In this document: in pieces, positions 1 through 29,240 of the stretch
How the letters are laid out: each line of letters begins with the position of its first letter
Numbering within the stretch: the stretch's first letter is position 1
DNA from: a virus
Reading direction: 5' to 3' (one strand)
Length of the DNA stretch: 29,240 nt
Virus genome (UHGV): UHGV-0275034
Notes under the pieces: generated by a model
Told to the model about the DNA's origin: nothing
Databases searched by the model: none
What the model saw: the letters and a program-made list of their open reading frames with translations, nothing else
Program-made: the position numbers and the translations under genes

Positions 1-20
1 GGACTGAAAGGAGCAAGTGT

Positions 21-311
21 ATGACGGGCAAAGAGGCAATTATTCATTACCTGGGGACGCATAATAGCTTCTGTGCGCCGGACGTTGCCGCGCTAACAGG
101 CGCAACAGTAACCAGCATAAATCAGGCCGCGGCTAAAATGGCACGGGCAGGTCTTCTGGTTATCGAAGGTAAGGTCTGGCGAACGGTGTATTACCGGTTT
201 GCTACCAAGGAAGAACGGGAAGGAAAGATGAGCACGAACCTGATTTTTAAGGAGTGTCGCCAGAGTGCCACGATGAAACGGATATTGGCGGTATATGGAG
301 TTAAAAGATGA
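21..311 (+). CDS. ren: Ren-like protein (lambda ren homologue, 96 aa)
   Basis: ATG at 21 preceded by AAAGGAG; 96-aa product matching my recollection of lambda Ren in length and sequence; sits immediately upstream of the nin region and a tR2-like terminator. Confidence 0.6.
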   Translation: MTGKEAIIHYLGTHNSFCAPDVAALTGATVTSINQAAAKMARAGLLVIEGKVWRTVYYRFATKEEREGKMSTNLIFKECRQSATMKRILAVYGVKR

Positions 312-336
312 CCATCTACATTACTGAGCTAATAAC

Positions 337-369
337 AGGCCTGCTGGTAATCGCAGGCCTTTTTATTTG
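337..369 (+). terminator. Intrinsic terminator (tR2-like) downstream of ren
   Basis: Perfect 8-bp stem AGGCCTGC/GCAGGCCT with 8-nt loop, followed by TTTTTATTT. Confidence 0.7.
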
Positions 370-383
370 GGGGAGGGTAAATC

Positions 384-590
384 GTGGCTGAGTTAATTTT
401 CTCTGCATTGAGGATTCTCGGTGCTATGTGGATGGTGGCGACGTTCATTGTTGTTGCCAGAAGTTTTGTCCGGTTGGTAGGCGAAGGTAAAGACCTGGTA
501 GGTGTGCTTTTCGGTAGCATTTTCCTGTGGGTGATTATCGGTGTTATGCCTGTCGCTGTAGCAAAAATGGCGTGGCGTTTTGTGAGTTGA
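384..590 (+). CDS. Small hydrophobic protein (68 aa, two predicted TM helices), GTG start
   Basis: GTG at 384 with GGAGG about 8 nt upstream; translation is dominated by two hydrophobic stretches; no family recognised. Confidence 0.5.
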   Translation: MAELIFSALRILGAMWMVATFIVVARSFVRLVGEGKDLVGVLFGSIFLWVIIGVMPVAVAKMAWRFVS

Positions 591-607
591 ACTGATGGTA
601 AATATCG

Positions 608-928
608 ATGGACGAATCAAGAAAGCAGTTTGAAGAAAGTTGGTTGCGACGTGGAGGCGAATCCTCAGACCTTATCCGTTACCCTGAAAATCACCATGAA
701 ATTGGCAGTGGTAATATTGGTGGTCAATACGTGATGGACGATGTTCAAGGCCACTGGCAAACGTGGCAGGCATCGCGATCAGCTATTGAAATAACCGCGC
801 CAAAGTTTATCGACAGCAGAGAAGCATTAGCCAAAGGGTTTACTGTTGATTATTCCAATGGCTTCGGTGATGCAATGGATGCTTATGAGGAAAACATCCG
901 CGCTGCTGGAATCAAAGTGAAGGAGTGA
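608..928 (+). CDS. Hypothetical phage protein (106 aa), paralogue of 1386..1742
   Basis: Shares N-terminal MDESRKQFEE, central W-x-W-QASR-x-AIE and C-terminal IRAAGIK motifs with the downstream ORF; the first ~30 nt of both genes are near-identical. Confidence 0.6.
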   Translation: MDESRKQFEESWLRRGGESSDLIRYPENHHEIGSGNIGGQYVMDDVQGHWQTWQASRSAIEITAPKFIDSREALAKGFTVDYSNGFGDAMDAYEENIRAAGIKVKE

Positions 929-1116
929 GCATGAGTCGACGAAGTAGCTTTTTGGGGTTTGTAATATTCCTGTCCTGCACTGGTTACATCGTAATCTGGT
1001 CAATTTCGAACATTGACCGTGGCGGGGAATATCTCATTGTAATGTTCTTTCCTTTGTTTCTTGGGTGGTACGCCGCAAGGTTGCTGGAAGAATGGGGTTA
1101 CAGGCATAAAAAATAA
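925..1116 (+). CDS. Small hydrophobic protein (63 aa, two predicted TM helices)
   Basis: ATG overlaps the upstream stop (ATGA coupling); strongly hydrophobic translation. Confidence 0.5.
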   Translation: MSMSRRSSFLGFVIFLSCTGYIVIWSISNIDRGGEYLIVMFFPLFLGWYAARLLEEWGYRHKK

Positions 1117-1175
1117 AGGAGTGTTCAGTGAAGCAAACCCTTTTTTATTGGATTAAGAGCGAGTGGTAAGTACCG

Positions 1176-1358
1176 ATGGTAAATGCATTTATTTGTAGTT
1201 TATTTCTTGTCGCGATTTTTCATGGATTCCTTCTGATGATGAGTTTTGTTCTCTGGAATAATGGATATCGCATATTGGGAGTAGGTTTTGTTTTACGGTT
1301 TTCAGTTGTCTGCGCGTTGCTACCGATAATTATGGCGACTATCAAATATTATTGGTAA
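1176..1358 (+). CDS. Small hydrophobic protein (60 aa, two predicted TM helices)
   Basis: ORF with hydrophobic translation in an AT-rich stretch; no family recognised. Confidence 0.4.
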   Translation: MVNAFICSLFLVAIFHGFLLMMSFVLWNNGYRILGVGFVLRFSVVCALLPIIMATIKYYW

Positions 1359-1385
1359 CCCAAAAAATCATCGATGGAGAGTGAT

Positions 1386-1742
1386 ATGGACGAATCAAGA
1401 AAGCAGTTTGAGGAATACGTTGCCAAAAAATTGAGATTACCATTCGAGATGATAACCGAGGCAAGAAATGGTGATAGGTACTTCGCATTTTCAAGCATGG
1501 ATATTCGTCACTCCTTAAATGAGTGGTGGACTTTATGGCAGGCATCGCGAGCAGCTATTGAACTGGATATCGACTGGCCAGAATCGAATGACGACTTTTG
1601 GAAAGATGGTGAAGAAGGTGCTTATGCGATGGGTTATGAGGATGGGCGTGACAAAACGGTAATTGCAGTAATGAAAGCTATCAGAGCCGCTGGAATTAAA
1701 GAGAAGAATTTCGATGAAGCAAACAATATTCCTCCGAACTAA
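1386..1742 (+). CDS. Hypothetical phage protein (about 118 aa), paralogue of 608..928
   Basis: Start chosen at ATG 1386 (MDESRKQFEE, GGAG 8 nt upstream) to match the paralogue; the ORF track allows an earlier ATG at 1374. Confidence 0.6.
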   Translation: MDESRKQFEEYVAKKLRLPFEMITEARNGDRYFAFSSMDIRHSLNEWWTLWQASRAAIELDIDWPESNDDFWKDGEEGAYAMGYEDGRDKTVIAVMKAIRAAGIKEKNFDEANNIPPN

Positions 1743-2124
1743 GCAACAACAGCAAGCCGCAATCAACGCCATCCTCGCAACACCACTCGATAAAGACAAG
1801 CCAGTCACCATCCGCATTACTGACTACAAGCGCAACCTTGACCAGAACGCAAAATTTCACGCGATGCTGGCGGATATCGCTCGTCAGGTTCAATGGTGCG
1901 GCAAATGGTTAAAACCAGAACAATGGAAGGTTTTGTTGATCAGCGGTCATGCAGTGGCAACAAAACAGGAAGCTGATGTTTTGCCCGGGCTTGAAGGCGA
2001 ATACGTCAACATTCGCGAAAGCAGCGCGCAGATGAGTGTGAAGCGTATGGCAAGTCTTATCGAGTACACAACAGCCTGGGCTATTGGTCATGGTGTCAGA
2101 TTTACCGACAGGAGGTACGAATGA
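1714..2124 (+). CDS. ninB: NinB (Orf-family recombination mediator)
   Basis: 136-aa product aligns with lambda NinB as I recall it (including a conserved LDQN motif); sits at the head of the nin gene string. Confidence 0.8.
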
Positions 2125-2297
2125 GACGACAGCGACGAAGTATCACCGACATCATCTGCGAAAACTGCAAATACCTTCCAACGAAACGCTCCAGAAATAA
2201 ACGCAAGCCAATCCCAAAAGAATCTGACGTAAAAACCTTCAACTACACGGCTCACCTGTGGGATATCCGGTGGCTAAGACATCGTGCGAGGAAATGA
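2121..2297 (+). CDS. ninE: NinE-family small protein (58 aa; could be labelled NinD in some annotations)
   Basis: Below the ORF-track cutoff; translated by hand as [58 protein letters not shown]; ATG overlaps the ninB stop. Confidence 0.6.
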
Positions 2298-2683
2298 CAA
2301 TGGATTATTCACAGTTAAGTGATTTTGAAATTAACGTGGCGGTATTCGAAGCCATTCATAACGGATCACCGGATTACAAAGAAGGTGAGAATGGCGCGAT
2401 GGTGTTTATCTCATTTGAGGGAGACATTGTAAACGGAGACGCAGTTGAAGTAGAGGTTGAGCGCGGATCCTTTAACCCATGCGCAAACCCAGCAGACGCA
2501 TGGCCGATTATCACTGAAAACAACATCAGCATAATTTTAGACAATCCCTCAATGCCGTGCGCTACAGACAACGCAAGGGACTTGTTTGATGATGCCGGAC
2601 CGAATGTTGGTGTCGCATATGACAATCCACTCCGTGCCGCCATGATTGTCTTTCTCATGATGCAGGACGCCAATAATGCTTAG
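2294..2683 (+). CDS. Hypothetical acidic nin-region protein (about 129 aa)
   Basis: Start set at ATG 2294, which overlaps the NinE stop (ATGA), rather than the upstream in-frame ATG 2258 that lies inside NinE; no family recognised. Confidence 0.5.
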
Positions 2684-2852
2684 CCCATCCCAATCCCTTC
2701 AATACCAGAAAGAAAGCGTCGAGCGGGCTTTAACGTGCGCTAACTGCGGTCAGAAGCTGCATGTGCTGGAAGTTCACGTGTGTGAGCACTGCTGCGCAGA
2801 ACTGATGAGCGATCCGAATAGCTCAATGTACGAGGAAGAAGACGATGAATGA
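2676..2852 (+). CDS. ninF: NinF (58 aa, Cys-rich)
   Basis: Below the ORF-track cutoff; translated by hand as [58 protein letters not shown]; matches my recollection of lambda NinF. Confidence 0.7.
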   Translation: MLSPSQSLQYQKESVERALTCANCGQKLHVLEVHVCEHCCAELMSDPNSSMYEEEDDE

Positions 2853-3567
2853 GTTAATAAATGGCAATGCCATCAAAATGACAAGCATTGAAATCGCTGA
2901 GTTGGTGGGTAAGCGTCATGACAATGTGAAACGTACCATCGAAACGCTGGCTAAGAATGGTGTTATCCGGCTTCCTCAAATTGAGGATTGTGGAAGAATC
3001 AATGGGTTAGGCTTAAATCAAAGTTTTTGTGTGTATGCATTCGAAGGCGAACAAGGAAAGCGAGACAGTATTGTCGTTGTAGCCCAGTTGTCGCCGGAAT
3101 TCACCGCTCGTCTTGTTGACCGTTGGCGAGAGCTTGAAGAAACTGCGGTTAATATCCCCAAAACGCTACCAGAAGCGTTGCGCCTTGCTGCTGATCTTGC
3201 TGAGCAGAAAATGCAACTGGAAAACCAGCTCGCAATTGCCGCACCTAAAGTTGAGTTTGCCGATCGCGTTGGCGAGGCCAGCGGAATTTTGATTGGAAAC
3301 TATGCAAAGGTTGTTGGAATTGGTCCAAACAAACTGTTTGCGTGGATGCGCGATCACAAAATCCTTATTGCTTCAGGTTCCCGGCGCAATGTGCCAATGC
3401 AGGAATATATGGATCGCGGCTATTTCACAGTGAAAGAAACAGCGGTCAACACAAATCACGGAATACAGATATCGTTCACCACAAAAATCACCGGGCGTGG
3501 TCAACAGTGGCTGACCAGAAAGCTGCTCGATAACGGAATGCTGAAAGTAACAGGGGAGGCTGCTTAA
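2845..3567 (+). CDS. Rha-family phage regulatory protein with C-terminal KilA-C/ANT domain (antirepressor-like)
   Basis: N-terminal region has the Rha signature (TSIEIAELVGKRHDNV); C-terminal half resembles the ANT/KilA-C antirepressor domain. Confidence 0.65.
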   Translation: MNELINGNAIKMTSIEIAELVGKRHDNVKRTIETLAKNGVIRLPQIEDCGRINGLGLNQSFCVYAFEGEQGKRDSIVVVAQLSPEFTARLVDRWRELEETAVNIPKTLPEALRLAADLAEQKMQLENQLAIAAPKVEFADRVGEASGILIGNYAKVVGIGPNKLFAWMRDHKILIASGSRRNVPMQEYMDRGYFTVKETAVNTNHGIQISFTTKITGRGQQWLTRKLLDNGMLKVTGEAA

Positions 3568-3857
3568 TGGCTAACCTACGCAAAGAAGCGCGCGGAAGAG
3601 AATGCCAGGTACGTATTTACGGCGTATGCAATGGCAATCCTGAAACCACAGTTCTGGCACATTACCGGATGGCTGGAATTTGCGGAACGGGAATGAAGCC
3701 TGACGACCTGATCGGCGCATGGGCTTGTAGTGACTGCCACGCGGAGATCGACCGACGCACCCGGATTCTCGACAACAAAGACGCCAGACTTTACCACCTC
3801 GAAGGCGTGATCAGGACGCAGGCGATACTGCTGAAGGAGGGGAAGATTAAGTCATGA
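3567..3857 (+). CDS. ybcO: YbcO-like putative nuclease (DUF1364 family)
   Basis: 96-aa product with the Cys/His pattern RGRECQVRIYGVCNGNPETTVLAH ... CSDCHAEIDRR that I recall from DLP12 YbcO; start overlaps the upstream stop (TAATG). Confidence 0.65.
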   Translation: MANLRKEARGRECQVRIYGVCNGNPETTVLAHYRMAGICGTGMKPDDLIGAWACSDCHAEIDRRTRILDNKDARLYHLEGVIRTQAILLKEGKIKS

Positions 3858-4378
3858 ACGGTAAAAGATATCCAACACAAAAAGAAATCAATGAATTGTA
3901 TGAATATAATAGCGAAACAGGTTTGTTTATATACAAGAGAAGAGAAAGTGTAAGAGAGTGCTGGAATTCAACATATGCCGGTAAGATTGCTGGTTCTATA
4001 GATGAAAAAGGATACGTTCGTATATCTGTAAATAAAAAAGTTTGTCGAGCTCATAGAATCGCATGGATATCCTTTTATGGAAGTGAACCTGATGGGGAAA
4101 TTGACCACATAAATGGAGTTAAAAGCGATAACAGAATATGCAATTTGCGCGTTGTAGATGATAAACAGAACTCAAGGAACAGAAAAAAGCCTATTAATAA
4201 TCGCTCTGGAGTAATGGGGGTTGCCTACTATAAGAAGAATAAAAAGTGGGGCGCATATATAAACAGTGATAATAAAAAGATATTTCTTGGATTATACGAT
4301 GACATATCTCTAGCCGTTAATGCCAGAAAATTGGCGGAATCACGATTGGGGTATCACCATAATCATGGGAGAGGATAA
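3854..4378 (+). CDS. HNH homing endonuclease with AP2-type DNA-binding domain
   Basis: HNH motif region (IDHINGVKSDNRICNLR ... NSRN) followed by an AP2-like segment (SGVMGVAYYKKNKKWGAYI); gene is markedly AT-rich relative to its neighbours. Confidence 0.75.
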   Translation: MNGKRYPTQKEINELYEYNSETGLFIYKRRESVRECWNSTYAGKIAGSIDEKGYVRISVNKKVCRAHRIAWISFYGSEPDGEIDHINGVKSDNRICNLRVVDDKQNSRNRKKPINNRSGVMGVAYYKKNKKWGAYINSDNKKIFLGLYDDISLAVNARKLAESRLGYHHNHGRG

Positions 4379-4741
4379 ATGGCAGAATACAGATTCACAC
4401 TTCCGTACCCACCGTCGCTGAACACCTACTGGCGAAGACGGGGAAGCCAATACTACATCAGCGATAAAGGCCAGAAATACCGAAAAGACGTTCAGCAAAT
4501 CATCCGCCAACTTAAGTTAGACATTTTCACCAAATCACGACTCCGCATCAAAGTCATCGCAGACGTTCCAGACTCCCGCCGCCGCGACCTCGACAACATC
4601 CTGAAAGGTTTACTCGACTCCCTTATCCACGCCGGATTTGCGGAAGACGACGAGCAATTCGATGACATTCGCGTAATTCGTGGTGTGAAAGTACCAGGTG
4701 GAAGGCTTGGAATAAAAATCACCGAACTGGAGAACGCATGA
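4379..4741 (+). CDS. rusA: RusA Holliday junction resolvase
   Basis: 120-aa product with the RusA pattern (LPYPPSLNTYW ... RRRDLDN ... GGRL) as I recall it from E. coli RusA. Confidence 0.85.
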   Translation: MAEYRFTLPYPPSLNTYWRRRGSQYYISDKGQKYRKDVQQIIRQLKLDIFTKSRLRIKVIADVPDSRRRDLDNILKGLLDSLIHAGFAEDDEQFDDIRVIRGVKVPGGRLGIKITELENA

Positions 4742-4926
4742 ACGCCACAATTCAAACGATACCAGAGCTTCTTATCCAGACACGAGGCAATCAGACCGAA
4801 GTGGCAAGGATGCTTTCCTGCGCAAGAGGAACAGTGCTCAAGTACAACCGAGACAGCAAAGGCGAGCGTCATGTAATAGTTAACGGCGTCCTGATGGTCA
4901 AACAGGGCAAGAGGGGAAGACGATGA
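4738..4926 (+). CDS. ninH: NinH
   Basis: 62-aa product containing GNQTEVARML-C-RGTV, as in lambda NinH; start overlaps the rusA stop. Confidence 0.75.
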   Translation: MNATIQTIPELLIQTRGNQTEVARMLSCARGTVLKYNRDSKGERHVIVNGVLMVKQGKRGRR

Positions 4927-5411
4927 GCATAAGAGAACTAAACCTCACCAAAGAGCAGCACGATTGGCTGAATGGCTGGCTTGAACTGTGGGGAGCATGG
5001 GTTTATTCAGGTCGTCTTGAAAAGCGCATGAGCAGCGTAATAGCGAAGTTCATGGAGAGCGTAGAGCCGGGAAGAGTTATGACAAGGCCAATGTGCAATG
5101 ATGATGATGGAATGTTGATTTCTCAGGTCGTCGATTCCGTCATGTACATTGACAAGAAAGCCTTTGGCATCCTCCTCAGCTACTACGCTCATGGATCTTC
5201 CAAGCACGCCATTGCATCTTACTATCATCGTGTCGCAAGACCTCGCAAGATGTTATGCCGTGGCGGCGGGCGCATTCAAAAACCATCGCTCGCAACCTGT
5301 CGCCGGGAAGTTGACGAAATCCTCAATGCCTCGTTGTTTATGATTTATCCGGTTCTGGATAGTGCGTTTAAAAACCGGAAACGTGTAGATAAAATTAAAC
5401 ATGTAGCATAG
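4923..5411 (+). CDS. Q: Late-gene antiterminator Q (non-lambda Q type, 162 aa)
   Basis: Position directly after ninH and before the lysis genes; translation resembles the Q antiterminator family found in 21/82-like lambdoid phages and DLP12 QuuD. Confidence 0.7.
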   Translation: MSIRELNLTKEQHDWLNGWLELWGAWVYSGRLEKRMSSVIAKFMESVEPGRVMTRPMCNDDDGMLISQVVDSVMYIDKKAFGILLSYYAHGSSKHAIASYYHRVARPRKMLCRGGGRIQKPSLATCRREVDEILNASLFMIYPVLDSAFKNRKRVDKIKHVA

Positions 5412-5417
5412 AACGTG

Positions 5418-5446
5418 TTGACATCATTGAGCAAATGAGCAACACT
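5418..5446 (+). promoter_or_regulatory. Candidate late promoter pR' (-35 TTGACA at 5418..5423; weak -10 about 17 bp downstream)
   Basis: Consensus -35 hexamer immediately after the Q stop, where lambdoid late promoters sit; the -10 hexamer is poor (AACACT), so the call is tentative. Confidence 0.35.
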
Positions 5447-5454
5447 ATTCGCAT

Positions 5455-5503
5455 AAGCTGCCGTTAGTGACTCTTAAGTTGCAACGGTGGCTTTTTTTGT
5501 TTG
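5455..5503 (+). terminator. Candidate tR'-like intrinsic terminator
   Basis: Imperfect roughly 10-bp stem (AGCTGCCGTT / AACGGTGGCT, two G-U pairs) followed by TTTTTTTGTTTG. Confidence 0.45.
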
Positions 5504-5522
5504 CACAACAGGTAAGAGCATT
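5504..5522. repeat. 19-bp direct repeat CACAACAGGTAAGAGCATT, copy 1
   Basis: Exact 19/19 match to 5755..5773; the same motif follows tR' in phage lambda as I recall. Confidence 0.8.
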
Positions 5523-5754
5523 CTCCCTTATGGGGCTTGGCTTAAATGCACCGAGTGCTCTTATCGTTGTGGCAGCACAACGATAGTTTTCGTCAGAGTT
5601 GGCGACTTTGCGGTTTTTTAGAAACTGACCACAAAGATAAATGCAAACGATGATGTTGTTCTGATGGCGGCGTAATAGCCTGTAAGTCAGCAAGGTCTTC
5701 CGACTCCTTGTAAACAAATTCGGCGCACTGGCCCGGTGTGATTAATAATGGGCA

Positions 5755-5773
5755 CACAACAGGTAAGAGCATT
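5755..5773. repeat. 19-bp direct repeat CACAACAGGTAAGAGCATT, copy 2
   Basis: Exact match to 5504..5522; the two copies bracket about 232 bp with no convincing ORF. Confidence 0.8.
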
Positions 5774-6285
5774 GCGCGCCTGACGAGCCCATGAGGGACG
5801 AAACGCATTAGCGTCGTGCGGAGTATCCCCAGCCGGGGAATAACTGGATACCAGGGGAGACAACCCTAAGCGCATTTACGAGTGTGTTTAGGGCGTGGGT
5901 CGGCAATGACTCCCTGTGCAGCCGACATCTGGCCCGGCAACATACAGTGCTCCTTCCGTTGTGCTGAATTAAGCGAATACCGGAAGCAGAATCGGGTCAA
6001 CAAATGCGTACAGGCGTCATCGCCTCCCAGTAACAGCACACCCAAACTGAGCCGTAGCCACTGGCTATCCTGAACTCATCAGTGATAGTTACGCTGCGGC
6101 CTTCTATACATGACCTTCGTGAAAGCGGGTGGCAAGAGGCTGCGCTAACAACCTCCTGCCGTTTTGCCCGTGCATATCGGTCACGAACAAATCTGATTAC
6201 TAAACACAGTAGCCTGGATTTGTTCTATCAGTAATCGACCTTATTCCTAATTAAATAGAGCAAATCCCCTTATTGGGGGTAAGAC

Positions 6286-6609
6286 ATGAAGATGCCAGAA
6301 AAACATGACCTGTTAGCCGCCATTCTCGCGGCAAAGGAACAAGGCATCGGGGCAATCCTTGCGTTTGCAATGGCGTACCTTCGCGGCAGATATAATGGCG
6401 GTGCGTTTACAAAAACAGTAATCGACGCAACGATGTGCGCCATTATCGCCTGGTTCATTCGTGACCTTCTCGACTTCGCCGGACTAAGTAGCAATCTCGC
6501 TTATATAACGAGCGTGTTCATCGGCTACATCGGTACTGACTCGATTGGTTCGCTTATCAAACGCTTCGCTGCTAAAAAAGCCGGAGTAGAAGATGGTGGA
6601 AATCAATAA
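6286..6609 (+). CDS. S: Holin, lambda S type (dual start M1-K2-M3 giving antiholin S107 and holin S105)
   Basis: 107-aa product that matches lambda S as I remember it, including the MKM dual-start motif; the upstream sdi region also looks lambda-like. Confidence 0.9.
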
Positions 6610-7069
6610 TCAACGTAAGGCGTTCCTCGATATGCTGGCGTGGTCAGAGGGAACTGATAACGGACGTCAGAAAACCAGAAATCATGGTTATGACGTCATT
6701 GTTGGCGGAGAGCTATTCACTGATTACTCCGATCACCCTCGCAAACTTGTCACGCTAAACCCAAAACTCAAATCAACAGCAGCCGGACGTTACCAGCTTC
6801 TTTCCCGTTGGTGGGATGCCTACCGCAAGCAGCTTGGACTGAAAGACTTCTCTCCGAAAAGCCAGGACGCTGTGGCATTGCAGCAGATTAAAGAGCGTGG
6901 TGCTTTACCGATGATTGACCGCGGTGATATTCGTCAGGCAATCGACCGTTGCAGTAATATCTGGGCTTCACTGCCGGGCGCTGGTTATGGTCAGTTCGAG
7001 CATAAGGCTGACAGCCTGATTGCAAAATTCAAAGAGGCTGGCGGAACGGTCAGAGAGATTGAGGTATGA
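6593..7069 (+). CDS. R: Endolysin, lambda R type (lytic transglycosylase)
   Basis: 158-aa product matching my recollection of lambda R; start overlaps the end of S. Confidence 0.9.
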
Positions 7070-7503
7070 GCAGAGTCACCGCGATTATCTCCGCTCTGGT
7101 TATCTGCATCATCGTCTGCCTGTCATGGGCTGTTAATCATTACCGTGATAATGCCATCGCCTACAAAGAGCAGCGCGATAAAGCCAGGTACATCATCGCT
7201 GACATGCAGAAGCGTCAACGTGATGTAGCAGAACTTGACGCCAGATACACAAAGGAGCTTGCTGATGCTAATGCGACTATCGAAAGTCTCCGTGCTGATG
7301 TTTCTGCTGGTCGTAAGCGCCTGCAAGTCGCCGCCACCTGTGCAAAGTCAACGACCGGAGCCAGCAGCATGGGCGATGGAGAAAGTCCAAGACTTACAGC
7401 AGATGCTGAACTCAATTATTACCGTCTCCGAAGTGGAATCGACAAGATAACCGCGCAGGTTAACTACCTGCAGGAATACATCAGGACGCAATGCCTTCGA
7501 TGA
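7066..7503 (+). CDS. Rz: Rz i-spanin
   Basis: N-terminal TM segment ([31 protein letters not shown]) matches lambda Rz; C-terminal part diverges; contains an embedded +1-frame lipoprotein ORF. Confidence 0.85.
7265..7450 (+). CDS. Rz1: Rz1 o-spanin (outer-membrane lipoprotein embedded in Rz)
   Basis: +1-frame ORF wholly inside Rz; signal peptide and lipobox ([20 protein letters not shown]) followed by a Pro-rich segment; the start may be ATG 7265 or 7271. Confidence 0.7.
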
Positions 7504-7677
7504 TAGCGATAATTTTACTCATCATCCTTCACATCTGGCTCTGTAGACAGGATGGTGATCACTTCTGGAGTGAATCCAGATTAAACATCTCATTGCTGAT
7601 GCTTGATATTGAGCATCTTGCGCGCGGTAAGGGGCTGCGTTGAGATAAGAGCCAGTCATTACAAATACCAGGATTTA

Positions 7678-7703
7678 GCCTCGCATTCGCGGGGCTTTTT
7701 ATT
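7678..7703 (+). terminator. Intrinsic terminator after the lysis cassette
   Basis: 7-bp stem GCCTCGC/GCGGGGC (one G-U pair), loop ATTC, then TTTTTATT. Confidence 0.6.
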
Positions 7704-7807
7704 GCCATTACAAAAGCCATTCCCTACAGAGTGGCTTTGATAATGGCTTATACCCTACACGGGATAACTTAACTGATATCCCTTTTAACGGATAAACGGA
7801 GCCAACA

Positions 7808-8050
7808 ATGGCAGAGATTATTCCCATGACTGAAGAACAGAAATTCCAGTTAGAGATTTACAAACTGGTCATGAACCAGAACGCAGCCGCAGAAGAAGCA
7901 TTTCAATTCATTGGCACTGACGAGCTGAAGCTTGAGCTATTCAAAATTCACTTCCAGTCAGGCGGCGCTAATTCAGATATCACGACCCGCACTATCGAAG
8001 CGGTGCGTAAATCGAAGGAAGCGTTAGACCTGTTCACTACCGGAGCATAA
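7808..8050 (+). CDS. Hypothetical protein upstream of terminase (80 aa)
   Basis: ORF with ACGGAG about 8 nt upstream of the ATG, tightly packed against the small terminase gene. Confidence 0.5.
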   Translation: MAEIIPMTEEQKFQLEIYKLVMNQNAAAEEAFQFIGTDELKLELFKIHFQSGGANSDITTRTIEAVRKSKEALDLFTTGA

Positions 8051-8052
8051 AC

Positions 8053-8493
8053 ATGGCGCGCCCAACAAAGTATCAAGAGGCGTACGCCGAACAGGCACGC
8101 AAACTGTGCTTGCTGGGCTACACCGATGCAGAGCTTGCTGATTTCTTCGAAGTCAGTGAGTCAACTATTAACAAGTGGAAGCTTGATTATCCTAAGTTTT
8201 CGGAGTCCATAAAAAAGGGTAAGGCCGTCGCTGATGCAGAAGTTAGTGACCGTCTTTATCAACGCGCTATGGGCTTCGTGGCTCCAGACATCGATATTCG
8301 TGTTATTGAAAACAGAATTGTCGAAACTCCGCTTGAGAAGTATTACCCGCCTGATACAACAGCTGCCATCTTCTGGCTTAAGAACCGACAGAAGGATAAA
8401 TGGCGCGACAAGGTTGATCACGAATTAACAGGCAAAGACGGCGGCGCAATCCAGATTGAAACATCACCGATGAGCACTCTATTCGGAAAATGA
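8053..8493 (+). CDS. Terminase small subunit
   Basis: 146-aa product with an HTH-like N-terminus, immediately upstream of and overlapping the large terminase gene; resembles Sf6/P22-type small terminase families. Confidence 0.75.
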   Translation: MARPTKYQEAYAEQARKLCLLGYTDAELADFFEVSESTINKWKLDYPKFSESIKKGKAVADAEVSDRLYQRAMGFVAPDIDIRVIENRIVETPLEKYYPPDTTAAIFWLKNRQKDKWRDKVDHELTGKDGGAIQIETSPMSTLFGK

Positions 8494-9902
8494 CCTCGAT
8501 TAATCCTATCTTTGAACCGTTCATTGAGGCGCATCGCTACAAAGTCGCCAAAGGCGGTCGAGGTAGCGGTAAATCATGGGCAATTGCGAGGCTGCTTGTT
8601 GAGGCGGCGCGTCGGCAGCCTGTGCGTATTCTCTGCGCTCGTGAACTGCAAAACAGTATCAGCGATTCGGTGATCCGGCTGCTTGAAGACACCATCGAGC
8701 GTGAAGGATATTCGGCTGAGTTTGAAATTCAGCGTTCAATGATTCGTCATCTCGGAACGAATGCTGAATTCATGTTCTACGGCATAAAAAACAACCCGAC
8801 GAAGATTAAATCGCTAGAAGGTATTGATATCTGCTGGGTGGAGGAAGCGGAAGCGGTAACGAAGGAATCATGGGATATCCTGATACCAACCATCCGTAAG
8901 CCGTTCTCTGAAATATGGGTGAGCTTTAACCCGAAAAACATCCTCGACGATACCTATCAGCGATTCGTTGTAAATCCTCCCGATGATATTTGCCTGCTGA
9001 CGGTGAACTACACCGACAACCCGCATTTTCCTGAAGTTCTCCGTCTGGAGATGGAAGAGTGTAAACGCAGAAATCCGACACTGTATCGTCACATCTGGCT
9101 TGGTGAGCCGGTAAGCGCAAGTGATATGGCAATCATCAAACGTGAATGGCTTGAAGCTGCTACCGATGCGCACAAGAAACTCGGATGGAAAGCGAAAGGC
9201 GCTGTTGTCTCTGCGCATGACCCATCAGATACAGGGCCAGATGCTAAAGGTTATGCATCGCGTCACGGTTCGGTGGTTAAGCGCATTGCCGAAGGTCTAC
9301 TGATGGACATCAACGAGGGTGCTGACTGGGCTACTTCTCTGGCGATTGAAGACGGCGCTGACCACTACCTGTGGGATGGCGATGGCGTTGGTGCCGGGCT
9401 ACGCAGACAGACAACGGAAGCATTCTCCGGTAAGAAAATCACCGCCACGATGTTTAAGGGCAGCGAATCGCCGTTCGATGAAGATGCACCGTATCAGGCC
9501 GGAGCATGGGCTGATGAAGTCGTGCAGGGCGACAACGTTCGCACTATTGGCGATGTGTTCCGCAATAAGCGAGCGCAATTCTATTACGCGCTGGCTGACA
9601 GGTTGTATCTGACATATCGGGCGGTTGTCCACGGTGAGTATGCAGACCCCGACGACATGCTGAGCTTCGACAAAGAAGCGATAGGCGAGAAGATGCTGGA
9701 GAAGCTGTTTGCAGAACTGACGCAGATTCAGCGCAAATTCAATAACAACGGGAAGCTGGAGCTTATGACTAAGGTCGAAATGAAGCAGAAGCTCGGTATT
9801 CCATCTCCTAACCTGGCTGATGCGCTGATGATGTGTATGCATTGCCCGGCATTGGTCCGCGAAGAAACAGAAATATACGTTCCCTCATCCTCCGGTTGGT
9901 AA
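8490..9902 (+). CDS. Terminase large subunit (headful, Terminase_3/PBSX-like)
   Basis: 470-aa product with Walker A (KGGRGSGKS) and a C-terminal nuclease region; length matches my recollection of Sf6 gp2. Confidence 0.9.
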   Translation: MTSINPIFEPFIEAHRYKVAKGGRGSGKSWAIARLLVEAARRQPVRILCARELQNSISDSVIRLLEDTIEREGYSAEFEIQRSMIRHLGTNAEFMFYGIKNNPTKIKSLEGIDICWVEEAEAVTKESWDILIPTIRKPFSEIWVSFNPKNILDDTYQRFVVNPPDDICLLTVNYTDNPHFPEVLRLEMEECKRRNPTLYRHIWLGEPVSASDMAIIKREWLEAATDAHKKLGWKAKGAVVSAHDPSDTGPDAKGYASRHGSVVKRIAEGLLMDINEGADWATSLAIEDGADHYLWDGDGVGAGLRRQTTEAFSGKKITATMFKGSESPFDEDAPYQAGAWADEVVQGDNVRTIGDVFRNKRAQFYYALADRLYLTYRAVVHGEYADPDDMLSFDKEAIGEKMLEKLFAELTQIQRKFNNNGKLELMTKVEMKQKLGIPSPNLADALMMCMHCPALVREETEIYVPSSSGW

Positions 9903-9904
9903 AC

Positions 9905-12031
9905 ATGGCAGAGACATTAGAGAAAAAACATGAGCGGATCATGCTCAGGTTTGACCGCGCCTATTCTCCACAGAAGGAAGTGCGCGAAAAGTGCATTGAA
10001 GCTACGAGGTTTGCTCGTGTCCCCGGAGGTCAATGGGAAGGAGCAACGGCGGCTGGAACTAAGCTTGATGAGCAGTTCGAGAAGTATCCTAAGTTTGAAA
10101 TCAATAAGGTAGCAACTGAACTTAACCGCATCATTGCAGAATACCGCAATAACAGAATCACTGTTAAGTTTCGTCCTGGTGACAGAGAGGCAAGCGAAGA
10201 GTTAGCCAATAAATTAAATGGTCTGTTCCGTGCTGACTACGAAGAAACTGATGGCGGTGAGGCTTGCGATAATGCATTTGACGACGCTGCTACTGGTGGT
10301 TTCGGTTGCTTCCGTTTGACGTCGATGCTGGTCAATGAATACGACCCCATGGACGATCGTCAGCGTATTGCTATTGAACCAATATACGACCCGTCGCGCT
10401 CTGTGTGGTTTGACCCTGACGCTAAGAAGTACGACAAATCTGACGCGTTGTGGGCGTTCTGCATGTATTCGTTGTCACCTGAAAAATATGAGGCTGAATA
10501 CGGAAAGAAACCTCCTGCTTCTCTGGATGTAACGTCTATGACCAGTTGGGAATATGACTGGTTTGATGAAGATGTTATTTACATAGCGAAGTATTACGAA
10601 GTTCGTAAAGAGTCTGTTGACGTCATCAGTTATCGACATCCAATCACTGGAGAGATTGCAACATACGACAGTGATCAGGTTGAAGATATTGAAGATGAAC
10701 TGGCAATAGCTGGATTTCATGAAGTGGCAAGGCGCTCAGTGAAGCGCCGTCGTGTGTATGTATCCGTAGTGGATGGTGATGGTTTCCTTGAGAAACCTCG
10801 ACGTATTCCTGGTGAGCATATCCCCCTCATCCCGGTTTATGGAAAACGCTGGTTCATTGATGACATTGAGCGTGTCGAAGGACATATTGCAAAAGCAATG
10901 GATCCACAGCGTTTGTATAACCTTCAGGTATCAATGCTGGCTGATACTGCAGCACAAGACCCCGGTCAGATCCCTATAGTTGGCATGGAGCAAATTCGTG
11001 GACTTGAGAAGCACTGGGAGGCTCGCAACAAGAAACGACCAGCGTTCTTGCCGTTGCGCGAAGTGAGAGATAAATCTGGCAACATTATCGCTGGAGCTAC
11101 CCCGGCAGGATATACACAGCCTGCGGTTATGAATCAGGCATTGGCTGCATTACTACAGCAAACCAGTGCAGATATTCAGGAGGTTACAGGCGGCAGTCAG
11201 GCCATGCAGCAGATGCCAAGTAATATTGCTCAGGAAACGGTTAACAACTTGATGAACAGAGCAGATATGGCTTCGTTTATCTATCTGGACAATATGGCGA
11301 AAAGTCTTAAACGCGCTGGTGAAGTATGGCTGTCAATGGCGCGTGAAGTGTACGGTTCAGAACGTGAAGTGCGCATCGTTAACGAAGATGGAAGTGATGA
11401 TATCGCTGTCATGAGCGCACAGGTTGTTGACAGGCAAACAGGGGCTGTTGTTGCGTTAAATGACCTTTCTGTCGGTCGATACGATGTGACGGTTGATGTT
11501 GGACCAAGCTACACAGCACGACGTGATGCAACGGTTTCTGTACTGACAAATGTCCTTAGCTCTATGCTTCCAACAGACCCAATGCGCCCGGCAATTCAGG
11601 GTATTATTCTGGACAATATCGATGGCGAAGGCCTTGATGACTTCAAAGAGTACAACCGAAACCAACTGCTGATATCTGGCATTGCAAAACCACGCAATGA
11701 GAAAGAGCAGCAGATTGTTCAACAGGCGCAAATGGCAGCACAAAGCCAGCCAAATCCTGAAATGGTTCTCGCTCAGGCGCAAATGGTAGCAGCGCAGGCA
11801 GAAGCGCAAAAAGCAACTAACGAAACTGCTCAAACTCAAATCAAAGCATTTACTGCCCAGCAGGATGCGATGGAGAGTCAGGCAAACACTGTCTATAAAC
11901 TGGCTCAAGCCAGAAACATCGATGACAAAGCAGTGATGGAGGCAATACGCCTTCTGAAAGATGTCGCCGAGTCACAACAACAGCAATTCCAGTCACCACC
12001 ACAGTCTCCGGCAGACTTAATGCCGAGTTAA
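9905..12031 (+). CDS. Portal protein (P22 gp1 / Sf6 gp3 family)
   Basis: Start set at ATG 9905 (MAETLEKK), directly after the terminase stop, rather than the in-frame upstream ATG 9833 that lies inside the terminase gene; conserved GEHIPLIPVYG region and Gln-rich C-terminal barrel segment. Confidence 0.85.
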   Translation: MAETLEKKHERIMLRFDRAYSPQKEVREKCIEATRFARVPGGQWEGATAAGTKLDEQFEKYPKFEINKVATELNRIIAEYRNNRITVKFRPGDREASEELANKLNGLFRADYEETDGGEACDNAFDDAATGGFGCFRLTSMLVNEYDPMDDRQRIAIEPIYDPSRSVWFDPDAKKYDKSDALWAFCMYSLSPEKYEAEYGKKPPASLDVTSMTSWEYDWFDEDVIYIAKYYEVRKESVDVISYRHPITGEIATYDSDQVEDIEDELAIAGFHEVARRSVKRRRVYVSVVDGDGFLEKPRRIPGEHIPLIPVYGKRWFIDDIERVEGHIAKAMDPQRLYNLQVSMLADTAAQDPGQIPIVGMEQIRGLEKHWEARNKKRPAFLPLREVRDKSGNIIAGATPAGYTQPAVMNQALAALLQQTSADIQEVTGGSQAMQQMPSNIAQETVNNLMNRADMASFIYLDNMAKSLKRAGEVWLSMAREVYGSEREVRIVNEDGSDDIAVMSAQVVDRQTGAVVALNDLSVGRYDVTVDVGPSYTARRDATVSVLTNVLSSMLPTDPMRPAIQGIILDNIDGEGLDDFKEYNRNQLLISGIAKPRNEKEQQIVQQAQMAAQSQPNPEMVLAQAQMVAAQAEAQKATNETAQTQIKAFTAQQDAMESQANTVYKLAQARNIDDKAVMEAIRLLKDVAESQQQQFQSPPQSPADLMPS

Positions 12032-12044
12032 CCAGGAGTAATCA

Positions 12045-12929
12045 ATGGAAAACGAACTGATCATCGACGGTCAGGTTATTGGCCTGTCTGAAACACAGGA
12101 AAATGCAGAAGAAACCATCATCCAAACAGAGTCACAGCCTGAGAATGAAAGCCAGGATGACAACGGTAAAGAGGTGGCAATTGAGCCTGAAAAAACCGAA
12201 GAGACACCAGAAGATTACGCCTTGCGTATTGGTGATGAAGAAATTCAGCTTAACGCTGACGATGATGATCACATTGACGGGCAACCTGCACCGCAATGGG
12301 TGAAAGATCTTCGCAAAGGCTTCAAAGAAACACAGAAAGAAAACCGTGAGTTGCGCCGCCAGCTTGAGGAAGCATTAGCCAAGCCTGCGGAACATCAGCA
12401 ACCACAACCAGACGCTATTCCACCAAAACCGACTCTTGAGTCGTGTGATTATGACGAACAGGCGTTTGAACAGGCATTGACTGATTGGCATGAGAAAAAA
12501 GGCCGTGTCGAACAGCAGCAGCAACAAAAACTACGTCAGCAACAGGAATACCAACAGCGTTTCCAGCAAAGGGTAGAAGCGCATAAACAACGGGCAGCCA
12601 AACTTCCTGTGAAAGATTATCAGGAAATGGAGGCCATTGTTCTTAGTGAGCTACCACCAATTCAGCAGGAAATCATCATTCACTGTGCAGACGAAGGCTC
12701 TGAACTACTCGCCTATGGCTTAGGTAAGAGCCAGCAATTACGCCAGCGTGTAGCCGCTGAGACAGATCCAATTCGCGCAGCATTCCTCTTGGGGCAGATT
12801 AGCAAACAGGTAAGCCTTGCTCCAAAACCAAAGAAAGCCATCAAGCCAGAGCCGGAAGTACGTGGTGGCGGTGCTGATGCGAAACAAGACGAATTCAACA
12901 AATTATGCCCCGGCGCAAAAATCGAATAA
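12045..12929 (+). CDS. Scaffolding protein
   Basis: 294-aa acidic, Gln/Glu-rich product located between portal and coat, as in P22-like head modules. Confidence 0.75.
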   Translation: MENELIIDGQVIGLSETQENAEETIIQTESQPENESQDDNGKEVAIEPEKTEETPEDYALRIGDEEIQLNADDDDHIDGQPAPQWVKDLRKGFKETQKENRELRRQLEEALAKPAEHQQPQPDAIPPKPTLESCDYDEQAFEQALTDWHEKKGRVEQQQQQKLRQQQEYQQRFQQRVEAHKQRAAKLPVKDYQEMEAIVLSELPPIQQEIIIHCADEGSELLAYGLGKSQQLRQRVAAETDPIRAAFLLGQISKQVSLAPKPKKAIKPEPEVRGGGADAKQDEFNKLCPGAKIE

Positions 12930-12940
12930 GGAAAAGATAA

Positions 12941-14212
12941 ATGCATAACAATCTCGACAGTAACGTCAGTCAAATCGTTCTGAAAAAATTCCTTCCTGGT
13001 TTTATGTCAGATTTAGTTCTGGCGAAAACCGTAGACCGTCAGTTGCTGGCAGGTGAAATCAACTCCAGCACTGGCGATAGCGTTAGCTTTAAACGTCCGC
13101 ATCAATTCTCATCCCTCCGTACTCCCACTGGTGATATTTCAGGGCAAAATAAAAACAACCTGATCTCAGGTAAAGCTACGGGGCGTGTAGGTAACTACAT
13201 CACTGTTGCTGTTGAATATCAGCAACTGGAGGAAGCGATCAAGCTTAACCAACTGGAAGAAATTCTCGCGCCGGTTCGCCAGCGAATCGTTACCGACCTT
13301 GAAACAGAGCTTGCTCACTTCATGATGAATAACGGTGCGTTGTCACTTGGTAGCCCCAATACTCCAATCACCAAATGGTCTGATGTTGCGCAGACGGCAT
13401 CTTTCCTGAAAGACCTCGGCGTTAATGAAGGTGAAAACTATGCTGTAATGGATCCATGGTCTGCACAGCGACTTGCTGATGCGCAGACTGGTTTGCACGC
13501 TTCAGATCAATTGGTTCGTACTGCATGGGAGAATGCGCAGATTCCAACCAATTTTGGCGGCATTCGCGCACTGATGTCTAATGGGCTTGCCTCTCGTACG
13601 CAGGGGGCATTTGGCGGAACACTGACAGTCAAAACACAGCCAACTGTTACCTATAACGCAGTTAAAGACTCATACCAGTTCACTGTAACATTGACCGGAG
13701 CGACAGCCAGCGTTACAGGTTTTCTGAAAGCTGGTGATCAGGTTAAATTCACCAATACCTACTGGCTGCAACAGCAGACCAAACAGGCGTTGTATAACGG
13801 AGCCACACCAATTAGCTTCACTGCAACGGTTACTGCTGATGCTAATTCAGACAGCAGTGGCGATGTGACGGTTACGCTTTCTGGTGTTCCGATTTATGAC
13901 ACTACAAACCCGCAGTACAACTCTGTAAGTCGTCAGGTAGCGGCAGGCGATGCCGTATCTGTAGTAGGCACTGCTAGCCAGACAATGAAGCCAAACCTGT
14001 TCTATAACAAGTTCTTCTGTGGACTTGGCTCTATCCCACTGCCGAAACTGCACAGTATTGATTCTGCTGTTGCAACATATGAAGGTTTCTCCATCCGCGT
14101 ACATAAATACGCAGATGGCGATGCCAACGTGCAAAAAATGCGCTTTGACTTACTGCCTGCATATGTGTGCTTTAACCCTCACATGGGCGGTCAGTTCTTC
14201 GGTAATCCGTAA
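12941..14212 (+). CDS. Major capsid (coat) protein, P22/Sf6 type
   Basis: 423-aa product positioned after the scaffold gene and followed by a strong terminator. Confidence 0.85.
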   Translation: MHNNLDSNVSQIVLKKFLPGFMSDLVLAKTVDRQLLAGEINSSTGDSVSFKRPHQFSSLRTPTGDISGQNKNNLISGKATGRVGNYITVAVEYQQLEEAIKLNQLEEILAPVRQRIVTDLETELAHFMMNNGALSLGSPNTPITKWSDVAQTASFLKDLGVNEGENYAVMDPWSAQRLADAQTGLHASDQLVRTAWENAQIPTNFGGIRALMSNGLASRTQGAFGGTLTVKTQPTVTYNAVKDSYQFTVTLTGATASVTGFLKAGDQVKFTNTYWLQQQTKQALYNGATPISFTATVTADANSDSSGDVTVTLSGVPIYDTTNPQYNSVSRQVAAGDAVSVVGTASQTMKPNLFYNKFFCGLGSIPLPKLHSIDSAVATYEGFSIRVHKYADGDANVQKMRFDLLPAYVCFNPHMGGQFFGNP

Positions 14213-14216
14213 TAAC

Positions 14217-14243
14217 AAGGGGCTTCCGCCCCTTTTATGTTTT
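14217..14243 (+). terminator. Intrinsic terminator after the coat gene
   Basis: Stem GGGGC/GCCCC with loop TTCC, followed by TTTTATGTTTT. Confidence 0.75.
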
Positions 14244-14254
14244 AAGGAAACAAT

Positions 14255-14440
14255 ATGGATCGCATGAGTGTATTCCTTGCCGCAGATAACGAATCCGGAC
14301 ATGTACAGGCCGTTATCGCAGAAAAAGACTTCCAGTTTTTCGAAAAGTTGGGCTTTGTTGCCTCAGTTGATGAATTGAAATCGACCAGCAAGCGAGGTCG
14401 TAAGGCGGCAGACAATGGCAACAGTACTGACAAAGGGTGA
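14255..14440 (+). CDS. Small hypothetical protein (61 aa) between coat and gp4
   Basis: ATG with AAGGAAA 6 nt upstream; its 3' end overlaps the gp4 start by about 26 nt. Confidence 0.45.
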   Translation: MDRMSVFLAADNESGHVQAVIAEKDFQFFEKLGFVASVDELKSTSKRGRKAADNGNSTDKG

Positions 14441-14897
14441 GATCGTCCTTTTTGCGCTTCGTAAGTTTGCTATTGCTTCTAATGCATCGCTGACTGATGT
14501 TGAGCCGCAATCAATTGAAGATGGTGTAAATGATCTGGAAGATATGATGTCCGAGTGGATGATTAACCCCGGCGACATTGGTTACGCTTTCGCAACTGGA
14601 GATGAGCAGCCATTACCAGATGATGAGTCAGGTCTTCCAAGAAAATACAAACACGCAGTAGGCTATCAGTTATTGCTGAGAATGCTATCTGATTACAGCC
14701 TTGAGCCAACTCCGCAAGTTCTCAGTAACGCCCAACGCTCATATGATGCCTTGATGACCGACACTCTGGTTGTTCCTTCAATGCGACGACGTGGAGATTT
14801 TCCTGTAGGACAGGGTAATAAATATGACGTGTTTACATCTGACCGATATTATCCAGGCGATCTCCCTATGATTGATGGCGATATCCCAAACGCATAG
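14415..14897 (+). CDS. Head-to-tail adaptor / tail accessory factor (P22 gp4 homologue)
   Basis: N-terminal segment TKGEIVLFALRKFAIASNASLTDVEPQS-x-x-D-x-VNDLEDMMSEW parallels P22 gp4 as I recall it. Confidence 0.8.
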   Translation: MATVLTKGEIVLFALRKFAIASNASLTDVEPQSIEDGVNDLEDMMSEWMINPGDIGYAFATGDEQPLPDDESGLPRKYKHAVGYQLLLRMLSDYSLEPTPQVLSNAQRSYDALMTDTLVVPSMRRRGDFPVGQGNKYDVFTSDRYYPGDLPMIDGDIPNA

Positions 14898-14905
14898 GTG
14901 AATAA

Positions 14906-16324
14906 ATGCCGATTCAGCAACTTCCGCTTATGAAAGGTGTCGGCAAAGACTTTCGAAACGCCGACTATATCGACTATCTGCCAGTGAATATGTTGGCTAC
15001 ACCCAAAGAAATCCTGAGCAGCAGCGGATATCTTCGCTCATTCCCGGGCATTGCCAAACGCTCTGATGTAAACGGTGTATCGCGCGGCGTCGAGTACAAC
15101 ATGGCGCAGAGTGCTGTTTATCGCGTGTGTGGTGGCAAGCTGTACAAAGGAGAAAATGCAGTCGGTGATGTTGCCGGAAGTGGTCGCGTATCAATGGCAC
15201 ATGGTCGGACATCTCAGGCTGTAGGCGTTAATGGTCAACTGGTCGAGTATCGCTATGATGGCACGGTTAAAACCGTCTCAAACTGGCCTGCAGACAGCGG
15301 ATTCACTCAGTATGAGTTAGGTTCGGTTCGCGACATTACGCGCTTGCGTGGGCGTTATGCGTGGTCAAAAGACGGCACCGATTCATGGTTTATCACTGAC
15401 CTTGAAGACGAATCGCATCCTGACCGATACAGCGCACAATATCGTGCCGAGTCTCAGCCTGACGGCATCATTGGCATCGGAACATGGCGAGACTTCATCG
15501 TCTGTTTTGGTTCATCGACGATTGAGTATTTTTCCCTGACTGGTGCAACCACCGTTGGTGCCGCTTTGTATGTCGCACAGCCATCGCTGATGGTGCAGAA
15601 AGGTATTGCCGGAACCTATTGCAAAACGCCATTCGCTGATTCCTATGCGTTCATCAGCAATCCGGCAACAGGTGCTCCGTCTGTGTATATCATCGGCTCC
15701 GGTCAGGTATCACCAATCGCCAGCGCGAGCATTGAGAAAATACTACGCTCCTACACTGCTGATGAACTTGCTGATGGCGTGATGGAATCGCTGCGATTTG
15801 ATGCGCATGAACTGCTGATTATCCACCTTCCGCGCCACGTCCTCGTGTACGACGCATCTTCAAGCGCCAATGGTCCGCAATGGTGTGTACTGAAAACAGG
15901 CTTGTATGACGATGTGTACCGCGCTATCGACTTCATTTACGAAGGCAATCAGATAACGTGCGGCGATAAGCTGGAATCGGTGACCGGGAAATTGCAATTC
16001 GATATCAGCAGCCAGTACGACAAGCAACAGGAACATCTGCTGTTTACTCCTCTGTTCAAAGCGGATAACGCCAGAGTGTTCGATCTTGAGGTTGAATCGT
16101 CAACTGGCGTTGCGCAGTACGCCGACCGCCTGTTCCTCTCTGCAACCACTGACGGCATAAATTACGGACGTGAGCAGATGATTGAACAGAATGAACCGTT
16201 CGTTTACGACAAACGTGTTTTGTGGAAGCGAGTCGGGCGCATCAGGAAAAATGTTGGCTTCAAATTGCGCGTTATCACGAAGTCACCTGTCACTCTGTCA
16301 GGCTGCCAGATAAGGATCGAGTAA
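14906..16324 (+). CDS. Tail hub protein (P22 gp10 homologue)
   Basis: 472-aa product, the same length as P22 gp10, in the gp4-gp10-gp26 order. Confidence 0.8.
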
Positions 16325-17277
16325 TGGCTGATTCTAATCTCAATGAGCCGGTAATCATCCAGGCTACACGGCTAGACACATCAGTCCTTCCACGCAATAT
16401 CTTCTCGCAGTCATATCTGCTGTACGTTATCGCACAGGGTACTGATGTTGGTAACGTGGCGAACAAGGCCAACGAAGCAGGGAAGGGGGCTTATGATGCA
16501 CAGGTGAAGAATGATGAGCAGGATGTCACCCTTGCAGACCATGAATCCAGAATTGAAGCTGCTGAAGCAACTCTCATCAATCATGAACATAGAATCGCAG
16601 CAGCGGAAAGCACTCTTGCAGATCATGAAACAAGGATTACGGCTGCTGAAACAGAGCTGGCTGATCACGAGACGCGAATTGCTGCCAATGAATCTGAGTT
16701 AGCAAACCATGATGCGCGCATAACTCAGAATACAACCGATATCGACGCACTTGATACCAGGCTCACAGCGGCAGAAGGAAGTATTTCGACGCTACAGAGC
16801 ACAGTTGGTGATCACTCAACAAGAATATCTGCGCTTGAGTATGCCACCACGCGCAAGAAATCAGAGGTTGTTTACTCAGGAGTATCTGTAACCATCCCGA
16901 CAGCGCCGACTAACCTTGTTAGCCTGCTGAAAACGCTCACGCCGTCATCCGGCACGTTGTCACCATTCTTCGACACCGTTAACAACAAGATGGTTGTGTT
17001 CAACGAGAGCAAAACCTTGTTCTTCAAGCTGTCGATTGTCGGGACGTGGCCCAGCGGAACCACCAACAGGTCAATGCAGCTAACCTTTTCCGGCTCTGTT
17101 CCTGACACGTTGGTCAGCAGTCGTAATGCGGCGACAACAACCGACAACATCCTGTTAGCTACGTTCTTCAGTGTGGATAAAGACGGCTTTCTTGCCACAA
17201 ATGGCAGCACGTTAACCATTCAGTCAAATGGTGCGGCGTTTACTGCCACAACCATCAAAATCATTGCGGAGCAGTGA
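16324..17277 (+). CDS. Tail needle (P22 gp26 homologue) with repeat-rich coiled coil and extended C-terminal domain
   Basis: Start at ATG 16324 ([18 protein letters not shown]..., overlapping the gp10 stop as TAATG) matches the P22 gp26 N-terminus; the ORF-track start at 16222 lies inside gp10. Confidence 0.85.
16531..16740 (+). repeat. Five tandem 42-nt (14-aa) imperfect repeats inside the tail-needle gene
   Basis: Peptide units [14 protein letters not shown] / [14 protein letters not shown] / [14 protein letters not shown] / [14 protein letters not shown] / [14 protein letters not shown] read directly from the translation. Confidence 0.8.
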
Positions 17278-17744
17278 TGGAAATAAAGCTCATCGATAAT
17301 CCGGTGAAGCTTGCAGAATTCCTCAACAACCCGGCAAACACGGGAAATATCGTAGACAGTGGAGACAAATACTACATCAAGCCTGATGCGGTATATCTCG
17401 GCATCTACGAAGGATTAGTGCTGGCTGGAGTTCATGAAGTGCGTAACTTCTGGCATAGCGTTGTTGAATGCCATGCGGTGTATGACCCCGGATTCCGTGG
17501 AGAATATGCACTGCAAGGGCATCGATTATTCTGCAAATGGCTTCTCGAAAACTCACCATTCCTTAACAGCATCACCATGGTTCCTGACACCACCAAATAC
17601 GGACGGGCAATTATCCGTTTGCTTGGCGCTACCCGTGTTGGTCACCTTGATGATGCGTACATGAGTAACGGAAAACCGGTTGGAATCACCCTCTATCAAT
17701 TACCTCGTTCGAAATATGAGGAGCTATTAAATGTTAGTACTTAG
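17277..17744 (+). CDS. Protein at the P22 gp14 position (155 aa), function unassigned
   Basis: ATG 17277 overlaps the needle stop; gene order corresponds to gene 14 of P22-like phages; I cannot confirm homology from the sequence alone. Confidence 0.5.
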   Translation: MEIKLIDNPVKLAEFLNNPANTGNIVDSGDKYYIKPDAVYLGIYEGLVLAGVHEVRNFWHSVVECHAVYDPGFRGEYALQGHRLFCKWLLENSPFLNSITMVPDTTKYGRAIIRLLGATRVGHLDDAYMSNGKPVGITLYQLPRSKYEELLNVST

Positions 17745-18390
17745 CGAAAGCTTCAAGAATAAATTGCTTCCCATGAATGGGTATATGAAAGGCGGCAGCG
17801 ACTCCGGCTCTAAAGCCCAGGCACGCGCAACTGAAAAGGGCATCGAATTGCAGCGTGAAATGTGGCAAACGAACATGCAGAACCTTGCGCCGTTCACGCC
17901 ACTCGCTCAGCAGTACGTATCACAGTTGCAAAATCTTTCCTCTCTACAGGGGCAAGGTCAGGCGCTTAACCAGTATTACAACTCTCAGCAATATAAAGAC
18001 CTTGCAGGGCAGGCGCGCTATCAGAGTCTGGCAGCAGCAGAGGCAACGGGTGGATTAGGCTCTACAGCAACAGGAAACCAGTTAGCAGCAATCGCACCTA
18101 CACTCGGTCAAAACTGGCTGTCAGGTCAGATGAACAACTACAACAATCTGGCAAATATCGGCCTTGGCGCTCTTACAGGTCAGGCAAACGCCGGGCAGAA
18201 CTATGCCAACAACGTCAGCCAATTGTATCAACAGCAGGCTGCCGCATCTGCGGCTAATGCGAATAAACCATCAGGATTTCAGAGCGCCTTGGGTGGAGCG
18301 GCAGCAGGTGCAGCTGCAGGTACTGCAATCATGCCTGGTTGGGGTACAGCAATTGGTGCTGGCGTCGGTCTTCTTGGTTCACTTTTTTAA
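17731..18390 (+). CDS. Ejection (internal) protein, P22 gp7 homologue
   Basis: 219-aa Gln/Ala/Gly-rich low-complexity product with a hydrophobic C-terminus, first of three ejection-protein genes. Confidence 0.7.
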   Translation: MLVLSESFKNKLLPMNGYMKGGSDSGSKAQARATEKGIELQREMWQTNMQNLAPFTPLAQQYVSQLQNLSSLQGQGQALNQYYNSQQYKDLAGQARYQSLAAAEATGGLGSTATGNQLAAIAPTLGQNWLSGQMNNYNNLANIGLGALTGQANAGQNYANNVSQLYQQQAAASAANANKPSGFQSALGGAAAGAAAGTAIMPGWGTAIGAGVGLLGSLF

Positions 18391-18402
18391 TGGAGGTGTC
18401 TC

Positions 18403-19875
18403 TTGGCTACATGGCAACAGGCTGGTAATTCAGGCGCGCTTCTTGCCGGGTTAGGCGGCATGAACTCCAACGCTCCAAGAGCAAGTGATGCAGACGCCAC
18501 GCTTGCATACATTCGACAGAATAACGAGATGGAGCGTTCAGGACGTAATAACGTTGGCTTGCAGGCTTTGCAGGGCATTTCATCTGTCATGGATATGTAT
18601 AAGCAGATGGATCAGCAGAAGCGACAGCAAGAGTTTCAGCAGGCTTATGCTGATGCATATACATCTGGTGACCGCGATGCAATGCGAAAACTGGCATCAC
18701 AGTATCCTGAGCAGTTTGACGCTGTAAGAAACGGCATGAAATTTGTCGATGAAGACCAGCGTTCCACTGTCGGCACACTGGCAGCAAGTGCCAGACTGGC
18801 AGCTTCATCTCCAGAAGCCATGATGTCATGGTTGCAGAACAACTCATCTGAGCTTACTCGTGCCGGAGTAGACCCTCTGGATGTGGCGAAAATGTATCAG
18901 CAAAATCCACAAGGTTTCACAGAGTTTGTTGATCACCTTGGAATGGCTGCTCTTGGTCCGATTGATTACTTCAATGTTCAGGACAAGATGGCTGGTCGTG
19001 AAATTGACCGAGGAAGGCTGGCAGAGACAATCCGCAGCAATCAGGCTGGAGAGGCGCTTCAGGCGAGAGGGCAGGATATTAGCCGAGCAAATGCGTTAAC
19101 GTCAGCATATGCACCAACAGCTGCAATGCAGAATTATAATCAGTACGCGCAAATGTTAAAGGCGGATCCCGATGGTGCAGCGGCATTTGCGGCAGCGGCG
19201 GGAATTAATCCCAATGCTAAGAAATTACTTAAGGTTGAAACCAATCCTGATGGCTCGGTAACTAAGTATTACACCGATGGCAGCGAGGAAGCCGGAAAAC
19301 TAAACCAACCTATATCTGGTGATGGCATTAAACCAATTAGCTTGCCACAAGCGCAAAGCATCATAGATAAGGCTAATGAGGGTTCCAAGAAGGCGGCAGG
19401 ATTTGCTTTGCGATTAAAAGATTCAATGGACTCAATGAATCAGCTTAGTAAAAGCATTGACCCTAAGCGAGTTGCATTAATAAATCGCTCTCTTGGTGAT
19501 GGGACTATTGCAAATTTAAGCCTATCACCAGCGGAGCAGCAATATATGGTAAATGCGAGAGACGCCTTGTATGCAATTTTGCGCCCAGAAACAGGTGCAG
19601 CAATTACTCTGCCAGAGATGCAGGAGTATTCCAAAATGTACCTGCCTCAGCCCGGTGATTCCAAGGCTGCTACTGAAACAAAAATGCGAAAAATGCAGGG
19701 CCAATATAACTCATTACGTGGTCAGTCTGGTCGCGTTTATGATGCTTTGGTGGTTTCAAGTGCTGCAAATAGTCAACAACAGAGCAATAGCCAACAACCG
19801 GCAAATACCCAACAGCAGCAGAGTCAATCCGGATCATATACCTCAAAATCAGGCATTCAATTTACGGTGGAATGA
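18403..19875 (+). CDS. Ejection protein, P22 gp20 homologue
   Basis: 490-aa product in the gp7-gp20-gp16 order; the start may be an alternative codon a few nt upstream, closer to GGAGGTG at 18381. Confidence 0.7.
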
Positions 19876-21719
19876 TGAAAGTAACTGCAAACGGTAAGAC
19901 ATTTACCTTCCCTGATGGTACGAGCACGGAAGATATTGGCACCGCCATTGATGAGTATTTTGCTGGTCAGGCTGTTCAGCAACAAACAGTTAATCAGGCC
20001 AATAATGAACCAGCACGTGAAGAACCATCATTGATGCAACAAGCTGGCGATTGGCTCACAGGTGCTCAAAGTGCAGGGCAAATTGCAGAACAGGCTGGTC
20101 GTGGTCTGGTAAACATACCATTTGACGTATTGCAGGGTGGCGCAAGTCTGATTAATGCAATCAGCCAGGGGCTTGGTGGCCCCAAGGTTTTGGATGATGT
20201 TTATCGCCCTGTCGATCGACCGACAGACCCTTATGCGCAAGCTGGAGAAACAATTGGCGGGTATTTAGTTCCAGGAGTTGGAACGGCAGGAAGCATGGCT
20301 ATTGGATCACTGGCAGAAGCCGCAAACCAGAAAGGTGATTTCGCGCAAAATGCAGCCATAAATGCCGGAGTTAACCTTGCCGCTCAGGGTGTTCTTTCCG
20401 CAGCAGCAAAGGGAATAGGGCGTGGAATAACGGCTATAAAAGGCGATATCGCGCCAGAAGTAGCGAAAAAAATTGCCACCTCAGAATCAATGGGTGTGAC
20501 GCCAATGACATCTGATGTCATCCCACCGAAAAATGCTTTCACTCGTGGCCTTACTCAGGATGCCGAGGGGGCTTTGCTCGGGACAGGCTCAAAGCGAGCT
20601 GAGCAATATGCAACGCGTAGTAAGCTGGTAAGTAATTATTTTGACCGTTTTGGTGAGTACAACCCTGATGATGTGGTGAAATCTCTGACCACCACGTTAA
20701 GGGGGCGGAAGGATGCCGCTGGCGCTGTTATCAATGACGTCACCAATAAAATGGGTAATGCCTCAGTTGATACCACAAATACCATGAATGCTCTGAATAC
20801 AGCGATCGCAAGACAGGAACGGCTTGGGACATCTGCCAATCAAAGCCTGCTTACATCCTTGCGTAACCTACGTGAAGAATTAGCAAACCCTGCAACTGAT
20901 TTGGATGTTACGTTTGATCTCTTGCGTCAGCACAGAACAGCATTTAGATCTAATGTTCAGGGAGATGCTATGGTCTTCCCCAACCAGGCAAAAGCAGCTA
21001 CCAATATGGTAGAGAATGCAATGTCAAAAGACCTTCGTAACGCAGTTGCTAAAAACCTCGGTGCATCAGACGCAGCAAAATACCTTAAAGCAAATTCCGA
21101 TTATGCAAACGTTTATAATAAGGTGCTTAATAAAAACATTGCTAACAAGCTCAACAAGGCAAGCAGTGAAGCCAGTCCTGAACTTATAAATACCGTTGTA
21201 TTAAGCAGAAAACCATCTGACGTGAAACGAATCTGGAGCGCATTGGATGATAAAGGGAAAGATGCTATGCGTGCAGCTTACGTCAGCAAAATAGCGGAAA
21301 AATCCGGTGACTCTCCAGCCAAGTTCATCACTGAAGTTAATAAGCTGAAATCTCAGTCAGGCGGTGAAATTTACAACACTATTTTTTCTGGAAAGCACAT
21401 GAAAGAGCTTGATGCTCTTCATGAAGTTCTACAGCAAACAGCAAGGTCAGACACCGCAAATGTAGTAACTCAGACGGGGCAATCGCAAGCCAACAGGATA
21501 AGGACGATTGGCGCAACTGCGACTCTTGGCGTATCAATGGGGCTTGAGGCTGGTTTCGGTGCAATGATGCGCTTGTATGAGTCCAAAGCAGCAAGGAATG
21601 CTCTCTTACGTTTGGCAAACACCAAAGCAGGAACGCCAGCCTATGAAAGAGCGCTAAATAATGCTGCAAATGCGATACGCCCTATACTTTCAAGCCAAAT
21701 TACAGCAGAACAGCAATAA
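19872..21719 (+). CDS. Ejection protein, P22 gp16 homologue
   Basis: 615-aa product, close to the roughly 609 aa I recall for P22 gp16; start overlaps the gp20 stop (ATGA). Confidence 0.75.
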
Positions 21720-21733
21720 AAGATAAGATATAA

Positions 21734-22219
21734 CTACCTGATATTACTGCTACTGTTGCATGTTACCGTGTTTCCAAATCCTGAATTGCAGTTTGTATAT
21801 GTGTCAACGCGTGTTGGGTAAGGTTGAGTTATAACAGGCTGGCGCGCTTTTTGCTCGATCGCTTGCATTGTGTTTACAGCCTGATAATTCAATAAAGCCT
21901 GCTGGAATGCTTGGCTTTGCGCTATTTGTTGGGCTTGTTCTTGGCTTTGTAATTGAACATAAAGATTCTGAAGTTCAAGTCTTGCCTGTGTGTCACTTAT
22001 CTTGCCTTCATCGACACCTTGCCCGAGCATCTTCGCAGCAAGGACATACAGCTTAGGTGTTGGTGCTGATGCCATGCGAGAGTCGTTCTTCAAGCTGGCA
22101 TCAAGGCAATTAGCCATATCGCTAAGCTTTGGATAGCGTTGCTCGCAACTTGCCTGATAGTCGCTTACTTTTGCGCACCCAGCCAGCAGAAGCGGGATAA
22201 TTAACAGTGATTTTTTCAT
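21734..22219 (-). CDS. Predicted lipoprotein (162 aa) with Gln-rich central region
   Basis: Start set at the internal ATG (complement of 22217..22219), which has AGGAGA about 10 nt upstream; signal peptide plus lipobox MKKSLLIIPLLLAGC; convergent with gp16. Confidence 0.7.
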   Translation of the reverse strand: MKKSLLIIPLLLAGCAKVSDYQASCEQRYPKLSDMANCLDASLKNDSRMASAPTPKLYVLAAKMLGQGVDEGKISDTQARLELQNLYVQLQSQEQAQQIAQSQAFQQALLNYQAVNTMQAIEQKARQPVITQPYPTRVDTYTNCNSGFGNTVTCNSSSNIR

Positions 22220-22253
22220 ATAATTAACTCTCCTTAGTTTTGCGCAGGATACC

Positions 22254-22619
22254 ATGAAAAAAGTTAACATTGGAAACGTACCAAAGATGCTAGTACCGCT
22301 CTTTGAGAGCGGTACAATTGTGTTTTGTAGAGACTTTCCAGAATGGCAACGCCTGCATCAAAAACTTGGCGTTGACGTGCATGACTCGGACGCCAACGGA
22401 GCGTCTCATACAATGAGTAGCGAGAATGGTGTTTTGCATGTGATAGGCGTGTTCAATGGCAAACTATCTACTATTGCCCATGAGTGCGCTCACATGGCAT
22501 TCGATATCTGCTCAAGGGTCGGTGTTGATGTTGAACCAGGAAGAGCCAACGAGACTTACTGCTACTTAATGAGCAGGCTTGTTGAGTTCTGCGAGCGACA
22601 TATCAAAAAGCCGGAGTGA
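22254..22619 (+). CDS. Small protein (121 aa) carrying an HExxH motif (HECAH)
   Basis: ATG 22254 with AGGA upstream; divergent from the lipoprotein gene with only 34 bp between the two start codons; motif IAHECAHMAF suggests a zinc metallopeptidase-like fold. Confidence 0.55.
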   Translation: MKKVNIGNVPKMLVPLFESGTIVFCRDFPEWQRLHQKLGVDVHDSDANGASHTMSSENGVLHVIGVFNGKLSTIAHECAHMAFDICSRVGVDVEPGRANETYCYLMSRLVEFCERHIKKPE

Positions 22620-22630
22620 TCCGGCTTGAT
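22606..22630 (-). terminator. Hairpin terminator between convergent genes (run of T on the minus strand)
   Basis: 8-bp stem AAGCCGGA/TCCGGCTT with loop GTGA; the + strand stop codon lies in the loop; TTTTT follows on the minus strand. Confidence 0.6.
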
Positions 22631-22632
22631 TA

Positions 22633-22812
22633 TTACTTTTTGCTGTCTGGAGTTCGCTTATCTAATACCCAGCCATGACCTGGCTTTGTTGTTGGTGGAA
22701 GCCTTTCGTTGTCCTTGACGGTGGCAAAATTGTCTTTCTTACCGCCGCGCGGGCCAACTTCTTGGTATATTCCGCCGTTTTTTCCTGTGTTTTCACCTGG
22801 TTTTTTCGCCAT
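22633..22812 (-). CDS. Small Lys/Gly-rich hydrophilic protein (59 aa)
   Basis: Start at the internal ATG (MAKKPGENTGKNGG...) with GAGGT upstream; followed by a terminator hairpin; no family assigned. Confidence 0.5.
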   Translation of the reverse strand: MAKKPGENTGKNGGIYQEVGPRGGKKDNFATVKDNERLPPTTKPGHGWVLDKRTPDSKK

Positions 22813-22902
22813 GATATACCTCAACATACACCCGTTATTGGGCGATTAAATATTGATCTCATTTTATAAGTAGTCAATATGGCCCAGGTAAATGCAAAAA
22901 TT

Positions 22903-22926
22903 AACCCACCGTCAGGTGGGTTTTTT
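22903..22926. terminator. Bidirectional hairpin terminator overlapping the mnt stop codon
   Basis: Stem AACCCACC/GGTGGGTT with loop GTCA, flanked by AAAAATT on one side and TTTTTTG on the other. Confidence 0.6.
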
Positions 22927-23163
22927 GTACAAATCCTTCAGCGTATCAAACACCATCTTCTTAACAAGTTCGGACTGCTCATCAGCGATGCGTTCCGCAT
23001 CGTCTCGATAGCCTGAAATTTTGGATGGCTTTGATACAGCATCAGTAACTATCTGAACTAATTCTGAATTAAGAGAGCGGCCATTGGATTTGGCTCGCTG
23101 TTTTAGTTTTTCCTTTAATTCGTAAGGTAGCCGCAGATTAAATTGCGGGTCATCTCTTCCCAT
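22912..23163 (-). CDS. mnt: Mnt repressor (ribbon-helix-helix, immI region)
   Basis: 83-aa product that matches P22 Mnt as I recall it, especially the C-terminal GYRDDAERIADEQSELVKKMVFDTLKDLYKK. Confidence 0.85.
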   Translation of the reverse strand: MGRDDPQFNLRLPYELKEKLKQRAKSNGRSLNSELVQIVTDAVSKPSKISGYRDDAERIADEQSELVKKMVFDTLKDLYKKPT

Positions 23164-23226
23164 TCTTGATGCCTCGCTTTTGTGAGTGGATCGGCATCTT
23201 ATTATCTGCTGGTTGCATCCTCAATA

Positions 23227-23241
23227 AGACCACAGTGGTCT
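23227..23241. promoter_or_regulatory. Candidate Mnt operator: perfect 15-bp palindrome AGACCACAGTGGTCT
   Basis: Perfect inverted repeat in the mnt-tailspike intergenic region; its CCAC-N-GTGG core resembles the P22 mnt operator as I recall it. Confidence 0.55.
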
Positions 23242-23309
23242 CTTTGTTTGATTAATAATGCATCACTGTGGCAATGCTGCGGCGATTCCTTGTATCTGGA
23301 GCAAATTAA

Positions 23310-24746
23310 ATGACAGACATTACAGCCAATGTTGTAGTCAGCATGCCTTCGCAACTCTTCACTATGGCTCGTTCTTTTAAAGCCGTAGCTAATGGAAAGA
23401 TTTATATCGGTAAAATTGACACTGACCCAGTAAATCCTGAAAACCAGATTCAGGTTTATGTAGAGAACGAAGACGGCTCTCATGTTCCCGTTTCGCAACC
23501 AATCATCATTAACGCCGCTGGTTACCCTGTATATAACGGACAGATTGCCAAATTCGTAACTGAGCAAGGCCATTCTATGGCTGTTTATGATGCGTATGGT
23601 GCACAGCAGTTCAAATTCCCAAATGTGCTGAAGTATGACCCGGATCAGTTAAGAGTAGTTTTGACTGGACAGTCTGGTGATGGACTTAAGAATTTTTATG
23701 CTGGCTCAGGATGGACTGGTTCAGATGCAGCTGGTGACAATATTTATAACAATGAAACTATCATATATAAAAATGCTACACGACAGAGATTCTCCATACC
23801 AGAAACACCAATTCCAGATCCCATTATTTGGCTGGAAAAAATTAGTTCTGCAACTAGGGATGACGGCATCAAACGATGGGATCAGGGGGTAATTTATAAC
23901 TCTTTGCGCAAGGTGTCAGGAAGTGCATATACATGCACAACTACAAGTGTTGCTAAGCATGAGGGAGGGAATGGGCATTCAATTGGTCACCACATGCGTG
24001 GAGAATCAAGAAATCCGCAAGCCGAAACATGGGGGGGGTGGTCATATGGTGCAGTATTAGGAGATGCAGTGCAGAATGGAGCGATTAGCACTATTGCACA
24101 TGAATTTAATCTGAATAATCGAGGTCCCGATAAAGGATGGATGGAGAATGCACTGCAAGGATCTGTAAGAGGGTTGGTATGTGTAACTCAGGATAAAAGC
24201 AATCCAGTAACACAGATGATTACCATCGGAAGAGGGAGTGAAGCTCCAAATGGTTATATCTGGACAGGAATGTTGTTTAGAGGTAATTCTATTTCCACTC
24301 CAACAGAGGAACTAACCGAGGTAGGTAATGGCGAATACATCAGACTTGAGGGATCTCTATCATCTGGAGCTGCAAACGGCATTAGATTTAGAACAAATTA
24401 TTTTAGGAGTGGAATTTCATTTTCTGAAGCTAGATTTTCAAACAACTGCGCAATTTTGATGGGCGACAATCAACGAATTACGGTAGGAACGGGCCCGGCA
24501 AATACAACACATTTGAGTTTCAACAGGGCTGAGAACTGGGCTAACTTCAACAACTTAAGAATACGACTTAATGGCAATCAAGTTATTTCAGAGAGGAGGA
24601 CGGGATGGGGATCGCCAACCGGCACCGTATCCCGAGCAGCATTTAACTCTGGAACAATAACTCACGAAGATTTAGCAAAGGTAGTTGCAGCATTAATTCA
24701 GGACTTACATGCTTCAACCGGGCATGGATTAATTGGTTTAACTTAA
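23310..24746 (+). CDS. Tailspike / receptor-binding protein (P22 gp9-like N-terminal head-binding domain, divergent short distal domain)
   Basis: First roughly 115 aa closely parallel the P22 gp9 N-terminus ([11 protein letters not shown] ... [13 protein letters not shown][13 protein letters not shown] ... LKYDPDQ); the remainder is unrelated and AT-richer; total 478 aa. Confidence 0.8.
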
Positions 24747-24758
24747 CAGGACAATAAA

Positions 24759-24944
24759 ATGGATAAGCAAACTATTCAAAATATCATGCAGTTTATGCTT
24801 CGCGTAAATCTTAGCGGTCATGAAGTTCCTGCTTTTAATTCTTCAATGAATGCATTACAGGCTGAATTAGATCGCGAAAATGACCAGCCACTCCAGCGAG
24901 TACTAAATGCTGCTCACAATGAACCTGTTACGGAGAATGATTAA
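24759..24944 (+). CDS. Small hypothetical protein (61 aa) downstream of tailspike
   Basis: ORF with a weak RBS, tightly linked to the next small gene. Confidence 0.4.
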   Translation: MDKQTIQNIMQFMLRVNLSGHEVPAFNSSMNALQAELDRENDQPLQRVLNAAHNEPVTEND

Positions 24945-24945
24945 A

Positions 24946-25152
24946 ATGAAAACAGAAAGCGGTGCTTTCAAATTTGACGGTGGAGAGGTTAAAGGAATTA
25001 ACAGCATTGCCATTATTGAGGTGCGCGGTAACGGGTGGGGCGCTGGTTTTTATTTTAAGCCAAATACTGCCGTTAAAGTCGATGGTAATAAGCCTGATCT
25101 GAACGAGTTTCGTGATTCCTGCGCATTGTCGGTAATGACTCCAACTTACTGA
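24946..25152 (+). CDS. Small hypothetical protein (68 aa) downstream of tailspike
   Basis: ATG 24946 with GGAGA 9 nt upstream; begins 2 nt after the stop of the preceding small ORF. Confidence 0.45.
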
Positions 25153-25307
25153 TAGTGTTTTATATTCAGATAATGCCCGATGACTTTGTCATGCAGCTCC
25201 ACCGATTTTGAGAACGACAGCGACTTCCGTCCCAGCCGTGCACCAGGCTGGTTCAGAATCATGTTCTGCTGATTTTGTCCGGCGGCAGAACGCAATTTGC
25301 CAGAGTG

Positions 25308-25433
25308 ATGGGAAGGGCATTAATCACGGATGATGGTGAAGCGATCGAAGTGGAGGCGGCGGAAGAGGTGGAGGTGATGTGGCGTGTTACGTACTTCATC
25401 AACAGCGCGCTGCAGGATGGCGTGGTGGTGTGA
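25308..25433 (+). pseudogene. Coding-like fragment resembling the 3' end of a protein gene (41 codons from an internal ATG)
   Basis: Open frame ending ...VMWRVTYFINSALQDGVVV*, with no plausible full-length gene upstream (in-frame stop at 25209); a degenerate second copy lies at 25532..25678. Confidence 0.25.
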
Positions 25434-25688
25434 TGGGTGGCATTACCCCACCTTTTCATCAATCCAGTCCGCCCACCACTGCAGCATGTCTCTGCATTTA
25501 TCGTAGTTGATGCATCACTATCACCCTGTAATGGCTTATTACTGGTTTGCATACAGGTAGGCATGAACAGATACCTACACATGAAGATGGAACTAGTCCG
25601 GATGCGATATTTTTGGTGATCACGTACATCATCAACGAAGCGCGTTATGTTGAGTTTTATGACTGCCAAGTAATGTGAAAATTGCGAT

Positions 25689-25712
25689 GCGTACCAAATT
25701 GTGTACCAAATT
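25689..25712. repeat. Tandem arm-type repeats GCGTACCAAATT / GTGTACCAAATT (putative integrase arm sites)
   Basis: Two adjacent 12-bp copies; three more related copies lie at 25939..25985, just upstream of int. Confidence 0.6.
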
Positions 25713-25938
25713 AAAATCATAAACCATGAAACCCTTACTCATGGCTGTTCTCAGGCTGGGTGCGTGTAATCGTGAAAGAGGAAGGTAGGTTGTTTATCTG
25801 TGTCTGTCATTGTCTAGCATTGTCCACTGTAGTTAATTAACTGTCTGTTATAACTCGAAAAACAACCATTTTTTCACCTGAGTATGTCTACGAACGTCAA
25901 ATATAGTTGTTTACTGTGCGCTGTTGTCCATGTGATAT

Positions 25939-25985
25939 TGTGTACCAGATGTGTACCAAACTATTATTTCTGAGCGTACCAAATA
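25939..25985. repeat. Three arm-type repeats (TGTGTACCAGA, TGTGTACCAAA, GCGTACCAAAT) immediately upstream of int
   Basis: Same GTACCAaA core as the copies at 25689..25712; together they bracket about 230 bp. Confidence 0.6.
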
Positions 25986-25991
25986 TTATTT

Positions 25992-27170
25992 ATGGCTATA
26001 AGCGACACAAAACTGCGTACTATTTATGGTAAACCATATTCGGGCCCACAAGAAGTGGCTGATGCCGATGGCCTCAGCGTACGAATTTCACCGAAGGGGG
26101 TCATCCAGTTCCAGTACCGCTATCGCTGGCATGGCAAGCCTAATCGACTTGGGCTTGGTCGATACCCATCCCTGTCTTTGAAGGATGCCAGACAGATCAC
26201 TGCTGACTTGCGAAAGCTCTATTTCTCAGGAACGGATCCACGCACCTATTTTGAAGAGAAGGTGGAGAACTCCATGACGGTCGCCCAGTGTCTCGACTAC
26301 TGGTTCGACAACTACGTCTCTACAACTCTCAGAGAAAAGACCCAGGCACTTTACCGATCAACGGTTATGAAGCGCATGCATGACGCCTTTCCTAATCGTC
26401 CGGCATCTTCTATCACGGTTAAGCAATGGGTTGACCTGCTTACCGAAGAAGAAAGAGATAATCCACGCCGAGCAAGGCAGGTGCTAAGTCAACTAAGATC
26501 AGCAATAAGTTGGTGCATGCGGCGTCAGTTGATAGATAGTTGCGCAATTATGAGCATCCAACCAAGGGACTTCGGCTCCCGCGCTGAGGTAGGGGATCGG
26601 GTACTGTCGTATCACGAACTGGCTAAGATTTGGCTTGCTATTGAAAGAAGCCGTGCGTCTACGTCAAATAAGCTCCTTCATCAGATGCTTATGCTGTGGG
26701 GGGCGAGGCTCTCAGAGCTTAGGCTGGCAACAAAGACAGAATTTGACCTGCTGGACAACGTATGGACCGTACCGAAAGAGCATAGCAAGATGGGTAATGT
26801 TATCCGCCGTCCAATCTTCGAACAAATTAAGCCTTTTCTCGAAAAAGCCATGACAACGTACAATGATGTTCTTTTCCCTGGAGAAGACATAAACAAACCG
26901 ATCAGCATCGCTGCAGCCAACCGATTCGTAAATAGAATAAGGGGAGGGATGGATCTGGGTTACTGGCGAACACATGATTTCAGAAGAACGCTTGTTACAC
27001 GTCTGTCCGAGATGAATGTCGAGCCTCATGTTACTGAGCGAATGCTCGGTCATGAACTTGGCGGGATAATGTCAGTATACAATAAACACGACTGGATAGA
27101 GGCTCAGCGCAAAGCGTATGAGCTTCACGCTGATAAATTGTTCTGGCACATCAGGAGCATTTCTGATTAA
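25992..27170 (+). CDS. int: Tyrosine site-specific integrase (P4-type)
   Basis: 392-aa product with catalytic-domain signatures (RLSELRL, HDFRRT, LGHELGG ... SVYNKH); lies adjacent to the arm-type repeats. Confidence 0.9.
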   Translation: MAISDTKLRTIYGKPYSGPQEVADADGLSVRISPKGVIQFQYRYRWHGKPNRLGLGRYPSLSLKDARQITADLRKLYFSGTDPRTYFEEKVENSMTVAQCLDYWFDNYVSTTLREKTQALYRSTVMKRMHDAFPNRPASSITVKQWVDLLTEEERDNPRRARQVLSQLRSAISWCMRRQLIDSCAIMSIQPRDFGSRAEVGDRVLSYHELAKIWLAIERSRASTSNKLLHQMLMLWGARLSELRLATKTEFDLLDNVWTVPKEHSKMGNVIRRPIFEQIKPFLEKAMTTYNDVLFPGEDINKPISIAAANRFVNRIRGGMDLGYWRTHDFRRTLVTRLSEMNVEPHVTERMLGHELGGIMSVYNKHDWIEAQRKAYELHADKLFWHIRSISD

Positions 27171-27342
27171 CGCCACCGTTAAGAATCCACCCTTCAACAG
27201 CTTCACGAAGGTATGATTTGGGGTGGGTTCTGACTGGCTTCGGAAATCCGTGTCGTTTGGTATAGTTCCAGATTGTCTGACGTGATGAAACACCGAGCTT
27301 GTTCATCACTTCTTTCTCAGGAATCAGGCTGGTATCGGTCAT
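27151..27342 (-). CDS. AlpA-family excisionase / DNA-binding protein
   Basis: 63-aa product with the AlpA-like HTH pattern (LGVSSRQTIWNYTKRHGFPKPV); GGAGA 6 nt upstream; 3' end overlaps the int 3' end by 20 bp, convergently. Confidence 0.7.
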   Translation of the reverse strand: MTDTSLIPEKEVMNKLGVSSRQTIWNYTKRHGFPKPVRTHPKSYLREAVEGWILNGGVNQKCS

Positions 27343-27419
27343 CTTAATTCTCCAGGCAAAAAGAAACCGCCATATAGCGGCTCTATCAGATATGTACAGG
27401 CCTCATCGAGTGTGAGGCG

Positions 27420-27764
27420 TTAGTCCTTGCGTAGCTCGCTGATTCTTCTGTAAGTCTCTGGTGCTTTGTTTCCGTGTATCTTCATTTCAGACTTCAACAG
27501 AGCAACGAGGGAATCCCATTCGTTGAGGATGCCTTTGAATGCCGGAACGCGCTTTGCAACCTTGTCGAATGAATCTCTGATTTCTGGAATCTGCTCAACA
27601 AGCGCAACGCATCGTTGGAAATCGGCTGCGTCATGTGGAGCGCCGAAGTGATGACCATAGATATTCTTTTTCAGTCCACATGCGATTGAGGCAAGAGTTG
27701 CGCTACTGATGCCGACATCGCCAGTTGATTGCCATTTCAAAACCTTCATAGCCAAATCTGACAT
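27420..27764 (-). CDS. Hypothetical early-left protein (about 114 aa)
   Basis: Start set at the internal ATG (MSDLAMKVL...) with GGAGA 7 nt upstream; the ORF-track start at 27791 is further upstream. Confidence 0.55.
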   Translation of the reverse strand: MSDLAMKVLKWQSTGDVGISSATLASIACGLKKNIYGHHFGAPHDAADFQRCVALVEQIPEIRDSFDKVAKRVPAFKGILNEWDSLVALLKSEMKIHGNKAPETYRRISELRKD

Positions 27765-27778
27765 TTCTTGTCTCCAAT

Positions 27779-27800
27779 AAAAAACCGCCATCAGGCGGAT
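27779..27800 (-). terminator. Hairpin (CCGCC-TGAT-GGCGG) followed by a run of T on the minus strand
   Basis: Stem-loop at 27784..27797 with AAAAA on the + strand side, which reads as a T-run on the minus strand; overlaps the stop of the upstream small gene, so it may be an attenuator rather than a full terminator. Confidence 0.4.
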
Positions 27801-27958
27801 TGGTGTTCTTTCAGTTCTTCAATTCGAATATTGGTTACTTCTGCATGTGCTATCTGCGCCCATATCATCCAGTGGTTATAGCAGTCGTTGATGTCCTCTG
27901 CTTCGATAACTCTGTTGAATGGTTCTCCATTCCATTCACCTGTAACTCGGAAGTGCAT
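27791..27958 (-). CDS. Small hypothetical protein (55 aa)
   Basis: Below the ORF-track cutoff; translated by hand as MHFRVTGEWNGEPFNRVIEAEDINDCYNHWMIWAQIAHAEVTNIRIEELKEHQSA; GGAG about 8 nt upstream of the ATG. Confidence 0.45.
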   Translation of the reverse strand: MHFRVTGEWNGEPFNRVIEAEDINDCYNHWMIWAQIAHAEVTNIRIEELKEHQSA

Positions 27959-28030
27959 TTATCATCTCCATAAAACAAAACCCGCCGTAGCGAGTTCAGA
28001 TAAAAGAAATCCCCGCGAGTGCGAGGATTG

Positions 28031-28315
28031 TTATTCAGTGACGATATTTACCTTTATCGCGTATACCTTAACCGGATTCTCTCCAAAGTGCGGATGTGTA
28101 ATTGTCTTTATTTCATACCCTTCATACGGGACGTCAATTCTGCGGCTGGAATCGTCGCGCTTCGGATATCCCTTCGTGATAATCAGGCGGTCATACTCCC
28201 GGAACATAATTCGCTTATTCCAATAGTCATTACACAGGCGATACTCTTCCGTTTTCTCCCCGCGAATCATGGCATCGAAGTATTCACCTTTGACGGCAAG
28301 TTGTAGGTTAGCCAT
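28031..28315 (-). CDS. Hypothetical early-left protein (94 aa)
   Basis: Start at the internal ATG (MANLQLAVKGEYFDAMIRGEK...), which overlaps the upstream stop as TAATG. Confidence 0.55.
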   Translation of the reverse strand: MANLQLAVKGEYFDAMIRGEKTEEYRLCNDYWNKRIMFREYDRLIITKGYPKRDDSSRRIDVPYEGYEIKTITHPHFGENPVKVYAIKVNIVTE

Positions 28316-28575
28316 TACCGCACCTCCAGCCTCCATACCGCCTGACCAATCCGGCTGGCATAGGTATCTTTAGATACTGTTCCGTCTTTAGCAATCTCCA
28401 TAAGAATTTTGCGCAAATCTGCCGAACGCCATTCTTCATCAGGAAATTCCTTCTCCATTGCCAACCGCAAATTCCAGGTTGCTATCGTGAATGGATATTC
28501 ACCGCCGAGAGCTTTCTCTTGTAGGGCAGCACGGGAACGCATCACCTGCAAAACCTTCTCTTTTACATCCATCAT
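28315..28575 (-). CDS. Hypothetical early-left protein (about 86 aa)
   Basis: Start at the ATGATG overlapping the stop of the upstream gene, with GGAGG 4 to 7 nt upstream; the longer ORF-track version would overlap the upstream gene. Confidence 0.5.
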   Translation of the reverse strand: MMDVKEKVLQVMRSRAALQEKALGGEYPFTIATWNLRLAMEKEFPDEEWRSADLRKILMEIAKDGTVSKDTYASRIGQAVWRLEVR

Positions 28576-29240
28576 TTCGCCTCCTGTGGCGGTTCTGGTA
28601 GCGGCATCCAGTGTGACGGTTTCCACGACGCACCAGGAATTATCCACCCATCATTAGCGTCAGGATGACCCGGGATGTAAGTCGCCCATTTCATTCGCCA
28701 GTCACCTTTCCTGTCAAACTCCACGGCAACAAGAACGGCTGTTTTGGTATCCGGCATTCGCTCACTACAGCTTATCCAACCATCCGGAGTTACCGGAGAA
28801 TTTCCATTTACCAAGTCAGCTCGAACATATAGCGTGTCATCATGGTGCTGATTGTGGCTGCACCACGTTAATTCGCTTAACTCGCCATCTTCTGGCCATA
28901 CTCCAGCTGTTTGCAGCCAGATATGGGCTGGCGCATCCTGGCAAGGTGTATTAACTGGAAACTTGTAAGTTTGGCTTACAGGTTGGCTACCCTGAAGCAT
29001 GGCAGCGTGGCAGGCATACTCAACGCCCTTAACTGCATCTGCGCAGTAGTTATAGCGATTGCATTCCACTAATTTCCGTTTGAGTTTTTCAATTGCCTGC
29101 CCGACATCAGCCTGTATTTCCGGAACTGGCGGAACGGCTGTCTGCTGCTCTCGAACGTCATTAGTCGCTATCGGTTCTGCTGCCAACTGACTGGCATATT
29201 TGTTAATGGTAACGATAAGCTCTTGCTCAGCCTCATCCAG
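28572..29240 (-). CDS. Early-left protein with DUF551-like C-terminal domain; 5' end lies beyond the window
   Basis: The frame stays open to the window edge (the track start at 29186 is a TTG); C-terminal Trp/Pro-rich segment (... GWIIPGASWKPSHWMPLPEPP) resembles DUF551 as I recall it. Confidence 0.55.
   Translation of the reverse strand: MDEAEQELIVTINKYASQLAAEPIATNDVREQQTAVPPVPEIQADVGQAIEKLKRKLVECNRYNYCADAVKGVEYACHAAMLQGSQPVSQTYKFPVNTPCQDAPAHIWLQTAGVWPEDGELSELTWCSHNQHHDDTLYVRADLVNGNSPVTPDGWISCSERMPDTKTAVLVAVEFDRKGDWRMKWATYIPGHPDANDGWIIPGASWKPSHWMPLPEPPQEAK

Follow-up and report, generated by a model that had tools for sequence, protein, structure and literature searches.

Gene content between tR2 and ninB

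The window analyzed here, the whole stretch of 29,240 nucleotides of UHGV virus genome UHGV-0275034, matches phage lambda in a segment near its start. Between the terminator tR2 and ninB, lambda-like and P22-like phages carry a well-known variable accessory-gene slot. In the window, ren ends at 311 and ninB starts at 1714, with ~1.33 kb and five same-strand ORFs between them (Table 1). Lambda lacks all five genes of 384-1742, and its ren and ninB are only 73 nt apart (ren end 40570, ninB start 40644), so that the preliminary description was correct in giving a separation of well under 100 bp and in reporting extra DNA here. The strong tR2-like terminator that it placed upstream is lambda's own: positions 300-375, covering the end of ren and tR2, are 100% identical to lambda 40559-40634, and the hairpin has 8 pairs (6 G-C) followed by a T-run (fold -16.8 kcal/mol). 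HK620 annotates ninA at the position of the mini-ORF over tR2.

Table 1 Features of the tR2-ninB slot and its boundaries (positions in the window).
Feature	Position	Strand	Description	Basis
ren	21..311	+	96 aa, upstream boundary gene	phrog_142 Ren-like exclusion protein, E 2e-41; 3' end identical to lambda ren
mini-ORF	308..391	+	putative ninA-like, hydrophobic, 27 codons, over tR2: MTIYITELITGLLVIAGLFIWGRVNRG	translation
tR2	337..369	+	intrinsic terminator, identical to lambda's	terminator scan, fold, identity
TM1	384..590	+	68 aa, two hydrophobic segments, first gene after tR2	phrog_1165, hydropathy, dN/dS
A	608..928	+	106-aa phiTE_015-family protein, N-cassette type 1, C-cassette type 3	phrog_343, E 3e-30
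Linker WQASRxAIE	764..790, shared with 1536-1562	+	nucleotide-conserved linker	direct repeat
Similar linkers	608-637/1386-1415 and 896-922/1680-1706	+		direct repeats
TM2	931..1116	+	61-aa predicted hairpin membrane protein	hydropathy, charge distribution, dN/dS
ninB start remnant	1128..1169	+	GTGAAGCAAAC (1128-1138) behind its Shine-Dalgarno	identity to relatives' TM2-ninB junction
Second tR2-type terminator, 3' tail and leader	1138..1175	+	CC + TTTTTTATTGG	intact in Gally
TM3	1176..1358	+	60 aa, two hydrophobic segments, in AT-rich stretch	hydropathy, homologues
B	1386..1742	+	118-aa phiTE_015-family protein, N-cassette 0, C-cassette 0	phrog_343, E 5.6e-31
ninB	1714..2124	+	downstream boundary gene	PF05772, E 6e-56

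The five small genes lie where they had been located, with two corrections. The lengths of 68 and 60 aa given for two of the hydrophobic ORFs stand, and the third is not 63 aa from a GTG at 925 but 61 aa from an ATG behind AAGGAG; the start of B is set by family alignment at MDESRKQFE, not at 1374. Kyte-Doolittle hydropathy shows two hydrophobic segments in each of TM1, TM2 and TM3, as had been predicted, and a search for pairwise relationship found none among them. They are predicted inner-membrane hairpins, unrelated to one another. TM1 starts with a GTG 7 nt 3' of the Shine-Dalgarno GGGGGAGGG, which serves ninB in lambda, and its leader together with this Shine-Dalgarno is that of lambda ninB. 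It matches phrog_1165 over residues 1-68 of 68 (E 2.2e-37), a family labelled function unknown, and shows a dN/dS of 0.33-0.59 against diverged relatives. The ATG of TM2 follows the stop of A by 2 nt, its AAGGAG lying within the last codons of A, and TM2 may be translationally coupled to A. Both termini of TM2 are charged (N-terminal MSRRSS, C-terminal RHKK).

A and B, reported as a paralogous pair of 106 and about 118 aa, are indeed related (34% identity, E 4e-10), and both match the profile of the phiTE_015 family (PF26207 / phrog_343) over their full length. RefSeq names the homologues of B 'phiTE_015 family protein', and homologues with 98% identity to B carry a precomputed PF26207 assignment; our own Pfam search of A and B gave no match, the copy searched apparently being without the PF26207 model. 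F8, E9, W51, S54, R55, G103 and the AGIKVK tail are present in both proteins; among 72 diverse family members, all of these single residues are invariant except E9, which occurs in at least 90%. The family comprises 660 clusters at 50% identity, is also found in Stx phages, and extends to the virulent phage phiTE and other phages (BFVD). Both proteins are acidic (pI ~4.7-4.9) and would be mostly helical and cytoplasmic. The profile search proposed for them thus yielded a family at E ~1e-30 and no function-bearing match, and membership gives no mechanism, because no family member has a known function. Structure added little: for an AF2 model of B the pLDDT is 78.5, a Foldseek comparison of the first AF2 model (33 sequences, pLDDT 72.8) with the PDB returned nothing below E 3.9, and the family profile matched PDB sequences only with E >0.2.

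Three invariant anchors (SRxQFE, WxAWQASR and AIRAAGIKVK) enclose two hypervariable cassettes in A and B. The linkers recur as direct repeats (D1-D3) of 97, 96 and 81% nucleotide identity. Third-codon-position identity reaches 80-90% in linkers one and two and 60% in the third, as against 20-50% between linkers. Across the homologues, cassettes are reassorted at the WQASR linker: B's N-cassette is found with 9 C-types and its C-cassette with 31 N-types, in a table biased by the gathering of homologues with B as query. These patterns indicate that phiTE_015 cassettes are exchanged freely at linkers whose conservation extends to synonymous sites; this is the modular architecture of a widespread phage family.

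Two probable fillings of one slot

The preliminary description took the region to be a single 1.4-kb insert, and this did not hold. Up to position 1138, the window is identical to the TM2-ninB junction of phage Gally and two further relatives (L018, L004), and in the latter two TM2 runs directly into a ninB with a GTG start. The ninB remnant that follows TM2 here now opens a 13-codon ORF whose stop lies 6 nt 5' of the TM3 start. E. coli matches spanning only positions 1-59 of the query fall on annotated ninB. Directly behind the remnant stands the 3' tail of a second terminator, which no longer has its 5' stem arm; no terminator is called at this point, and the fold reaches only -6.4 kcal/mol. 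The same terminator is intact in Gally (L003 2480-2513), where it precedes TM3, and both 1138-1561 and 896-1138 recur in Gally at >99% identity with their order reversed. Among 5,426 complete E. coli genomes, 56 contain the junction; L001 and L038, lineages that share only ~90% identity with the window, have it too.

Judged from these alignments, 384-1742 reads not as one insert but as two allelic versions of the slot's content placed in tandem, which meet at a single junction (1128-1150). The first filling would have been tR2 - TM1 - A - TM2 - ninB and the second tR2' - TM3 - B - ninB; an illegitimate crossover probably linked the initial 11 nt of ninB from the first filling with the T-tract of tR2', destroying that terminator. 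The joining of two fillings would be why the region has both two paralogous genes and three membrane ORFs. Taken as a whole, the explanation that a recombination accident loaded the slot twice, with delayed-early and dispensable accessory genes, is one we consider probable. It would represent a clean case of how lambdoid gene content is built, slot alleles being stacked by one illegitimate join, with a still legible scar in which the start of ninB is fused to a terminator tail.

Relatives show how variable the slot is. A scan of genome contigs gave 6 loci only, too few for a census, and viral contigs were used instead: 80 IMG/VR loci show 26 gene orders, a count that is approximate because at least one order ('phiTE015-TM2-phiTE015', L090) is a counting artefact. 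The gene pool comprises TM1, a 106-aa single-pass protein, TM3, DUF7301, TM2, a 54-aa protein and phiTE_015. A membrane gene stands directly 5' of a phiTE_015 gene in ~50 of the 80 loci; in 933W and the other 30, no recognised membrane gene holds that position. The membrane proteins are therefore not obligatory partners of the phiTE_015 family. The comparison of synteny across lambdoid phages that had been suggested thus reveals a variable, combinatorial slot, which is ordinary lambdoid mosaicism. The AT-rich stretch previously noted at ~1140..1360 and attributed to horizontal acquisition is confirmed in that part of the region is AT-rich (GC 35.5-37.5% at 1101-1400 vs 44-52% around), mosaic and horizontally exchanged.

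Expression and possible roles

All five genes lie on the pR-operon strand, 3' of tR2. No plus-strand promoter-like site was detected in 1-2400 (4.3 expected on both strands) by a crude consensus search, which in the AT-rich stretch could miss promoters that are weak or not of the sigma-70 type. Given the position behind tR2 and no promoter of their own, the genes would be transcribed only by antiterminated polymerase. They are probably delayed-early, read through tR2 together with the nin genes in lytic transcription.

Searches for function were made with all five proteins. Pfam (E 0.1 and E 10) returned only a sub-threshold Acyl_transf_3 match for TM2, NCBIfam returned no match, and no PADLOC defence family was matched at an E cutoff of 1, leaving none of the five as a known anti-phage defence or exclusion protein. 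PHROGs matches were confined to families labelled 'unknown function', and for TM2 and TM3 a relaxed threshold gave nothing meaningful. An Rfam search over 1-2400 (E up to 1) gave two sub-threshold chance matches and no antitoxin RNA, and in the literature on phiTE_015, DUF7301 and related accessory loci we found no account of these genes. A class II holin or pinholin is rejected, as no Pfam or PHROGs holin family is matched and the putative lysis genes are several kb away. A type I toxin (Hok/Ldr/TisB) is likewise rejected, given no Rfam antitoxin RNA, no plus-strand promoter and two hydrophobic segments in each protein.

The preliminary description held that small membrane proteins in early operons are often toxins, exclusion factors or division inhibitors. 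T4 Imm, which blocks incoming DNA, may serve as the model for such a role: by analogy, the TM proteins would be host-directed toxins, division inhibitors or inner-membrane superinfection-exclusion factors in lytic growth. We regard this as unlikely. The early operon, the two hydrophobic segments, the charges of TM2, which fit the positive-inside rule, the purifying selection on TM1 and TM2 and the frequent place directly 5' of a phiTE_015 gene are consistent with it. However, the proteins match no PADLOC model, holin, Hok-type toxin or known exclusion protein, and PADLOC, NCBIfam, Pfam, the genomic context (no holin, no own promoter) gave no positive support; soluble proteins such as DUF7301 can replace them at the same position; and one shared mechanism is improbable because the three are unrelated.

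TM3, and possibly TM2, could instead be a chance, non-coding ORF in an AT-rich spacer, which we consider improbable. Neither has a family match in Pfam or PHROGs, PGAP calls neither in RefSeq genomes, and the dN/dS of TM3 is nearly neutral (0.64-0.85, a weak value from only 10-16 differences). However, TM2 clearly codes for protein, since its dN/dS is 0.19 at a dS of ~1 against a 72%-identical homologue. TM3 homologues form three clusters, all of 60 aa, with 80-98% identity; its 180-nt stop-free frame (~36-38% GC) thus keeps its length at 80% amino-acid identity, and the substitutions preserve hydrophobicity. TM3 always stands directly 5' of a phiTE_015 gene in the relatives L001-L003 and L006-L015, and in Gally it is the first gene 3' of the terminator, where its leader and Shine-Dalgarno are homologues of the ones used by TM1 and by ninB of lambda. 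The preliminary description would have taken the lack of both a phenotype and conservation in related phages as refuting it; the ORFs are kept in diverged relatives, as indicated by dN/dS and ORF lengths, more weakly for TM3. We conclude that the five small genes are real, but of catalogued or trivially small families; TM2 and TM3 represent conserved small membrane ORFs left out of the RefSeq annotation of dozens of E. coli genomes, with O26 and O103 STEC prophages among the cases.

It is very unlikely that the phiTE_015 proteins assist the NinB (Orf) recombination mediator as accessory factors, which would explain their fixed place by ninB. In temperate-phage loci with a downstream flank, the gene adjoins ninB or is 1-2 small genes off, and the last 29 nt of B overlap ninB. 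Nevertheless, a slot bounded by tR2 and ninB accounts equally well for this adjacency, lambda NinB works without a phiTE_015 protein, the same protein types stand beside three different ninB alleles (35-39% identity), and the family member in phiTE has hypothetical proteins and a NinX-like gene beside it, no ninB being annotated in the surrounding 10 kb. Also very unlikely are prophage-expressed lysogenic-conversion morons that protect the lysogen, for example by superinfection exclusion: 1100-1400 is AT-rich, a composition typical of morons, and the adjoining ren is itself exclusion-related, but the genes lie directly 3' of an intact strong terminator, their strand has no promoter-like site, they do not form a transcription unit of their own since the second terminator is destroyed, the 3' end has none and B overlaps ninB, and the soluble family also occurs in virulent phiTE.

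For the favored reading of a doubly loaded slot, the absence of all five genes from lambda argues for dispensability, and the occurrence of the family in phiTE and the other BFVD phages argues for a lytic rather than a lysogenic role. The five products may be dispensable lytic-cycle accessory proteins acting against host or competitor targets, and would not be components of replication, recombination or lysis; this host- or competitor-directed role we infer from position, variability and dispensability only. The variable cassettes would be the binding surfaces of A and B. A further proposal, which we offer as speculative and rather doubtful, is that phiTE_015 proteins are cassette-shuffling early binding proteins, with the anchors as scaffold and the cassettes swapped at the nucleotide-conserved linkers to track changing host or rival-phage targets such as defence systems; the tR2-ninB slot, whose small membrane proteins can replace one another, would then be a counter-defence or competition hotspot in lambdoid and P22-like phages, and two different copies would widen the target range. 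If the family were a counter-defence or host-takeover binder, the slot would be convenient for mining variants. At present, our results do not change what is known of phage biology.

Comparison with known systems

In size (60-68 aa) and in having two hydrophobic segments, TM1, TM2 and TM3 resemble pinholins (S21 68) and T4 Imm, but they have no sequence match to them and lie outside the lysis cassette, which by ORF position is putatively several kb downstream (~6286-7503). Ead/Ea22-like proteins and the phiTE_015 family are both mosaic early accessory proteins. The last ~40 residues of phiTE_015 align with the C-terminus of P22 EaD, sharing the AGIKVKGE tail (hhalign E 1.4e-4, probability 52%), and lambda Ea22 ends in AGIRIKGE. 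However, A and B have neither the coiled coil nor the fold of the C-terminal domain of Ea22, and a profile comparison of the family with lambda Ea22 was insignificant (2% probability). Membership in Ead/Ea22-like (PF13935) is rejected, there being no Pfam match up to E 10 and a likeness to P22 EaD only in the C-terminal 42 aa. Ea22 has a pro-lysogenic effect (PMC10834534, PMC7093339), which is not transferable to A and B.

Closer parallels are found within the phiTE_015 family itself, where Sf6 gp48, 933W L0091 and VT2-Sakai H0101 share with A and B the three anchors and the place before ninB; this one phage differs in carrying two copies with different variable cassettes. The P22/HK620 ninA position in the nin-region mosaic corresponds to the window in locus, strand and terminator, HK620 annotating tR2 and, between tR2 and ninB, ninA. 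Subsets of the same genes are found in mEp235, phiv205-1, Gally, HK022 and Stx phages. Compared with these other nin-region mosaics, the window appears to hold two fillings in tandem, their joint still readable.

Slot boundaries and the five small ORFs

Judged from sequence, the window comes from a P22-like (Lederbergvirus-type) phage or prophage with an early-right end of the lambda type. HK620 matches approximately 55% of its first 25 kb at 96% identity (portal, coat, terminase and DNA-transfer genes), and lambda 40559-40634, comprising the last ren codons and tR2, equals window 300-375 at 100% identity. In lambda, 73 nt separate the end of ren (40570) from the start of ninB (40644), matching the short gap given in the preliminary description; the window carries ~1.33 kb of extra DNA between these genes. 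Terminator scan, fold and five plus-strand ORFs agree with a tR2-like terminator followed by small genes, three of which (TM1, TM2, TM3) each encode two Kyte-Doolittle hydrophobic segments, while A and B are confirmed as a soluble paralogous pair (34% identity, E 4e-10). The AT-rich stretch described around 1140-1360 was recovered as well, GC over 1101-1400 being 35.5-37.5% and 44-52% nearby. Two details needed revision: TM2, previously given 63 aa, has 61, and the start of B moves to 1386.

Features of the slot between ren and ninB
Feature	Position	Strand	Description
ren	21-311	+	phrog_142, E 2e-41
tR2 terminator	337-360 + T-run	+	terminator scan: 8 pairs, 6 G-C; fold -16.8 kcal/mol
TM1	384-590	+	68 aa; phrog_1165 full-length member, E 2.2e-37
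A	608-928	+	106 aa; phrog_343
TM2	931-1116	+	61 aa counted from ATG after AAGGAG
Scar ORF	1128-1169	+	13 codons (VKQTLFYWIKSEW); stop 6 nt ahead of TM3 start
TM3	1176-1358	+	60 aa
B	1386-1742	+	118 aa; phrog_343
ninB	start 1714	+	PF05772, E 6e-56

We regard TM1, TM2, A and B as certain genes. Comparison with diverged relatives gave dN/dS values of 0.33-0.59 (TM1, dS up to 1.07) and 0.19 (TM2, dS 1.0). In TM2, basic termini (MSRRSS at the N-terminus, RHKK at the C-terminus) suggest an N-in/C-in hairpin. TM3 is probably a gene, and a non-coding TM3 is unlikely, even though its dN/dS is 0.64-0.85, from only 10-16 differences: the 60-codon frame persists in all three homologue clusters at identities down to 80% with hydrophobic-for-hydrophobic changes, and in Gally it directly follows the terminator as the first gene, behind a leader homologous to those ahead of TM1 in the window and ninB in lambda. 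No known RNA families were found in the region. TM2 and TM3 lack PGAP annotation in RefSeq genomes, and neither is annotated in any listed match to the junction query, O26 and O103 STEC prophages included; in two RefSeq E. coli loci (L001, 3088-3540; L002, 2324-2751) both are intact yet unannotated by PGAP.

We noticed a candidate 27-codon hydrophobic mini-ORF (MTIYITELITGLLVIAGLFIWGRVNRG; 308-391, +) that spans the tR2 hairpin, starts 4 nt ahead of the ren stop and ends within the TM1 start; the matching position in HK620 carries a ninA annotation. Upstream of the slot in the related locus L013 (1-1882) lies a DnaB-type helicase of 797 aa, in which a weak LAGLIDADG_3 match between two DnaB_C matches suggests that an intein or homing endonuclease has inserted.

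A probable double filling of the slot, and its junction

Comparison with relatives upheld the extra genes between ren and ninB but not their origin as one insert, and the region reads instead as two fillings of a single slot. Gally has the order helicase, intact terminator (GGGCTA...TAGCCC + T-run), TM3, phiTE_015 gene, TM2, ninB, and holds window 1138-1561 and 896-1138, each at >99% identity, in reversed order. The related locus L018 and phiv205-1 carry TM1, phiTE_015 and TM2, followed by ninB with the start GTGAAGCAAACA. In the window, TM2 is followed by AAAGGAGTGTTCA-GTGAAGCAAAC, the ninB Shine-Dalgarno and its first 11 nt, and then, without a gap, by CCTTTTTTATTGGATTAAGAGCGAGTGGTAAGTACCG-ATG, the 3' end and T-tract of a Gally-type terminator with leader and TM3 start. 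Because a ninB start runs directly into this terminator tail, one illegitimate join would have set the second filling (TM3-B-ninB) behind the ninB start codon of the first filling, taking away the stem of the second terminator. The scan called no terminator at the join, where the fold reaches just -6.4 kcal/mol.

The junction is real: its presence in 56 of 5,426 complete E. coli genomes, in O26:H11 and O103 STEC prophages (e.g. strains 11368 and ML775, among the matches listed; DUF7301-TM2-TM3-B-ninB, 99.4-99.5% identity) and in two diverged loci with the full window order at only ~90-95% identity (L001 and L038) rules out an assembly artefact. Many other E. coli genomes match no further than window 1138, and those given as examples fall there on annotated ninB. 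The remnant ninB start at 1128-1169 retains a strong Shine-Dalgarno (AAAGGAG), and that of TM3 itself is weakened (GAGTGG in the window vs GAGGGG in Gally); translational coupling from the scar may now drive TM3.

A combinatorial slot and a two-cassette family

Among 80 IMG/VR loci chosen for containing a phiTE_015 gene we counted 26 gene orders, an approximate census skewed to relatives of B and containing at least one counting artefact. The pool comprises TM1, a 106-aa single-pass membrane protein, TM3, DUF7301 (soluble and basic), TM2, a 54-aa acidic protein and phiTE_015; TM1-phiTE_015-ninB is the most frequent order, and that of the window occurs twice. About 50 of the 80 loci have a recognised membrane-protein gene immediately ahead of phiTE_015, a frequent but not obligatory pairing, since 933W (ren-L0091-L0092-ninB) and the Shimwellia and Erwinia relatives lack one there. 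The 106-aa protein, absent from the window, lies between TM1 and TM3 in many relatives (L006-L015, 2174-2494) and combines one N-terminal TM segment with a soluble domain (VADWQIPIIILAGASLVAGFILL...); the protein gave no Pfam match. Two contigs matching B at 99% and 69% (L017 and L018) come from MAGs labelled Collinsella sp. and Bacillota bacterium; they otherwise resemble E. coli-type lambdoid prophage DNA, and the labels probably reflect mis-binning.

Relatives of B carry PF26207 (Phage_phiTE_015) and include Sf6 gp48, 933W L0091 and VT2-Sakai H0101. A profile search gave 660 clusters at 50% identity, most of them 90-105 aa long, and fold relatives in BFVD come from Salmonella, Pseudomonas and Aeromonas phages and are uncharacterised. 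A and B are acidic (pI 4.9 and 4.7; family median 4.9), and an AF2 model from a 72-sequence alignment (pLDDT 78.5, pTM 0.63) shows roughly four helices packed in a bundle. Three anchors are conserved in the alignments, SRxQFE(x)W at the N-terminus, WxAWQASRAAIE in the centre and AIRAAGIKVK(GE) at the C-terminus, with F8, W51, S54, R55 and G103 invariant over 72 diverse members and E9 in at least 90%. Between them lie two hypervariable cassettes that reassort: the N-cassette of B occurs with 9 C-cassette types, its C-cassette with 31 N-types, and all four combinations of A and B types were observed. When A is compared with B, nucleotide identity is 96-97% in the first two anchors (80-90% at third codon positions), and third-position identity in the cassettes is 20-50%; the anchors thus double as recombination linkers. 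The C-terminal tail of B is the first 29 nt of ninB (1714-1742, +) read in another frame and, as members beside other ninB alleles finish ...IKVKE or ...EANIHASQRSNQK, it is a by-product of the downstream allele.

Expression, possible role and known relatives

Located downstream of an intact tR2, the five genes share the orientation of ren and ninB; TM2 starts 2 nt past the stop of A, and B overlaps ninB by 29 nt. No promoter-like site was found on the gene strand over 1-2400 (4.3 expected over both strands together), nor any terminator at the 3' end of the five genes. We infer delayed-early expression, in which the genes would be transcribed only once antiterminated polymerase crosses tR2, on induction or in lytic growth. 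The five are presumably dispensable, because lambda lacks them; the classical nin5 deletion, which removes this whole neighbourhood, is viable. As the soluble family also occurs in a virulent phage, its namesake gene being that of Pectobacterium phage phiTE, its role would lie in the lytic cycle rather than in the lysogen.

Swapped hypervariable cassettes on a fixed scaffold, with interchangeable membrane partners, might serve to bind variable host or competitor targets during infection, for example in counter-defence, host takeover or exclusion, which is a guess. The preliminary idea that the membrane proteins are toxins or exclusion factors is possible, although searches gave no positive evidence, and PADLOC, NCBIfam, Pfam, holin and toxin searches with the five proteins returned no match pointing to a specific mechanism. 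Adjacency to ninB might suggest that phiTE_015 proteins are NinB cofactors; however, the slot boundaries explain it better, lambda NinB does without such a partner, and the same proteins adjoin three ninB alleles of 35-39% mutual identity. Morons expressed in the lysogen are disfavoured by the terminator ahead of the genes and the promoter-free layout.

Nin-region mosaicism is textbook knowledge for lambdoid phages, and PF26207, phrog_343, phrog_1165 and the RefSeq 'phiTE_015 family protein' are already catalogued, with function unknown. Modestly new are the readable stacking scar, the two conserved, unannotated membrane ORFs (TM2, TM3) and the two-cassette build of the phiTE_015 family. A pro-lysogenic effect of Ea22, of unknown mechanism, is reported (PMC10834534, PMC7093339), a role we do not transfer to phiTE_015 proteins because the similarity is too short. 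The sole link of the family to a studied protein is a likeness over its C-terminal ~40 residues, with which the end of P22 EaD aligns (E 1.4e-4, probability 52%), and lambda Ea22 has the tail AGI(K/R)(V/I)KGE in common with it.

Follow-up and report, generated by a model that had tools for sequence, protein, structure and literature searches.

A tandem pair of PF26207 alleles built from exchangeable cassettes in the nin region of a lambdoid prophage

In Neisseria, the Opa proteins carry two hypervariable regions (HV1 and HV2) on a conserved framework, and these regions reassort between paralogous loci. The mosaicism of lambdoid phages is said to arise by recombination at short conserved sequences, the 'linker' idea of Susskind and Botstein. 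The exchange in phage mosaicism is driven by Red/Rad52-like recombinases (PMC3945230, PMC2327257).

We analyzed the virus genome UHGV-0275034 over a stretch of 29,240 nucleotides, which is called the window here. Two small genes, A and B, are located between ren and ninB in the P22-like nin region of a lambdoid prophage (Table 1). The pair illustrates cleanly a form of phage mosaicism that is already known. As in other lambdoid mosaics, sharp transitions between near-identical and unrelated sequence, exchange in short identity patches and natural reciprocal recombinants were observed, and the locus lies in the nin region beside orf/ninB. However, the boundaries are inside one small gene (three per gene) and not between genes, each of them coincides with a conserved structural element, and the outcome is a combinatorial repertoire of two cassettes. 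Because the boundaries are placed at structural elements, the recombinant products are in frame and probably still fold. The analogy with Opa concerns the two hypervariable segments in a framework, the discrete types, the recombination in the framework and the possibility of several copies. The proteins and their biology are unrelated: Opa is an outer-membrane antigen, whereas the PF26207 protein is cytoplasmic and acidic, and the A/B variation is spread over the phage population with one or two copies per genome. No sign of programmed or high-frequency switching was seen in PF26207 genes. Since the variation is between genomes and not within one, diversity-generating retroelement or invertase mechanisms are not needed.

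Table 1. Features of the A/B locus and its surroundings in the window
Feature	Position	Strand	Description
Intrinsic terminator, tR2-like	337..370	+	AGGCCTGCTGGTAATCGCAGGCCT then TTTTATTTGG; 8-bp stem, 6 G-C pairs, T run
orf68	384..590	+	Predicted small membrane protein, PHROG 1165 (E=2e-37)
Gene A	608..928	+	106 aa, allele N_A·C_A, pI 4.9
J1 of A	608..637	+	MDESRKQFEE, start of helix 1; 29/30 nt same as J1 of B
N cassette of A	638..763	+	Type N_A: SWLRRGGESSDLIRYPENHHEIGSGNIGGQYVMDDVQGHWQT
J2 of A	764..790	+	WQASRSAIE, end of helix 2 and strand 1; mapped crossover site
C cassette of A	791..895	+	Type C_A: ITAPKFIDSREALAKGFTVDYSNGFGDAMDAYEEN
J3 of A	896..928	+	IRAAGIKVKE and stop codon
Spacer module	929..1385	+	457 nt; two small hydrophobic ORFs
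Putative orf61	931..1116	+	61 aa, hydrophobic, inside spacer
Putative orf60	1176..1358	+	60 aa, hydrophobic, inside spacer
Gene B	1386..1742	+	118 aa, allele N_B·C_B, pI 4.7
J1 of B	1386..1415	+	Framework block
N cassette of B	1416..1535	+	Type N_B: YVAKKLRLPFEMITEARNGDRYFAFSSMDIRHSLNEWWTL
J2 of B	1536..1562	+	Framework block; 26/27 nt same as J2 of A
C cassette of B	1563..1679	+	Type C_B: LDIDWPESNDDFWKDGEEGAYAMGYEDGRDKTVIAVMKA
J3 of B	1680..1742	+	IRAAGIKEK and 11-aa tail
ninB (Orf recombination mediator)	1714..2124	+	PF05772, E=6e-56; downstream anchor of locus

A first-pass annotation had described A and B as paralogues which begin with the same string of about 30 nt, have protein motifs in common and differ in their middles. 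The string was confirmed, with 29 of 30 nt the same and the first 26 exact. The second block (764-790 against 1536-1562) agrees at 26 of 27 nt and the third (896-922 against 1680-1706) at 22 of 27. The patterns of 608-637 and 764-790 each occur exactly twice in the window, where none is expected (100 shuffles). Both proteins contain all three motifs (MDESRKQFEE, W-x-x-WQASR-x-AIE and IRAAGIK). The pairwise alignment was significant (BLASTP, 40/116 identities, 34%, E=4e-10), in addition to the three shared DNA blocks. As for the middles, the proteins do differ, but in two separate variable segments with the WQASRxAIE block between them and not in a single one. For gene B, an ATG at 1374 is also in frame, but the start at 1386 has the stronger support, because it fits the family alignment, because a Shine-Dalgarno sequence (GGAGAG) is located 6 nt upstream, and because the homologues in two other loci (L005 and L006) are 357-nt coding sequences in RefSeq.

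The two genes represent different alleles within a single family of small phage early genes, PF26207 / PHROG 343. Both proteins match PHROG 343 over the full length (A, residues 1-106, E=3e-30; B, residues 1-115, E=5.6e-31), which upholds their description as paralogues. PF26207 (Phage_phiTE_015) is precomputed on the cluster representatives P0001 (98% identical to B) and P0121 (98% identical to A), and also on nearly all other relatives. In RefSeq, a 118-aa homologue of B with 2 different residues is named 'phiTE_015 family protein'. Our local Pfam-A scan, of which the copy is presumably older than the PF26207 model, gave no match for A or B, nor did the NCBIfam scan. By a profile search, 1507 clusters at 50% identity were obtained at E<=1e-3. 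The members resemble A and B in size (about 90-120 aa), in the three conserved motifs and, in lambdoid phages, in the location just after the replication genes; the same post-helicase site is occupied by a family member in other lambdoid phages. The median pI of the family is 4.95, close to the values for A and B, and the residues F8, W50, W53, S56, R57, G101 and K105 are invariant. No paper was retrieved in literature searches with PF26207 / phiTE_015, phrog_343, DUF7301 and five RefSeq accessions, and the cassette architecture was not found in any annotation of PF26207 / PHROG 343.

As judged from the aligned sequences, a family protein is composed of three conserved framework segments (J1, J2 and J3) and two hypervariable cassettes (N and C). 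In A, the variable segments cover aa 11-52 and 62-96; in B, they cover aa 11-50 and 60-98. AF2 modelled A with pLDDT 81 and pTM 0.69; in this model, the regular elements (H2-14, H44-58, E61-63, H86-99 and E103-105) correspond to the conserved segments, and the least confident stretch is residues 32-36 in the N cassette. In these predictions, J1 is the N-terminal helix, J2 is the end of helix 2 with a short strand, and J3 is the end of the last helix with the terminal strand. The model of B (pLDDT 71) is poor in the C cassette, falling below 50 at residues 68-87. Searches of the PDB by sequence, with the single proteins and with the family profile, gave nothing below E=0.07. When the B model was searched against the PDB with Foldseek, no match reached E<=0.001, and in BFVD only uncharacterised phage proteins were matched.

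Other prophages contain both reciprocal recombinants of the window alleles, N_A·C_B and N_B·C_A, with nucleotide identities of 97-99%. In L036 (N_A·C_B), 153 of 156 nt to the left of J2 are those of A and 179 of 180 to the right are those of B; its flanks agree with the upstream region of A (245/250 nt) and the downstream region of B (290/300). L036 is exactly what a 772-nt deletion would produce. In L072 (N_B·C_A), the corresponding values are 148 of 150 nt for B on the left and 136 of 138 for A on the right. Thus, abrupt switches between at least 97% identity and no similarity occur at fixed points, and the two reciprocal classes exist in nature. The crossovers in L036 and L072 fall in identity blocks of 15 nt and 11 nt inside J2. 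J1 and J3 also act as boundaries of context: in L009 and L012, orf68 is immediately followed by B, as a crossover in J1 would give, and in P0166 the C_A cassette is joined to the B-type J3 and tail, which fits a crossover in J3. Compared at the nucleotide level, these loci demonstrate that cassette exchange at the framework segments is the mechanism of diversification.

The J segments, near-identical at the nucleotide level in the enterobacterial lambdoid pool, serve as homology patches of 11-30 nt. Homologous recombination at these patches exchanges the cassettes, and N types, C types and flanking modules reassort freely as a result. Phage recombinases recombine short or diverged homologies, and the minimum for Red-beta is about 30 bp (PMC3945230). 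At 15 and 11 nt, the mapped J2 intervals do not reach the length of roughly 30 bp that efficient Red recombination is usually said to need. Therefore, the J2 exchanges must be rare or aided by flanking homeology. Illegitimate recombination combined with selection for in-frame products would also give the same pattern. With these results, a pair of 'hypothetical proteins' becomes a defined mosaic gene of two cassettes and three junctions, with natural crossovers mapped to 11-15 nt. The use of very short homologies by phage recombination systems, the adjacent Orf/NinB among them, could be measured on this compact natural substrate.

At least 43 N types and at least 20 C types were counted in 76 combinations, in a matrix that is biased, since the word-indexed searches caught only proteins with a cassette of A or B. 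N_A was paired with 20 different C types and N_B with 6. For the C cassettes, more than 15 N types were seen with C_A and about 35 with C_B. Among the 209 proteins retrieved with B as query, C_B is the most frequent type (71 proteins), and Stx-converting phages often carry it. The distribution of pairwise cassette identities is bimodal (<=30% or >=70%). The N_A type is under purifying selection, as estimated from the substitutions between the window and gp032 of the virulent Salmonella phage Skate (dN 0.066, dS 0.74, dN/dS about 0.09). These observations retain part of the earlier idea of a central specificity region: the variable parts behave as exchangeable segments of discrete types, one of which is under purifying selection, but they do not form one central region.

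These data also bear on whether the gene is a neutral accessory ORF, in which the framework is all that the protein needs and the cassettes are tolerated loop junk from illegitimate recombination. Cassette lengths vary widely among the family members, and fragments and frameshifted copies of family genes are common in databases, as this explanation would predict. We nevertheless regard it as improbable, although it survives better than the other alternatives. The purifying selection on N_A holds between a temperate phage of E. coli and a virulent one of Salmonella, and the cassettes are discrete conserved types. Furthermore, the longer cassettes carry deep motifs read from the sequences (GxY in N and G-Y/F-x-x-G in C), which suggest divergent homologues and not random inserts.

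With regard to expression, the terminator upstream of orf68 (Table 1), which we take to be comparable to lambda tR2, lies between ren and the A/B locus, and positions 308-383 show 93-100% conservation across most of the related loci. Since A and B are 3' of this tR2-like terminator, they belong to the antitermination-dependent delayed-early nin operon of pR. By analogy with the lambda paradigm, they are probably expressed in the lytic cycle and not in the lysogen. A search of the + strand over positions 1-2400 revealed no sigma-70-like promoter. orf68, whose maximum Kyte-Doolittle score over 19 residues is about 2.5, is directly upstream of a family member in about a third of loci and is one of several alternatives there. 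The RefSeq 'DUF7301' in L004 and L006 is a different, basic soluble protein and not the ORF at 384..590.

The first-pass annotation had compared the pair with immunity or antitoxin-like families. Colicin and pyocin immunity proteins and type II antitoxins are indeed similar in being small, acidic and largely helical, with a variable region on a conserved scaffold. In the window, small predicted membrane ORFs directly precede each copy, and A and B, themselves small, acidic and of discrete types, might be antitoxin or immunity proteins against adjacent hydrophobic toxins (orf68 for A, orf61/orf60 for B) with specificity set by the cassettes. The neighbors make this very unlikely. A small membrane ORF is upstream in about half of loci and an unrelated soluble protein in the others, and at least six unrelated upstream neighbors were found; in roughly 40% of loci the upstream gene encodes a basic soluble DUF7301-like protein, a wHTH-like protein, an HNH endonuclease or another product. 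Allele B follows either orf68 or orf60, and the cassette type thus does not track the neighbor. In addition, virulent phages such as Skate carry the family among unrelated small genes. Neither A nor B matched the PADLOC models, no similarity of either to known defence, TA or immunity models or folds was found, and no characterised relative emerged when fold and sequence were searched. Unlike colicin or pyocin immunity proteins and type II antitoxins, A and B have no cognate toxin gene, conserved partner, or sequence or fold similarity, and their position implies a lytic-cycle operon. Pairing with the small membrane ORFs was rejected on account of the variable neighbors, and the analogy was abandoned because of the missing conserved partner and PADLOC match and the position downstream of the tR2-like terminator.

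Instead of an antitoxin, we tentatively favor a small acidic lytic-cycle protein that meets factors of the host or of competitors, with counter-defence or evasion of defence sensing as the most plausible activity; this proposal falls somewhat short of being probable. The constant scaffold would carry the core activity, the two cassettes may be exchangeable surfaces for recognition or evasion, and two copies would broaden the range. Diversity is extreme and localised in the A/B genes, whereas the flanking ninB has 93-99% nucleotide identity in the same related loci (79% in a distant Pluralibacter locus). Localised diversity together with purifying selection on the one tested cassette type is what would be expected of arms-race genes, and the family is therefore a reasonable candidate for counter-defence or host-takeover screens. 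A broader version is doubtful: PF26207 might be a widespread combinatorial module for counter-defence or sensor evasion, with an alpha/beta scaffold and two exchangeable recognition cassettes whose N and C specificities are re-dealt by recombination. If this were true, the two alleles in some phages would widen the coverage of host defences, and each discrete cassette type would correspond to a distinct target in the host.

The conserved blocks might also be functional DNA or RNA elements (a binding site, a regulatory RNA or a translational signal), to which the protein similarity would be secondary. The nucleotides of J1 and J2 are unchanged across at least five upstream contexts and many cassette types, and those of J1 of A follow at least five upstream contexts and precede at least four N cassette types. 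Synonymous positions of J1 and J2 are conserved across many lambdoid loci, and J1 includes the translation-initiation region. Moreover, AAGGAG in J3 of A (codons K-E) lies 7 nt before the ATG at 931, and would be the ribosome-binding site of the next ORF. The chance that such elements explain the blocks is nonetheless slim, since J2 of Skate keeps the amino acids and differs at 6 of about 7.8 synonymous sites, and since synonymous sites of J1 and J2 vary in other genera (L089, L090, L092 and L098). The invariant residues given above are features of the protein level, and no Rfam match was obtained; the Rfam (gathering thresholds) and tRNA scans covered the whole window without a match. The J blocks were rejected as functional elements at the nucleotide level on the synonymous divergence of J2 in Skate.

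Downstream of a family gene, ninB, the spacer or something else is found. The tail of the gene changes with this module: the 11-aa tail of B is present because the ORF runs into the ninB start in another frame (29-nt overlap), and NFD, NFR or NFDEANIHASQRSNQK occur elsewhere. The 457-nt spacer is 93-100% identical wherever it is present, and a family gene is always next. Its putative orf61 and orf60 gave no PHROG, Pfam or NCBIfam match and are without RefSeq annotation. A relic of the ninB start in the spacer (1124-1138 against 1710-1724; about 13/15 nt and an SD-like motif) was considered and discarded as too weak.

For the origin of the pair, we compared codon usage in the framework. A and B use the same codon at 8 of 9 degenerate positions in J1 and 7 of 7 in J2 (combined 15/16, P=4.7e-6); the value for J3 (5/8) is not significant. 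The cassettes of A and B are unalignable. Since the J1/J2 codons are the same while the cassettes cannot be aligned, uniform divergence after duplication is excluded. The first supposition was a local tandem duplication, with a middle that later diverged by point mutation while selection was relaxed or diversifying. It would fit two paralogues in the same orientation at a distance of 778 nt, whose ends and middle motif are conserved. It can hardly be maintained, because the synonymous sites of J1/J2 are nearly undiverged next to unalignable cassettes in two variable regions, three of the four cassettes occur elsewhere in other combinations and contexts at 97-99% nucleotide identity (C_A being compared only in the N_B·C_A recombinant), and the spacer is a module of its own, which is also present where copy 1 is missing.

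The window pair was rather assembled from two pre-existing alleles, without divergence in place; the comparisons establish part of this history, and the rest we infer from them. Unequal or inter-phage recombination may have been the source. A crossover between A and B at J1, J2 or J3 would delete 778, 772 or 784 nt, respectively, and leave a single-copy gene. Such single-copy products occur elsewhere, and the direction, deletion or tandem assembly, is assigned to no individual locus. Taken as a whole, this account of A and B as alleles of PF26207, diversified by cassette exchange and brought together as a pair of pre-existing alleles, is quite probable, and an activity in interaction with the host or competitors is its less certain part.

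Copy number varies between loci, and tandem pairs are present in 5 of 99. In each of the five, the arrangement is copy-spacer-copy, and the copies have neither cassette in common. In 139 of 5426 E. coli genomes, a family-gene end was found joined to the spacer; on this basis, about 2.6% of complete E. coli genomes carry such a tandem pair. A match to the family region was found in 37% of complete E. coli genomes, and the family is present in the medically relevant Stx-converting phages.

The window opens with the early-right operon of a P22-like lambdoid prophage. Genes A and B in this operon encode proteins of 106 and 118 aa, and they share three direct repeats, the first two of which each occur exactly twice in the window, against a chance expectation of none. 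The proteins align with 34% identity (E=4e-10), and both match PHROG 343 end to end (~1e-30). Thus, the paralogy is real and significant, and the first-pass annotation was confirmed in its observation of a paralogous pair with near-identical 5' DNA; its interpretation was partly right. It had placed the difference between the genes in their middle. The A and B sequences do differ, but in two variable stretches rather than one, separated by the WQASRxAIE block.

Features at the start of the window and direct repeats shared by genes A and B
Feature	Position	Family or match	Remarks
ren	21..311	PHROG 142	
Intrinsic terminator	337-370		AGGCCTGCTGGTAATCGCAGGCCT then T run; directly after ren; strong
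orf68	384..590	PHROG 1165	68-aa membrane ORF
Gene A	608..928	PHROG 343	
Spacer	between A and B		457 nt; holds two small hydrophobic ORFs
orf61	931..1116		61 aa; in spacer
orf60	1176..1358		60 aa; in spacer
Gene B	1386..1742	PHROG 343	
ninB	1714..2124	PF05772, E=6e-56	
Genes after ninB			ninE, ninX, ninF, Rha/KilAC antirepressor-like gene, ybcO, HNH endonuclease, rusA, Q
HNH endonuclease ORF	3854-4378	PF13392, E=1e-16	between ybcO and rusA in nin region
Direct repeat 1	608-637 vs 1386-1415		29/30 nt, first 26 exact
Direct repeat 2	764-790 vs 1536-1562		26/27 nt
Direct repeat 3	896-922 vs 1680-1706		22/27 nt

Three segments are kept in all relatives: J1 (MDESRKQFEE or a variant), J2 (W-x-x-W-Q-A-S-R-x-x-I-E) and J3 (I-R-A-A-G-I-K-V-K-E). 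The N cassette between J1 and J2 and the C cassette between J2 and J3 come in discrete types that are mutually unrelated in sequence, any two cassettes being either no more than 30% or no less than 70% identical (a bimodal distribution). Clustering of 209 complete proteins gave 43 N types, 20 C types and 76 combinations; the matrix is skewed to cassettes common to the queries A and B, and these counts are lower bounds while its empty cells are meaningless. The window genes are N_A·C_A (gene A) and N_B·C_B (gene B). The partners seen were 20 C types for N_A, more than 15 N types for C_A and about 35 N types for C_B. Among the relatives, P0004 (N_A·C_B) and P0034 (N_B·C_A) are the two reciprocal recombinants of A and B.

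The N-type domain is repeated in tandem in the family proteins P0345 and P0364. It also occurs alone (F-E-x-W ... W-x-x-W-x-A-S-R), sometimes beside a full family gene (upstream ORF of locus L098). Since the domain is repeated in some proteins and stands alone in others, these sequences suggest that the N half is an independent domain, distinct from the domain formed by the C part. A third, optional cassette is an in-frame N-terminal extension (P0130-P0164, P0127-P0128, P0216, L088 1372-1695, L099 2387-2764). It is either a 32-aa CxxCxGxG zinc-ribbon-like module or a 36-aa module (MRWAIKHKSGRTLFVTSDEF...) of Skate-like virulent phages; both modules are present in some proteins.

For A, an 83-sequence family alignment was used in AlphaFold2, and the resulting model was confident (mean pLDDT 81, pTM 0.69). 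It consists of helix 2-14, an ill-defined excursion with pLDDT below 50 at residues 32-36, a helix (44-58), a strand (61-63), short helices, a further helix (86-99) and a further strand (103-105). Thus, the conserved junctions are predicted to be regular secondary-structure elements, and the least confident stretch of the model sits in the N cassette. The model of B was weaker (pLDDT 71), and its C cassette was unmodelled at residues 68-87. The invariant residues are F8, W53, S56, R57, G101 and K105 in A numbering. Comparison with solved structures gave nothing resembling either model, and BFVD gave uncharacterised phage proteins only.

The cassettes might be neutral loops free to vary, a reading that is weakened by the N_A cassette shared with the virulent Salmonella phage Skate. 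Between Skate and the window, dN was 0.066 and dS was 0.74 for this cassette, which marks it as a selected protein module that the temperate coliphage and Skate have in common; purifying selection on this one cassette does not necessarily hold for all. The same comparison bears on whether the conserved blocks are a purely nucleotide-level element. This is contradicted, because J2 keeps its amino acids in Skate while 6 of about 7.8 synonymous sites differ, and no RNA family was found in Rfam. Therefore, the near-identity of J1 and J2 in lambdoid phages is not a universal nucleotide constraint; it reflects recent shared ancestry within one recombining gene pool.

All family genes were extracted at 99 loci, which comprised 80 IMG/VR contigs, 12 genome contigs and 6 annotated records besides the window. 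The gene of locus L036 matches A up to J2 (153/156 nt) and B after J2 (179/180 nt), and its flanks match the sequence upstream of A (245/250 nt) and downstream of B (290/300 nt); the change from A to B falls within 15 identical nt, TGGCAGGCATCGCGA. By its sequence, it corresponds exactly to the expected product of a J2 x J2 crossover between the copies, with 772 nt lost. The opposite recombinant was found in L072 (148/150 nt matching B, then 136/138 nt matching A; switch inside CAGCTATTGAA). B lies directly after orf68 in L009 and L012, as a J1 crossover predicts, and P0166 joins the C_A cassette to a B-type J3 and tail, as a J3 crossover predicts. The nucleotides of J1 and J2 do not vary among the enterobacterial lambdoid loci, despite at least five upstream contexts and many bordering cassette types. 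J1 and J2 contain 16 degenerate codons, of which A and B share 15 (P=4.7e-6 given the window codon usage), beside cassettes that cannot be aligned. J3 codons are less conserved (5/8, P=0.11), and at the nucleotide level J3 comes in two forms: one goes with the C_B cassette, and the other is common to all '...KVKE' cassettes.

These results show that the family diversifies by swapping two cassettes at three short conserved segments, and that the window pair consists of two distinct alleles. In-place duplication followed by divergence of a central region, as proposed in the first pass, is contradicted by the reassortment of discrete cassette types across the family, by the reciprocal recombinants and by the codon identity of J1 and J2 next to unalignable cassettes. 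We infer that the swaps are homologous recombination events, probably catalyzed by phage recombinases. Such recombinases work on short or diverged homology, and the minimum for Red-beta is about 30 bp (PMC3945230). The identity runs mapped in J2 measure just 15 and 11 nt (or 27 nt if one mismatch is allowed), so crossovers should be rare. Selection for in-frame, foldable products may also shape the observed recombinants. Mosaicism is already known for lambdoid phages; the variation here is the same in kind, and is a particularly clean case in which the exchange is intragenic.

Copy number varies across phages, as a check of the family in other genomes revealed. Two copies were found in 5 of the 99 loci (window, UPEC_U013, L005, L015 and L054), UPEC_U013 being 99.7% identical to the window across A and B. 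The layout is the same in all five: copy 1 ending in ...KVKE or ...KVKG, the same 457-nt spacer, copy 2 with C_B, and then ninB wherever the locus reaches that far. The tandem copies differ in both cassettes in every case, which would be expected if shared cassettes destabilized a tandem. In the set of 5426 complete E. coli genomes, 2013 matched the region at least in part, and a 121-nt probe for the copy 1/spacer junction was at least 80% covered in 139. Thus, tandem pairs are a minority state (about 2.6%), and most phages have a single copy.

At the end of J3 (914-933), AAA GTG AAG GAG TGA places AAGGAG 7 nt before the ATG of orf61. The same AAGGAG precedes ninB in L072 (3270-3290), and the same 3' sequence closes an unrelated DUF7301 gene in E. 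coli O103 ML775 (L006 2290-2325). The J3 end thus probably doubles as the ribosome-binding site of the following ORF, and the arrangement points to a common gene-end/RBS linker bordering the spacer module on its left. B has no stop of its own after the family domain (1707-1742); it runs 29 nt into ninB in another frame, which adds an 11-aa tail. Elsewhere the C_B cassette ends in NFD, NFR or NFDEANIHASQRSNQK. Since these ends vary with the downstream module, the tail looks like a by-product of a mosaic boundary.

Both spacer ORFs have predicted membrane helices, and their strand and spacing, with AAGGAG ahead of orf61, suggest that they are translated. They had no match in PHROG, Pfam or NCBIfam and are unannotated by RefSeq in UPEC_U013. 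Identity of the spacer is 93-100% in every locus that has it, so its conservation is uninformative on their coding status. Within the spacer, an SD-like AAAGGAGTG and the GTGAAGCAAAC after it show weak similarity to the gene-end/ninB-start junction (1124-1138 vs 1710-1724; 1110-1123 vs 914-927). This similarity (about 13/15 nt) could be a relic of an older order in which copy 1 abutted ninB, or could be due to chance.

The terminator after ren is presumably of the lambda tR2 type, and the segment around it (308-383) is 93-100% conserved in nearly all related loci, irrespective of downstream content. ninB is 93-99% identical over the compared loci, except in one distant Pluralibacter locus (79%). 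Thus, hypervariability is restricted to the family gene. The HNH ORF is probably a homing-endonuclease-type insertion; in L100, a similar NUMOD4/HNH gene lies directly upstream of the family gene.

A lytic-cycle role in host interaction, as counter-defence or escape from defence sensing, is a tentative reading to which we give somewhat less than an even chance. The constant scaffold would bear the core activity, and the cassettes would be exchangeable recognition or evasion surfaces. This role is favoured indirectly by the position in an antitermination-dependent accessory region, by the small acidic protein (pI 4.9 for A and 4.7 for B; family median 4.95), and by the occurrence in temperate and virulent phages alike. 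Extreme diversity in discrete types beside conserved neighbours, purifying selection in the one type tested, and the occasional carriage of two different alleles also point to it. Should the cassettes turn out to set specificity in conflicts between phage and host, the pair would become considerably more interesting. The immunity or antitoxin-like analogy of the first pass is not supported: a pairing of A and B with the adjoining membrane ORFs fails because what lies upstream varies (a membrane ORF in about half of the loci, and a basic soluble or unrelated protein in the others), one and the same allele is preceded by different genes, and PADLOC gave no match.

A and B are a pair within a catalogued but uncharacterised family. 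Protein searches returned more than 200 relatives per query, nearly all with the precomputed domain PF26207, named Phage_phiTE_015 in contig annotations; a B homologue with two different residues is called 'phiTE_015 family protein' in RefSeq. A and B themselves had no match in NCBIfam or in the local Pfam-A copy, which seems to be without some recent models, since near-identical proteins carry PF26207; such negatives should be read with care. The family profile matched 1507 clusters (50% identity, E<=1e-3) among 1.8 billion representatives. Prophages bearing the family occur in E. coli, Salmonella, Shigella, Cronobacter, Hafnia, Enterobacter, Erwinia and Pantoea. A member is present in most Stx-converting phages, and others occur in virulent siphoviruses such as Skate. 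Other lambdoid phages have the gene at the equivalent site, directly after the replicative helicase. Literature searches found no paper mentioning the family. In L004 (NZ_CP058596.1, 3779-4135), RefSeq cuts the UPEC_U013 homologue of B to 81 aa, starting from an internal Met (3890..4135). As the 118-aa ORF is intact there and fully annotated in other genomes, the shorter call is an annotation inconsistency.

Follow-up and report, generated by a model that had tools for sequence, protein, structure and literature searches.

The stretch analysed here (hereafter the window), 29,240 nucleotides of the P22-like virus genome UHGV-0275034, carries at positions 2845-3567 an open reading frame situated within a series of nin-region genes that ends with Q. 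The genes and signals of this region are the following:

21-311, ren-like gene of the nin region
337-360, plus strand, tR2-like intrinsic terminator 5' of the nin genes, found by terminator scan and positioned as the annotated tR2 of HK620
1714-2124, ninB, nin region
2121-2297, ninE, nin region
2258-2683, ninX, nin region
2676-2852, plus strand, ninF, the upstream neighbour of roi (Pfam NinF, PHROG 672)
2845-3567, plus strand, coding sequence of roi, with an ATG start and 240 amino acids (open reading frame list, translation, identity to Roi and Pfam domains)
3567-3857, plus strand, ybcO/DUF1364 (HkbD), the downstream neighbour of roi (Pfam YbcO, E = 7.6e-44)
3854-4378, HNH_3 open reading frame, nin region
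4379-4741, rusA, nin region
4738-4926, ninH, nin region
4923-5411, Q, end of the nin gene series

Compared over its full length of 240 residues, the product of the reading frame at 2845-3567 shares 95% amino acid identity with Roi of HK620 and 87% with Roi of HK022, which identifies the gene as roi, a well-known and common DNA-binding regulator gene of lambda-like phages. It is carried by 1069 of 5426 complete E. coli genomes (about 20%). The reading frame matches PHROG 63, named 'anti-repressor Ant' (E = 2.4e-95), and the initial annotation had likewise described an antirepressor-family gene with Rha and KilA-C domains in the nin operon. Its placement of the gene in the nin region was confirmed, the gene lying between ninF and ybcO, as were both domains, the first by a marginal match to Pfam Phage_pRha and the second by a strong match to ANT/KilAC.

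The roi gene is packed between ninF and ybcO, downstream of the tR2-like terminator and without a promoter or terminator of its own. Its first 8 nt are also the last 8 nt of ninF, and its last nucleotide is the first of ybcO (TAATG); consensus-match counts for promoters and terminators across positions 1-6400 were at or below those in shuffled sequences, with no strong-scoring site beside roi. Repeat searches in and around the gene at default settings returned short, chance-level matches only, and a scan of the window for tRNA genes found none. Transcription of roi would come from PR, and only once derepression and N antitermination have occurred.

The order from ninF through roi and ybcO to Q is the same in HK620 and HK022, and the annotated neighbours of roi in HK97, N7 and CUS-3 match those in the window. 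In VT2-Sakai the gene occupies the equivalent slot, with ant replacing ninF upstream and with ninG downstream, and most of 80 related IMG/VR loci follow the arrangement ninB-ninE-(ninX)-ninF-roi-(ybcO-rusA or ninG)-ninH-Q. The slot between ninF and ybcO or ninG is one that the window shares with HK022, HK97, HK620, CUS-3 and Stx phages, although it departs from the HK022-type locus in the HNH_3 reading frame inserted two genes downstream of roi.

Roi is a two-domain protein, in which an allele-variable winged helix-turn-helix is joined by a long helical linker to a near-invariant KilAC half:

2875-3090, plus strand, N-terminal Rha-type winged helix-turn-helix domain (residues 11-82)
2917-2955, predicted recognition helix (residues 25-37), inside the Rha-type domain
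3094-3276, plus strand, helical linker (residues 84-144, with one long helix at 108-144), from the AlphaFold2 model
3220-3528, plus strand, ANT/KilAC domain (residues 126-228), from Pfam; nearly invariant between roi alleles in the conservation profile

The ANT/KilAC domain (PF03374, residues 126-228) scored 112.3 bits against a cutoff of 25.3 (E = 1.8e-32). Phage_pRha (PF09669, residues 12-99) passed marginally, with 33.6 bits against 29.9, and the stricter NCBIfam Rha model TIGR02681 remained below its threshold (17.3 against 45.95 bits). The N-terminal fold is predicted to be a winged helix-turn-helix, consistent with Rha, in an alignment-based AlphaFold2 model (pLDDT 91.4) that contains two helix-turn-helix-plus-hairpin units; the structure was taken from this model, the single-sequence prediction having reached a pLDDT of only 37.8. 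No match was returned by a sequence search of the PDB with Roi at E up to 1, nor by a Foldseek comparison of the model with the PDB at E up to 0.001.

The variation between roi alleles is concentrated in one part of the gene, which also holds a palindrome and a candidate binding site for IHF:

2902-3042, plus strand, polymorphic patch that tells roi alleles apart (residues about 20-66), from nucleotide comparison
2974-2986, perfect 13-bp palindrome CCTCAAATTGAGG, a candidate Roi operator, covering codons 44-47 plus 1 nt of roi
2997-3009, plus strand, IHF core consensus AATCAATGGGTTA (WATCAANNNNTTR), 10 bp downstream of the palindrome

[quoted passage not shown] Among 115 Roi proteins that are otherwise 83-94% identical, at least five to six patch types were distinguished, and the recognition-helix and wing patch of the window, present in 3 of the 115, represents a different and rarer allele than that of HK022.

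The palindrome was found in the same codon register across the family, being complete (6/6) in 31 of 48 distinct alleles and 5/6 in nine more. The HK022 gene has a 5/6 version in this register (CCTGCATTGCAGC); the palindrome class of the window is unlike that of HK022 and the same as that of HK620. At least seven different sequences occur as perfect palindromes across the alleles. Pairing was observed in 88.2% of cells against 68.9% in shuffles (0/500), and the covariation score was 0.47 against 0.16, with slid controls at 31-46%. At the wobble position of the palindrome's proline codon each of the four bases occurs, always complementing the second base of codon 47.

Palindrome class also follows the sequence of the recognition helix across roi alleles, with helix types KRTIE, K[IV]SIE, KQSIE and KRTVE and palindromes that include CCTCAAATTGAGG, CCTGCATTGCAGG, CCCCCAATGGGGG and CCACCATTGGTGG. 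However, helix and palindrome are only about 20 nt apart, and their correlation could therefore be plain linkage; the independent evidence is the palindromy alone and not the correlation with the helix. The literature searched contained no description of family-wide co-variation of helix and palindrome in Roi. Further copies of the palindrome were sought in the window, where none was better than 2-3 mismatches, a chance frequency, and in the early region of HK620 (int to P), where again none was better than 2-3 mismatches.

An RNA hairpin of 5-6 bp at the palindrome would be compatible with most of the covariation and is present in the minimum-energy fold. Its energy is unexceptional, however (z = -0.57), and the innermost A-T pair of the palindrome, which is impossible in a hairpin, is retained in most alleles; the hairpin reading is less likely for both of these reasons. 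As an observation in its own right, the roi palindrome is kept inside coding sequence by compensatory changes at synonymous sites, co-varying with the recognition helix.

Three matches to the IHF core occur in the window, of which that at 2997-3009 alone falls within roi, at the position inside the gene that it also holds in HK022 and HK620. The core was found in the same register in all nine of the divergent INxLG-type alleles, including P22 rha, and nucleotide identity across these nine is 89% in the core against 52% in the flanks, a difference to which protein constraint contributes since the core codes for the conserved I-N-x-L-G motif. Two roi alleles (L057 and L058) have neither palindrome nor IHF core. 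The P22 rha gene shares with roi its Pfam N-terminal domain and an identical IHF core (AATCAATAACTTA) in codons for I-N-N-L, but it lacks a 13-bp palindrome at the corresponding register, is located beyond the lysis genes rather than in the nin region, and encodes a different C-terminal domain (ORF11CD3, not KilAC). Henthorn and Friedman reportedly found in 1995 that Rha of phi80 and P22 inhibits phage growth in IHF-deficient hosts, the same phenotype as that of Roi.

For HK022, Clerget and Boccard reportedly found in 1996 that Roi binds a site inside the gene that encodes it, in close linkage with an IHF site, and that IHF stabilises the complex between Roi and DNA. The palindrome at 2974-2986 may correspond to this published HK022 site, and its sequence properties suggest that it is probably Roi's own operator. 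In an arrangement like that of HK022, Roi dimers would bind the in-gene palindrome beside the IHF site at 2997-3009, and the resulting complex would most likely limit Roi synthesis by blocking RNA polymerase; it might possibly also limit read-through towards Q. Without IHF, unrestrained Roi would inhibit lytic growth via its conserved KilAC half.

We consider it likely, as an explanation of the whole locus, that roi is here a standard delayed-early nin gene with an in-gene Roi/IHF site limiting the synthesis of its product. More tentatively, and with rather less than even confidence, each roi allele may comprise a dyad operator matched to its own recognition helix, forming a mobile autoregulatory or self-recognition cassette that doses the KilAC effector, with an IHF site beside the operator in enteric alleles.

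Several other roles for Roi were considered. Roi could act as an antirepressor of the P1 type, its KilAC half binding the repressor of its own phage or of a co-resident prophage (such as P1-like C1 or another lambdoid CI), and would then commit its phage to lytic development or cross-induce prophages resident alongside; the initial annotation had offered a regulator directed at a different repressor as its second possibility. The C-terminal KilAC half of P1 Ant1/Ant2 is indeed 66% identical to Roi over 132 residues (Roi residues 103-234), Ant1 is annotated in the P1 record as an antagonist of C1 that acts via an Ant1/Ant2/C1 complex, and databases label the Roi family 'antirepressor'. The same domain, however, is 68% identical in P1 KilA, which kills the host and is not described as an antirepressor; KilA differs from Roi in its KilA-N rather than Rha N-terminal domain and in having its own C1-controlled promoter. 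Roi is also without the N-terminal part of Ant1, which is unrelated to that of Roi and has no Rha domain. P1 ant is under the control of C4 antisense RNA and icd coupling; roi, in contrast, is an unregulated gene within the PR operon. Being expressed only downstream of PR and tR2, Roi would appear when its own repressor is already gone. Vibrio phage ICP1 and Salmonella phages of the FSL SP-101 type carry full-length homologues; these phages are virulent and are not known to have a repressor.

The sole experimental work known on Roi portrays it as a protein that binds DNA, with a phenotype linked to IHF and no antirepressor role, which also speaks against such an activity; no functional follow-up was found in the literature searched. 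A link to prophage induction would be consistent with trans-acting antirepressors that coordinate the induction of prophages in Salmonella (PMC3121763), and with the P22_AR_C-type ant that lies directly upstream of roi in Stx phages and promotes efficient induction (PMC3064807). Those who described AriS nevertheless call the exact function of ANT/KilAC still unclear (PMC9043618), and we regard a P1-type antirepressor activity of Roi as unlikely.

It is less probable again that Roi is a dual regulator resembling AriS, with an N-terminal domain acting on phage genes and a KilAC half dampening the host SOS response, probably via RecA, so as to adjust induction where several prophages share a cell. 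On its own, the ANT/KilAC domain of AriS from Listeria phage phi10403S blocks SOS gene induction and lysis, and the combination of pRha and KilAC, which is exactly that of Roi, is one of three AriS-like architectures (PMC9043618). The activity has been demonstrated in Listeria alone, however, and even there the SOS effect was not seen at native expression (PMC9043618). AriS itself is of Firmicutes origin and, unlike Roi, has an AntA/AntB N-terminal domain, and a role of this kind leaves both the IHF dependence and the in-gene palindrome unexplained.

We attach only a very small probability to Roi being a phage-exclusion or defence protein for which the in-gene DNA site gives self-immunity, by analogy with BstA and aba. 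HK022 Roi can reportedly block phage lytic growth in IHF-deficient hosts, which would be consistent with exclusion, and the polymorphic N-terminal patch fits a specificity determinant; but roi lacks a promoter that would allow its expression from the prophage, and the homologues in ICP1 and FSL SP-101-type phages belong to phages that are virulent. A comparison of Roi with the PADLOC-DB models gave no family at E up to 0.01. The allele-specific cis site within the gene is reminiscent of BstA/aba (PMC8585504), although the domain of BstA is KilA-N-like, and reports on this protein mention no KilAC or Rha.

The remaining alternative concerns the immI region, which holds the following features:

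22912-23163, minus strand, mnt (83 amino acids), the sole remaining immI gene (Pfam Arc and Repressor_Mnt)
23227-23241, Mnt-operator-like palindrome AGACCACAGTGGTCT between mnt and the tailspike gene, aligning with the P22 mnt operator region
23310-24746, plus strand, tailspike gene, starting at the position of P22 arc-ant (Pfam Head_binding, residues 1-113)

The Mnt protein of the window is 76% identical to that of P22, and AGACCACAGTGGTCT occurs once in the window at up to three mismatches. Searches of the 29 kb by tblastn with P22 Ant, N7 Ant, VT2 Ant, Arc and SieA detected no ant, arc or sieA; the initial annotation had noted that the ant position beside mnt is empty, and mnt is indeed followed by the tailspike gene with neither arc nor ant. 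Phages Gally and ST160 have the same mnt-to-tailspike junction without arc-ant, and the stretch is also matched by SE1. The region from gene 16 to gene 9 is highly variable, and ant-less immI remnants are known, for example in phage L (PMC8022706). The loss of arc-ant is a separate matter from roi, a deletion state that recurs among P22-like phages, and the presence of roi does not depend on whether ant is present in immI.

The main proposal of the initial annotation, under which Roi would be the antirepressor of P22 immI relocated to the nin region in place of the deleted ant, and which the loss of ant and arc beside mnt and the 'antirepressor' family name might invite, is refuted at the sequence level and retains next to no probability, because P22 Ant consists of P22_AR_N and P22_AR_C without Rha or KilAC while Roi has neither P22_AR domain (hhalign profile-profile probability between the two families, 0.27%), because phage N7 carries roi, of which the present gene is an orthologue, together with a complete mnt-arc-ant-tailspike module, and because the mnt-only immI junction recurs in Gally and ST160. 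A Stx1a phage likewise has both roi and ant, and the same roi slot exists in Stx phages and in the siphoviruses HK022 and HK97, which never had immI. No Mnt-type operator lies anywhere near roi, the only copy being that between mnt and the tailspike gene. P22 Ant and the Ant that Stx phages (phi24B, VT2-Sakai) encode in the nin region share with Roi the functional label 'antirepressor' but belong to different folds and families (P22_AR_N or ORF6N, with P22_AR_C). BLAST gave a weak alignment of P22_AR_C with Roi residues 137-169, which hhalign rejected as homology.

Both roi and the ant-less immI region are already known, and the finding is ordinary because the gene is roi, with no detectable relationship to the antirepressor of P22 that immI of the window lacks. 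The label 'anti-repressor Ant' on Roi-type proteins stems from the name of the KilAC domain and not from demonstrated antirepression, and annotation of Roi as an antirepressor should not be taken to mean a substitute for P22 Ant. The in-gene palindrome offers a model, of modest value, for the control of Roi and Rha and for the IHF dependence of phage growth, and the roi alleles provide a natural set of candidate cognate pairs of protein and operator for winged-helix specificity.

The gene that the initial annotation described as a Rha/KilA-C antirepressor is roi, a known and common phage gene. The features discussed here are listed below.

Features of the window (coordinates, strand where applicable, description)
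608-928 and 1374-1742, plus: nin-region ORFs, apparently paralogues, that both match PHROG 343 (unknown function); two small unassigned ORFs lie between them
2845-3567, plus: roi, encoding a 240-aa protein, Roi
2861-2873: second perfect 13-bp palindrome in roi, ATGGCAATGCCAT, codons 6-10
2974-2986: perfect 13-bp palindrome in roi, CCTCAAATTGAGG, codons P44 Q I E47 plus one base
2997-3009: IHF core in roi, 10 bp downstream of the preceding palindrome
3854-4378, plus: HNH_3 endonuclease ORF, 174 aa (Pfam HNH_3, PHROG 99)
22912-23163, minus: mnt, encoding an 83-aa Mnt 76% identical to that of P22
23227-23241: Mnt-operator-like palindrome, AGACCACAGTGGTCT
23310-24746, plus: tailspike gene, 478 aa
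24759-24944, 24907-25152 and 25259-25720 (minus strand): three small ORFs without family matches
25992-27342 region, plus: integrase, 392 aa, opposite in orientation to int of P22 and HK620; an excisionase-like ORF (63 aa, PHROG 66; minus) overlaps its 3' end

Pfam detected both of the annotated domains: ANT/KilAC covers residues 126-228 of Roi (E = 1.8e-32), and Phage_pRha scored 33.6 bits over residues 12-99, against a cutoff of 29.9. PHROG 63, 'anti-repressor Ant', matched at 2.4e-95; the threshold of the stricter NCBIfam Rha model was not reached. The nin location was also borne out, with ninB, ninE, ninX and ninF upstream of roi and ybcO (DUF1364), the HNH_3 ORF, rusA, ninH and Q downstream; the ninF stop overlaps the roi start by 8 nt (ATGAATGA), and at the far end of roi the stop codon runs into the ybcO start codon (TAATG). 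A nucleotide search with positions 2600-3900 matched 390 phage records, which label the gene roi, 'DNA-binding protein Roi' or, where RefSeq has re-annotated it, 'anti-repressor'. Roi is 95% identical to the HK620 protein and 87% to that of HK022, and both phages have the order ninF-roi-HkbD-rus-ninH-Q, with the same neighbours in the listed HK97 and N7 records; in Stx phages, ninG comes after roi. Most of 80 related IMG/VR loci read ninB-ninE-(ninX)-ninF-roi-(ybcO-rusA or ninG)-ninH-Q, and roi-like DNA was found in 1069 of 5426 complete E. coli genomes. The HNH_3 ORF looks like a homing-endonuclease-type insertion: unlike in the window, ybcO directly abuts rusA in HK620, HK022 and N7, and none of the 80 loci had a homologue between these genes.

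Matches of 94-97% to the P22-like podoviruses HK620, Sf6, Gally, N7 and CUS-3 cover the late genes and parts of the nin region. The window opens at its 5' end with a ren-like gene and the nin region; Q, the lysis genes, the head and ejection genes and what is left of immI come next, followed by the tailspike and integrase genes and the beginning of the early-left genes. Its int module is shared with phage E212, mEp234 and Stx phages.

The canonical ant position next to mnt is indeed empty: a 146-bp spacer separates mnt from the tailspike gene, and tblastn with the P22, N7 and VT2 Ant, Arc and SieA proteins found no ant, arc or sieA elsewhere in the window. The proposal that roi is a relocated ant was rejected. 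P22 Ant is built from Pfam P22_AR_N and P22_AR_C, with Rha and KilAC both absent; pairwise BLAST with Roi returned just a 37-residue chance-level match, and hhalign of a 59-sequence Roi-family alignment against an Ant alignment gave a probability of 0.27%. Both genes coexist in Stx1a_10051 and in the P22-like coliphage N7, which shares the ninF-roi-ybcO block at 95% nucleotide identity and has a complete immI with an mnt-like gene, arc and ant (69.5% identical to P22 Ant), then the tailspike gene, while the siphoviruses HK022 and HK97 carry roi in the same slot and have no immI. The Mnt-like operators sought upstream of roi were not found near it, the single window copy being the one beside mnt, and the mnt-to-tailspike junction is recurrent, being identical in Gally, similarly arranged in ST160 and matched over the same stretch by SE1. 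The presence of roi is unrelated to the missing ant; the initial annotation described a real gene correctly and over-read its family name.

HK620 immI retains mere remnants of mnt and ant, and the phage L paper, which calls the interval between genes 16 and 9 very variable, reports an mnt-like remnant that lacks arc and ant (PMC8022706). In the window, the candidate operator of the orphan mnt has half-sites GACCAC, versus GTCCAC in P22. With arc, sar and ant deleted, any promoter left at 22912-23309 now faces the tailspike gene, and Mnt may repress tailspike transcription in the lysogen or just its own synthesis. The tailspike has a P22-type head-binding domain (residues 1-113), its remaining ~365 residues have no Pfam match, and nucleotide matches to known phages end near 23650, within the gene; positions 23310-25720 may be a novel receptor-binding module.

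The 'antirepressor' label follows the C-terminal half. Over Roi residues 103-234, identity to the P1 Ant1 C-terminus is 66% and to the P1 KilA C-terminus 68%, and Pfam ANT/KilAC is present in all three proteins. In the P1 record, Ant1/Ant2 is annotated as antagonising C1 by complex formation and KilA as host-killing; sharing this domain therefore does not mark a protein as an antirepressor. Roi may also act on a repressor or on RecA. P1 ant1 is another KilAC-family gene with an annotated internal predicted IHF site (3946-3958 of that record, inside the coding sequence at the Ant2 start). Vibrio phage ICP1 and Salmonella phages of FSL SP-101 and S102 type, which are virulent phages, also have full-length Roi homologues of ~30% identity. 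Roi matched no PADLOC defence model. The KilAC domain of Listeria AriS is sufficient by itself to suppress the SOS response; the authors of that work list the pRha plus KilAC architecture, which Roi has, as AriS-like and call the exact function of KilAC unclear (PMC9043618).

An AlphaFold2 model (59-sequence alignment from a representative-protein search; pLDDT 91.4) predicted an N-terminal winged helix-turn-helix (strand 11-13, helices 14-21 and 25-37, beta hairpin 45-52/58-67, helix 68-82), a middle part with helices at 84-101 and a long helix 108-144, and a C-terminal part with helices 150-157 and 161-170, hairpin 194-203/206-215 and helix 217-229. Relative to HK620 and HK022, roi nucleotide identity is 90-100% except at ~codons 20-66, where it drops to 50-60%. 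Among 115 Roi proteins 83-94% identical to the query, variation again clustered in this patch, where at least 5-6 types could be distinguished, that of the window in 3 of the 115; the KilAC half was nearly invariant.

The palindrome at 2974-2986 lies within this patch. When its register was fixed in every allele by counting 19 codons on from the near-invariant His25, all six pairs were present in 31 of 48 distinct alleles and five in 9 more, down to ~42% protein identity. At least seven distinct perfect sequences were recovered (CCTCAAATTGAGG, CCTCAATTTGAGG, CCTGCATTGCAGG, CCTGCAATGCAGG, CCCCCAATGGGGG, CCACCATTGGTGG and CCGCCACTGGCGG), and all four bases occur at the synonymous third position of the Pro codon, in every case complementary to the second base of codon 47. 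In ungapped alignment, 88.2% of cells were paired versus 68.9% in shuffles, and the covariation score was 0.47 versus 0.16 (0/500 shuffles in both cases); double changes occurred in five of the six pairs, and sliding the partner lowered pairing to 31-46%. A dyad site in duplex DNA is a better reading than an RNA hairpin, since the innermost A-T pair, unable to form in a hairpin, is kept in most alleles and the RNA fold is unexceptional (z = -0.57). The palindrome class also tracks the recognition helix, a correlation that is partly linkage because the two elements are just ~20 nt apart.

Recognition-helix sequences of roi alleles and their palindromes
KRHDNVKRTIE.L: CCTCAAWTTGAGG
SR[PH].NVK[IV]SI[ED]RL: CCTGCAWTGCAG
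SRHDKVKQSIERL: CCCCCAATGG[GT]GG
SRHDSVKRTVERL: CCACCATTGGTGG
SRHDDVKRSIERL: CCGCCACTGGCGG

HK620 shares the palindrome class of the window, and no further good copy was found in the window or in the HK620 int-to-P region. The second palindrome, at codons 6-10, is conserved in close alleles, whose N-termini are identical, so covariation is neutral on its function.

A search with the consensus WATCAANNNNTTR found three IHF core matches in the window, one of them within roi. HK620, HK022, N7, VT2-Sakai and P22 rha have this core at the same x-I-N-x-L codons. Across nine divergent alleles, identity is 89% within the 13-mer versus 52% in the 45-nt flanks, with Ile ATC, Asn AAT and Leu TTA always used and the next Gly codon varying; alleles with a different wing have no core. 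One roi allele type from IMG/VR (L057, L058 and L060; wing ENKQTISPNKF, helix SQHGNVRISIERL) has neither the palindrome (3/6) nor the core; its C-terminal half is like that of other alleles, and it may be a natural variant without the cis site, useful as a control. The P22 rha core (39834-39846, AATCAATAACTTA) is identical to that of several roi alleles, and a GAAAAAATCAATAACTTAGG run is common to P22 rha and VT2-Sakai roi, the encoded proteins of which align just weakly. Both rha and roi make phage growth IHF-dependent, which points to a shared cis element.

The IHF requirement of HK022 lytic growth was reportedly traced to roi by Clerget and Boccard in 1996, who are said to have described Roi as a helix-turn-helix DNA-binding protein with a site in its own gene near an IHF site, IHF stabilising the complex, and a C-terminal half resembling P1 Ant1 and KilA. 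Their study is cited in PMC3430580 and PMC4587872. In the window, roi would be transcribed from PR, past a tR2-like terminator (337-360), under N antitermination. Roi dimers would bind the in-gene palindrome, and IHF would bend the adjacent DNA and stabilise the complex, limiting Roi synthesis and perhaps also transcription towards Q. Without IHF, unrestrained Roi would block lytic growth through its conserved KilAC half. The covarying candidate operator inside roi is the single point worth a small experiment.

Follow-up and report, generated by a model that had tools for sequence, protein, structure and literature searches.

A free-standing HNH-AP2 endonuclease gene at the ybcO-rusA junction of a P22-like Escherichia coli phage: a probable homing element with a recoded rusA start

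Free-standing homing endonuclease genes (HEGs) are known from the virulent phage T4, in which 'intronless homing' has been proven experimentally for the seg and mob genes; the seg genes encode GIY-YIG enzymes. A different type is represented by I-HmuI of Bacillus phage SPO1 (PDB 1U3E), a monomeric HNH_3 enzyme which nicks one strand. In I-HmuI, which resides in a group I intron, an N-terminal DNA-binding sheet is followed by the HNH core and by a helical, helix-turn-helix C-terminus; its catalytic His is the general base, with Asp and Asn residues as metal ligands. A third group, from phages, cyanobacteria and protists, combines an HNH domain (PF13392) with an AP2 domain (PF00847), corresponds to PHROG 99, and is treated as a HEG family in PMC10448857, with reference to earlier work.

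The gene analysed here has traits in common with each of these systems. Its product has the domain order of the HNH-AP2 family; the AP2 region, however, is too diverged to reach the Pfam cut-off, the lineage stands isolated, and the gene is found in a temperate P22-like/lambdoid phage, in its nin region, unlike most described members, which are from virulent phages. The protein is of the same length as I-HmuI (174 aa) and also has an N-terminal DNA-binding sheet ahead of the HNH core, but it is encoded by a free-standing gene and ends in an AP2-type domain. As with the T4 genes, the HEG sits between conserved genes that are left whole, is present in some close relatives and absent from others, and is borne by a carrier allele that differs near the insertion, a comparison drawn partly on PMC10448857. 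Unlike in T4, what seems to have been transferred along with the gene is a very short tract, almost all of it on one side (21-45 bp on the right, about 0 bp on the left), and homing is proposed here from comparative data.

The stretch of DNA under study (the window, 29,240 bp) is a P22-like E. coli phage genome. It encodes NinB, NinX, a lambda-type holin, a tailspike with a P22 head-binding domain and then an integrase, and the E. coli prophage closest to it carries genes annotated as terminase, portal protein and P22-type capsid protein. A preliminary description of this DNA had placed a low-GC HNH gene between a YbcO-like gene and rusA, abutting both, and both parts of that placement held. 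The HEG (3854..4378, + strand) is an ATG-started ORF of 525 bp encoding 174 aa. Its left neighbour is a putative nuclease gene of the ybcO/DUF1364 type (3567..3857, + strand, 96 aa; Pfam YbcO PF07102, E 7.6e-44; phrog_131), and its right neighbour is the rusA Holliday-junction resolvase gene (4379..4741, + strand, 120 aa; Pfam RusA PF05866, E 2e-16; phrog_34). Further out, a gene for a Roi/Ant-type antirepressor lies upstream of ybcO, and NinH, then the antiterminator Q, are encoded downstream of rusA. The GC content of the ORF was 35.4% and its GC3 29.7%, against 49.1% and 49.5% GC in the left and right 1 kb of flanking DNA; ybcO and rusA themselves have 54.3% and 49.6% GC, respectively, and GC3 values of 55-60%. 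When the whole window was scanned in 525-bp windows (mean 47.1%, SD 3.1%), the HEG was found to lie about 3.7 SD under the mean, only 0.07% of the windows were as low, and the global minimum started at position 3842. The difference in GC3 (30% versus 55-60% in the neighbours), together with the distance to the next proteins (at most 49% identical), indicates that the HEG is of foreign origin. The neighbouring genes are full length and the HEG is located between the ybcO stop and the rusA start, so that it is not in an intron or intein. An Rfam scan of the whole window gave no family, introns included, and a tRNA scan of the same DNA gave none; an intron-borne or tRNA-associated element was ruled out on the basis of these two scans.

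Alignment with HK97, with 120 alleles lacking the gene (empty) and with 19 alleles carrying it (filled) located the junction exactly, and the result was reproducible over all of the filled and empty alleles. The insertion is at the overlapping stop and start codons (ATGA) that join ybcO to rusA in lambdoid phages of the HK97/HK022/HK620 type and in P22-like phages. Empty alleles read ...GATTAAG(T/C)C ATGAACG AATATCAGTTTGTG CTTCC..., in which the ybcO stop and the rusA start overlap as ATGA; this junction, the presumed target region, may also be written ...CATGAACGAATATCAGTTTGTG.... Filled alleles read ...GATTAAG(T/C)C ATGAACG GTAAAAG...(HEG)...GGGAGAGGATAA ATGGCAGAATACAGATTCACA CTTCC.... The left junction is therefore formed by ATGAACG (3854..3860, + strand), the 7 nt common to the start of the HEG and to the start of rusA in empty alleles. 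In the window, the HEG ATG (3854-3856) and the ybcO TGA (3855-3857) again share bases as ATGA; at the other end, the rusA ATG begins at 4379, immediately after the HEG TAA (4376-4378). The ybcO sequence is the same as that of empty alleles as far as the junction, and the length of rusA (120 aa) is equal in filled and empty alleles.

Reading of the sequence around both ends suggested how translation of the three genes might be maintained. A Shine-Dalgarno-like run, AAGGAGGGG, lies within the 3' end of ybcO (3834..3842, + strand). These bases stand before the rusA ATG in the 120 empty alleles and before the HEG in the window, and we infer that they serve as a Shine-Dalgarno sequence in each case. 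A second Shine-Dalgarno-like run, GGGAGAGGA (4367..4375, + strand), is contained in the last HEG codons, 4 nt 5' of the new rusA ATG; it includes GAGG, is identical in 19 of 19 filled alleles and would be the replacement ribosome-binding site for rusA. The HEG thus occupies the original initiation region of rusA, including its first 7 nt, while the 3' end of the HEG appears to supply rusA with a ribosome-binding site and an ATG. In this arrangement the nin operon should read through the insertion undisturbed. A promoter and terminator scan gave no + strand site within the insert, and the HEG is for this reason most simply taken as a further cistron within the nin operon. The lone minus-strand promoter-like match in the insert (4320-4291) was within chance expectation, and the idea of a promoter belonging to the HEG itself was dropped.

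The nuclease domain was identified by Pfam HNH_3 (PF13392), with 60.6 bits over a cut-off of 24.8 (E 1.1e-16) and residues 65-108 aligned to positions 2-46 of the 46 in the profile. The protein matched phrog_99 ('HNH endonuclease') over its full length with an E value of 5e-63, and RefSeq already annotates it as an HNH endonuclease; NCBIfam had no family for it or for the ybcO protein. The catalytic core of the HNH (beta-beta-alpha-metal) type spans D84-N109 (DHINGVKSDNRICNLRVVDDKQNSRN; 4103..4180, + strand), as placed by PF13392, by alignment with I-HmuI, by an alignment of 85 homologues and by a structural model. In the I-HmuI alignment, D84, H85, N97 and N106 stand opposite D74, H75, N87 and N96. 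Among the 85 homologues H85, D92, N97 and N109 are invariant, and D84, N87, N93 and N106 are conserved in at least 90%. An AlphaFold2 (AF2) model built on the same alignment had a mean pLDDT of 93, and its core consists of strands 82-85 and 98-101 and helix 103-108, a predicted beta-beta-alpha-metal fold preceded by an N-terminal sheet. When the predicted fold was searched against the PDB with Foldseek, I-HmuI came out on top (E 4.4e-4, 111 columns, 28% identity). It was also the best solved relative by sequence, being the only one found with phmmer (E 0.0097) and matching the N-terminal half of the family profile (E 1.3e-7). The catalytic HNH residues are present on alignment, and the His-Me finger catalytic core is intact.

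The C-terminal domain required a more sensitive approach. Pfam AP2 (PF00847), run on the single sequence, scored 14.8-15.7 bits (E 0.02-0.04; the cut-off is 33.3) and covered only the first half of the model, and the score was still under the cut-off when the C-terminal 70 residues were searched in isolation. Since the Pfam match is sub-threshold, assignment of an AP2-like DNA-binding domain (residues ~118-165, three strands and a helix; 4205..4348, + strand) rests on profile and fold. The profile of the 85 homologues matched solved AP2 domains over profile positions 115-165, namely those of WRI1 (7WQ5, E 1.4e-10), TEM1 (7ET4, 2.7e-6), ERF096 (0.004) and AtERF1 (0.01). The AF2 model shows strands 123-126, 131-138 and 141-148 and helix 151-165 at a pLDDT of ~95, and Foldseek superimposed this predicted C-terminus on the AP2 domains of TEM1, WRI1 and AtERF1 with an rmsd of ~1.2 A over 45-50 residues. 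PF00847 is found in the precomputed annotation of about one third of the listed homologues, and many homologues at 37-49% identity carry both PF13392 and PF00847. The HNH-AP2 designation given to the protein earlier was thus borne out for the HNH part by Pfam and for the AP2 part by the family profile and the predicted fold, though not by the single-sequence Pfam score, and the HNH-AP2 architecture is supported at the level of profile and modelled fold.

The distribution of the gene was assessed with a 1.6-kb query around it. This query matched 260 phage records at 96-98% identity, among them HK97, HK022, HK620, mEpX1 and CUS-3, and the HEG was present in none of these. In all 260 the two matching pieces of the query were contiguous, 1,076 bp in place of the 1,601 bp of the query, leaving a gap of exactly 525 bp. 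Searched alone and in sensitive mode against 50,697 phage records, the insert DNA had no match, and a donor was not found; 3,557 phage records encode relatives. The locus was matched in 996 of 5,426 complete E. coli genomes (in the record CP054407 at two places); 32 had an intact HEG and one a truncated copy, cut by IS1A in a decaying prophage, while ~960 had the empty junction. The HEG therefore occurs in about 3% of the E. coli genomes with a junction of the ybcO-rusA type. With the gene alone as the query, the same 33 carriers were recovered with one copy each, none on a plasmid and none at another site. The exact protein was found on 339 contigs, nearly all from E. coli. The carriers form a single lineage of 98.7-100% identity, outside it identity is 49% at most, and there is no relative between 49% and 98%. 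A search of 185,579 species, each represented by a single genome, revealed no close relative, the best match being one of 41% in a Kiritimatiellae MAG. The close relatives thus do not all share the gene and its composition; we observe a clean 525-bp presence/absence polymorphism at one site.

The alleles also differ just to the right of the gene. The block from nt 4 to nt 21 of rusA (4382..4399, + strand) reads GCAGAATACAGATTCACA in the window and AACGAATATCAGTTTGTG in the empty alleles. Its 11 substitutions amount to N2A, Q5R and V7T with 2 synonymous changes, while the rest of rusA is ~97% identical between filled and empty alleles. All 19 filled alleles carry the recoded block, and none of the 120 empty ones does. 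At 9 of the 11 positions the filled-type base is absent from the empty alleles, and at rusA nt 20 and 21 it occurs in 1% and 4% of these. All 18 IMG/VR contigs with the recoded start have the HEG (in one it is cut by the contig end), and the recoded start was found in 33 of 33 carriers among the complete E. coli genomes, all other genomes matching from nt 22 onward only. That the recoded start is an ordinary rusA allele was accordingly rejected, as it was never seen without the HEG. Next to the block, variants at rusA nt 27, 33 and 40 (4405, 4411 and 4418; span 4405..4418, + strand) are fixed in filled alleles and occur in 5-13% of empty ones, delimiting the co-transferred tract on its right side. 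Beyond rusA nt 45 no association with the filled or empty state was seen, and on the left side there was none whatever, even at position -2. The mobile element comprises the HEG plus the recoded rusA start (its first 21 nt). We presume that the recoded block is an immunity patch for the target site; a search of the window for the uninterrupted junction sequence, with 3 mismatches allowed, did not find it. If all copies stem from one insertion, however, linkage of the block could result from its having been part of the original insert and not from selection for immunity.

Diversity within and around the element was compared next. Nucleotide diversity (pi) among 19 copies of the HEG was 0.0073. 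For the left flank (287 bp) pi was 0.042 in filled and 0.042 in empty alleles, and for the right flank (rusA nt 46 to ninH) it was 0.056 in filled versus 0.072 in empty alleles, making the HEG ~6 times less diverse than its immediate flanks. In 40-bp windows the ratio of filled to empty diversity was at least 1 at -47..-8 and 0.9 at +41..+80. Among the 19 carriers there were 18 distinct left-flank haplotypes, some the same as haplotypes of empty alleles, and carriers also vary in the presence or absence of roi upstream of ybcO and have different Q genes after ninH. The ORF was intact in all HEG copies aligned. Its segregating sites comprised 12 synonymous and 6 non-synonymous changes (pN/pS 0.12; binomial p 2e-5), which we take to mean that the HEG is under purifying selection and not decaying. 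Repeated break-induced copying would be expected to leave such a picture, a young element on old and diverse flanks whose linkage to it decays within tens of bases of its edges.

These patterns could also have arisen in another way. Lambdoid phages recombine very often, and ordinary recombination over time could yield the drop in linkage at the edges; as an explanation for edges this sharp, frequent ordinary recombination is the weaker alternative. In its full form such an account holds that a single illegitimate insertion from a low-GC donor brought in the gene together with 21 nt from the start of a rusA-like gene of the donor, and that the ybcO-rusA-ninH module has since been shuffled by ordinary homologous recombination, the nuclease not driving its transfer. 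The gene would then be passive cargo, as might be expected from its one site, its one lineage of 98.7-100% identity, its low frequency and the copy truncated by IS1 in a decaying prophage. Larger mosaic joints near ~3565 (the ybcO start) and ~4927 (the ninH/Q boundary) point the same way, being present in HEG-less phages too. These joints also bear on the suggestion in the preliminary description that the gene marks a recombination hotspot in the nin region: the break in linkage within tens of bp of the edges of the element speaks for it, but the large joints occur without the HEG as well, and the suggestion was upheld only in part. Against passive carriage, purifying selection (pN/pS 0.12) implies that the protein has some function. 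Moreover, because carrier flanks are as diverse as those of empty alleles up to ~10 bp from the element on the left and ~45 bp on the right, and the element is ~6 times less so, many crossovers exactly at the edges of the element would be needed, and repair initiated by a break is simpler. We consider passive carriage unlikely.

The reading of a selfish homing-endonuclease insertion, offered at the outset, has gained support from the polymorphism and from the conserved HNH residues, with nuclease activity and homing themselves deduced. That a free-standing HNH-AP2 endonuclease gene has been inserted at the ybcO-rusA junction is very likely. As to whether the gene homes actively in the manner set out below, we lean towards it with some reserve. 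Taken together, the best explanation is probably a recently spreading free-standing HEG which targets the empty ybcO-rusA junction, and our confidence in this overall statement is a blend of the high confidence in gene identity and the more guarded view of active homing.

In the proposed mechanism, the HEG would be transcribed together with the delayed-early nin genes in lytic growth. The enzyme would bind the ybcO-rusA junction where it is uninterrupted, in a phage infecting the same cell or in a resident prophage, and there the I-HmuI-like N-terminus and the AP2 domain might read ~25-40 bp around ...AAGYCATGAACGAATATCAGTTTGTGCTTCC..., a target proposed from the junction only. The HNH site would then nick or cut near the junction, and a nick could be converted into a break at a replication fork. 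Repair of the break by phage or host recombination, with the HEG-carrying genome as the template, would copy the HEG along with a short stretch of flanking sequence, which would take in about 20-45 nt of rusA on the right but next to nothing on the left. The carrier allele itself may be immune, its site being split and the right half recoded at the sequence level. In its most specific form, an active HEG now spreading among temperate lambdoid and P22-like E. coli phages with the 18-nt rusA recoding as its immunity patch, this proposal is one that we favour by a little. Efficient drive, on the other hand, is argued against by the rarity of the element, which is found in ~3% of junction genomes and in 0 isolated phages.

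The sequence evidence that points to a site-specific nuclease and to immunity of the carrier allele could equally be accommodated if the enzyme were a weapon in competition that mainly benefits the carrier phage, cutting related HEG-less phages or resident prophages at ybcO-rusA in co-infection and so reducing their yield (marker exclusion), with homing as a side effect. Among E. coli prophages the target junction is very frequent, with matches in about 1,000 genomes, and the PADLOC defence library returned a weak match to its 'homing endonuclease' model (E 1.2e-5); the match was the only one, and no defined defence system was found. According to established lambdoid regulation, the nin operon is repressed in the lysogen, so that the nuclease would give a lysogen no protection from superinfection. 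Such a role is compatible with homing, and sequence alone cannot separate the two; as the primary function of the gene we regard it as improbable. Very improbable indeed is an immobile, domesticated nuclease serving phage DNA metabolism, either as a partner of YbcO or RusA in processing the intermediates of recombination or replication, its gene sitting between theirs in translational linkage, or in the manner of HK97 gp74, a housekeeping HNH protein that assists terminase (discussed in PMC10448857), since the gene is dispensable, being missing from ~97% of modules that are otherwise nearly identical and from all isolated phages that have the module, terminase is not adjacent, the composition is foreign and the architecture is that of sequence-specific HEGs.

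Homing as the preferred reading can also be viewed against other genes of this kind in related E. coli prophages. Two of these prophages carry HNH-AP2 paralogues that are 44% identical to the HEG and have the same architecture, one between Q and the holin gene (L003, 17037-17549) and the other after Rz (L221, 3720-4271). Like the HEG, they are variable inserts between conserved late-region genes; unlike it, they occupy other insertion sites, have a GC content of 41-45% and are absent from the window. Related prophages also carry a GIY-YIG gene. Given the 44% identical paralogues at other sites and this GIY-YIG gene, genes of the homing type are a regular variable component of these prophage genomes. 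A literature search with the protein accession and with the terms homing endonuclease, rusA and lambdoid retrieved no paper on the element.

HNH-AP2 HEGs are common in phages, and in this respect the finding is of modest importance. Added here are the definition of the element to the exact base, as the HEG with the recoded 21-nt rusA start, a candidate target site which is present in the classic laboratory phages HK97, HK022 and HK620, and evidence at the population level for an element that is young, under constraint and carried on many backgrounds. For annotators, the first seven rusA codons in carriers should be read as part of the mobile element and not as ordinary rusA variation. If the proposed homing is true, the co-conversion tract would be unusually short and one-sided, and the locus would serve as a model in which homing from one temperate phage to another, or into a resident prophage, could be tested directly.

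Nucleotide diversity in ybcO, the gene to the left of the HNH-AP2 homing-endonuclease-type gene (HEG), was concentrated in a hypervariable patch at 3707-3786 of the window, 68-147 bp left of the junction. Diversity was 0.07-0.15 in this patch and 0.01-0.04 in the remainder of ybcO, and the patch was as variable in HEG carriers as in empty alleles, which have ybcO joined directly to rusA. Sharp mosaic joints were found recurrently at the ybcO start (window ~3565) and at the ninH/Q boundary (~4927), and it is precisely there that various carriers and various phages lacking the HEG diverge, with upstream genes and Q alleles that are unrelated.

A damaged copy of the HEG was found in a prophage locus of E. 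coli 1008S19 (L002, NZ_CP147050.1), in which 2248-3438 takes in the gene, shortened by about 80 bp at the 5' end, with an IS1A element immediately upstream. The IS1A comes straight after cII, which means that the replication and nin genes have been deleted. L002 is a decaying prophage. The recoded rusA start, a set of substitutions found only beside the HEG, is still retained in L002.

Further free-standing nuclease genes were observed in two other carriers. The prophage closest to the window (L003, E. coli GPEC172) has two of them: an HNH-AP2 paralogue, 44% identical, between Q and holin (17037-17549), and a GIY-YIG gene between the lysis and terminase genes (19609-20094). Both are absent from the window, and the counterparts of their positions, 5411-6286 and 7503-8053, hold short ORFs only. 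The IMG/VR contig IMGVR_UViG_3300045988_022724 (L221) carries, besides the HEG at the rusA site, a second HNH-AP2 gene (3720-4271; 183 aa, 44% identical, 44.7% GC), an insertion that follows the Rz lysis gene and precedes a Rha-like gene.

The Q-holin interval of the window (5411-6286, 875 bp, GC up to 55%) has neither a convincing ORF nor a tRNA, and contains a terminator-like hairpin at 5561-5586 on the plus strand. At this position L002 carries tRNA-Asn and tRNA-Thr, and L003 the HNH gene.

The first ORF of the window (21-311) matched a Ren-like exclusion protein (phrog_142, E 2e-41). Upstream of ninB, two ORFs of 106 and 122 aa (608-928 and 1374-1742), both matching PHROG 343 (function unknown), lie in a low-GC stretch at ~906-1639 (37-39% GC), and have the appearance of a duplication or of two paralogues. 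Only one region of the window is lower in GC than 24638-26090 (~39%), which lies between the tailspike and integrase genes and contains a 153-aa ORF on the minus strand (25259-25720), without a match in Pfam or PHROG, in a location where lysogenic-conversion or moron genes are typically found.

The tailspike of the window has the P22 head-binding domain and is only 478 aa long. Across 23310-27170 the integrase gene comes directly after the tailspike gene, with early-left genes next on the minus strand, an order that is vegetative, with attP intact. Therefore, the window seems to represent a phage genome or an excised one, and not an integrated prophage.

Follow-up and report, generated by a model that had tools for sequence, protein, structure and literature searches.

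We found that the interval between genes Q and S of a lambdoid-type late region is the leader of the late operon, and that, past the terminator tR', this leader is composed of RNA modules with which many virulent enterobacterial phages also fill their tRNA gene clusters. The stretch analyzed (hereafter the window) comprises 29,240 nucleotides of UHGV virus genome UHGV-0275034, and all leader features given below lie on its plus strand. The anatomy of the leader RNAs, as described here, is held with high confidence. One of the modules belongs to an RNA family that hundreds of enterobacterial phages carry, as do ~8% of complete E. coli genomes. With somewhat less than even confidence, we suggest that this family parasitizes host ribosome rescue by annealing to tmRNA and swapping the tag template, in a leader that would also carry a ~130-nt RNA processed by a hammerhead and representing a new structural class.

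The Q-S interval as a modular late leader

In the 29-kb window, Q (4923..5411) matches Pfam Phage_antitermQ with an E-value of 1e-24 and S (6286..6609) matches Phage_holin_3_1. The gap between them, which a first-pass annotation made from the letters called unusually long, measures 874 bp and is long only in relative terms, as the Q-S gap of lambda is 676 bp. By homology to the annotated promoter, qut, and terminator of Sf6, the interval opens with a pR'-qut-tR' unit of the phage-21/Sf6 type, situated directly after a 21-type Q and having both promoter and hairpin/U-run elements; the first-pass annotation had proposed the pR'/tR' pair. The predicted late promoter pR' (5418..5446) combines the -35 element TTGACA noticed earlier (5418-5423) with a weak -10-like AACACT (5441-5446), which aligns with CATAAT of Sf6, and the Sf6 promoter in question is annotated as "nearly identical to phage 21 late promoter". 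No promoter was called at 5418..5446 in our consensus scan because the -10 is weak. The intrinsic terminator tR' (5455..5498), a 17-bp hairpin followed by seven U, is identical base-for-base to the annotated tR' of Sf6; its stem spans ~5455..5493, the seven T lie at 5492..5498, and the region folds with z = -5.6, which bears out the hairpin and T-run earlier placed at 5455..5503. The remainder of the leader up to the S start codon (5945..6285) is lambda-like, with 95% identity to lambda 44844..45185. Lambda similarity within the gap begins at 5945 and not near 5880 as had been proposed, and the segment 5775..5945, part of which had been taken for lambda-like, is occupied by the hammerhead and companion RNA described below. 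Mechanical ORFs of 35-90 aa overlap the stretch between the repeats that had been considered free of ORFs; none of them is supported. The earlier remark that tRNA genes use this slot in other lambdoid phages is correct, with Sf6 and phage 21 carrying tRNA genes where the window has its modules. The annotators of CUS-3 placed "boundary sequences" in the Q-S interval.

The 19-mer CACAACAGGTAAGAGCATT, rightly reported before as occurring twice, has exactly two copies in the 29 kb (5504 and 5755), even with three mismatches allowed; the expected count is 0.01, and two copies were reached in 0 of 100 shuffles. Each copy has a partner arm, AGTGCTCTTnCCGTTGTG, at 5554..5571 and 5946..5963, respectively. 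The first resulting module, stem A no. 1 (5504..5571), joins arms 5504-5522 and 5554-5571 around a 31-nt cargo (5523-5553) that also adjoins the tmRNA-like RNA in two further phages, MK54 of Klebsiella and Mijalis of Citrobacter. Stem A no. 2 (5755..5963; fold z = -2.5) joins arms 5755-5773 and 5946-5963 around a 172-nt cargo. The same hairpin is present once in the lambda leader, compensatory arm changes occur in other phages, and the 19-mer and its partner arm show covariation that extends to strand-specific G-U pairs. Read through this pairing, the 19-mer is the conserved 5' arm of a stem A RNA hairpin module and not a scar. Stem A arrays are found within the tRNA clusters of many enterobacterial phages, with hypervariable cargos (62 distinct among 113 instances), and the 19-mer repeats probably provide the homology by which modules are shuffled. 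The 251-bp unit 5504..5754 is extra in comparison with five related prophages (L094, L098, L099, L101, and L103), where tR' leads straight into the second hairpin; the claim of an inserted module is thereby upheld.

The small inverted repeat GTTGTG-GCAG-CACAAC that had been pointed out is, with its flanks, a hairpin at 5562..5585 (arms 5562-5571 and 5576-5585). It was scored terminator-like by our scan and, judged by its letters, looks like a "stem B" module minus its interior; the lambda sequence for comparison is GTTGTGCTG...CAGCACAAC. A candidate lambda-type stem B was also read in the window at 5958..6042, where GTTGTGCTG (5958-5966) would pair with CAGCACACC (6034-6042) at eight of nine positions, the pairing read in lambda being nine of nine. 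We also considered the CACAAC/GTTGTG arms as integron attC-like sites and discarded the idea for their misfit, by eye, to RYYYAAC/GTTRRRY.

A tmRNA-derived coding piece and its antisense 5' domain

That the insert may encode a small RNA, as was suggested earlier, proved a good guess: at 5582..5754 (173 nt), partial Rfam tmRNA matches and covariation reveal a structured, tmRNA-derived RNA without a tRNA-like domain (the coding piece), with a 5' domain antisense to ssrA. Alignments to Rfam tmRNA models take in the upstream AUAAAU, GCAAACGA, and the stop region, with E-values of 0.003-0.004 at scores below gathering (26.3 bits vs. 47 for tmRNA_permuted; 17.2 vs. 84 for beta_tmRNA), and at curated thresholds Rfam reported nothing anywhere in the window. 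When the phage RNAs were used to build a covariance model, it weakly recovered the tag regions of genuine ssrA genes, and in a 190-kb search four of the five hits beyond the window were ssrA tag regions (Photorhabdus, Vibrio, Rodentibacter, and Extensimonas). ARAGORN called no tRNA or tmRNA in the window and no tmRNA in the C1, IME11, MK54, Kuttervirus, wV8, Panisse, and P1-like loci. An acceptor strand is absent from the 5' end (AUAGUUUUCG) and from the 3' end of the coding piece, and a search of the window for the partner "ACGAAAAC" returned the element itself as sole exact match. A TYMV-like pseudoknot acting as acceptor mimic at the 3' end was rejected, the conserved CCA and G3-U70 being absent. 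An ssrA fragment left behind by integration at ssrA was likewise dismissed, as such duplications hold the 3' end of ssrA, not the tag, and the coding piece is also found in virulent phages under its own promoter.

The mRNA-like domain has an Ala resume codon, U at -5, A at -4, a short tag ending in hydrophobic residues and Ala, and a stop. The predicted tag frame (5643..5678) reads GCA AAC GAT GAT GTT GTT CTG ATG GCG GCG TAA TAG, i.e., ANDDVVLMAA followed by two stops, and is directly preceded by AUAAAU, while alignment positions T16 A17 A18 .. G21 C22 are invariant among the phage RNAs. All 71 of 71 instances have a tag of 10 codons, with 12 different tags of the form AN[DE]....[AV]A; all changes in codons 1 and 2 are synonymous, codon 3 is either Asp or Glu, codon 10 is drawn from all four Ala codons, and the stops are TAA or TGA. 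As read from this alignment, the tag is under coding constraint. The frame has no in-frame start codon, and UAG stands eight codons upstream. An ordinary small ORF in the +1 frame (AUG CAA ACG..) was rejected, with a length that is not conserved (MQTMMLF vs. MQTKKCIWQ, each up to the stop) and an AUG that is gone in phage FSL SP-063 (AACUGCU).

An equivalent of helix 5 with the stops in its loop is predicted at 5661..5690 (CUGAU 5661-5665 with GUCAG 5686-5690; GGC 5666-5668 with GCC 5678-5680), its fourth outer pair being A-U in nine sequences and G-C in nine. Two pseudoknots follow. In pseudoknot a (5691..5723; S1 5691-5695/5706-5710, S2 5700-5703/5720-5723), all four S2 pairs are changed on both sides with 100% of cells paired, and three of the five S1 pairs are changed on both sides. 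Pseudoknot b (5725..5753; S1 5725-5728/5736-5739, S2 5731-5734/5750-5753) has a conserved loop GAUUAAUAA and two S1 pairs changed on both sides; the stem variants seen by eye include GCCC/GGGC, UCCCUGA/UCAGGGA, GGCGGGAG/CUCCCGCC, and GCCCAC/GUGGGC. Over the coding piece, 12 pairs are changed on both sides vs. 7.5 ± 1.6 in shuffles (1/500), and the covariation score is 0.269 vs. 0.149 shuffled (0/500), slid controls reaching at most 0.118. Its single-sequence fold is no better than that of shuffles (z -0.65), and a candidate 5' helix GUUUU/GAAAC is 90% paired with zero compensatory changes. Unrelated phage groups have kept AUA at -6..-4, helix 5, and both pseudoknots.

The 5' domain (5583..5633) is predicted by RNAduplex to pair with nucleotides 54-107 of host ssrA, which in the verified E. 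coli sequence comprise PK1, the linker, the resume codon, and tag codons 2-6. The full-domain duplex has an energy of -49.4 kcal/mol (z -5.8, 0/300 shuffles) and is predicted to be more stable than the coding piece's own fold (-45.2 kcal/mol). An 11-nt perfect core (5584-5594) complements ssrA 96-106 (P = 0.008 against the whole of ssrA and 0.0015 against the tag region). This extended complementarity exceeds chance and is kept in homologues, the same pattern being found in C1, IME11, MK54, Kuttervirus-type, and P1-like copies (z -3.7 to -6.6), with a shorter and weaker duplex in FelixO1-like and Erwinia-type copies (-23 to -28 kcal/mol, p 0.007-0.08). The fit is best for the ssrA of Enterobacterales and Vibrio and declines in Pasteurellaceae and others; over the hosts sampled, a set without Erwinia, Pectobacterium, Salmonella, and Klebsiella ssrA, the target hardly varies. 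From 6084 on, the lambda-like leader offered a candidate for a second, decayed 5' domain; it was rejected, with an alignment score of 19 vs. a null of 14.9 ± 2.7 and a duplex with ssrA of only z = -0.46.

The coding piece is unannotated in 768 phage records. A 5500..5950 query matches 454 of the 5,426 complete E. coli genomes (~8%), mostly over the tmRNA-like part, and many E. coli prophages carry copies 100% identical to the window; the exact combination of modules in the window recurs in two of the 5,426 genomes only, and modules are gained and lost between close relatives. Wherever tRNA genes are nearby, the coding piece is on the same strand as these genes, and in six phage groups a sigma-70 promoter lies at its 5' end. 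By consensus scan, the window coding piece has no promoter of its own, and, as the hairpin 5562-5585 ties up its first bases, processing from the late transcript would be needed. Our literature searches (tmRNA-like, tmRNA mimic, and ssrA-like RNAs, tag peptides, and phage names) found no description of the RNA except for phage Moogle, where "ssrA" is reported in one ARAGORN sentence (PMC4319497). This widespread RNA has apparently gone undescribed so far. STnc100 and the Pas sRNA preprint are unrelated to the coding piece.

A predicted hammerhead and its companion RNA

The cargo of stem A no. 2 consists of a predicted type I hammerhead ribozyme (5775..5820) and an associated structured RNA. 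Stem I (5775-5779/5816-5820), the core CUGACGA (5780-5786), stem II (5787-5799), GAAA (5800-5803), and stem III (5803-5814) can be assigned, with cleavage predicted after C5815. The Rfam model HH9 scores 15.3 bits against a cut-off of 52 (E 1.5). All core elements are present (C3 U4 G5 A6 N7 G8 A9, G12 A13 A14, A15.1-U16.1, and NUH), and in a 12-sequence alignment the core is invariant, only N7 (C/A/U) and H17 (C/A) varying. The topology is that of type I, with stems II and III loop-closed and stem I open; two-sided pair changes occur in stems II and III, stem I does not vary, and RNAalifold recovers the three-way junction unaided. In the window copy, 5788/5798 of stem II is a C-A mismatch and stem I includes a G-U, at positions where its relatives pair normally.

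The companion RNA (5816..5945) is ~130 nt long and, as predicted, pseudoknotted, with helices Pa (5823-28/5846-51), Pb (5832-37/5933-38), Pd (5864-74/5883-93), and Pe (5899-5904/5921-26) and the pseudoknot Pc (5855-59/5910-14). No Rfam family matches 5816..5945. In the alignment of hammerhead and companion together, 98.9% of cells are paired and 18 pairs are changed on both sides vs. 5.9 ± 1.7 in shuffles (18 reached in 0/500). The companion RNA accounts for 15 of the 18 (Pb 2, Pc 4, Pd 7, and Pe 2). Both the tmRNA-like RNA and this hammerhead RNA have been kept in unrelated phage families through compensatory changes.

Possible mechanism, rival explanations, and known systems

The coding piece quite likely acts on host tmRNA by pairing. 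Our inference is that, once docked on host tmRNA, it puts its own tag template in place of the host's or, at the least, prevents host tagging; a swap of the template rather than plain inhibition is close to an even call, falling a little short of it, and so is the best explanation as a whole, i.e., a modular leader with a host-tmRNA-docking coding piece and a hammerhead. Upon antitermination by Q, the leader modules would be transcribed together with the late mRNA, and hammerhead cleavage after C5815 would detach the lysis and structural mRNA from the leader RNAs and leave this mRNA with a 5'-OH start. The tmRNA-like RNA may anneal to host tmRNA such that the intermolecular helix supplants PK1 and buries the host resume codon. 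The phage resume codon would then lie ~9-11 nt past the end of the duplex, the spacing between PK1 and the resume codon in the host being 11 nt. The product would be a chimeric two-piece tmRNA of the host tRNA-like domain with SmpB and the phage coding piece, and rescued ribosomes would add a phage tag (..LMAA or ..LAVA) in place of ..ALAA.

An antisense inhibitor or decoy, pairing with tmRNA or sequestering its protein partners so as to halt trans-translation late in the lytic cycle with the tag untranslated, is unlikely, though a serious contender. The complementarity spans PK1, the resume codon, and the first tag codons, and a precedent for phage RNA antagonism of tmRNA is offered by phage DS6A, whose molecule consists only of a tRNA-like domain (PMC4131195; PMC11915505). 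A long duplex is, moreover, a likely RNase III substrate; the ~45-bp imperfect duplex predicted here might be plainly that, and its cleavage would mean inhibition instead of a template swap. Such an inhibitor leaves unexplained the constant 10-codon frame with synonymous changes at conserved residues, the invariably retained stop codon, and the conservation of AUA at -6..-4, helix 5, and both pseudoknots in unrelated phage groups. Far less probable is a self-sufficient phage tmRNA, in which the coding piece and a phage-encoded acceptor piece would form a permuted two-piece tmRNA. ARAGORN does call a permuted tmRNA with the tag ANDNVFLAVA in Mijalis, the Moogle report (PMC4319497) points the same way, and a permuted tRNA-like piece with covarying acceptor pairs is found in Mijalis and wV8. 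However, this piece is upstream of the coding piece by ~560 nt that contain three tRNA genes and a promoter, G3-U70 is replaced by A3-U70 in Mijalis and C3-G70 in wV8, and no acceptor piece was found in the 29-kb window or the other phage loci scanned.

It is improbable that the modules are passive cargo, i.e., functionless, decaying debris of tRNA clusters recombined via the conserved arms. The hypervariable stem A cargos, the turnover of modules among close relatives, the rarity of the exact combination (2/5,426), and a window coding piece without its own promoter would all suit such debris, but compensatory changes maintain the tmRNA-like and hammerhead RNAs across unrelated phage families, the tag frame is intact in 71/71 copies, and copies in many E. 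coli prophages are 100% identical to that of the window. We give equally little credence to the earlier interpretation of the 19-bp repeat as a recombination joint or tandem duplication enclosing a generic base-pairing small RNA or moron. It accords with an extra 251-bp unit bounded by a direct repeat and with the CUS-3 boundary marks; yet the repeat is half of a conserved hairpin found as a single copy in lambda, and it covaries with its partner arm down to strand-specific G-U pairs. As the two repeats flank different cargos, they do not represent a tandem duplication. The joint or duplication reading is largely refuted and survives only as a description of module exchange.

Trans-translation is the main bacterial ribosome-rescue pathway, and several phages depend on it. 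If the docking and template swap are true, host takeover would have a new mode, the reprogramming or blocking of tmRNA through direct pairing with a phage RNA, and nature would have shown that the coding part of tmRNA can act in trans. Proteins from ribosomes stalled during infection would receive a phage-chosen C-terminal tag and an altered proteolytic fate, and a function would be assigned to a conserved, unannotated element of model and therapeutic phages (e.g., FelixO1-like, ViI-like, N4-like, P1-like, and lambdoid). The lambda-like tR'-S "spacer" is part of a modular RNA system common to it and to phage tRNA clusters, including a predicted hammerhead that would cut the late mRNA leader.

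Stable non-tRNA RNAs in a phage tRNA cluster are known from T4 as species 1 and 2 RNAs; like these, the window modules are small structured RNAs of a kind co-transcribed with phage tRNAs and presumably freed by tRNA-processing enzymes, and we know of no description of stem A or stem B modules and their cargos for T4. The short pR'-tR' leader transcripts of lambdoid phages are exemplified by lambda 6S RNA and StxS of Stx phages. Like them, the window has, directly behind Q, a late promoter that is constitutive and an early terminator, with read-through predicted only in the presence of Q; this unit covers 5418-5498 only, and the novel RNAs all lie beyond tR'. Perreault et al. (2011; PMC3088659) described hammerheads in prophages and in phage intergenic regions, and the window hammerhead resembles them in its canonical core, three stems, and position between phage transcription units, a site at which cleavage would serve to process a long transcript. 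Unlike those, its subgroup is always fused to the conserved ~130-nt pseudoknotted RNA, often sits within a stem A hairpin or immediately 5' of a tRNA, and falls below Rfam cut-offs.

The coding piece resembles one-piece bacterial tmRNA (ssrA) in its A/U-rich upstream region with U at -5 and A at -4, its Ala resume codon, a 10-codon tag with AND start and hydrophobic and Ala end, a stop in the helix 5 loop, and pseudoknots downstream. Unlike ssrA, it lacks the acceptor stem, T-arm, CCA, and G3-U70, has only two post-tag pseudoknots and no PK1, and ends its tag in ..LMAA or ..LAVA as against ..ALAA; where tmRNA has PK1, the phage RNA has a 5' domain antisense to host PK1 and the tag start. The two-piece (permuted) tmRNAs of alpha-proteobacteria, cyanobacteria, and some beta-proteobacteria likewise have a separate coding RNA that needs to pair with an acceptor piece. 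There, a single gene in a single organism yields both pieces, which are joined by the acceptor and P2 helices, whereas the proposed partner of the phage coding piece is a complete host tmRNA, engaged via PK1 and the tag region. In mycobacteriophage DS6A, a partial tmRNA relative is thought to interfere with host trans-translation (PMC4131195; PMC11915505); it keeps the tRNA-like domain without a coding region, and the RNA in the window is its mirror image.

Late promoter, terminator and hairpin modules between Q and S

The DNA is that of a lambdoid, P22-like prophage or phage in which 874 bp separate a Q antiterminator (ORF 4923..5411; Pfam Phage_antitermQ, E 1e-24) from a lambda-type S holin (ORF 6286..6609), compared to 676 bp in lambda. 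We found no supported ORF in these 874 bp and no PGAP annotation in the corresponding interval of E. coli EC6622, where window positions 5507..5950 are present at 99.5% identity. What the first-pass annotation observed here was confirmed and its interpretation was partly right, while the content of the gap is much richer than suspected. The TTGACA -35 element noted after Q lies at 5418, and the accompanying hairpin and T-run correspond to a 17-bp stem and seven U (5455..5498), identical to the Sf6 terminator annotated as tR', 'similar to phage 21'. The proposed late promoter (pR') aligns with the annotated Sf6 late promoter, although its -10 (AACACT) is weak and a consensus scan made no call. 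Lambda-like sequence, placed earlier from about 5880, starts instead at 5945. Among the nin-region genes, a 174-aa ORF (3854-4378) with an HNH-like motif (EIDHINGVKSDNRICNLRVV) looks, by eye, like a homing-endonuclease-type insert.

The duplicated 19-bp motif does occur exactly twice in the window (0/100 shuffles reach two), and it is the 5' arm of a hairpin module, stem A, with arms at 5504-5522/5554-5571 and 5755-5773/5946-5963. In lambda, the same 19-mer follows tR' and pairs with AGTGCTCTTTCCGTTGTG 39 nt downstream. The loci compared hold 113 instances of stem A with 62 different cargos (the sequence between the arms) of 31-172 nt; pairing is kept in 37 distinct arm pairs, with compensatory changes and G-U pairs possible on this strand only. 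The earlier reading of the motif as a recombination joint thus misses a conserved hairpin arm, but holds insofar as the arms probably serve as homology for module exchange. As related prophages pass from tR' directly to the second stem A hairpin, the 251 bp at 5504..5754 form an additional unit delimited by the repeat.

In virulent phages, stem A and a tRNA-shaped unit, stem B, occur in alternation, with a promoter upstream and tRNA genes downstream. Such arrays, with hypervariable cargos, head the tRNA clusters of many virulent phages (loci L001 2650-2830, L002 2665-2900, L003 2665-2875 and many of L007-L080). Stem B looks like a tRNA scaffold: its acceptor-like stem is 7-9 bp long, GUUGUGG(UG).../...(CA)CCACAAC, and two hairpins whose loops are complementary (CUGAU/AUCAG) resemble a D-arm, GCGCAGGCUGAUGCGC, and a T-arm, GCCGGAGAUCAGCACCGGC. 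A true GGTTCGATTCC T-arm is present in some array cargos. The lambda tR'-to-S leader contains a single copy each of the stem A hairpin and of a long-range stem of the B type, GTTGTGCTG...CAGCACAAC (L005 988-1062 and 1058-1140, i.e., lambda 44787-44861 and 44857-44939), and the classic lambda late leader is therefore part of the same module system.

Conserved RNAs carried in the gap

Between the two 19-mer copies lies a tmRNA-like RNA of 173 nt (5582..5754, plus strand; tag ANDDVVLMAA). Rfam tmRNA models match 5621..5724 below threshold, aligning AUAAAU-GCAAACGA and the stop region, and reciprocally a covariance model built on the phage RNA gives weak hits to genuine ssrA (host tmRNA) tag regions. 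The segment recurs in 768 phage records at 72-94% identity, in groups as unrelated as C1-like and MK54-like siphophages, N4-like Gamaleyavirus, Kuttervirus, FelixO1-like, Erwinia Kolesnikvirus and P1-like phages. At every locus with tRNA genes nearby it shares their strand and lies next to or in between them, and in six phage groups a sigma-70 promoter sets its 5' end at (U)AGUUUUCG. Each of the 71 examined copies contains a frame of 10 codons, AN[DE]....[AV]A, and a stop, giving 12 different tags; changes in codons 1 and 2 are always synonymous, codon 3 is Asp or Glu only, and all four Ala codons are found at the last position, which shows that the tag frame is under coding constraint. In an 18-sequence alignment tested against shuffles and slid controls, helix 5 and two pseudoknots were supported, one pseudoknot stem covarying at 4/4 pairs: both-side pair changes numbered 12 (7.5 +/- 1.6 in shuffles; 1/500) and the covariation score was 0.269 (0.149 in shuffles, 0/500; slid controls at most 0.118).

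A divergent copy in P1-like phage JL22 (L088 1198-1376; tag ANDDLMMVAA) stands upstream of tRNA-Asn and tRNA-Thr, and 264 of the E. coli matches to the window query lie on plasmids and may be P1-like. The 31-nt cargo of the first hairpin (5523-5553, CUCCCUUAUGGGGCUUGGCUUAAAUGCACCG) recurs beside the tmRNA-like RNA in Klebsiella phage MK54 and Citrobacter phage Mijalis, the latter with different outer arms (AAUAUU/AAUAUU), and may be its functional companion. On a 157-kb Kuttervirus-like contig, an STnc100 match (Rfam, 53 bits, above threshold; L071 1030-1244, minus strand) separates the tmRNA-like RNA from two tRNA genes.

The second hairpin carries, judging from sequence, a type I hammerhead (5775..5820) with cleavage predicted after C5815; hammerheads are known in general to process phage transcripts (PMC3088659). 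It has homologues in a T7-like Enterobacter phage, in phages of Pectobacterium and Dickeya and in IMG/VR contigs, with an invariant catalytic core, C, A or U at N7, C or A at the cleavage site and covarying stems II and III; RNAalifold found the three-way junction unaided. Always 3' of it is a conserved RNA of about 130 nt (5816..5945), matching no Rfam family, in which one of the five helices is long-range and another forms a pseudoknot. In the joint alignment, 98.9% of cells are paired and both-side pair changes number 18 (5.9 +/- 1.7 in shuffles; 0/500). In some phages a tRNA directly follows, so RNase P would set its 3' end.

Permuted tRNA-like pieces and published phage tmRNAs

A tRNA-like domain was absent from the tmRNA-like RNA, and none to go with it was found in the window or in the phage loci scanned other than FelixO1-like ones. 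FelixO1-like phages have a circularly permuted tRNA-like piece (L083 ~640-720; L084 ~650-720) in the order T-arm, acceptor 3' strand, 4-nt loop, acceptor 5' strand and D-arm, with GCCA on the 3' strand in Mijalis; its acceptor pairs covary (GAAGGGU/ACCCUUC in Mijalis, GUCGAGU/ACUCGGC in wV8). The phage tmRNAs listed in publications include those of mycobacteriophages and Bacillus phage G and the DS6A molecule, which is a tRNA-like domain only (PMC4131195; PMC11915505), and one genome announcement lists an ARAGORN 'ssrA' in phage Moogle (PMC4319497). ARAGORN makes a permuted-tmRNA call of the same kind in Mijalis, using this permuted piece and joining it to the tag from 560 nt upstream, across three tRNA genes; we consider that call doubtful. 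None of the papers searched gives the tags or an account of the antisense domain.

Predicted pairing with host tmRNA and a proposed docking model

Tag codons 3-6 of ssrA have their reverse complement in the invariant motif at the RNA's 5' end, UAGUUUUCGU; the E. coli ssrA sequence is identical in 5426/5426 genomes, and the perfect antisense core is 11 nt (P = 0.008 against the whole of ssrA, 0.0015 against the tag region). The full 5' domain (5583..5633) is predicted to pair with ssrA nt 54..107, which we take, from the established E. coli structure, to be PK1 (the first pseudoknot), an 11-nt linker, the resume codon and codons 2-6. This duplex (-49.4 kcal/mol; z -5.8; 0/300 shuffles) is stronger than the RNA's own fold; copies of five other phage groups form similar duplexes (z -3.7 to -6.6), and FelixO1-like and Erwinia-type copies shorter ones. 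The target is nearly invariant among Enterobacterales and Vibrionales, and the fit falls off for Pasteurellaceae and other groups. Self-targeting is avoided because phage and host tags differ at precisely the positions where the seed pairs. In most sampled Enterobacterales and Vibrionales (L106-L186), even the synonymous positions of the host tag DNA GCAAACGACGAAAACTACGC are unchanged, which suggests RNA-level constraint. A small hairpin followed by UUUUCG (5561-5590) was flagged as terminator-like; in the window, the first anti-ssrA seed bases would therefore be base-paired in the late transcript, or the hairpin may act as an attenuator of read-through.

While the anatomy of the gap is well supported by comparative evidence, its mechanism is one we infer. 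The main rival explanation is plain antisense inhibition of host tmRNA. Both the coding constraint and the missing tRNA-like domain need accommodating, and the simplest model that fits them is docking on host tmRNA. A stable hairpin can substitute for PK1; the docked duplex would occupy its place and also conceal the host resume codon, giving a chimeric two-piece tmRNA that would write the phage tag. Counted from the duplex end, the phage resume codon would be 9-11 nt away and would bring its own U(-5) and A(-4); in host tmRNA, 11 nt separate PK1 from the resume codon.

Follow-up and report, generated by a model that had tools for sequence, protein, structure and literature searches.

An HS1-type tail needle with a repeat-built shaft in a P22-like Escherichia coli prophage

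The virus genome UHGV-0275034, of which a stretch of 29,240 nucleotides was analysed (the window; all positions refer to it), carries a gene for a phage tail needle whose shaft is made of tandem 14-residue repeats. This raises the question of whether the needle differs in its architecture from those already known, what its tip does, and whether the repeats are a device by which the length of the protein is changed. The needle itself is an already known one, belonging to a published, structurally characterised and common type with homologues for which solved structures and published genetics are available. In the following, we describe the gene and its three domains, the state of the repeats in this allele, the variation of repeat number among relatives, and the explanations that compete for the repeats and for the tip.

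Identity and genomic setting of the needle gene

The needle gene is located on the plus strand at 16324..17277 and is an intact open reading frame of 317 codons followed by TGA. Its product matches PF16532 (Sf6-type phage tail needle knob) over the entire profile (positions 1-175 of 175) at 351.2 bits (cut-off 27; E = 1.1e-105), and it also matches phrog_1030 ("tail needle knob", E = 9e-135) and phrog_1219 ("tail needle protein", E = 3e-59). The closest characterised relative is the needle of prophage HS1 from E. coli HS (EcHS_A0316; WP_000785558; gene retrieved from NC_009800, 320115-321068), to which the window protein is identical at 307 of 317 positions (97%) in an ungapped alignment. The HS1 needle was described as a 317-residue protein with an Sf6-like N-terminal domain and 16 heptads, compared to 11 in Sf6 and P22 (Leavitt et al. 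2013; PMC3741392). The two proteins agree in length, in their 16 heptads and five repeats, in the contact residues of the knob and in the neighbouring genes, and they differ by ten substitutions (window residue first: E8V, K54Q, K62R, D100E, A107D, T138A, S213A, S228N, T247A, and A269S) as well as in the tailspike and in the allele type of the downstream gp14-like gene (about 67% nucleotide identity). No evidence contradicting the identification as tail needle was found, and we regard it as nearly certain that the gene encodes a trimeric tail needle of the HS1 subtype of Sf6-type needles and belongs to a P22-like (Lederbergvirus-type, Sf6/HK620-related) E. coli prophage.

This type of needle is widespread. 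The exact protein sequence is present in public databases on at least 76 contigs, where it is deposited as "tail needle knob protein", its 90%-identity cluster comprises 1430 member sequences, and the complete E. coli genomes with an ungapped 954-nt allele, 2.5-4% apart in sequence, number at least 60. A needle-knob sequence of some kind was present in 884 of 5426 complete genomes. A reading of the window made from the sequence only, to which we refer as the sequence-only reading, had considered the architecture distinctive; with HS1, the large cluster and the complete genomes at hand, homologues of equal length and with the same knob turn out to be the norm.

The gene is embedded between those for gp10 and gp14, with an overlap of a single base on each side. 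Upstream, the gene of a gp10-like tail hub of 472 residues (14906..16324, plus strand; PF11134, E = 6.5e-299) ends with a TAA codon (16322-16324) whose last base is the first of the needle start codon (ATG, 16324-16326). This TAATG overlap (16322..16326, plus strand) suggests translational coupling of the tail hub gene and the needle gene, and the one-base overlap of hub and needle genes is likewise present in the related loci L001-L005 and L009-L014. Downstream, the last base of the needle stop codon (17275-17277) doubles as the first base of the start codon (ATG) of a gp14-like DUF2824 gene (17277-17744, plus strand; DUF2824, E = 2.5e-65; PF11039). The resulting TGATG site (17275..17279, plus strand) is at the same time a mosaic boundary, downstream of which the identity among the loci is bimodal (67-71% vs. 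92-98%). Around the needle, the P22-type virion module is complete: it comprises the coat protein (PF11651), gp4 (PF11650), gp10, the needle and the gp14-like protein, and furthermore gp7, gp20, a gp16-like DNA transfer protein and a tailspike with a P22 head-binding domain, followed by an integrase. The top DNA matches of the window are the Escherichia phages Gally, HK620, and N7 and the Shigella phage Sf6, in mosaic pieces of 94-97% identity. Two open reading frames on the reverse strand (16411..16668 and 16872..17219) and an internal one on the plus strand (16511..16702) gave no PHROG match, and between 15800 and 17800 there were no promoter-like sites and a single terminator-like site, which is fewer than expected; nothing points to a second feature inside the needle gene on either strand.

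Plug, shaft and knob

The N-terminal virion-binding or plug domain comprises residues 1-62 (16324..16509, plus strand). Residues 3-64 match residues 1-62 of P22 gp26 in PDB 8EAP chain B (E = 1.5e-27), and residues 1-139 match the gp26 structures 2POH and 3C9I (E about 1e-42), which bears out the earlier statement that the N-terminus resembles P22 gp26. The invariant columns of two homologue alignments (A1 and A2) lie mostly within residues 1-62. For the needle of Sf6, gp9, the role of this domain as a plug was described by in situ cryo-electron microscopy (PMC9728967). By analogy with the P22 and Sf6 structures, residues 1-62 of the window protein would form a helical hairpin that plugs the channel of the gp10 tail hub and holds the packaged DNA in, the needle presumably being assembled into the virion in the same manner.

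The plug domain is followed by an NxxQD motif (N63-D64-E65-Q66-D67; 16510..16524, plus strand) in the register known from P22 gp26, in which this motif forms a Ca2+-coordinating layer of the polar core with the asparagine at position a and the glutamine at position d (PMC13580157). N63, E65, Q66, and D67 are invariant in alignment A2. The motif fixes the heptad register of the shaft, and a heptad listing starting from N63 gives 16 uninterrupted heptads covering residues 63-174 (16510..16845, plus strand), which is also the number published for HS1. Position a is occupied by leucine, isoleucine or valine, and position d by histidine (six times), alanine, asparagine (twice) or leucine. The AlphaFold2 model of the monomer contains a single helix from residue 42 to 175, with pLDDT values of 93-98 over residues 61-160, and then a beta-rich domain. 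Heptad listing and model together predict that the shaft is a continuous three-stranded coiled coil.

Towards the end of the shaft, the similarity to P22 ends. At 317 residues the protein is longer than wild-type gp26 (233 residues), as the sequence-only reading had stated, and it shares with gp26 the N-terminal plug domain, the Ca2+ layer of the NxxQD motif, the LADHE-type first heptads and, by analogy, the role of a channel plug and membrane-contacting needle. However, in gp26 the 11 heptads give way to a triple beta-helix and a tip made of an inverted coiled coil, whereas the window protein carries a knob. The P22-type C-terminal tip is absent from the window protein, with no similarity to gp26 past about residue 160, which places it in the Sf6/knob branch of the gp26 family and not in the P22-tip branch; the P22-type needle of ST104 shows an overall identity of 44%.

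The knob comprises residues 174-317 (16843..17274, plus strand) and by homology should form a trimer with a TNF-like jellyroll fold. Over residues 165-317, the protein shows about 97% identity to the crystal structures 4K6B (HS1 knob, E = 2e-88) and 3RWN (Sf6 knob, E = 2e-87), and it is this identity from which the fold was assigned. In the AlphaFold2 monomer, the confidence for the knob is moderate (mean pLDDT 74.5), and the best Foldseek matches of the model, whose knob has pLDDT values of only 40-87, are again 3RWN and 4K6B (E about 1e-17, target-normalised TM-score 0.62). The HS1 knob, solved at 1.1 Å (4K6B), binds three L-glutamates, and its glutamate and phosphate contacts were described (PMC3741392). 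All six glutamate contacts (E181, K235, S283, D285, L290, and K312) and the phosphate triad S266-R267-N268 are present in the window protein at HS1 numbering, the six glutamate contacts being invariant among 29 homologues. The knob of the window protein would thus be expected to hold three L-glutamates between its subunits. That the tip is of the knob type rather than the P22 type is confirmed by the PF16532 match, but the extra length from which the knob had been deduced has another origin. Sf6 gp9, with 282 residues, has nearly identical plug and knob domains and the same gene order, and the 35 additional residues of the window protein all belong to the shaft (five heptads, seen as alignment gaps of 28 and 7), which has only 11 heptads in Sf6. 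The shafts of HS1 and Sf6 are only about 67% identical (PMC3741392).

Repeats and shaft length

Five units of 14 residues (42 nt), designated A to E, occupy residues 70-139 (16531..16740, plus strand) and were delimited by the 14-residue register and by self-match statistics. Unit A comprises residues 70-83 (nucleotides 16531-16572), unit B residues 84-97 (starting at 16573), unit C residues 98-111 (starting at 16615), unit D residues 112-125 (starting at 16657), and unit E residues 126-139 (from 16699 to 16740). The consensus is L-A-(D/N)-H-E-x-R-I-x-A-A-E-x-x, and since one unit equals two heptads, units A-E account for 10 of the 16 heptads of the shaft. They are followed in heptad phase by two degenerate units, F and G (residues 140-167; 16741..16824, plus strand).

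Tandem Repeats Finder did not report an array in the window allele, even at a minimum score of 30, and the periodicity was therefore shown by self-match statistics instead. At an offset of 14 residues, the shaft contains 43 amino-acid self-matches compared to 9.3 ± 2.9 in 5000 shuffles, none of which equalled 43 (z = 11.8); at an offset of 28 residues, z is 10.1, and at the DNA level z is 7.9 for an offset of 42 nt when codon shuffles serve as the reference. The five imperfect 42-nt tandem repeats noticed in the sequence-only reading are thereby confirmed. In their DNA, pairs of units are 45-74% identical, the longest exact word that any two units have in common has 9 nt, and a repeat search picks up the A/C pair only (spacing 84 nt, 79% identity over 43 nt). 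Adjacent units show no excess of shared synonymous codons at offset 14, the same codon being used at 14 of 37 positions compared to 12.4 ± 2.7 by chance. A recent origin of the window's own repeats, which had been considered, was dropped on the basis of this negative codon test. The repeats of the window allele are ancient duplications which are kept alike mainly at the protein level by the constraints of the coiled coil.

Comparison of repeat number among related prophages, as had been suggested, revealed that it does change, the proteins ranging from 254 to 345 residues by whole heptads. Among the best 120 homologues, needle lengths of 254, 268, 282, 289, 296, 303, 310, 317, 331, 338, and 345 residues were found, with shafts of 47, 61, 75, 82, 89, 96, 103, 110, 124, 131, and 138 residues; an additional entry of 324 residues has a shaft of 110 residues like the 317-residue form. 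The phase of the window shaft modulo 7 is kept in 110 of 114 homologues, counts that are not phylogenetically independent. Lengths change in steps of one heptad and not of one 14-mer, and there are deletions of 35 residues and of 49 residues. By our own count, natural knob needles have about 7 to 20 heptads, which goes beyond the published range of 11-16.

The junctions of the variants lie at in-register homologies of 6-17 nt. In the 303-residue form, units D and E are fused in register at CGCGAAT; in the 289-residue form, units A and C are fused at CATGAA, which lies inside CTTGCAGA(C/T)CATGAA; and in the 268-residue form, unit D is fused at TGATCAC to unit G, whose GDHSTRI motif would have served as recombination partner, with the loss of 49 residues. 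Duplications are found as well. The 345-residue form carries units A and B in a second, perfect 84-nt copy, and the 331-residue form has the same duplication, with copies identical at 83 of 84 positions, on the background of the 303-residue form. In the Sf6 lineage, an 84-nt unit is absent from the 254-residue form and is present once, twice, and three times in the forms of 282, 310, and 338 residues, respectively; in the 338-residue allele, two of the copies agree at 84 of 84 positions. Two CATGAAACGCG(A/C)ATCG motifs 84 nt apart would have given rise here both to the deletion (254 residues) and to the extra copies (310 and 338 residues). E. coli prophages contain deletion as well as duplication products of one and the same misaligned repeat pairs, and the 254-residue and 338-residue forms both reside within apparently complete virion gene sets. 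Among six loci compared, whose flanking DNA differs by 3-6%, there was no near-identical prophage pair differing solely in repeat number.

From the junction sequences of six variants, we infer that rare unequal recombination, or misalignment, at short homologies lying in register accounts better for the differences in length. In this model, the periodic coding sequence would supply the homologies (CATGAA, TGATCAC, CGCGAAT, and CATGAAACGCG(A/C)ATCG), an occasional unequal exchange or misalignment at such sites would delete or duplicate whole heptads, and the need for an in-phase coiled coil would filter the products. The number of repeats does change within the family, albeit probably rarely. 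A structural parallel is provided by PDB 4LIN (300-residue chain), which we take to be an engineered, elongated gp26 fibre constructed in the laboratory. It consists of gp26 with an internally duplicated helical core, can be aligned with the shaft of the window protein in either of two registers, and differs from that protein by its P22-type tip; the duplicated core indicates that extension of the shaft by whole repeats is structurally tolerated. One may go further and regard shaft length as an adaptively tuned, recurrently changing trait, altered by in-phase unequal recombination at DHETRI-coding homologies and selected to match the reach of the needle to the thickness of O-antigen or capsule or to the timing of DNA release, a proposal that we consider rather unlikely. 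The natural heptad series represents a ready-made set for testing needle length against adsorption or DNA-delivery kinetics.

Origin of the repeats and role of the tip

Two other accounts of the repeats have to be weighed against ancient duplication followed by rare in-register recombination. The sequence-only reading had pointed out that tandem repeats allow length changes by slippage, and in its strongest form this would make the window repeats an active slippage or contingency tract that switches needle length at high frequency. Repeat number indeed varies among relatives which are otherwise more than 90% identical, and some of them carry the perfect or near-perfect 84-nt tandem duplications described above, so that the part of the claim concerning changes of length stands. 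The window units themselves, however, are too diverged for classical slippage: their low DNA identity, the short longest common word, the silence of Tandem Repeats Finder and the chance-level use of the same codons in neighbouring units all argue against such a tract, as does the stability of the ungapped 954-nt form across the complete genomes mentioned above. A high-frequency switch therefore appears highly improbable, and on the same four properties of the units a hypermutable contingency locus with near-identical DNA units arranged head to tail was rejected. The lack of an excess of shared synonymous codons is, on the other hand, what would be expected if the units had never been copied from each other and the 14-residue periodicity had arisen by convergence, dictated by the demands of a trimeric coiled coil with a polar core. 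The alternation of histidine and alanine at position d fits this explanation, and periodicity of the protein can by itself account for periodicity of the DNA. Nevertheless, the likeness of the units (L-A-D-H-E-x-R-I-x-A-A-E) also includes positions b, c, e, f, and g on the surface, which are not dictated by packing, the DNA of units A and C shows 74-79% identity, and relatives show fresh duplications of exactly these units, which means that duplication operates in the needle gene. Convergence is accordingly judged unlikely, and duplication of units, with subsequent divergence of their DNA, remains the preferred origin.

For the tip, a role in host range or in DNA delivery had been proposed. 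According to the mechanism deduced from P22 and Sf6, the needle would project past the tailspikes and be the first part of the virion to touch the outer membrane at infection, and its release would open the channel and allow the ejection proteins and the DNA to leave. A distal position of this kind, together with a TNF-like fold resembling that of the fibre knobs of adenovirus and PRD1 (PMC3741392), could speak for a receptor-binding domain that sets the host range, and knob homologues are found at the C-termini of proteins from many unrelated phages. Yet P22 infects Salmonella normally when it is equipped with the knob of Sf6 or HS1, and mutants of the glutamate site are functional (PMC3741392). 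Furthermore, the identical 317-residue needle occurs together with tailspikes of 478, 748, and 881 residues, whose bodies are unrelated, and with head modules of both the Sf6 type and the P22 type, and the sequence of the knob hardly varies from host to host. We consequently consider a determination of host range by the knob very unlikely. The other half of the proposal fared better, as changes of the tip were shown to slow the release of K+, that is, the delivery of DNA (PMC3741392). By analogy with these published chimeras, the knob of the window protein may modulate the rate of DNA delivery and not host specificity (PMC3741392).

Apart from the function of the tip, the partners of the needle were considered. 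The idea that needle type and tailspike type are coupled was rejected on the available sample, in which one needle is combined with three different tailspikes and with two types of head module. The association of a single needle sequence with tailspikes of these three lengths also counts against a tight coupling of needle length and tailspike.

Heptad phase and core polarity of the needle shaft

The coiled-coil core of the needle shaft is unusually polar between residues 70 and 174 (window 16531..16845): position d is occupied by histidine in six heptads (H73, 87, 101, 115, 129, and 164) and by asparagine in two (N122 and N136). Four needle homologues possess shafts whose lengths lie outside the heptad phase, namely 78, 91, 102, and 109 residues (P0053, P0051, P0056, and P0008). 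These were mostly found on one contig each, P0056 on two, and they could represent either tolerated stutters or stammers or errors of assembly or sequencing.

Flanks of the needle gene

In some prophages, a gene resembling NUMOD4 or HNH endonucleases is located between gp10 and the needle gene, as in the E. coli T2 locus (L015:1963-2508; NZ_CP114792.1) and in the matches H132, H137, and H143. It overlaps the needle start by 8 nt and looks like a homing-endonuclease insertion. At the opposite end, a mosaic joint is situated exactly at the needle stop and the start of the gp14-like gene (window 17275..17744; L001-L006). Among the window and these six prophage loci, needle and gp10 show a between-locus identity of 94-97%, whereas the 900 nt 3' of the needle occur as two allele types, with between-locus identities of 67-71% versus 92-98%.

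Needle remnants and distribution of knob-type needles

Many complete E. coli genomes, O157:H7 strains among them, have retained only nucleotides 507-954 of the needle gene, adjoining a DUF2824 gene (matches H91-H101). This segment together with the DUF2824 gene is probably the small P22-like remnant mentioned by Leavitt et al. 2013 (PMC3741392). In 2013, phages of Escherichia and Shigella were the sole reported sources of the knob-type needle; such needles are also present in Klebsiella aerogenes, Serratia, and one Klebsiella phage (phiKp_30, H8), and the four protein matches (P0062, P0066, P0070, and P0102) comprise 316-317 aa.

Tailspike and DNA transfer genes

The tailspike gene (window 23310..24746, + strand), which is shared by the prophage loci L011 and L012, encodes only 478 aa. 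Matches in Pfam, PDB, and PHROGs are confined to residues 1 to ~125, corresponding to the P22 head-binding domain, and no sequence match to the receptor-binding body of ~350 residues was obtained in these three databases. The gp16-like DNA transfer protein (window 19872..21719, + strand) matches phrog_770, but had no match in the Pfam search, and is composed of 615 aa in the window compared with 665-707 aa in loci having an identical needle. It is followed by a conserved gene of unknown function on the reverse strand (window 21737..22270, phrog_6067), an arrangement also found in L009-L014.

What the first reader, a model, noticed from the sequence alone, without database searches (positions are those of the whole stretch)
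21734..22812. Opposite-strand accessory island between the ejection-protein genes and mnt: lipoprotein, small HExxH protein and small Lys/Gly-rich protein
In P22-like phages the gap between gene 16 and the tailspike holds superinfection-exclusion and immI genes, and is a likely hotspot for cargo. Here it carries three genes with their own hairpin terminators: a 162-aa lipoprotein (lipobox LAGC, Gln-rich middle) convergent with gp16, a divergent 121-aa protein with an HECAH motif whose start is only 34 bp from the lipoprotein start, and a 59-aa Lys/Gly-rich protein on the minus strand. None matches a P22 sieA-region protein that I recognise. The lipoprotein could act at the envelope against superinfecting phage, as Cor and Llp do in other phages; the HExxH protein could be a small metallopeptidase or a regulator.
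Basis: partly seen in the sequence, partly recalled or inferred. Interest (0 to 1): 0.75.

Follow-up and report, generated by a model that had tools for sequence, protein, structure and literature searches.

The report
Lipoprotein gene in P22 sieA slot
In this P22-like E. coli prophage, an uncharacterised outer-membrane lipoprotein gene sits exactly where phage P22 carries its superinfection-exclusion gene sieA; the two genes beside it are ordinary conserved P22/HK620 genes of unknown function, not new cargo.

Summary
The three ORFs exist at the stated coordinates and all are under purifying selection. They are not one novel island.

- **The 121-aa HExxH gene and the 59-aa gene.** These are HK620 hkcC and P22 ORF59a. 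P22 itself carries the block at 97% DNA identity. They form a conserved convergent pair that also occurs in siphovirus-type prophages.
- **HkcC.** It belongs to a phage-wide family (phrog_1365) with an invariant gluzincin signature (H76, E77, H80, E100) and a zincin-like predicted fold. It lies on the late-gene strand.
- **ORF59a.** It is a YjzC-family protein with its own promoter-like site and a shared bidirectional hairpin.
- **The lipoprotein.** It is 161 aa (not 162), has lipobox LAGC with Ala at +2, and falls in phrog_6067. It is the only variable part.
- **Its position.** It replaces sieA (P22) and hkcB (HK620) precisely from the shared ribosome-binding site, downstream of the conserved putative PsieA region.
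- **The slot.** In 80 loci with near-identical hkcC it holds 13 unrelated genes, 12 of them with a signal peptide or membrane segment. The lipoprotein is the commonest (18 loci).
- **Distribution.** In E. coli, Salmonella, Proteus, Yersinia and Morganella it always abuts the gp16 ejection-protein gene.

A role in superinfection exclusion at the envelope is a reasonable inference but is untested. There is no PADLOC, Pfam or solved-structure match.

The parts
19872..21719 (+). gp16 ejection (DNA transfer) protein gene; context. It is the last late-operon gene before the slot.
   Evidence: ORF of 615 aa. Annotated 'DNA transfer protein' in the identical E. coli region. Its N-terminus is collinear with P22 gp16.
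21734..22219 (-). 161-aa predicted outer-membrane lipoprotein (phrog_6067), occupying the sieA/hkcB slot.
   Evidence: - Family: phrog_6067, E 2.9e-109.
- Lipobox: strict in 27/27 homologues, with +2 Ala or Val and never Asp.
- Invariant residues: C15, C25, C38, C154. C144 lies in a C-terminal stretch that aligns poorly between the two tail types.
- Position: always next to gp16.
- Selection: pN well below pS.
22230..22235 (-). Shine-Dalgarno sequence AAGGAG of the slot gene. This is the left edge of the sequence shared with P22 and HK620.
   Evidence: Alignment A3: window, P22 and HK620 are near-identical from CTCCTTAG rightwards and unrelated to the left of it.
22226..23010 (.). Block 97.3% identical to phage P22 DNA. 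It holds the putative PsieA region, hkcC, ORF59a and the 3' part of mnt.
   Evidence: Megablast against phages, hits H28-H30. P22 annotation. P22 ORFs.
22254..22619 (+). hkcC: 121-aa stand-alone zincin-like protein (phrog_1365) on the late-gene strand.
   Evidence: - Identity: HK620 hkcC is at the same place.
- Family size: 552 cluster representatives at E<=1e-3.
- Invariant residues in 46 diverse members: G49, H76, E77, H80, E100.
- Model: AF2 pLDDT 83.5 with beta-beta-alpha-beta-beta-alpha-alpha topology.
- Fold matches: BFVD hits include proteins named 'SprT-like' and 'Metalloprotease'.
22293..22315 (.). 10-bp-stem inverted repeat inside the 5' end of hkcC. It lies 74-96 nt upstream of the lipoprotein start, partly overlapping the 85-bp region that carries putative PsieA in P22.
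   Evidence: Terminator-like hit on the + strand. The P22 and HK620 copies have one stem mismatch. Function not tested.
22608..22627 (.). Bidirectional hairpin shared by the convergent hkcC and ORF59a genes.
   Evidence: Found on both strands by the scan. The same element is annotated in HK620 as 'bidirectional terminator; tORF59A'.
22633..22812 (-). ORF59a: 59-aa basic, Lys/Gly/Pro-rich protein of the YjzC family (phrog_3202).
   Evidence: - Annotation: ORF59a in P22.
- Family: phrog_3202, E 7e-31. The Pfam YjzC hit is below cutoff. A chain of homologues reaches proteins annotated PF14168, and the motif is shared.
- Linkage: present just downstream of hkcC on the opposite strand in 67 of 80 loci.
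22849..22877 (-). Sigma-70-like promoter upstream of ORF59a (TTGACT, 17-nt spacer, AATATT).
   Evidence: The only promoter-like site the scan found in 21500-23400, 9 of 12 matches. A consensus match only.
22903..22922 (.). Hairpin terminator at the end of mnt. It separates mnt from ORF59a.
   Evidence: Scan hit on both strands.
22912..23163 (-). mnt (Arc/Mnt-family repressor); right-hand context.
   Evidence: Pfam Arc E 2.8e-22 and Repressor_Mnt E 2.2e-18.

Best explanation
The interval has two independent parts.

**Part 1: the lipoprotein gene (21734-22219, minus strand)**
- It is one allele of a hot-swappable slot. That slot holds sieA in P22 and hkcB in HK620.
- The cassette is joined exactly at the ribosome-binding site. 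It therefore lies downstream of the conserved region that carries the putative sieA promoter in P22, and it is most likely expressed from the prophage.
- The product is exported, lipidated at Cys15 and, having Ala at +2, sorted to the inner face of the outer membrane.
- The mature protein has three regions: a helical domain with a probable Cys25-Cys38 disulfide, a Gln-rich helix, and a Pro-rich linker ending in a small disulfide-closed loop (Cys144-Cys154).
- My preferred mechanism, which is inferred, is superinfection exclusion at the outer membrane or periplasm. The protein would hinder the gp7/gp20/gp16 ejection conduit of incoming P22-like phages, or an outer-membrane protein they need. 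This would be the outer-membrane counterpart of inner-membrane SieA.

**Part 2: hkcC (plus strand) and ORF59a (minus strand)**
- They form a conserved convergent two-gene module, also present in P22 and HK620.
- HkcC is a small zincin-type metallohydrolase. It lies on the late-gene strand with no recognisable promoter of its own, so it is probably made during lytic growth.
- ORF59a is a YjzC-family small basic protein with its own promoter-like site and terminator, a classic moron layout. It is probably also made in the lysogen.
- The targets of both proteins are unknown.
For: **Shown**
- The junction is exact. Sequence to the right of the RBS is near-identical in window, P22 and HK620. To the left are three unrelated genes.
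- Leavitt et al. 2024 (PMC10883804) inserted P22 sieA with 85 bp upstream, containing putative PsieA, and 22 bp downstream, and this excluded P22. About 78 of those 85 bp are conserved here.
- In 80 loci with 98-100% identical HkcC, the slot holds 13 unrelated genes. The counts include lipoprotein 18 and SieA 14. Twelve of the 13 have a signal peptide or membrane segment.
- The lipoprotein always abuts gp16. It is the only gene between gp16 and the tailspike gene in Yersinia and Morganella prophages. In Proteus phage Brookers it follows mnt on the same strand, 18 bp away.
- The lipobox is strict in 27/27 homologues and +2 is never Asp. The cysteines are conserved. pN is well below pS.
- The lipoprotein gene is present in 186 of 5426 complete E. 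coli genomes.
- For hkcC: invariant H76, E77, H80 and E100; a confident zincin-like model; BFVD fold matches that include proteins named SprT-like and Metalloprotease.
- The hkcC/YjzC pair recurs in siphovirus-type prophages and in Xenorhabdus, Proteus and a Pasteurellaceae genome.

**Inferred**
- Expression from the prophage, the outer-membrane location, and any exclusion activity.
Against: - There is no functional evidence for exclusion.
- No homology to SieA was found. Similarity to Cor is limited to the signal peptide, E 0.09.
- There is no PADLOC hit.
- I could not find a convincing sigma-70 consensus in the 200 nt upstream of the lipoprotein gene, so the promoter assignment rests on P22 literature.
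- Prophage outer-membrane lipoproteins can serve the host instead of blocking phages, as lambda Bor does.
- HkcC has no Pfam or PDB relative at significant scores.
Confidence: 0.5

Rival explanations
1. The lipoprotein is a lysogenic-conversion factor that benefits the host in some way other than blocking phages. Examples would be serum resistance, envelope stability or adhesion, as with lambda Bor.
For: - It is a prophage gene for an outer-membrane lipoprotein with no similarity to any known exclusion protein.
- It is frequent in pathogenic lineages such as O26:H11 and O104:H4.
Against: - It is strictly confined to P22-like prophages. It always sits in the sieA position next to the ejection-protein genes, across five genera.
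- The only characterised allele of the slot is an exclusion protein.
- The other alleles are also envelope proteins.
Confidence: 0.25
2. The active product is the transcript rather than the protein. A prophage-expressed minus-strand RNA reads into the 3' end of gene 16 and acts as an antisense RNA against superinfecting relatives. STnc6030 of prophage BTP1 was proposed to work this way.
For: - Owen et al. 2020 (PMC7067206) found a highly expressed antisense RNA at the same gp16/tailspike junction in BTP1. It gives immunity to BTP1 but not to P22.
- Here no terminator separates the lipoprotein stop from gene 16. The gap is 14 bp.
Against: - The ORF is under strong protein-level constraint. pN is 0.25-0.32 against pS 0.79-0.95, and the lipobox and cysteines are invariant.
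- The same lipoprotein is paired with several different gp16 types. An antisense mechanism could not follow such changes.
Confidence: 0.08
3. One reading: the three genes form one newly acquired accessory or defence cassette.
For: - The three genes are adjacent and compact.
- They lie in a known cargo region.
Against: - hkcC and ORF59a are in P22 and HK620 at 97% identity.
- The lipoprotein occurs without them, and they occur with twelve other slot genes.
- No PADLOC model matches.
Confidence: 0.04
4. HkcC is an ImmA/IrrE-like regulatory protease that cleaves a repressor in the neighbouring immI region or elsewhere. On this reading it is not an effector or processing enzyme.
For: - It has an HExxH motif and sits next to mnt.
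- Weak BFVD matches are named 'IrrE protein', with probability 0.41-0.54.
Against: - No Pfam Peptidase_M78 match was found in any of 46 family members.
- Relatives sit in tail-gene clusters, or between lysis and terminase genes, with no adjacent HTH repressor. Fold matches include proteins of phages from other groups.
- hkcC lies on the late strand.
Confidence: 0.1

Closest known systems
P22 SieA (inner-membrane superinfection-exclusion protein; Leavitt et al. 2024, PMC10883804)
   Same: - The genomic slot, orientation, upstream region and ribosome-binding site are identical.
- Both are envelope-targeted proteins of about 160 aa encoded by P22-like prophages.
- The two are mutually exclusive in the 80 loci surveyed.
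   Different: - There is no sequence similarity.
- SieA has four membrane helices and sits in the inner membrane. This protein has a lipobox, no membrane helix, and a predicted outer-membrane anchor.
- SieA's function has been demonstrated. This protein's has not.
Cor (phi80/N15/HK022) and Llp (T5): outer-membrane lipoproteins that block superinfection by inactivating FhuA. Also Ltp of TP-J34, which targets the tape-measure protein.
   Same: - All are small phage-encoded lipoproteins.
- This one carries disulfide-forming cysteines and has a predicted periplasm-facing outer-membrane location.
- The concept of exclusion at the DNA-entry step is shared (general knowledge; Ltp reference is cited).
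   Different: - Only the signal peptide resembles Cor (phrog_1119, E 0.09, residues 1-29).
- This protein is twice as long and largely helical.
- It is found only in O-antigen-specific podoviruses, so any target would differ.
Zincin-like metallopeptidase domains of phage 'polyvalent' and ejected proteins, such as the N4 virion RNA polymerase C1 domain (Iyer et al. 2017, PMC5512222; PMC13434306)
   Same: - HExxH lies on one helix, and the third-ligand Glu lies on the next.
- A small beta-sheet and a backing helix precede them.
- The genes are encoded among late genes, beside genes for proteins delivered into the host.
   Different: - HkcC is a 121-aa stand-alone protein.
- The specific similarity is weak: hmmsearch E 0.14-0.22 and hhalign probability 80.6%. 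In a shuffle control that kept only the 11-residue motif, 3 of 60 shuffles reached the real score.
YjzC family (Pfam PF14168), small proteins of unknown function
   Same: ORF59a shares the KPG...GxYxExGPRGG...LPPT motif and the length of about 60 aa.
   Different: - The direct Pfam score (19.4) is below the gathering cutoff (25).
- The phage branch is usually paired convergently with hkcC.

Membership tests
Bacterial lipoprotein (signal peptidase II substrate), outer-membrane sorted | N-terminal basic region, hydrophobic core and lipobox [LVI][ASTVI][GAS]C. | tested here: met
   The sequence is MKKSLLIIPLLLAGC. The strict lipobox is present in 27/27 family members.
Bacterial lipoprotein (signal peptidase II substrate), outer-membrane sorted | No Asp at position +2 (the Lol-avoidance signal), which implies outer-membrane sorting. 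| tested here: met
   Position +2 is Ala in 25 members and Val in 2, and never Asp. The location itself is inferred from the '+2 rule' and was not measured.
SieA family (phrog_7745) | Sequence homology, four membrane helices, and the cytoplasmic FxRYPxEAxxFNK motif. | tested here: not met
   The lipoprotein matches phrog_6067 only. It has no hydrophobic windows beyond the signal peptide. P22 SieA matches phrog_7745.
SieA family (phrog_7745) | Position between gene 16 and gene 9 of a P22-like prophage, on the strand opposite the late genes. | tested here: met
Cor/Llp-type exclusion lipoproteins | Sequence homology to Cor (phrog_1119). | tested here: not met
   E 0.092, confined to residues 1-29, the signal peptide.
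Cor/Llp-type exclusion lipoproteins | Blocks infection by binding an outer-membrane receptor. | not testable with these tools
   This needs plating, adsorption and K+ efflux assays.
Known anti-phage defence systems (PADLOC-DB 2.0) | A match of any of the proteins to a defence-system model. | tested here: not met
   No family at E<=1 for any of the three proteins or for Mnt.
Gluzincin-type zincin metallopeptidase (HkcC) | HExxH motif plus a downstream Glu as third zinc ligand. | tested here: met
   H76, E77, H80 and E100 are invariant in 46 members that are 23-74% identical to the window protein. The His-to-Glu spacing is 20 residues, the same as in thermolysin (spacing from my own knowledge).
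Gluzincin-type zincin metallopeptidase (HkcC) | Zincin fold: beta-sheet, backing helix, active-site helix and Glu helix. | tested here: inconclusive
   - For: the AF2 topology is E11-13, E21-25, H28-38, E49-56, E59-66, H71-88, H100-116 at pLDDT 83.5. BFVD matches include a protein named 'SprT-like family protein' (TM 0.72, E 1e-4) and one named 'Metalloprotease'.
Gluzincin-type zincin metallopeptidase (HkcC) | Membership of a curated peptidase family (Pfam or NCBIfam). | tested here: not met
   No Pfam family for any of 46 members. NCBIfam gave only a chance lantibiotic hit.
Gluzincin-type zincin metallopeptidase (HkcC) | Zinc binding and peptidase activity. | not testable with these tools
   This requires biochemistry.
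YjzC family (PF14168) (ORF59a) | Match to the family profile. | tested here: inconclusive
   The direct hit is E 0.0013 at 19.4 bits, below the cutoff of 25. Even so, homologues found with ORF59a include proteins pre-annotated PF14168 and named 'YjzC family protein' by UniRef. The motif aligns across them.
Moron (autonomous promoter-gene-terminator unit in a phage late region) (ORF59a) | Own promoter, own terminator, and orientation independent of the flanking operon. | tested here: met
   Promoter-like site at 22877-22849 and hairpin at 22627-22608 on the minus strand. These are predicted elements only. Transcription was not measured.

The most novel reading that the evidence does not exclude
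The sieA position of P22-like phages may be a general 'exclusion cassette' site. At least 13 unrelated envelope proteins are plugged onto one shared upstream region and ribosome-binding site. The lipoprotein, its commonest allele in this sample, would be the first outer-membrane lipoprotein shown to block DNA delivery by short-tailed, O-antigen-specific phages. It would act on the ejection-protein conduit from the outer-membrane side.

A second, weaker possibility concerns the other two genes. HkcC and ORF59a may form a functionally coupled pair, for example a late-expressed protease that neutralises a prophage-expressed small protein.
Probability: 0.3. Interest if true: 0.65.

Novelty: new member of a known kind. 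Interest (0 to 1): 0.42.

Why it matters
If the lipoprotein excludes superinfecting phages, there would be two unrelated blocks of the P22 ejection conduit to compare. One would act at the outer membrane and one, SieA, at the inner membrane. That would help map how gp7, gp20 and gp16 cross the envelope.

The gene is in about 3% of complete E. coli genomes, including O26:H11 and O104:H4 strains. It could therefore affect the host range of therapeutic or typing phages.

The allelic series at this slot offers a ready list of a dozen untested envelope proteins under one shared upstream region. The finding also corrects the record: hkcC is a conserved gene in P22 itself, but it is left unannotated in some P22 records.

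Tried and rejected
- **Family searches on the three proteins.** Pfam, NCBIfam and PADLOC gave nothing significant except the weak YjzC hit.
- **Profile searches of PDB sequences.** Nothing significant was found.
- **Foldseek against afdb50.** The library was unavailable.
- **HkcC versus the neighbouring PF18894 'PhageMetallopep' protein.** No relationship was found.
- **HkcC versus the N4 vRNAP zincin domain.** hhalign gave 80.6% probability. My shuffle control showed that the 11-residue motif alone reaches that score in 3 of 60 shuffles. I keep this as a lead only.
- **Fusion proteins in the HkcC family.** The extra regions have no Pfam domain.
- **Sigma-70 promoter for the lipoprotein gene.** No consensus match of 8/12 or better lies in the 200 nt upstream.
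- **Rfam.** No RNA family matched in 21400-23500.
- **Base composition.** The cassette does not stand out from its flanks.
- **Literature.** No paper was found on this lipoprotein, on the accession numbers, or on any YjzC function.
- **BTP1 and the small-membrane-protein slot alleles.** BTP1 was not among the hits for two of these alleles.
- **Spanin or lysis role for the lipoprotein.** I rejected this. A separate run of three ORFs at 6286-7503 has the sizes and order of a lysis cassette (ORF list only, not annotated). The only spanin similarity is in the signal peptide.
Full report
**Observation**

The window is the late region of a P22-like (Lederbergvirus-type) prophage. Window 21500-23400 is 100% identical to a chromosomal prophage of E. 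coli EF5-18-41 and 98-99% identical to a dozen other E. coli chromosomes.

- 21734-22219(-): 161 aa, beginning MKKSLLIIPLLLAGC.
- 22254-22619(+): 121 aa, containing HECAH.
- 22633-22812(-): 59 aa, with 10 Lys and 9 Gly.

Each matches a full-length PHROG family of unknown function: phrog_6067, phrog_1365 and phrog_3202. In comparisons with 58-78% identical homologues, non-synonymous differences (pN 0.11-0.32) are far below saturated synonymous differences (pS 0.78-0.95). All three are therefore real protein-coding genes.

Four details in the finding are wrong:
- The lipoprotein is 161 aa, not 162.
- The HExxH gene is on the late-gene strand, not the opposite strand.
- There is one shared bidirectional hairpin (22608-22627) between the HExxH gene and the 59-aa gene. 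No terminator follows the lipoprotein gene, which ends 14 bp from the gp16 stop.
- Two of the three genes are P22 genes.

**Two of the three genes are conserved P22/HK620 genes**

Phage P22 DNA matches window 22226-23010 at 97.3% identity. In P22 this block contains the annotated ORF59a. It also contains an intact ORF that differs from the window's 121-aa protein by one or two residues. That ORF is not annotated in record AB426868. In HK620 the same gene is annotated hkcC, and the hairpin is annotated 'bidirectional terminator; tORF59A'.

**The lipoprotein gene is an allele of the sieA slot**

An alignment of window, P22 and HK620 shows near-identity from the Shine-Dalgarno sequence (window 22230-22235, AAGGAG on the minus strand) rightwards through hkcC. 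Immediately to the left are three unrelated genes: the lipoprotein gene, sieA and hkcB.

Leavitt et al. 2024 (PMC10883804) showed three things:
- sieA inserted with 85 bp upstream, containing the putative PsieA promoter, and 22 bp downstream is enough for exclusion.
- Only 22 of 66 sequenced P22-like phages carry sieA.

About 78 of those 85 bp are conserved in the window and lie inside the 5' end of hkcC.

I fetched 80 IMG/VR loci whose HkcC is 98-100% identical. I then asked what lies between gp16 and hkcC in these loci and in the reference loci (P22, HK620, the E. coli prophage). The slot holds 13 unrelated genes:

| Slot gene | Loci |
|---|---|
| Lipoprotein | 18 |
| SieA | 14 |
| 129-aa protein with a cleavable signal peptide | 11 |
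| 75-aa protein with three hydrophobic segments | 8 |
| HkcB (two variants, 109 and 113 aa) | 7 + 2 |
| Second 109-aa membrane-anchored coiled-coil protein | 6 |
| 62-aa two-segment protein | 4 |
| Rarer alleles (five types) | 10 |

Twelve of the 13 begin with a signal peptide or membrane segment. Only SieA has a known function. The same gp16 type occurs with the lipoprotein, with SieA or with other alleles, so the cassette is exchanged on a fine scale.

**The lipoprotein family**

Ninety cluster representatives were found, all from Enterobacterales (including Morganellaceae) and almost all named 'hypothetical'. The family has these conserved features:
- All 27 aligned members keep a strict lipobox.
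- Position +2 is Ala or Val and never Asp, which by the '+2 rule' predicts outer-membrane sorting.
- Cys25, Cys38 and Cys154 are invariant. Cys144 lies in a C-terminal stretch that aligns poorly between the two tail types.

The C-terminal 30 residues come in two types, exchanged at a conserved ARQP linker. This suggests a modular 'business end'.

The gene occurs in 186 of 5426 complete E. coli genomes, always on the chromosome. It also occurs in phages Gally, vB_EcoP-720R6, VSe13 and MS2 LVA, and in Proteus phage Brookers.

In every context examined it is convergent with the gp16 gene:
- In Yersinia ruckeri and Morganella prophages it is the only gene between gp16 and the tailspike gene.
- In an O26:H11 prophage it sits next to mnt, with no hkcC or ORF59a.
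- In Brookers it follows mnt on the same strand, 18 bp away. This suggests co-expression with a repressor made in lysogens.

**Mechanism for the lipoprotein**

The following steps are inferred, not shown. The gene is expressed in the lysogen from the conserved upstream region. The product is lipidated and anchored in the inner leaflet of the outer membrane. There it interferes with the trans-envelope conduit of incoming P22-like phages, or with an outer-membrane protein they require.

The support is positional and comparative only. I put the exclusion role at about 0.4. I put the overall description of the locus (a slot allele plus a separate conserved module) at about 0.5.

The main rival is a host-benefit conversion factor of the lambda Bor type.

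A second rival is an antisense-RNA mechanism. In prophage BTP1 a highly expressed antisense RNA from this same junction confers immunity (Owen et al. 2020, PMC7067206). Here nothing terminates the lipoprotein transcript before gene 16. However, the strong protein-level constraint, and the pairing with several different gp16 types, argue that the protein is the product that matters.

**HkcC**

A profile search of 1.8 billion cluster representatives finds 552 relatives at E<=1e-3, mostly stand-alone proteins of about 120 aa. All 46 that I sampled fall in phrog_1365, and none has a Pfam domain.

Across these 46 (23-74% identical to the window protein), the invariant positions are G49, H76, E77, H80 and E100. 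That is an HExxH motif with a Glu 20 residues further on, the gluzincin arrangement.

The AlphaFold model is confident (pLDDT 83.5, pTM 0.78). Its order of elements is strand, strand, helix, strand, strand, HExxH helix, Glu helix. This matches the core zincin fold as described by Iyer et al. 2017 (PMC5512222).

Structure searches gave mixed results:
- Foldseek against viral models gave 22 matches at E<=1e-3. All are small phage proteins and most are unnamed. A few are named 'SprT-like' or 'Metalloprotease'. They come from phages of quite different groups, including crAss-like and Erwinia phages.

The best PDB-sequence hits are the HExxH-bearing C1 domain of N4-like virion RNA polymerases (E 0.14-0.22). 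hhalign gives 80.6% probability for this match. In my shuffle control that kept only the 11-residue motif, 3 of 60 shuffles reached the real score. This is a lead, not a result.

hkcC lies on the late-gene strand. It has no conserved space for a promoter of its own, because the sequence upstream is the variable slot. It is therefore probably expressed with the late operon (inferred).

**ORF59a and the pair**

ORF59a homologues extend to proteins annotated PF14168 or 'YjzC family', and they share the motif KPG...GxYxExGPRGG...LPPT. The direct Pfam hit is below the cutoff. No function is known for the family. The gene has the only promoter-like site the scan found in the region (22877-22849) and ends at the shared hairpin. 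This is a typical moron layout.

hkcC and the YjzC gene form a convergent pair in 67 of the 80 loci. The same pair, with the same spacing, also occurs elsewhere:
- In siphovirus-type prophages of Rosenbergiella and Klebsiella oxytoca, between the tail-tube and tape-measure genes.
- In Xenorhabdus, Proteus penneri and a Pasteurellaceae genome, at 46-63% HkcC identity.
- In metagenomic contigs.

The linkage is not absolute:
- More distant hkcC-like genes (about 40% identical) sit between the lysis and terminase genes without a YjzC partner.
- A YjzC gene occurs alone in a Salmonella bongori prophage.

The linkage suggests a functional connection but does not prove one.

**Comparison with known systems and verdict**

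The lipoprotein works, if at all, like SieA or like the Cor/Llp/Ltp lipoproteins. It is a member of none of those families. HkcC meets the motif test for a gluzincin and partly meets the fold test, but it belongs to no curated peptidase family. ORF59a is a YjzC relative.

Nothing here is a known defence system.

It does point to something worth testing. The sieA slot carries a series of interchangeable envelope proteins, and this outer-membrane lipoprotein is its most frequent uncharacterised allele in my sample.

I rate the novelty as a new member of a known kind (a candidate exclusion lipoprotein) and the interest at 0.42.

Noticed in passing
window 22293-22315: A perfect 10-bp-stem inverted repeat (GTACCGCTCT TTG AGAGCGGTAC) lies inside the 5' coding region of hkcC. 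It is terminator-like on the + strand. It sits 74-96 nt upstream of the slot gene, at the edge of the region said to hold PsieA in P22. The P22 and HK620 copies have one stem mismatch. It could be an operator or an attenuator.
   Followed up: partly
window 22912-23310: The immI region is reduced to mnt alone. No arc or ant gene lies between mnt (start 23163) and the tailspike gene (start 23310). DNA identity to P22 stops at 23010, so the operator-reading N-terminal half of Mnt differs from P22 Mnt. Mnt may now control tailspike transcription directly.
   Followed up: no
window 23310-24746; L004 4811-5165: The tailspike ORF is only 478 aa. In the E. coli EF5-18-41 prophage, which is identical over 21500-23400, RefSeq marks the head-binding gene as a truncated pseudogene, with an IS1 remnant nearby. 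The prophage may be defective, and the window differs from that strain further downstream.
   Followed up: no
L001 (P22, AB426868) 2516-2893: An intact hkcC ORF is present in phage P22 but is not annotated in this record. The small membrane-protein slot alleles are likewise unannotated in phages phiv205-1, UPF_BP1 and JEP4 ('none' under the match).
   Followed up: partly
L089 5001-5556; L090 5001-5563; L103-L105 around 4001-4580: The convergent hkcC/YjzC pair also sits in siphovirus-type prophages, just upstream of the tape-measure gene. It also occurs in a Pasteurellaceae prophage among early genes. In both podovirus and siphovirus contexts it neighbours genes for proteins that are ejected with the DNA.
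   Followed up: partly
L092 544-1968; L106 4001-5014: Distant hkcC-like genes are followed by a 212-aa PF18894 'PhageMetallopep' gene, so two HExxH genes lie side by side. hhalign found no relationship between them.
   Followed up: partly
BTP1 prophage (literature, PMC7067206); homologous to window about 21700-23300: The BTP1 antisense RNA STnc6030 gives immunity to BTP1. It maps to this same gp16/tailspike junction and was called non-coding because it holds no ORF above 60 aa. Several slot alleles found here are membrane proteins of 62-75 aa, so a small protein product in BTP1 may deserve a second look. BTP1 was not among the hits for two such alleles.
   Followed up: partly
L098/L099 5878-7727: The lone YjzC homologue in a Salmonella bongori prophage lies about 1.7 kb from a GmrSD_N gene and a HEPN (RiboL-PSP/MAE_28990) gene. 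That looks like a defence-gene cluster.
   Followed up: no
A1 alignment columns about 135-171 (lipoprotein residues about 126-161): The lipoprotein family has two alternative C-terminal tails, exchanged at a conserved ARQP linker. Nearly identical N-terminal domains carry either tail (for example P0008 versus P0038, both from Citrobacter). This points to recombination within the gene.
   Followed up: partly

Follow-up and report, generated by a model that had tools for sequence, protein, structure and literature searches.

The mnt gene and its neighbours

We analysed a stretch of viral DNA of 29,240 nucleotides (UHGV-0275034), in the following called the window, in which a gene for a P22-type Mnt repressor lies between a gene-16 homologue and a tailspike gene (Table 1). 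The gene-16 side is represented by the ORF of a DNA transfer protein at 19872..21719. On the other side a gap of 146 bp (23164..23309) separates mnt from the ATG of the tailspike gene at 23310. A PADLOC search with mnt and its neighbours gave no match to a defence system.

Table 1. Features of the region between mnt and the tailspike gene, in window coordinates.
Feature	Position	Strand	Basis or remarks
Bidirectional intrinsic terminator tMnt, AACCCACCGTCAGGTGGGTT	22903..22922	both	Terminator-like scores on both strands
mnt, 83 aa	22912..23163	minus	ORF; Pfam PF03869 and PF11423, PDB 1MNT and 1QEY
Inverted repeat GATGCC-N19-GGCATC with short inner stem	23168..23198	both	Spans the mnt Shine-Dalgarno and the Pmnt -10
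mnt Shine-Dalgarno GAGG	23172..23175	minus	Read from sequence; 8 nt before ATG; invariant in alignment A1
Degenerate Pant homologue TCGGCA (23191..23196)-17-TGCATC (23214..23219)	23191..23219	plus	Positional alignment with P22 TTGACA-17-TATATT
Predicted Pmnt -10 TAAGAT (P22: TATCAT)	23196..23201	minus	38 nt from operator centre, as in P22
Predicted Pmnt -35 TTGAGG (P22: TTGAGA)	23219..23224	minus	17-bp spacer
Putative Mnt operator, 17 bp, AAGACCAC-A-GTGGTCTC	23226..23242	both	Conservation and covariation with Mnt residue 6
Conserved tailspike leader	23263..23309	plus	Contains CACTGTGG (23264..23271) and Shine-Dalgarno GGAG (23298..23301)
Tailspike ORF, 478 aa	23310..24746	plus	PF09008, E 3.6e-65

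Residues 3-50 of the mnt product match the Pfam family Arc (PF03869, E 2.8e-22), thus the Arc-like ribbon-helix-helix DNA-binding domain is present, and residues 53-80 match Repressor_Mnt (PF11423, E 2.2e-18), the C-terminal tetramerisation domain. PDB entries 1MNT (residues 3-77, E 2.8e-34) and 1QEY (residues 53-83, E 3.1e-12) were matched as well. Together with an identity of 75.9% to P22 Mnt, these matches bear out the earlier note, made from the letters of the DNA, which had named the protein a P22-type Mnt repressor. In nucleotides, mnt matches P22 at 93-100% over its 3' third but at only 53-77% over the 5' part.

Mnt is a long-standing model protein for quantitative protein-DNA recognition. 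As a family criterion we used the DNA-facing beta-strand positions 2, 6, 8 and 10 of P22 Mnt (Arg, His, Asn, Arg). In the 1MNT alignment the corresponding strand, RDDPQFNLRLP, is collinear with that of P22 and keeps Arg2, Asn8 and Arg10, but has Gln6 in place of His6; it further carries Leu9 and Leu12 where P22 has Phe9 and Met12. Residue 6 is called the 'master residue' of specificity in the title of a published paper.

The loop of the tMnt hairpin contains the TGA stop of mnt (22912..22914). Behind the hairpin the plus strand has a T-run; in front of it lies an A-run that reads as a T-run on the opposite strand. With terminator-like scores in both directions, a bidirectional terminator over the mnt stop was recognised correctly in the earlier note. 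Homologous hairpins are annotated as terminators in HK620 (tMNT), epsilon34 and L.

The inverted repeat in front of mnt has outer arms that are invariant across nine divergent orphan lineages, that is, lineages with mnt but no arc and ant. The two strands gave fold z-scores of -2.2 (plus) and -1.3 (minus). We did not adopt a structured-RNA reading of the element: it is 93% paired but almost invariant, and its covariation is not significant, as 55 of 500 shuffles attained the observed score.

The tailspike protein has a P22-type head-binding domain (aa 1 to about 120). PDB and PHROG matches were confined to the first approx. 125 residues, and beyond the head-binding domain no recognisable relative was found. 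The leader of the gene is 89% identical to the final 47 bp before P22 gene 9, and about 1100 E. coli genomes share a homology that starts at 23263. This bears on a half-site related to the operator that had been proposed at about 23265. The motif CACTGTGG does exist, but it begins exactly at the start of the homology common to all P22-like tailspike leaders, including that of HK620, which has no mnt, and its variants among orphan loci (CACTGCGG, CACTGTAG and GCCGTAGC) break the GTGG core. We therefore do not count it as a further Mnt site. The minimum-energy fold suggests that operator and 'half-site' pair over a long range in the RNA, a reading that was discarded too (z -1.8, no covariation with the operator centre base).

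A palindrome at the position of the P22 operator

Upstream of mnt lies the perfect 7+1+7 palindrome AGACCACAGTGGTCT (AGACCAC-A-GTGGTCT, 23227..23241, centre 23234), as the earlier note had reported, in exactly the position of the P22 operator. In the P22 record the operator reads AGGTCCACGGTGGACCT and lies 57 bp from the mnt ATG, here AAGACCACAGTGGTCTC at 62 bp; the CCAC-N-GTGG core claimed to be shared with P22 is therefore real. Length and symmetry are also those of P22, thus a 17-bp two-fold symmetric operator with this core is found upstream of and divergent from mnt, as expected for the family. The arms differ from P22 by symmetric changes at +/-5 (A/T swapped) and +/-7 (G:C to A:T). The outer half-site AAGA appears closer to the TAGA box of Arc than to AGGT of P22 Mnt. 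With P22 Arc, Mnt shares the ribbon-helix-helix fold and the Gln-Asn-Arg triad (PQFNLRLP here, PQFNLRWP in Arc), but Arc is a dimer of 53 aa without the tetramerisation domain, and its operator, placed within Pant between the -35 and -10 hexamers, does not have the form of a CCAC-N-GTGG palindrome.

Four perfect 7+1+7 palindromes were observed in the window against approx. 1.9 expected, so that one somewhere in it is unremarkable; the probability of finding one within a given 146-bp gap is 0.009. The window holds a single match to this palindrome even when 3 mismatches are allowed, and a 99%-identical proxy prophage likewise has one operator. Among 35 unique orphan sequences from 123 loci, CAAT-AAGACCAC-N-GTGGTC is near-invariant. 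Any of the four bases occurs at the centre, to the right of the operator the sequence cannot be aligned between orphan subtypes, and a few singleton loci have one arm base changed. We concluded that the palindrome is almost certainly a true Mnt operator of altered specificity; binding of Mnt to it, and the sign of autoregulation, we infer from these sequence comparisons.

In a collection of species-representative genomes, which includes no genome carrying this prophage, the Mnt protein found no match, and for the 18-base operator pattern CAATAAGACCACNGTGGTC there were just eight matches, all in unrelated taxa and attributable to chance. For the pattern AAGACCACNGTGGTCT, approx. 0.02 chance sites are expected genome-wide in LF82.

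Promoters of the 146-bp interval

The predicted leftward promoter Pmnt begins, with its -35, 1 bp from the 17-bp operator and 2 bp from the palindrome, and the operator centre lies at about -45 from the likely start site. The TTG of the -35 is invariant across the 35 unique orphan sequences, and of 46 distinct intergenic variants of orphan loci, 45 have TTGNGG-17/18-TA(A/T)GAT in one and the same place, the sole promoter-like element conserved among them. Pmnt scores just 8/12 and was missed by a standard scan, which counts against the reading we prefer below; the assignment therefore rests on positional homology. As the operator adjoins the -35, Mnt could locally act on its own transcription only.

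In complete immI modules of both specificity types, a Pant of the form TTGACA-17-(T/C)AT(A/C/T)(A/T)T scores 10-11/12 and ends 15-16 nt left of the operator centre. A Pant overlapped by the Mnt operator in this way was not found in the window. The Pant homologue has no intact -10, both essential bases A2 and T6 being absent; judged by its sequence, Pant has been lost from this locus. Readings of the interval as sigma-54 promoter, PhoP box or extended -10 element were tried by eye and rejected, since they neither fitted nor had a conserved counterpart in the leader of P22.

The earlier note had offered two targets for Mnt, a promoter reading into the tailspike gene or mnt itself. For the second, the conserved leftward promoter at the P22 distance speaks in favour. 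The first would require a rightward promoter in the interval, either a Pant that survived or one formed anew, through which Mnt keeps the tailspike low in the lysogen and releases it when Mnt falls. The operator does sit where that of P22 overlaps the Pant +1, and TATAAC or TATAAA is kept at the Pant -10 position in some orphan lineages. Against it, no rightward sigma-70-like promoter with a score of at least 8/12 was found in the intergenic region of the window, where TCGGCA-17-TGCATC is all that corresponds to Pant; candidates are missing in 35 of 46 distinct orphan variants and their position is never conserved, in sequence that does not align between subtypes. A Mnt-controlled tailspike promoter is thus unsupported by the sequence of the interval, and we regard this reading as unlikely.

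Loss of arc, ant and sar

The earlier note had further stated that arc and ant are absent, and this was confirmed. In tblastn searches P22 Arc matched only the ribbon-helix-helix domain of Mnt itself, and three Ant proteins gave no significant match. Their best hits (E 0.02-0.04) fell at 3253..3351, 20 kb away, in the KilAC domain of a gene at 2845..3567 that encodes a Rha and KilAC ('ANT') domain protein. Control of this 'anti-repressor'-family gene by Mnt was considered and rejected, as no operator-like site lies near it. The arc-ant DNA of P22 has no homology in the window except for the last 47 bp before gene 9. The arc-ant junction, which encodes sar, is absent from the window, and an Rfam search of 22000..24000 at E up to 1 found no family, sar included. 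With the palindrome as positional and sequence homologue of the P22 operator and with arc and ant gone, the description as an immI region that has lost its antirepressor fits.

Covariation of the operator with Mnt residue 6

Mnt with Gln6 pairs with AAGACCAC-N-GTGGTCT and Mnt with His6, as in P22, with AGGTCCAC-N-GTGGACCT. Apart from the singletons mentioned above, all 62 of 62 IMG/VR loci with the strand MGRDDPQFNLRL have AAGACCAC-N-GTGGTC. Of 16 loci with MARDDPHFNFRM, 12 have AGGTCCAC-N-GTGGACCT with arc and ant behind it; in the remaining four this site is missing and the arrangement differs. Seven more loci combine MARDDPQFNLRM and arc plus ant with AAGACCACGGTGGTCT. The putative operator thus covaries with residue 6. 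A third operator class, TACC-N5-GGTA, was also seen. The first approx. 10 codons of mnt travel together with the intergenic region across lineages that differ in the rest of mnt.

The seven loci bear on the question whether the orphan Mnt could be a trans-acting immunity protein, silencing the ant promoters of incoming or co-resident phages with the same operator and so blocking induction by a foreign antirepressor. A classical role of P22 Mnt is the repression of ant in superinfecting phages. In the seven loci, which include ES18/SPN3UB-like siphovirus contigs approx. 82% identical to Salmonella phages, the identical operator stands before arc and ant and downstream of a strong Pant. E. coli prophages of the UTI89 type have retained a P22-type Mnt but lack an operator of the P22 type within 2.5 kb, which suggests action in trans, and a target of this kind would explain purifying selection in the absence of a local one. 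However, no complete Gln6-type immI was found by megablast in 5426 complete E. coli genomes, nor in named phages, and mnt RNA is at background in lysogens of a close relative grown in LB (see below). SPN3UB itself was considered as a possible Salmonella example of a Gln6-type immI and rejected because its Mnt-like protein and its operator are both different. We judge immunity in trans to be improbable.

Comparison with known relatives

Mnt-only arrangements are already in the literature (PMC2629481, PMC8022706, PMC9928086). Two of these reports describe Mnt-only 'ant morons' in ST64T, ST104 and L (PMC2629481; PMC8022706), and the layout is annotated in SE1 and ST160. In all five phages mnt adjoins and diverges from the tailspike gene with no arc or ant; the order gene-16 homologue, mnt, tailspike without them is also that of ST160, L, 720R6 and Gally. 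The operator goes unmentioned in the available text of Villafane 2008 (PMC2629481) and Zaworski 2020 (PMC8022706). These Salmonella phages have the Gln6 recognition strand, the operator arms, Pmnt and the inverted repeat in common with the window. Their operator is a perfect 17-bp palindrome, AAGACCAC-C/T-GTGGTCTT, and the intergenic region is 11 bp shorter, without the T-rich stretch after the operator. In an alignment of the window with ST160 and L (A2), the region from the mnt 5' end through the right operator arm and the tailspike leader are conserved, and nothing differs but an insertion of 11 bp behind the operator. L Mnt has strongly diverged over its C-terminal two-thirds (37-77% nucleotide identity).

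Among the closest known systems are Gally (OV696608.1), a prophage of E. coli LF82 (Misson 2023, PMC9928086), and vB_EcoP-720R6. The Mnt protein and the 146-bp intergenic region of Gally, operator included, are 100% identical to those of the window, and the tailspike head-binding domain is shared, but the tailspike C-terminal domain differs. To the left Gally has an epsilon34 gp15-like gene on the tailspike strand, where the window has P22-like hkcC and orf59a and an extra terminator. HK620 shares hkcC, an orf59a remnant, the tMNT hairpin and the tailspike leader with CACCGTGG, but mnt and operator are deleted and the terminators alone are left. In HK620 the region can be seen in a state of true decay.

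Whether the L/ST64T-type mnt is a decaying remnant or has a function was posed as a question in PMC8022706. For the window, the remnant option would make the cassette a leftover of immI without present function. The loss of arc, ant, sar and Pant agrees with it, as do the bare terminator remnants of HK620 and the changed operator arms of the singleton loci. Yet mnt is under purifying selection: dN/dS against the ST160-type allele is 0.076 at a dS of 0.51, and in deeper pairs synonymous sites are saturated at a dN of 0.2-0.35, so that the protein is conserved across synonymously saturated lineages. No variation is seen in the recognition strand, in the arms of the operator or in the hexamers of Pmnt, in contrast to the bases beside them and the operator centre, which are free to change. 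Intact copies of the cassette occur in approx. 112 of the 5426 complete genomes of E. coli, and many Salmonella phages whose tailspikes are unrelated have one too. Decay, already disfavoured by these observations, is highly improbable, and purifying selection with an invariant operator and promoter argues for a functional mnt in the L/ST64T type as well.

Transcription in Gally

Gally is the sole relative for which expression data and a knock-out of mnt exist. In RNA-seq from macrophages its tailspike gene rose 21-fold (log2FC 4.42, q 9e-72), with the upstream late genes, injection genes 11 and 12 among them, at background (PMC9928086). The tailspike gene must therefore be served by some promoter that lies downstream of the injection genes; in the gene-level table one in the interval and one of the upstream moron gene are indistinguishable. 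Since the Gally tailspike is transcribed without the late operon, the picture of a tailspike expressed only by late read-through is incomplete, and a promoter of non-consensus type in the interval is conceivable.

This independence would suit a rightward promoter in the interval, as would a shift of approx. 6-fold in the tailspike/gene-14 ratio between 1 h and 6 h in macrophages, which is unlike a constant read-through from gene 14. On the other hand, the RNAs of mnt and tailspike rise together, the opposite of simple repression. The mnt gene, transcribed on its own strand, showed a 40-fold rise in macrophages, and its RNA was at background in a lysogen in stationary LB culture (PMC9928086). 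P22-like constitutive expression in the lysogen was thus not seen, a point against the reading preferred below. The regulated rise again speaks against decay. Deletion of mnt left the survival of LF82 in macrophages unaffected (PMC9928086), consistent with the lack of an antirepressor target; as the one assay done, it also suits decay.

Another conceivable role is that of a roadblock or attenuator: Mnt bound 76 bp before the tailspike ATG could hold up rightward read-through from the late operon or a moron and so tune tailspike dosage. In the orphan state mnt is always directly upstream of the tailspike gene (62 loci) despite mosaic flanks, and a T-rich run stands behind the palindrome of the E. 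coli subtypes, which has a terminator-like score on the plus strand. But the Salmonella subtypes have no T-run and the local hairpin is short, with a loop of 1-3 nt. Antiterminated polymerase generally ignores such obstacles. Expression ratios in Gally also fail to track mnt RNA in the direction expected. Villafane et al. (PMC2629481) speculated along similar lines for P22; they note that the ant moron of P22 influences the frequency with which late transcripts extend to gene 9, with a possible part for Mnt and Arc. For the window we consider a roadblock very unlikely.

Discussion

In our preferred reading, to which we give a probability of about 0.6, the region is a self-contained Mnt cassette of repressor gene, operator and own promoter, the remnant of a P22-type immI after loss of arc, ant, sar and Pant. 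Mnt, a ribbon-helix-helix protein tetramerising through its C-terminal domain, would bind the 17-bp AAGACCAC-N-GTGGTCT with one dimer per half-site, immediately (1 bp) upstream of the -35 of TTGAGG-17-TAAGAT, in the geometry of P22. The lineage would have a specificity of its own, with Gln6 for His6 matched by the symmetric operator changes. During lytic growth, antiterminated late-operon transcription would reach the tailspike gene, crossing two terminators and running antisense through mnt; a Mnt-controlled promoter in the interval would be neither needed nor visible. The likeness to P22 immI in protein, position between gene 16 and gene 9, operator, promoter distance and terminator is set against the missing arc, ant, sar and strong Pant.

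A cassette that only regulates itself offers no obvious benefit yet is under selection, so a further target or role must exist. It is tentatively conceivable, though we think it unlikely, that the orphan Mnt has been repurposed as a condition-responsive regulator, either gating, from its single operator, the tailspike and the downstream moron gene independently of the late operon or acting as stand-alone immunity against the antirepressors of foreign phages with its own operator type. If so, mnt transcription would be switched on in host-like environments such as DMEM and macrophages, and recombination would pass the recognition strand from phage to phage in one unit with operator and promoter.

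The arrangement is a documented variant at the most variable spot of P22-like genomes, and its exact sequence is already present in a studied phage. The pairing of Gln6 with AAGACCAC and of His6 with AGGTCCAC, together with the TACC-N5-GGTA class, would constitute a natural specificity switch that is directly testable. Of the observations made here, the one that could lead further is the late-operon-independent transcription of the tailspike gene in macrophages.

The mnt locus and the earlier descriptions of it

The window comes from a P22-like (Lederbergvirus) prophage, and the closest complete genome is that of E. coli EF5-18-41 (99% identity across window 18808..25503, divergent outside). 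Its Mnt shares 76% identity with P22 Mnt and 100% with the Mnt annotated in the E. coli LF82 prophage Gally, and it matches both solved Mnt fragments. The 146-bp gap between mnt and the tailspike gene holds a perfect palindrome, the single such site in the window even at 3 mismatches; any given 146 bp would contain a perfect 7+1+7 palindrome by chance with a probability of 0.009. When P22 Arc and three Ant proteins were compared with the window, nothing significant was found except Mnt's own fold, and no sar RNA was found by Rfam. All elements listed in the earlier note (mnt, the gap, the palindrome, a half-site motif, the terminator and the absence of arc and ant) proved to be real. The absence of ant holds for the gene of the P22 immI module (mnt, operator, Pant, Pmnt, arc, sar and ant), but not for the domain family, as the nin region encodes a Rha/KilAC protein matching phrog_63 'anti-repressor Ant' (E 2.4e-95). 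No Mnt operator-like site was found near this ORF, and it was rejected on that ground as an immI-type ant under Mnt control. A second operator was found neither in the window nor in a 48-kb proxy prophage.

Features of the mnt-tailspike region and related loci in the window
Feature	Position	Strand or direction	Description
Rha/KilAC ORF	2845..3567	+	240 aa; Phage_pRha and ANT/KilAC domains
Terminator hairpin	22903..22922	scores on both	mnt stop codon in loop
mnt ORF	22912..23163	minus	83 aa; Pfam Arc and Repressor_Mnt; 1MNT and 1QEY
Inverted repeat	23168..23198		GATGCC-N19-GGCATC, inner 4-6 bp stem; covers mnt Shine-Dalgarno and predicted Pmnt -10
Predicted Pmnt	23224..23196	leftward	TTGAGG-17-TAAGAT, 8 of 12; exact P22 Pmnt distance
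Palindrome	23227..23241		AGACCAC-A-GTGGTCT
Leader motif	23264..23271		CACTGTGG
Tailspike ORF	23310..24746		P22-type head-binding domain
P4-type integrase	25992..27170		downstream of tailspike

The arrangement is already known in kind and layout, and a published phage has exactly the same one. A mnt gene next to the tailspike with neither arc nor ant, here called orphan, has been annotated for Salmonella phages ST160, SE1, L and VSe13, Shigella phage Sf101, and E. coli phages vB_EcoP-720R6 and Gally. It was treated by Villafane et al. (PMC2629481) and Zaworski et al. (PMC8022706), and the Gally mnt was deleted by Misson et al. 2023 (PMC9928086). Window-type mnt with its operator was present in 112 of 5426 complete E. 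coli genomes, joined to a tailspike in 110.

Of the 478 tailspike residues, the first ~125, the head-binding domain, are the only ones with Pfam, PHROG or PDB relatives; the C-terminal ~350 aa gave no match in these databases. In the 99% identical EF5-18-41 prophage the tailspike gene is labelled an incomplete pseudogene by PGAP (NCBI) and is followed by an IS1 fragment. Past 25503 the window was collinear with no complete E. coli genome, and the right end of the prophage may be rearranged.

Operator and specificity class

The P22 operator, AGGTCCACGGTGGACCT, lies 57 bp from the mnt ATG in the P22 record, and that of the window, AAGACCACAGTGGTCTC, 62 bp from it; the window differs from P22 symmetrically, at positions +/-5 and +/-7 relative to the centre. 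We surveyed operator against Mnt N-terminus at 78 IMG/VR loci, 62 with MGRDDPQFNLRL and 16 with MARDDPHFNFRM. Each of the 62 MGRDDPQFNLRL loci carried AAGACCAC-N-GTGGTC (a few singletons had one altered arm base), and the tailspike was next in line. The N-terminus MARDDPHFNFRM was accompanied by AGGTCCAC-N-GTGGACCT, then arc and ant, at 12 of 16 loci; the remaining four lacked this operator and had a different small ribbon-helix-helix gene next (UTI89-type layout). A pattern scan yielded 7 further loci in which a Mnt with Gln at residue 6 (MARDDPQFNLRM) stands beside AAGACCACGGTGGTCT, here with arc and ant, and with unrelated C-terminal parts of Mnt. Gln6 thus goes with AAGACCACGGTGGTCT in both orphan and arc/ant loci, and residue 6 tracks the operator in three different contexts. 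By general recognition rules, the change from His (P22) to Gln alongside G:C to A:T would be chemically sensible. Among 35 unique orphan intergenic sequences (123 loci), CAAT-AAGACCAC and GTGGTC were near-invariant, the centre base was A, C, G or T, and no alignment was possible between orphan subtypes to the right of the operator. Judged by these patterns, the palindrome behaves as a true Mnt operator of a putatively distinct specificity class.

The proposal that CACTGTGG is a related half-site for Mnt was rejected. It is part of the universal tailspike leader, because 23263 is where homology starts, both to the final 47 bp ahead of P22 gene 9 and to ~1100 E. coli genomes. HK620 lacks mnt and carries CACCGTGG at this position, and the variants among orphan loci (CACTGTGG, CACTGCGG, CACTGTAG and GCCGTAGC) are unrelated to the operator. 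P22 (locus L004) holds the leader start AAAATTCACCGTAGCCA twice, at 5838..5855 and 5947..5964, with a ~90-bp insert containing a hairpin in between. The likeness of AAAATTCACCGTAGCCA to the Mnt operator centre (CACCGT.G) is probably a coincidence.

Promoters in the intergenic region

P22 and the complete Gln6-type modules have two promoters to the left of the operator centre: a strong rightward one (TTGACA-17-TATATT/CATCAT/CATTAT/TATCTT, 10-11 of 12), ending 15-16 nt from it, and a weaker leftward one, ending 37-39 nt from it. By sequence, the leftward promoter alone remains in the window. Of 46 distinct orphan variants, 45 have the leftward element in one and the same place; 35 have no rightward candidate, and the position of such candidates is never conserved. 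The Pant position of the window reads TCGGCA-17-TGCATC, and its -10 lacks the final T in every orphan lineage. The degenerate Pant position and the fixed leftward element together indicate that the orphan lineage lost Pant along with arc and ant, and kept Pmnt and the operator. It had been suggested that Mnt controls a promoter into the tailspike, or only itself. Self-control agrees with the conserved Pmnt, whereas the tailspike promoter finds no support in the sequence, as the Pant position is degenerate and no rightward candidate keeps its place. The sole local target of Mnt would be its own promoter, Pmnt, whose start site and sign of regulation we infer; the operator centre lies ~45 bp upstream of the predicted start.

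No orphan lineage, the distant class of IME10, Sf101 and VSe13 included, shows any change in the outer arms of the inverted repeat at 23168..23198. Fold z-scores were modest and covariation was not significant; the repeat may act as a protein site or as an RNA element.

Selection and mosaicism of mnt

Between window-type and ST160-type mnt alleles dS was 0.51 and dN 0.039 (ratio 0.076), and in deeper orphan lineages synonymous sites were saturated with dN only 0.2-0.35, values pointing to selection on mnt. The gene is mosaic. All orphan lineages share the first ~10 codons and the entire intergenic region at 93-100% nucleotide identity, and there is a recombination joint inside mnt relative to loci L002, L004 and L006. 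The 3' third of the window mnt is 93-100% identical to P22, and for the same part of phage L the identity is only 37-67%. With a common 5' end and intergenic region and a differing remainder, the recognition strand, operator and promoter travel as a unit, which argues against the locus being a decaying remnant. In HK620, by comparison, the terminators alone are left, the picture of true decay.

Expression in Gally

The intergenic region of Gally is base-for-base identical to that of the window, and strand-specific RNA-seq of LF82 has been published (PMC9928086, S1 Table).

Expression of Gally genes in LF82, log2(fpkm+5)
Gene	LB stationary	DMEM 1 h	DMEM 6 h	Macrophage 1 h	Macrophage 6 h
mnt	3.7	5.7	7.0	9.0	8.4
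Tailspike	3.9	4.9	5.65	6.7	7.8
Moron gene 14 (upstream, tailspike strand)	5.5	10.0	10.4	11.0	9.45

The late injection genes 11 and 12 stayed at 2.5-4.15 under all conditions. Expression of mnt was at background in LB and induced 40-fold in macrophages, and the tailspike was induced 21-fold without the late operon. Tailspike transcription being independent of the late operon, some promoter downstream of gene 12 feeds it, most simply by read-through from gene 14. The tailspike/gene-14 ratio shifts ~6-fold between time points, and so leaves room for a start site in the gap, such as a Mnt-controlled tailspike promoter would need. Levels of mnt and tailspike RNA climb in parallel, which does not look like simple repression. 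Deletion of mnt leaves survival in macrophages at the wild-type level (PMC9928086), and this fits a prophage without a Mnt-controlled antirepressor.

The five rightmost Gally genes, 13, 14, 15 (mnt), 16 (tailspike) and 17, on both strands, are 6- to 40-fold up in macrophages, and their rise begins in DMEM; the late operon stays silent. The pattern suggests that the region is under a shared, host-dependent control, e.g. relief of silencing.

Other Mnt classes and overall reading

UTI89-type prophages (UTI89, L220, 2479..3254; E67, L221; L076-L079) carry a P22-type His6 Mnt with no AGGTCCAC-type operator within 2.5 kb. Their mnt follows another, different ribbon-helix-helix gene in tandem, and that gene faces arc and ant across a region that holds two ATGCGTACC repeats. 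Such an operator-less mnt may act in trans. Complete Gln6-type immI modules (IMG/VR loci L132, L140, L208, L190, L198 and L206) consist of mnt, AAGACCACGGTGGTCT, arc and ant with an intact promoter, TTGACA-17-CATYAT or, in L206, TATCTT. They sit in ES18/SPN3UB-like siphovirus contigs, or in contigs only weakly similar to Erwinia and Providencia phages; L208, the one representative used as query, matched nothing in complete E. coli genomes. The operator-less UTI89-type Mnt and these modules keep alive the idea that such repressors act in trans on other phages. A third Mnt class, with the recognition strand YDEAQFHLRLP (L008, IME10; L009, Sf101; L010, VSe13), is also orphan and adjoins the tailspike. 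Just upstream of the mnt start, the operator position is taken by a different palindrome, TACC-N5-GGTA.

The best-supported mechanism for the orphan locus is a self-contained cassette of Mnt, operator and Pmnt with its own operator specificity, which would be what remained after loss of Pant, arc, sar and ant, while the tailspike would be served by transcription originating upstream.
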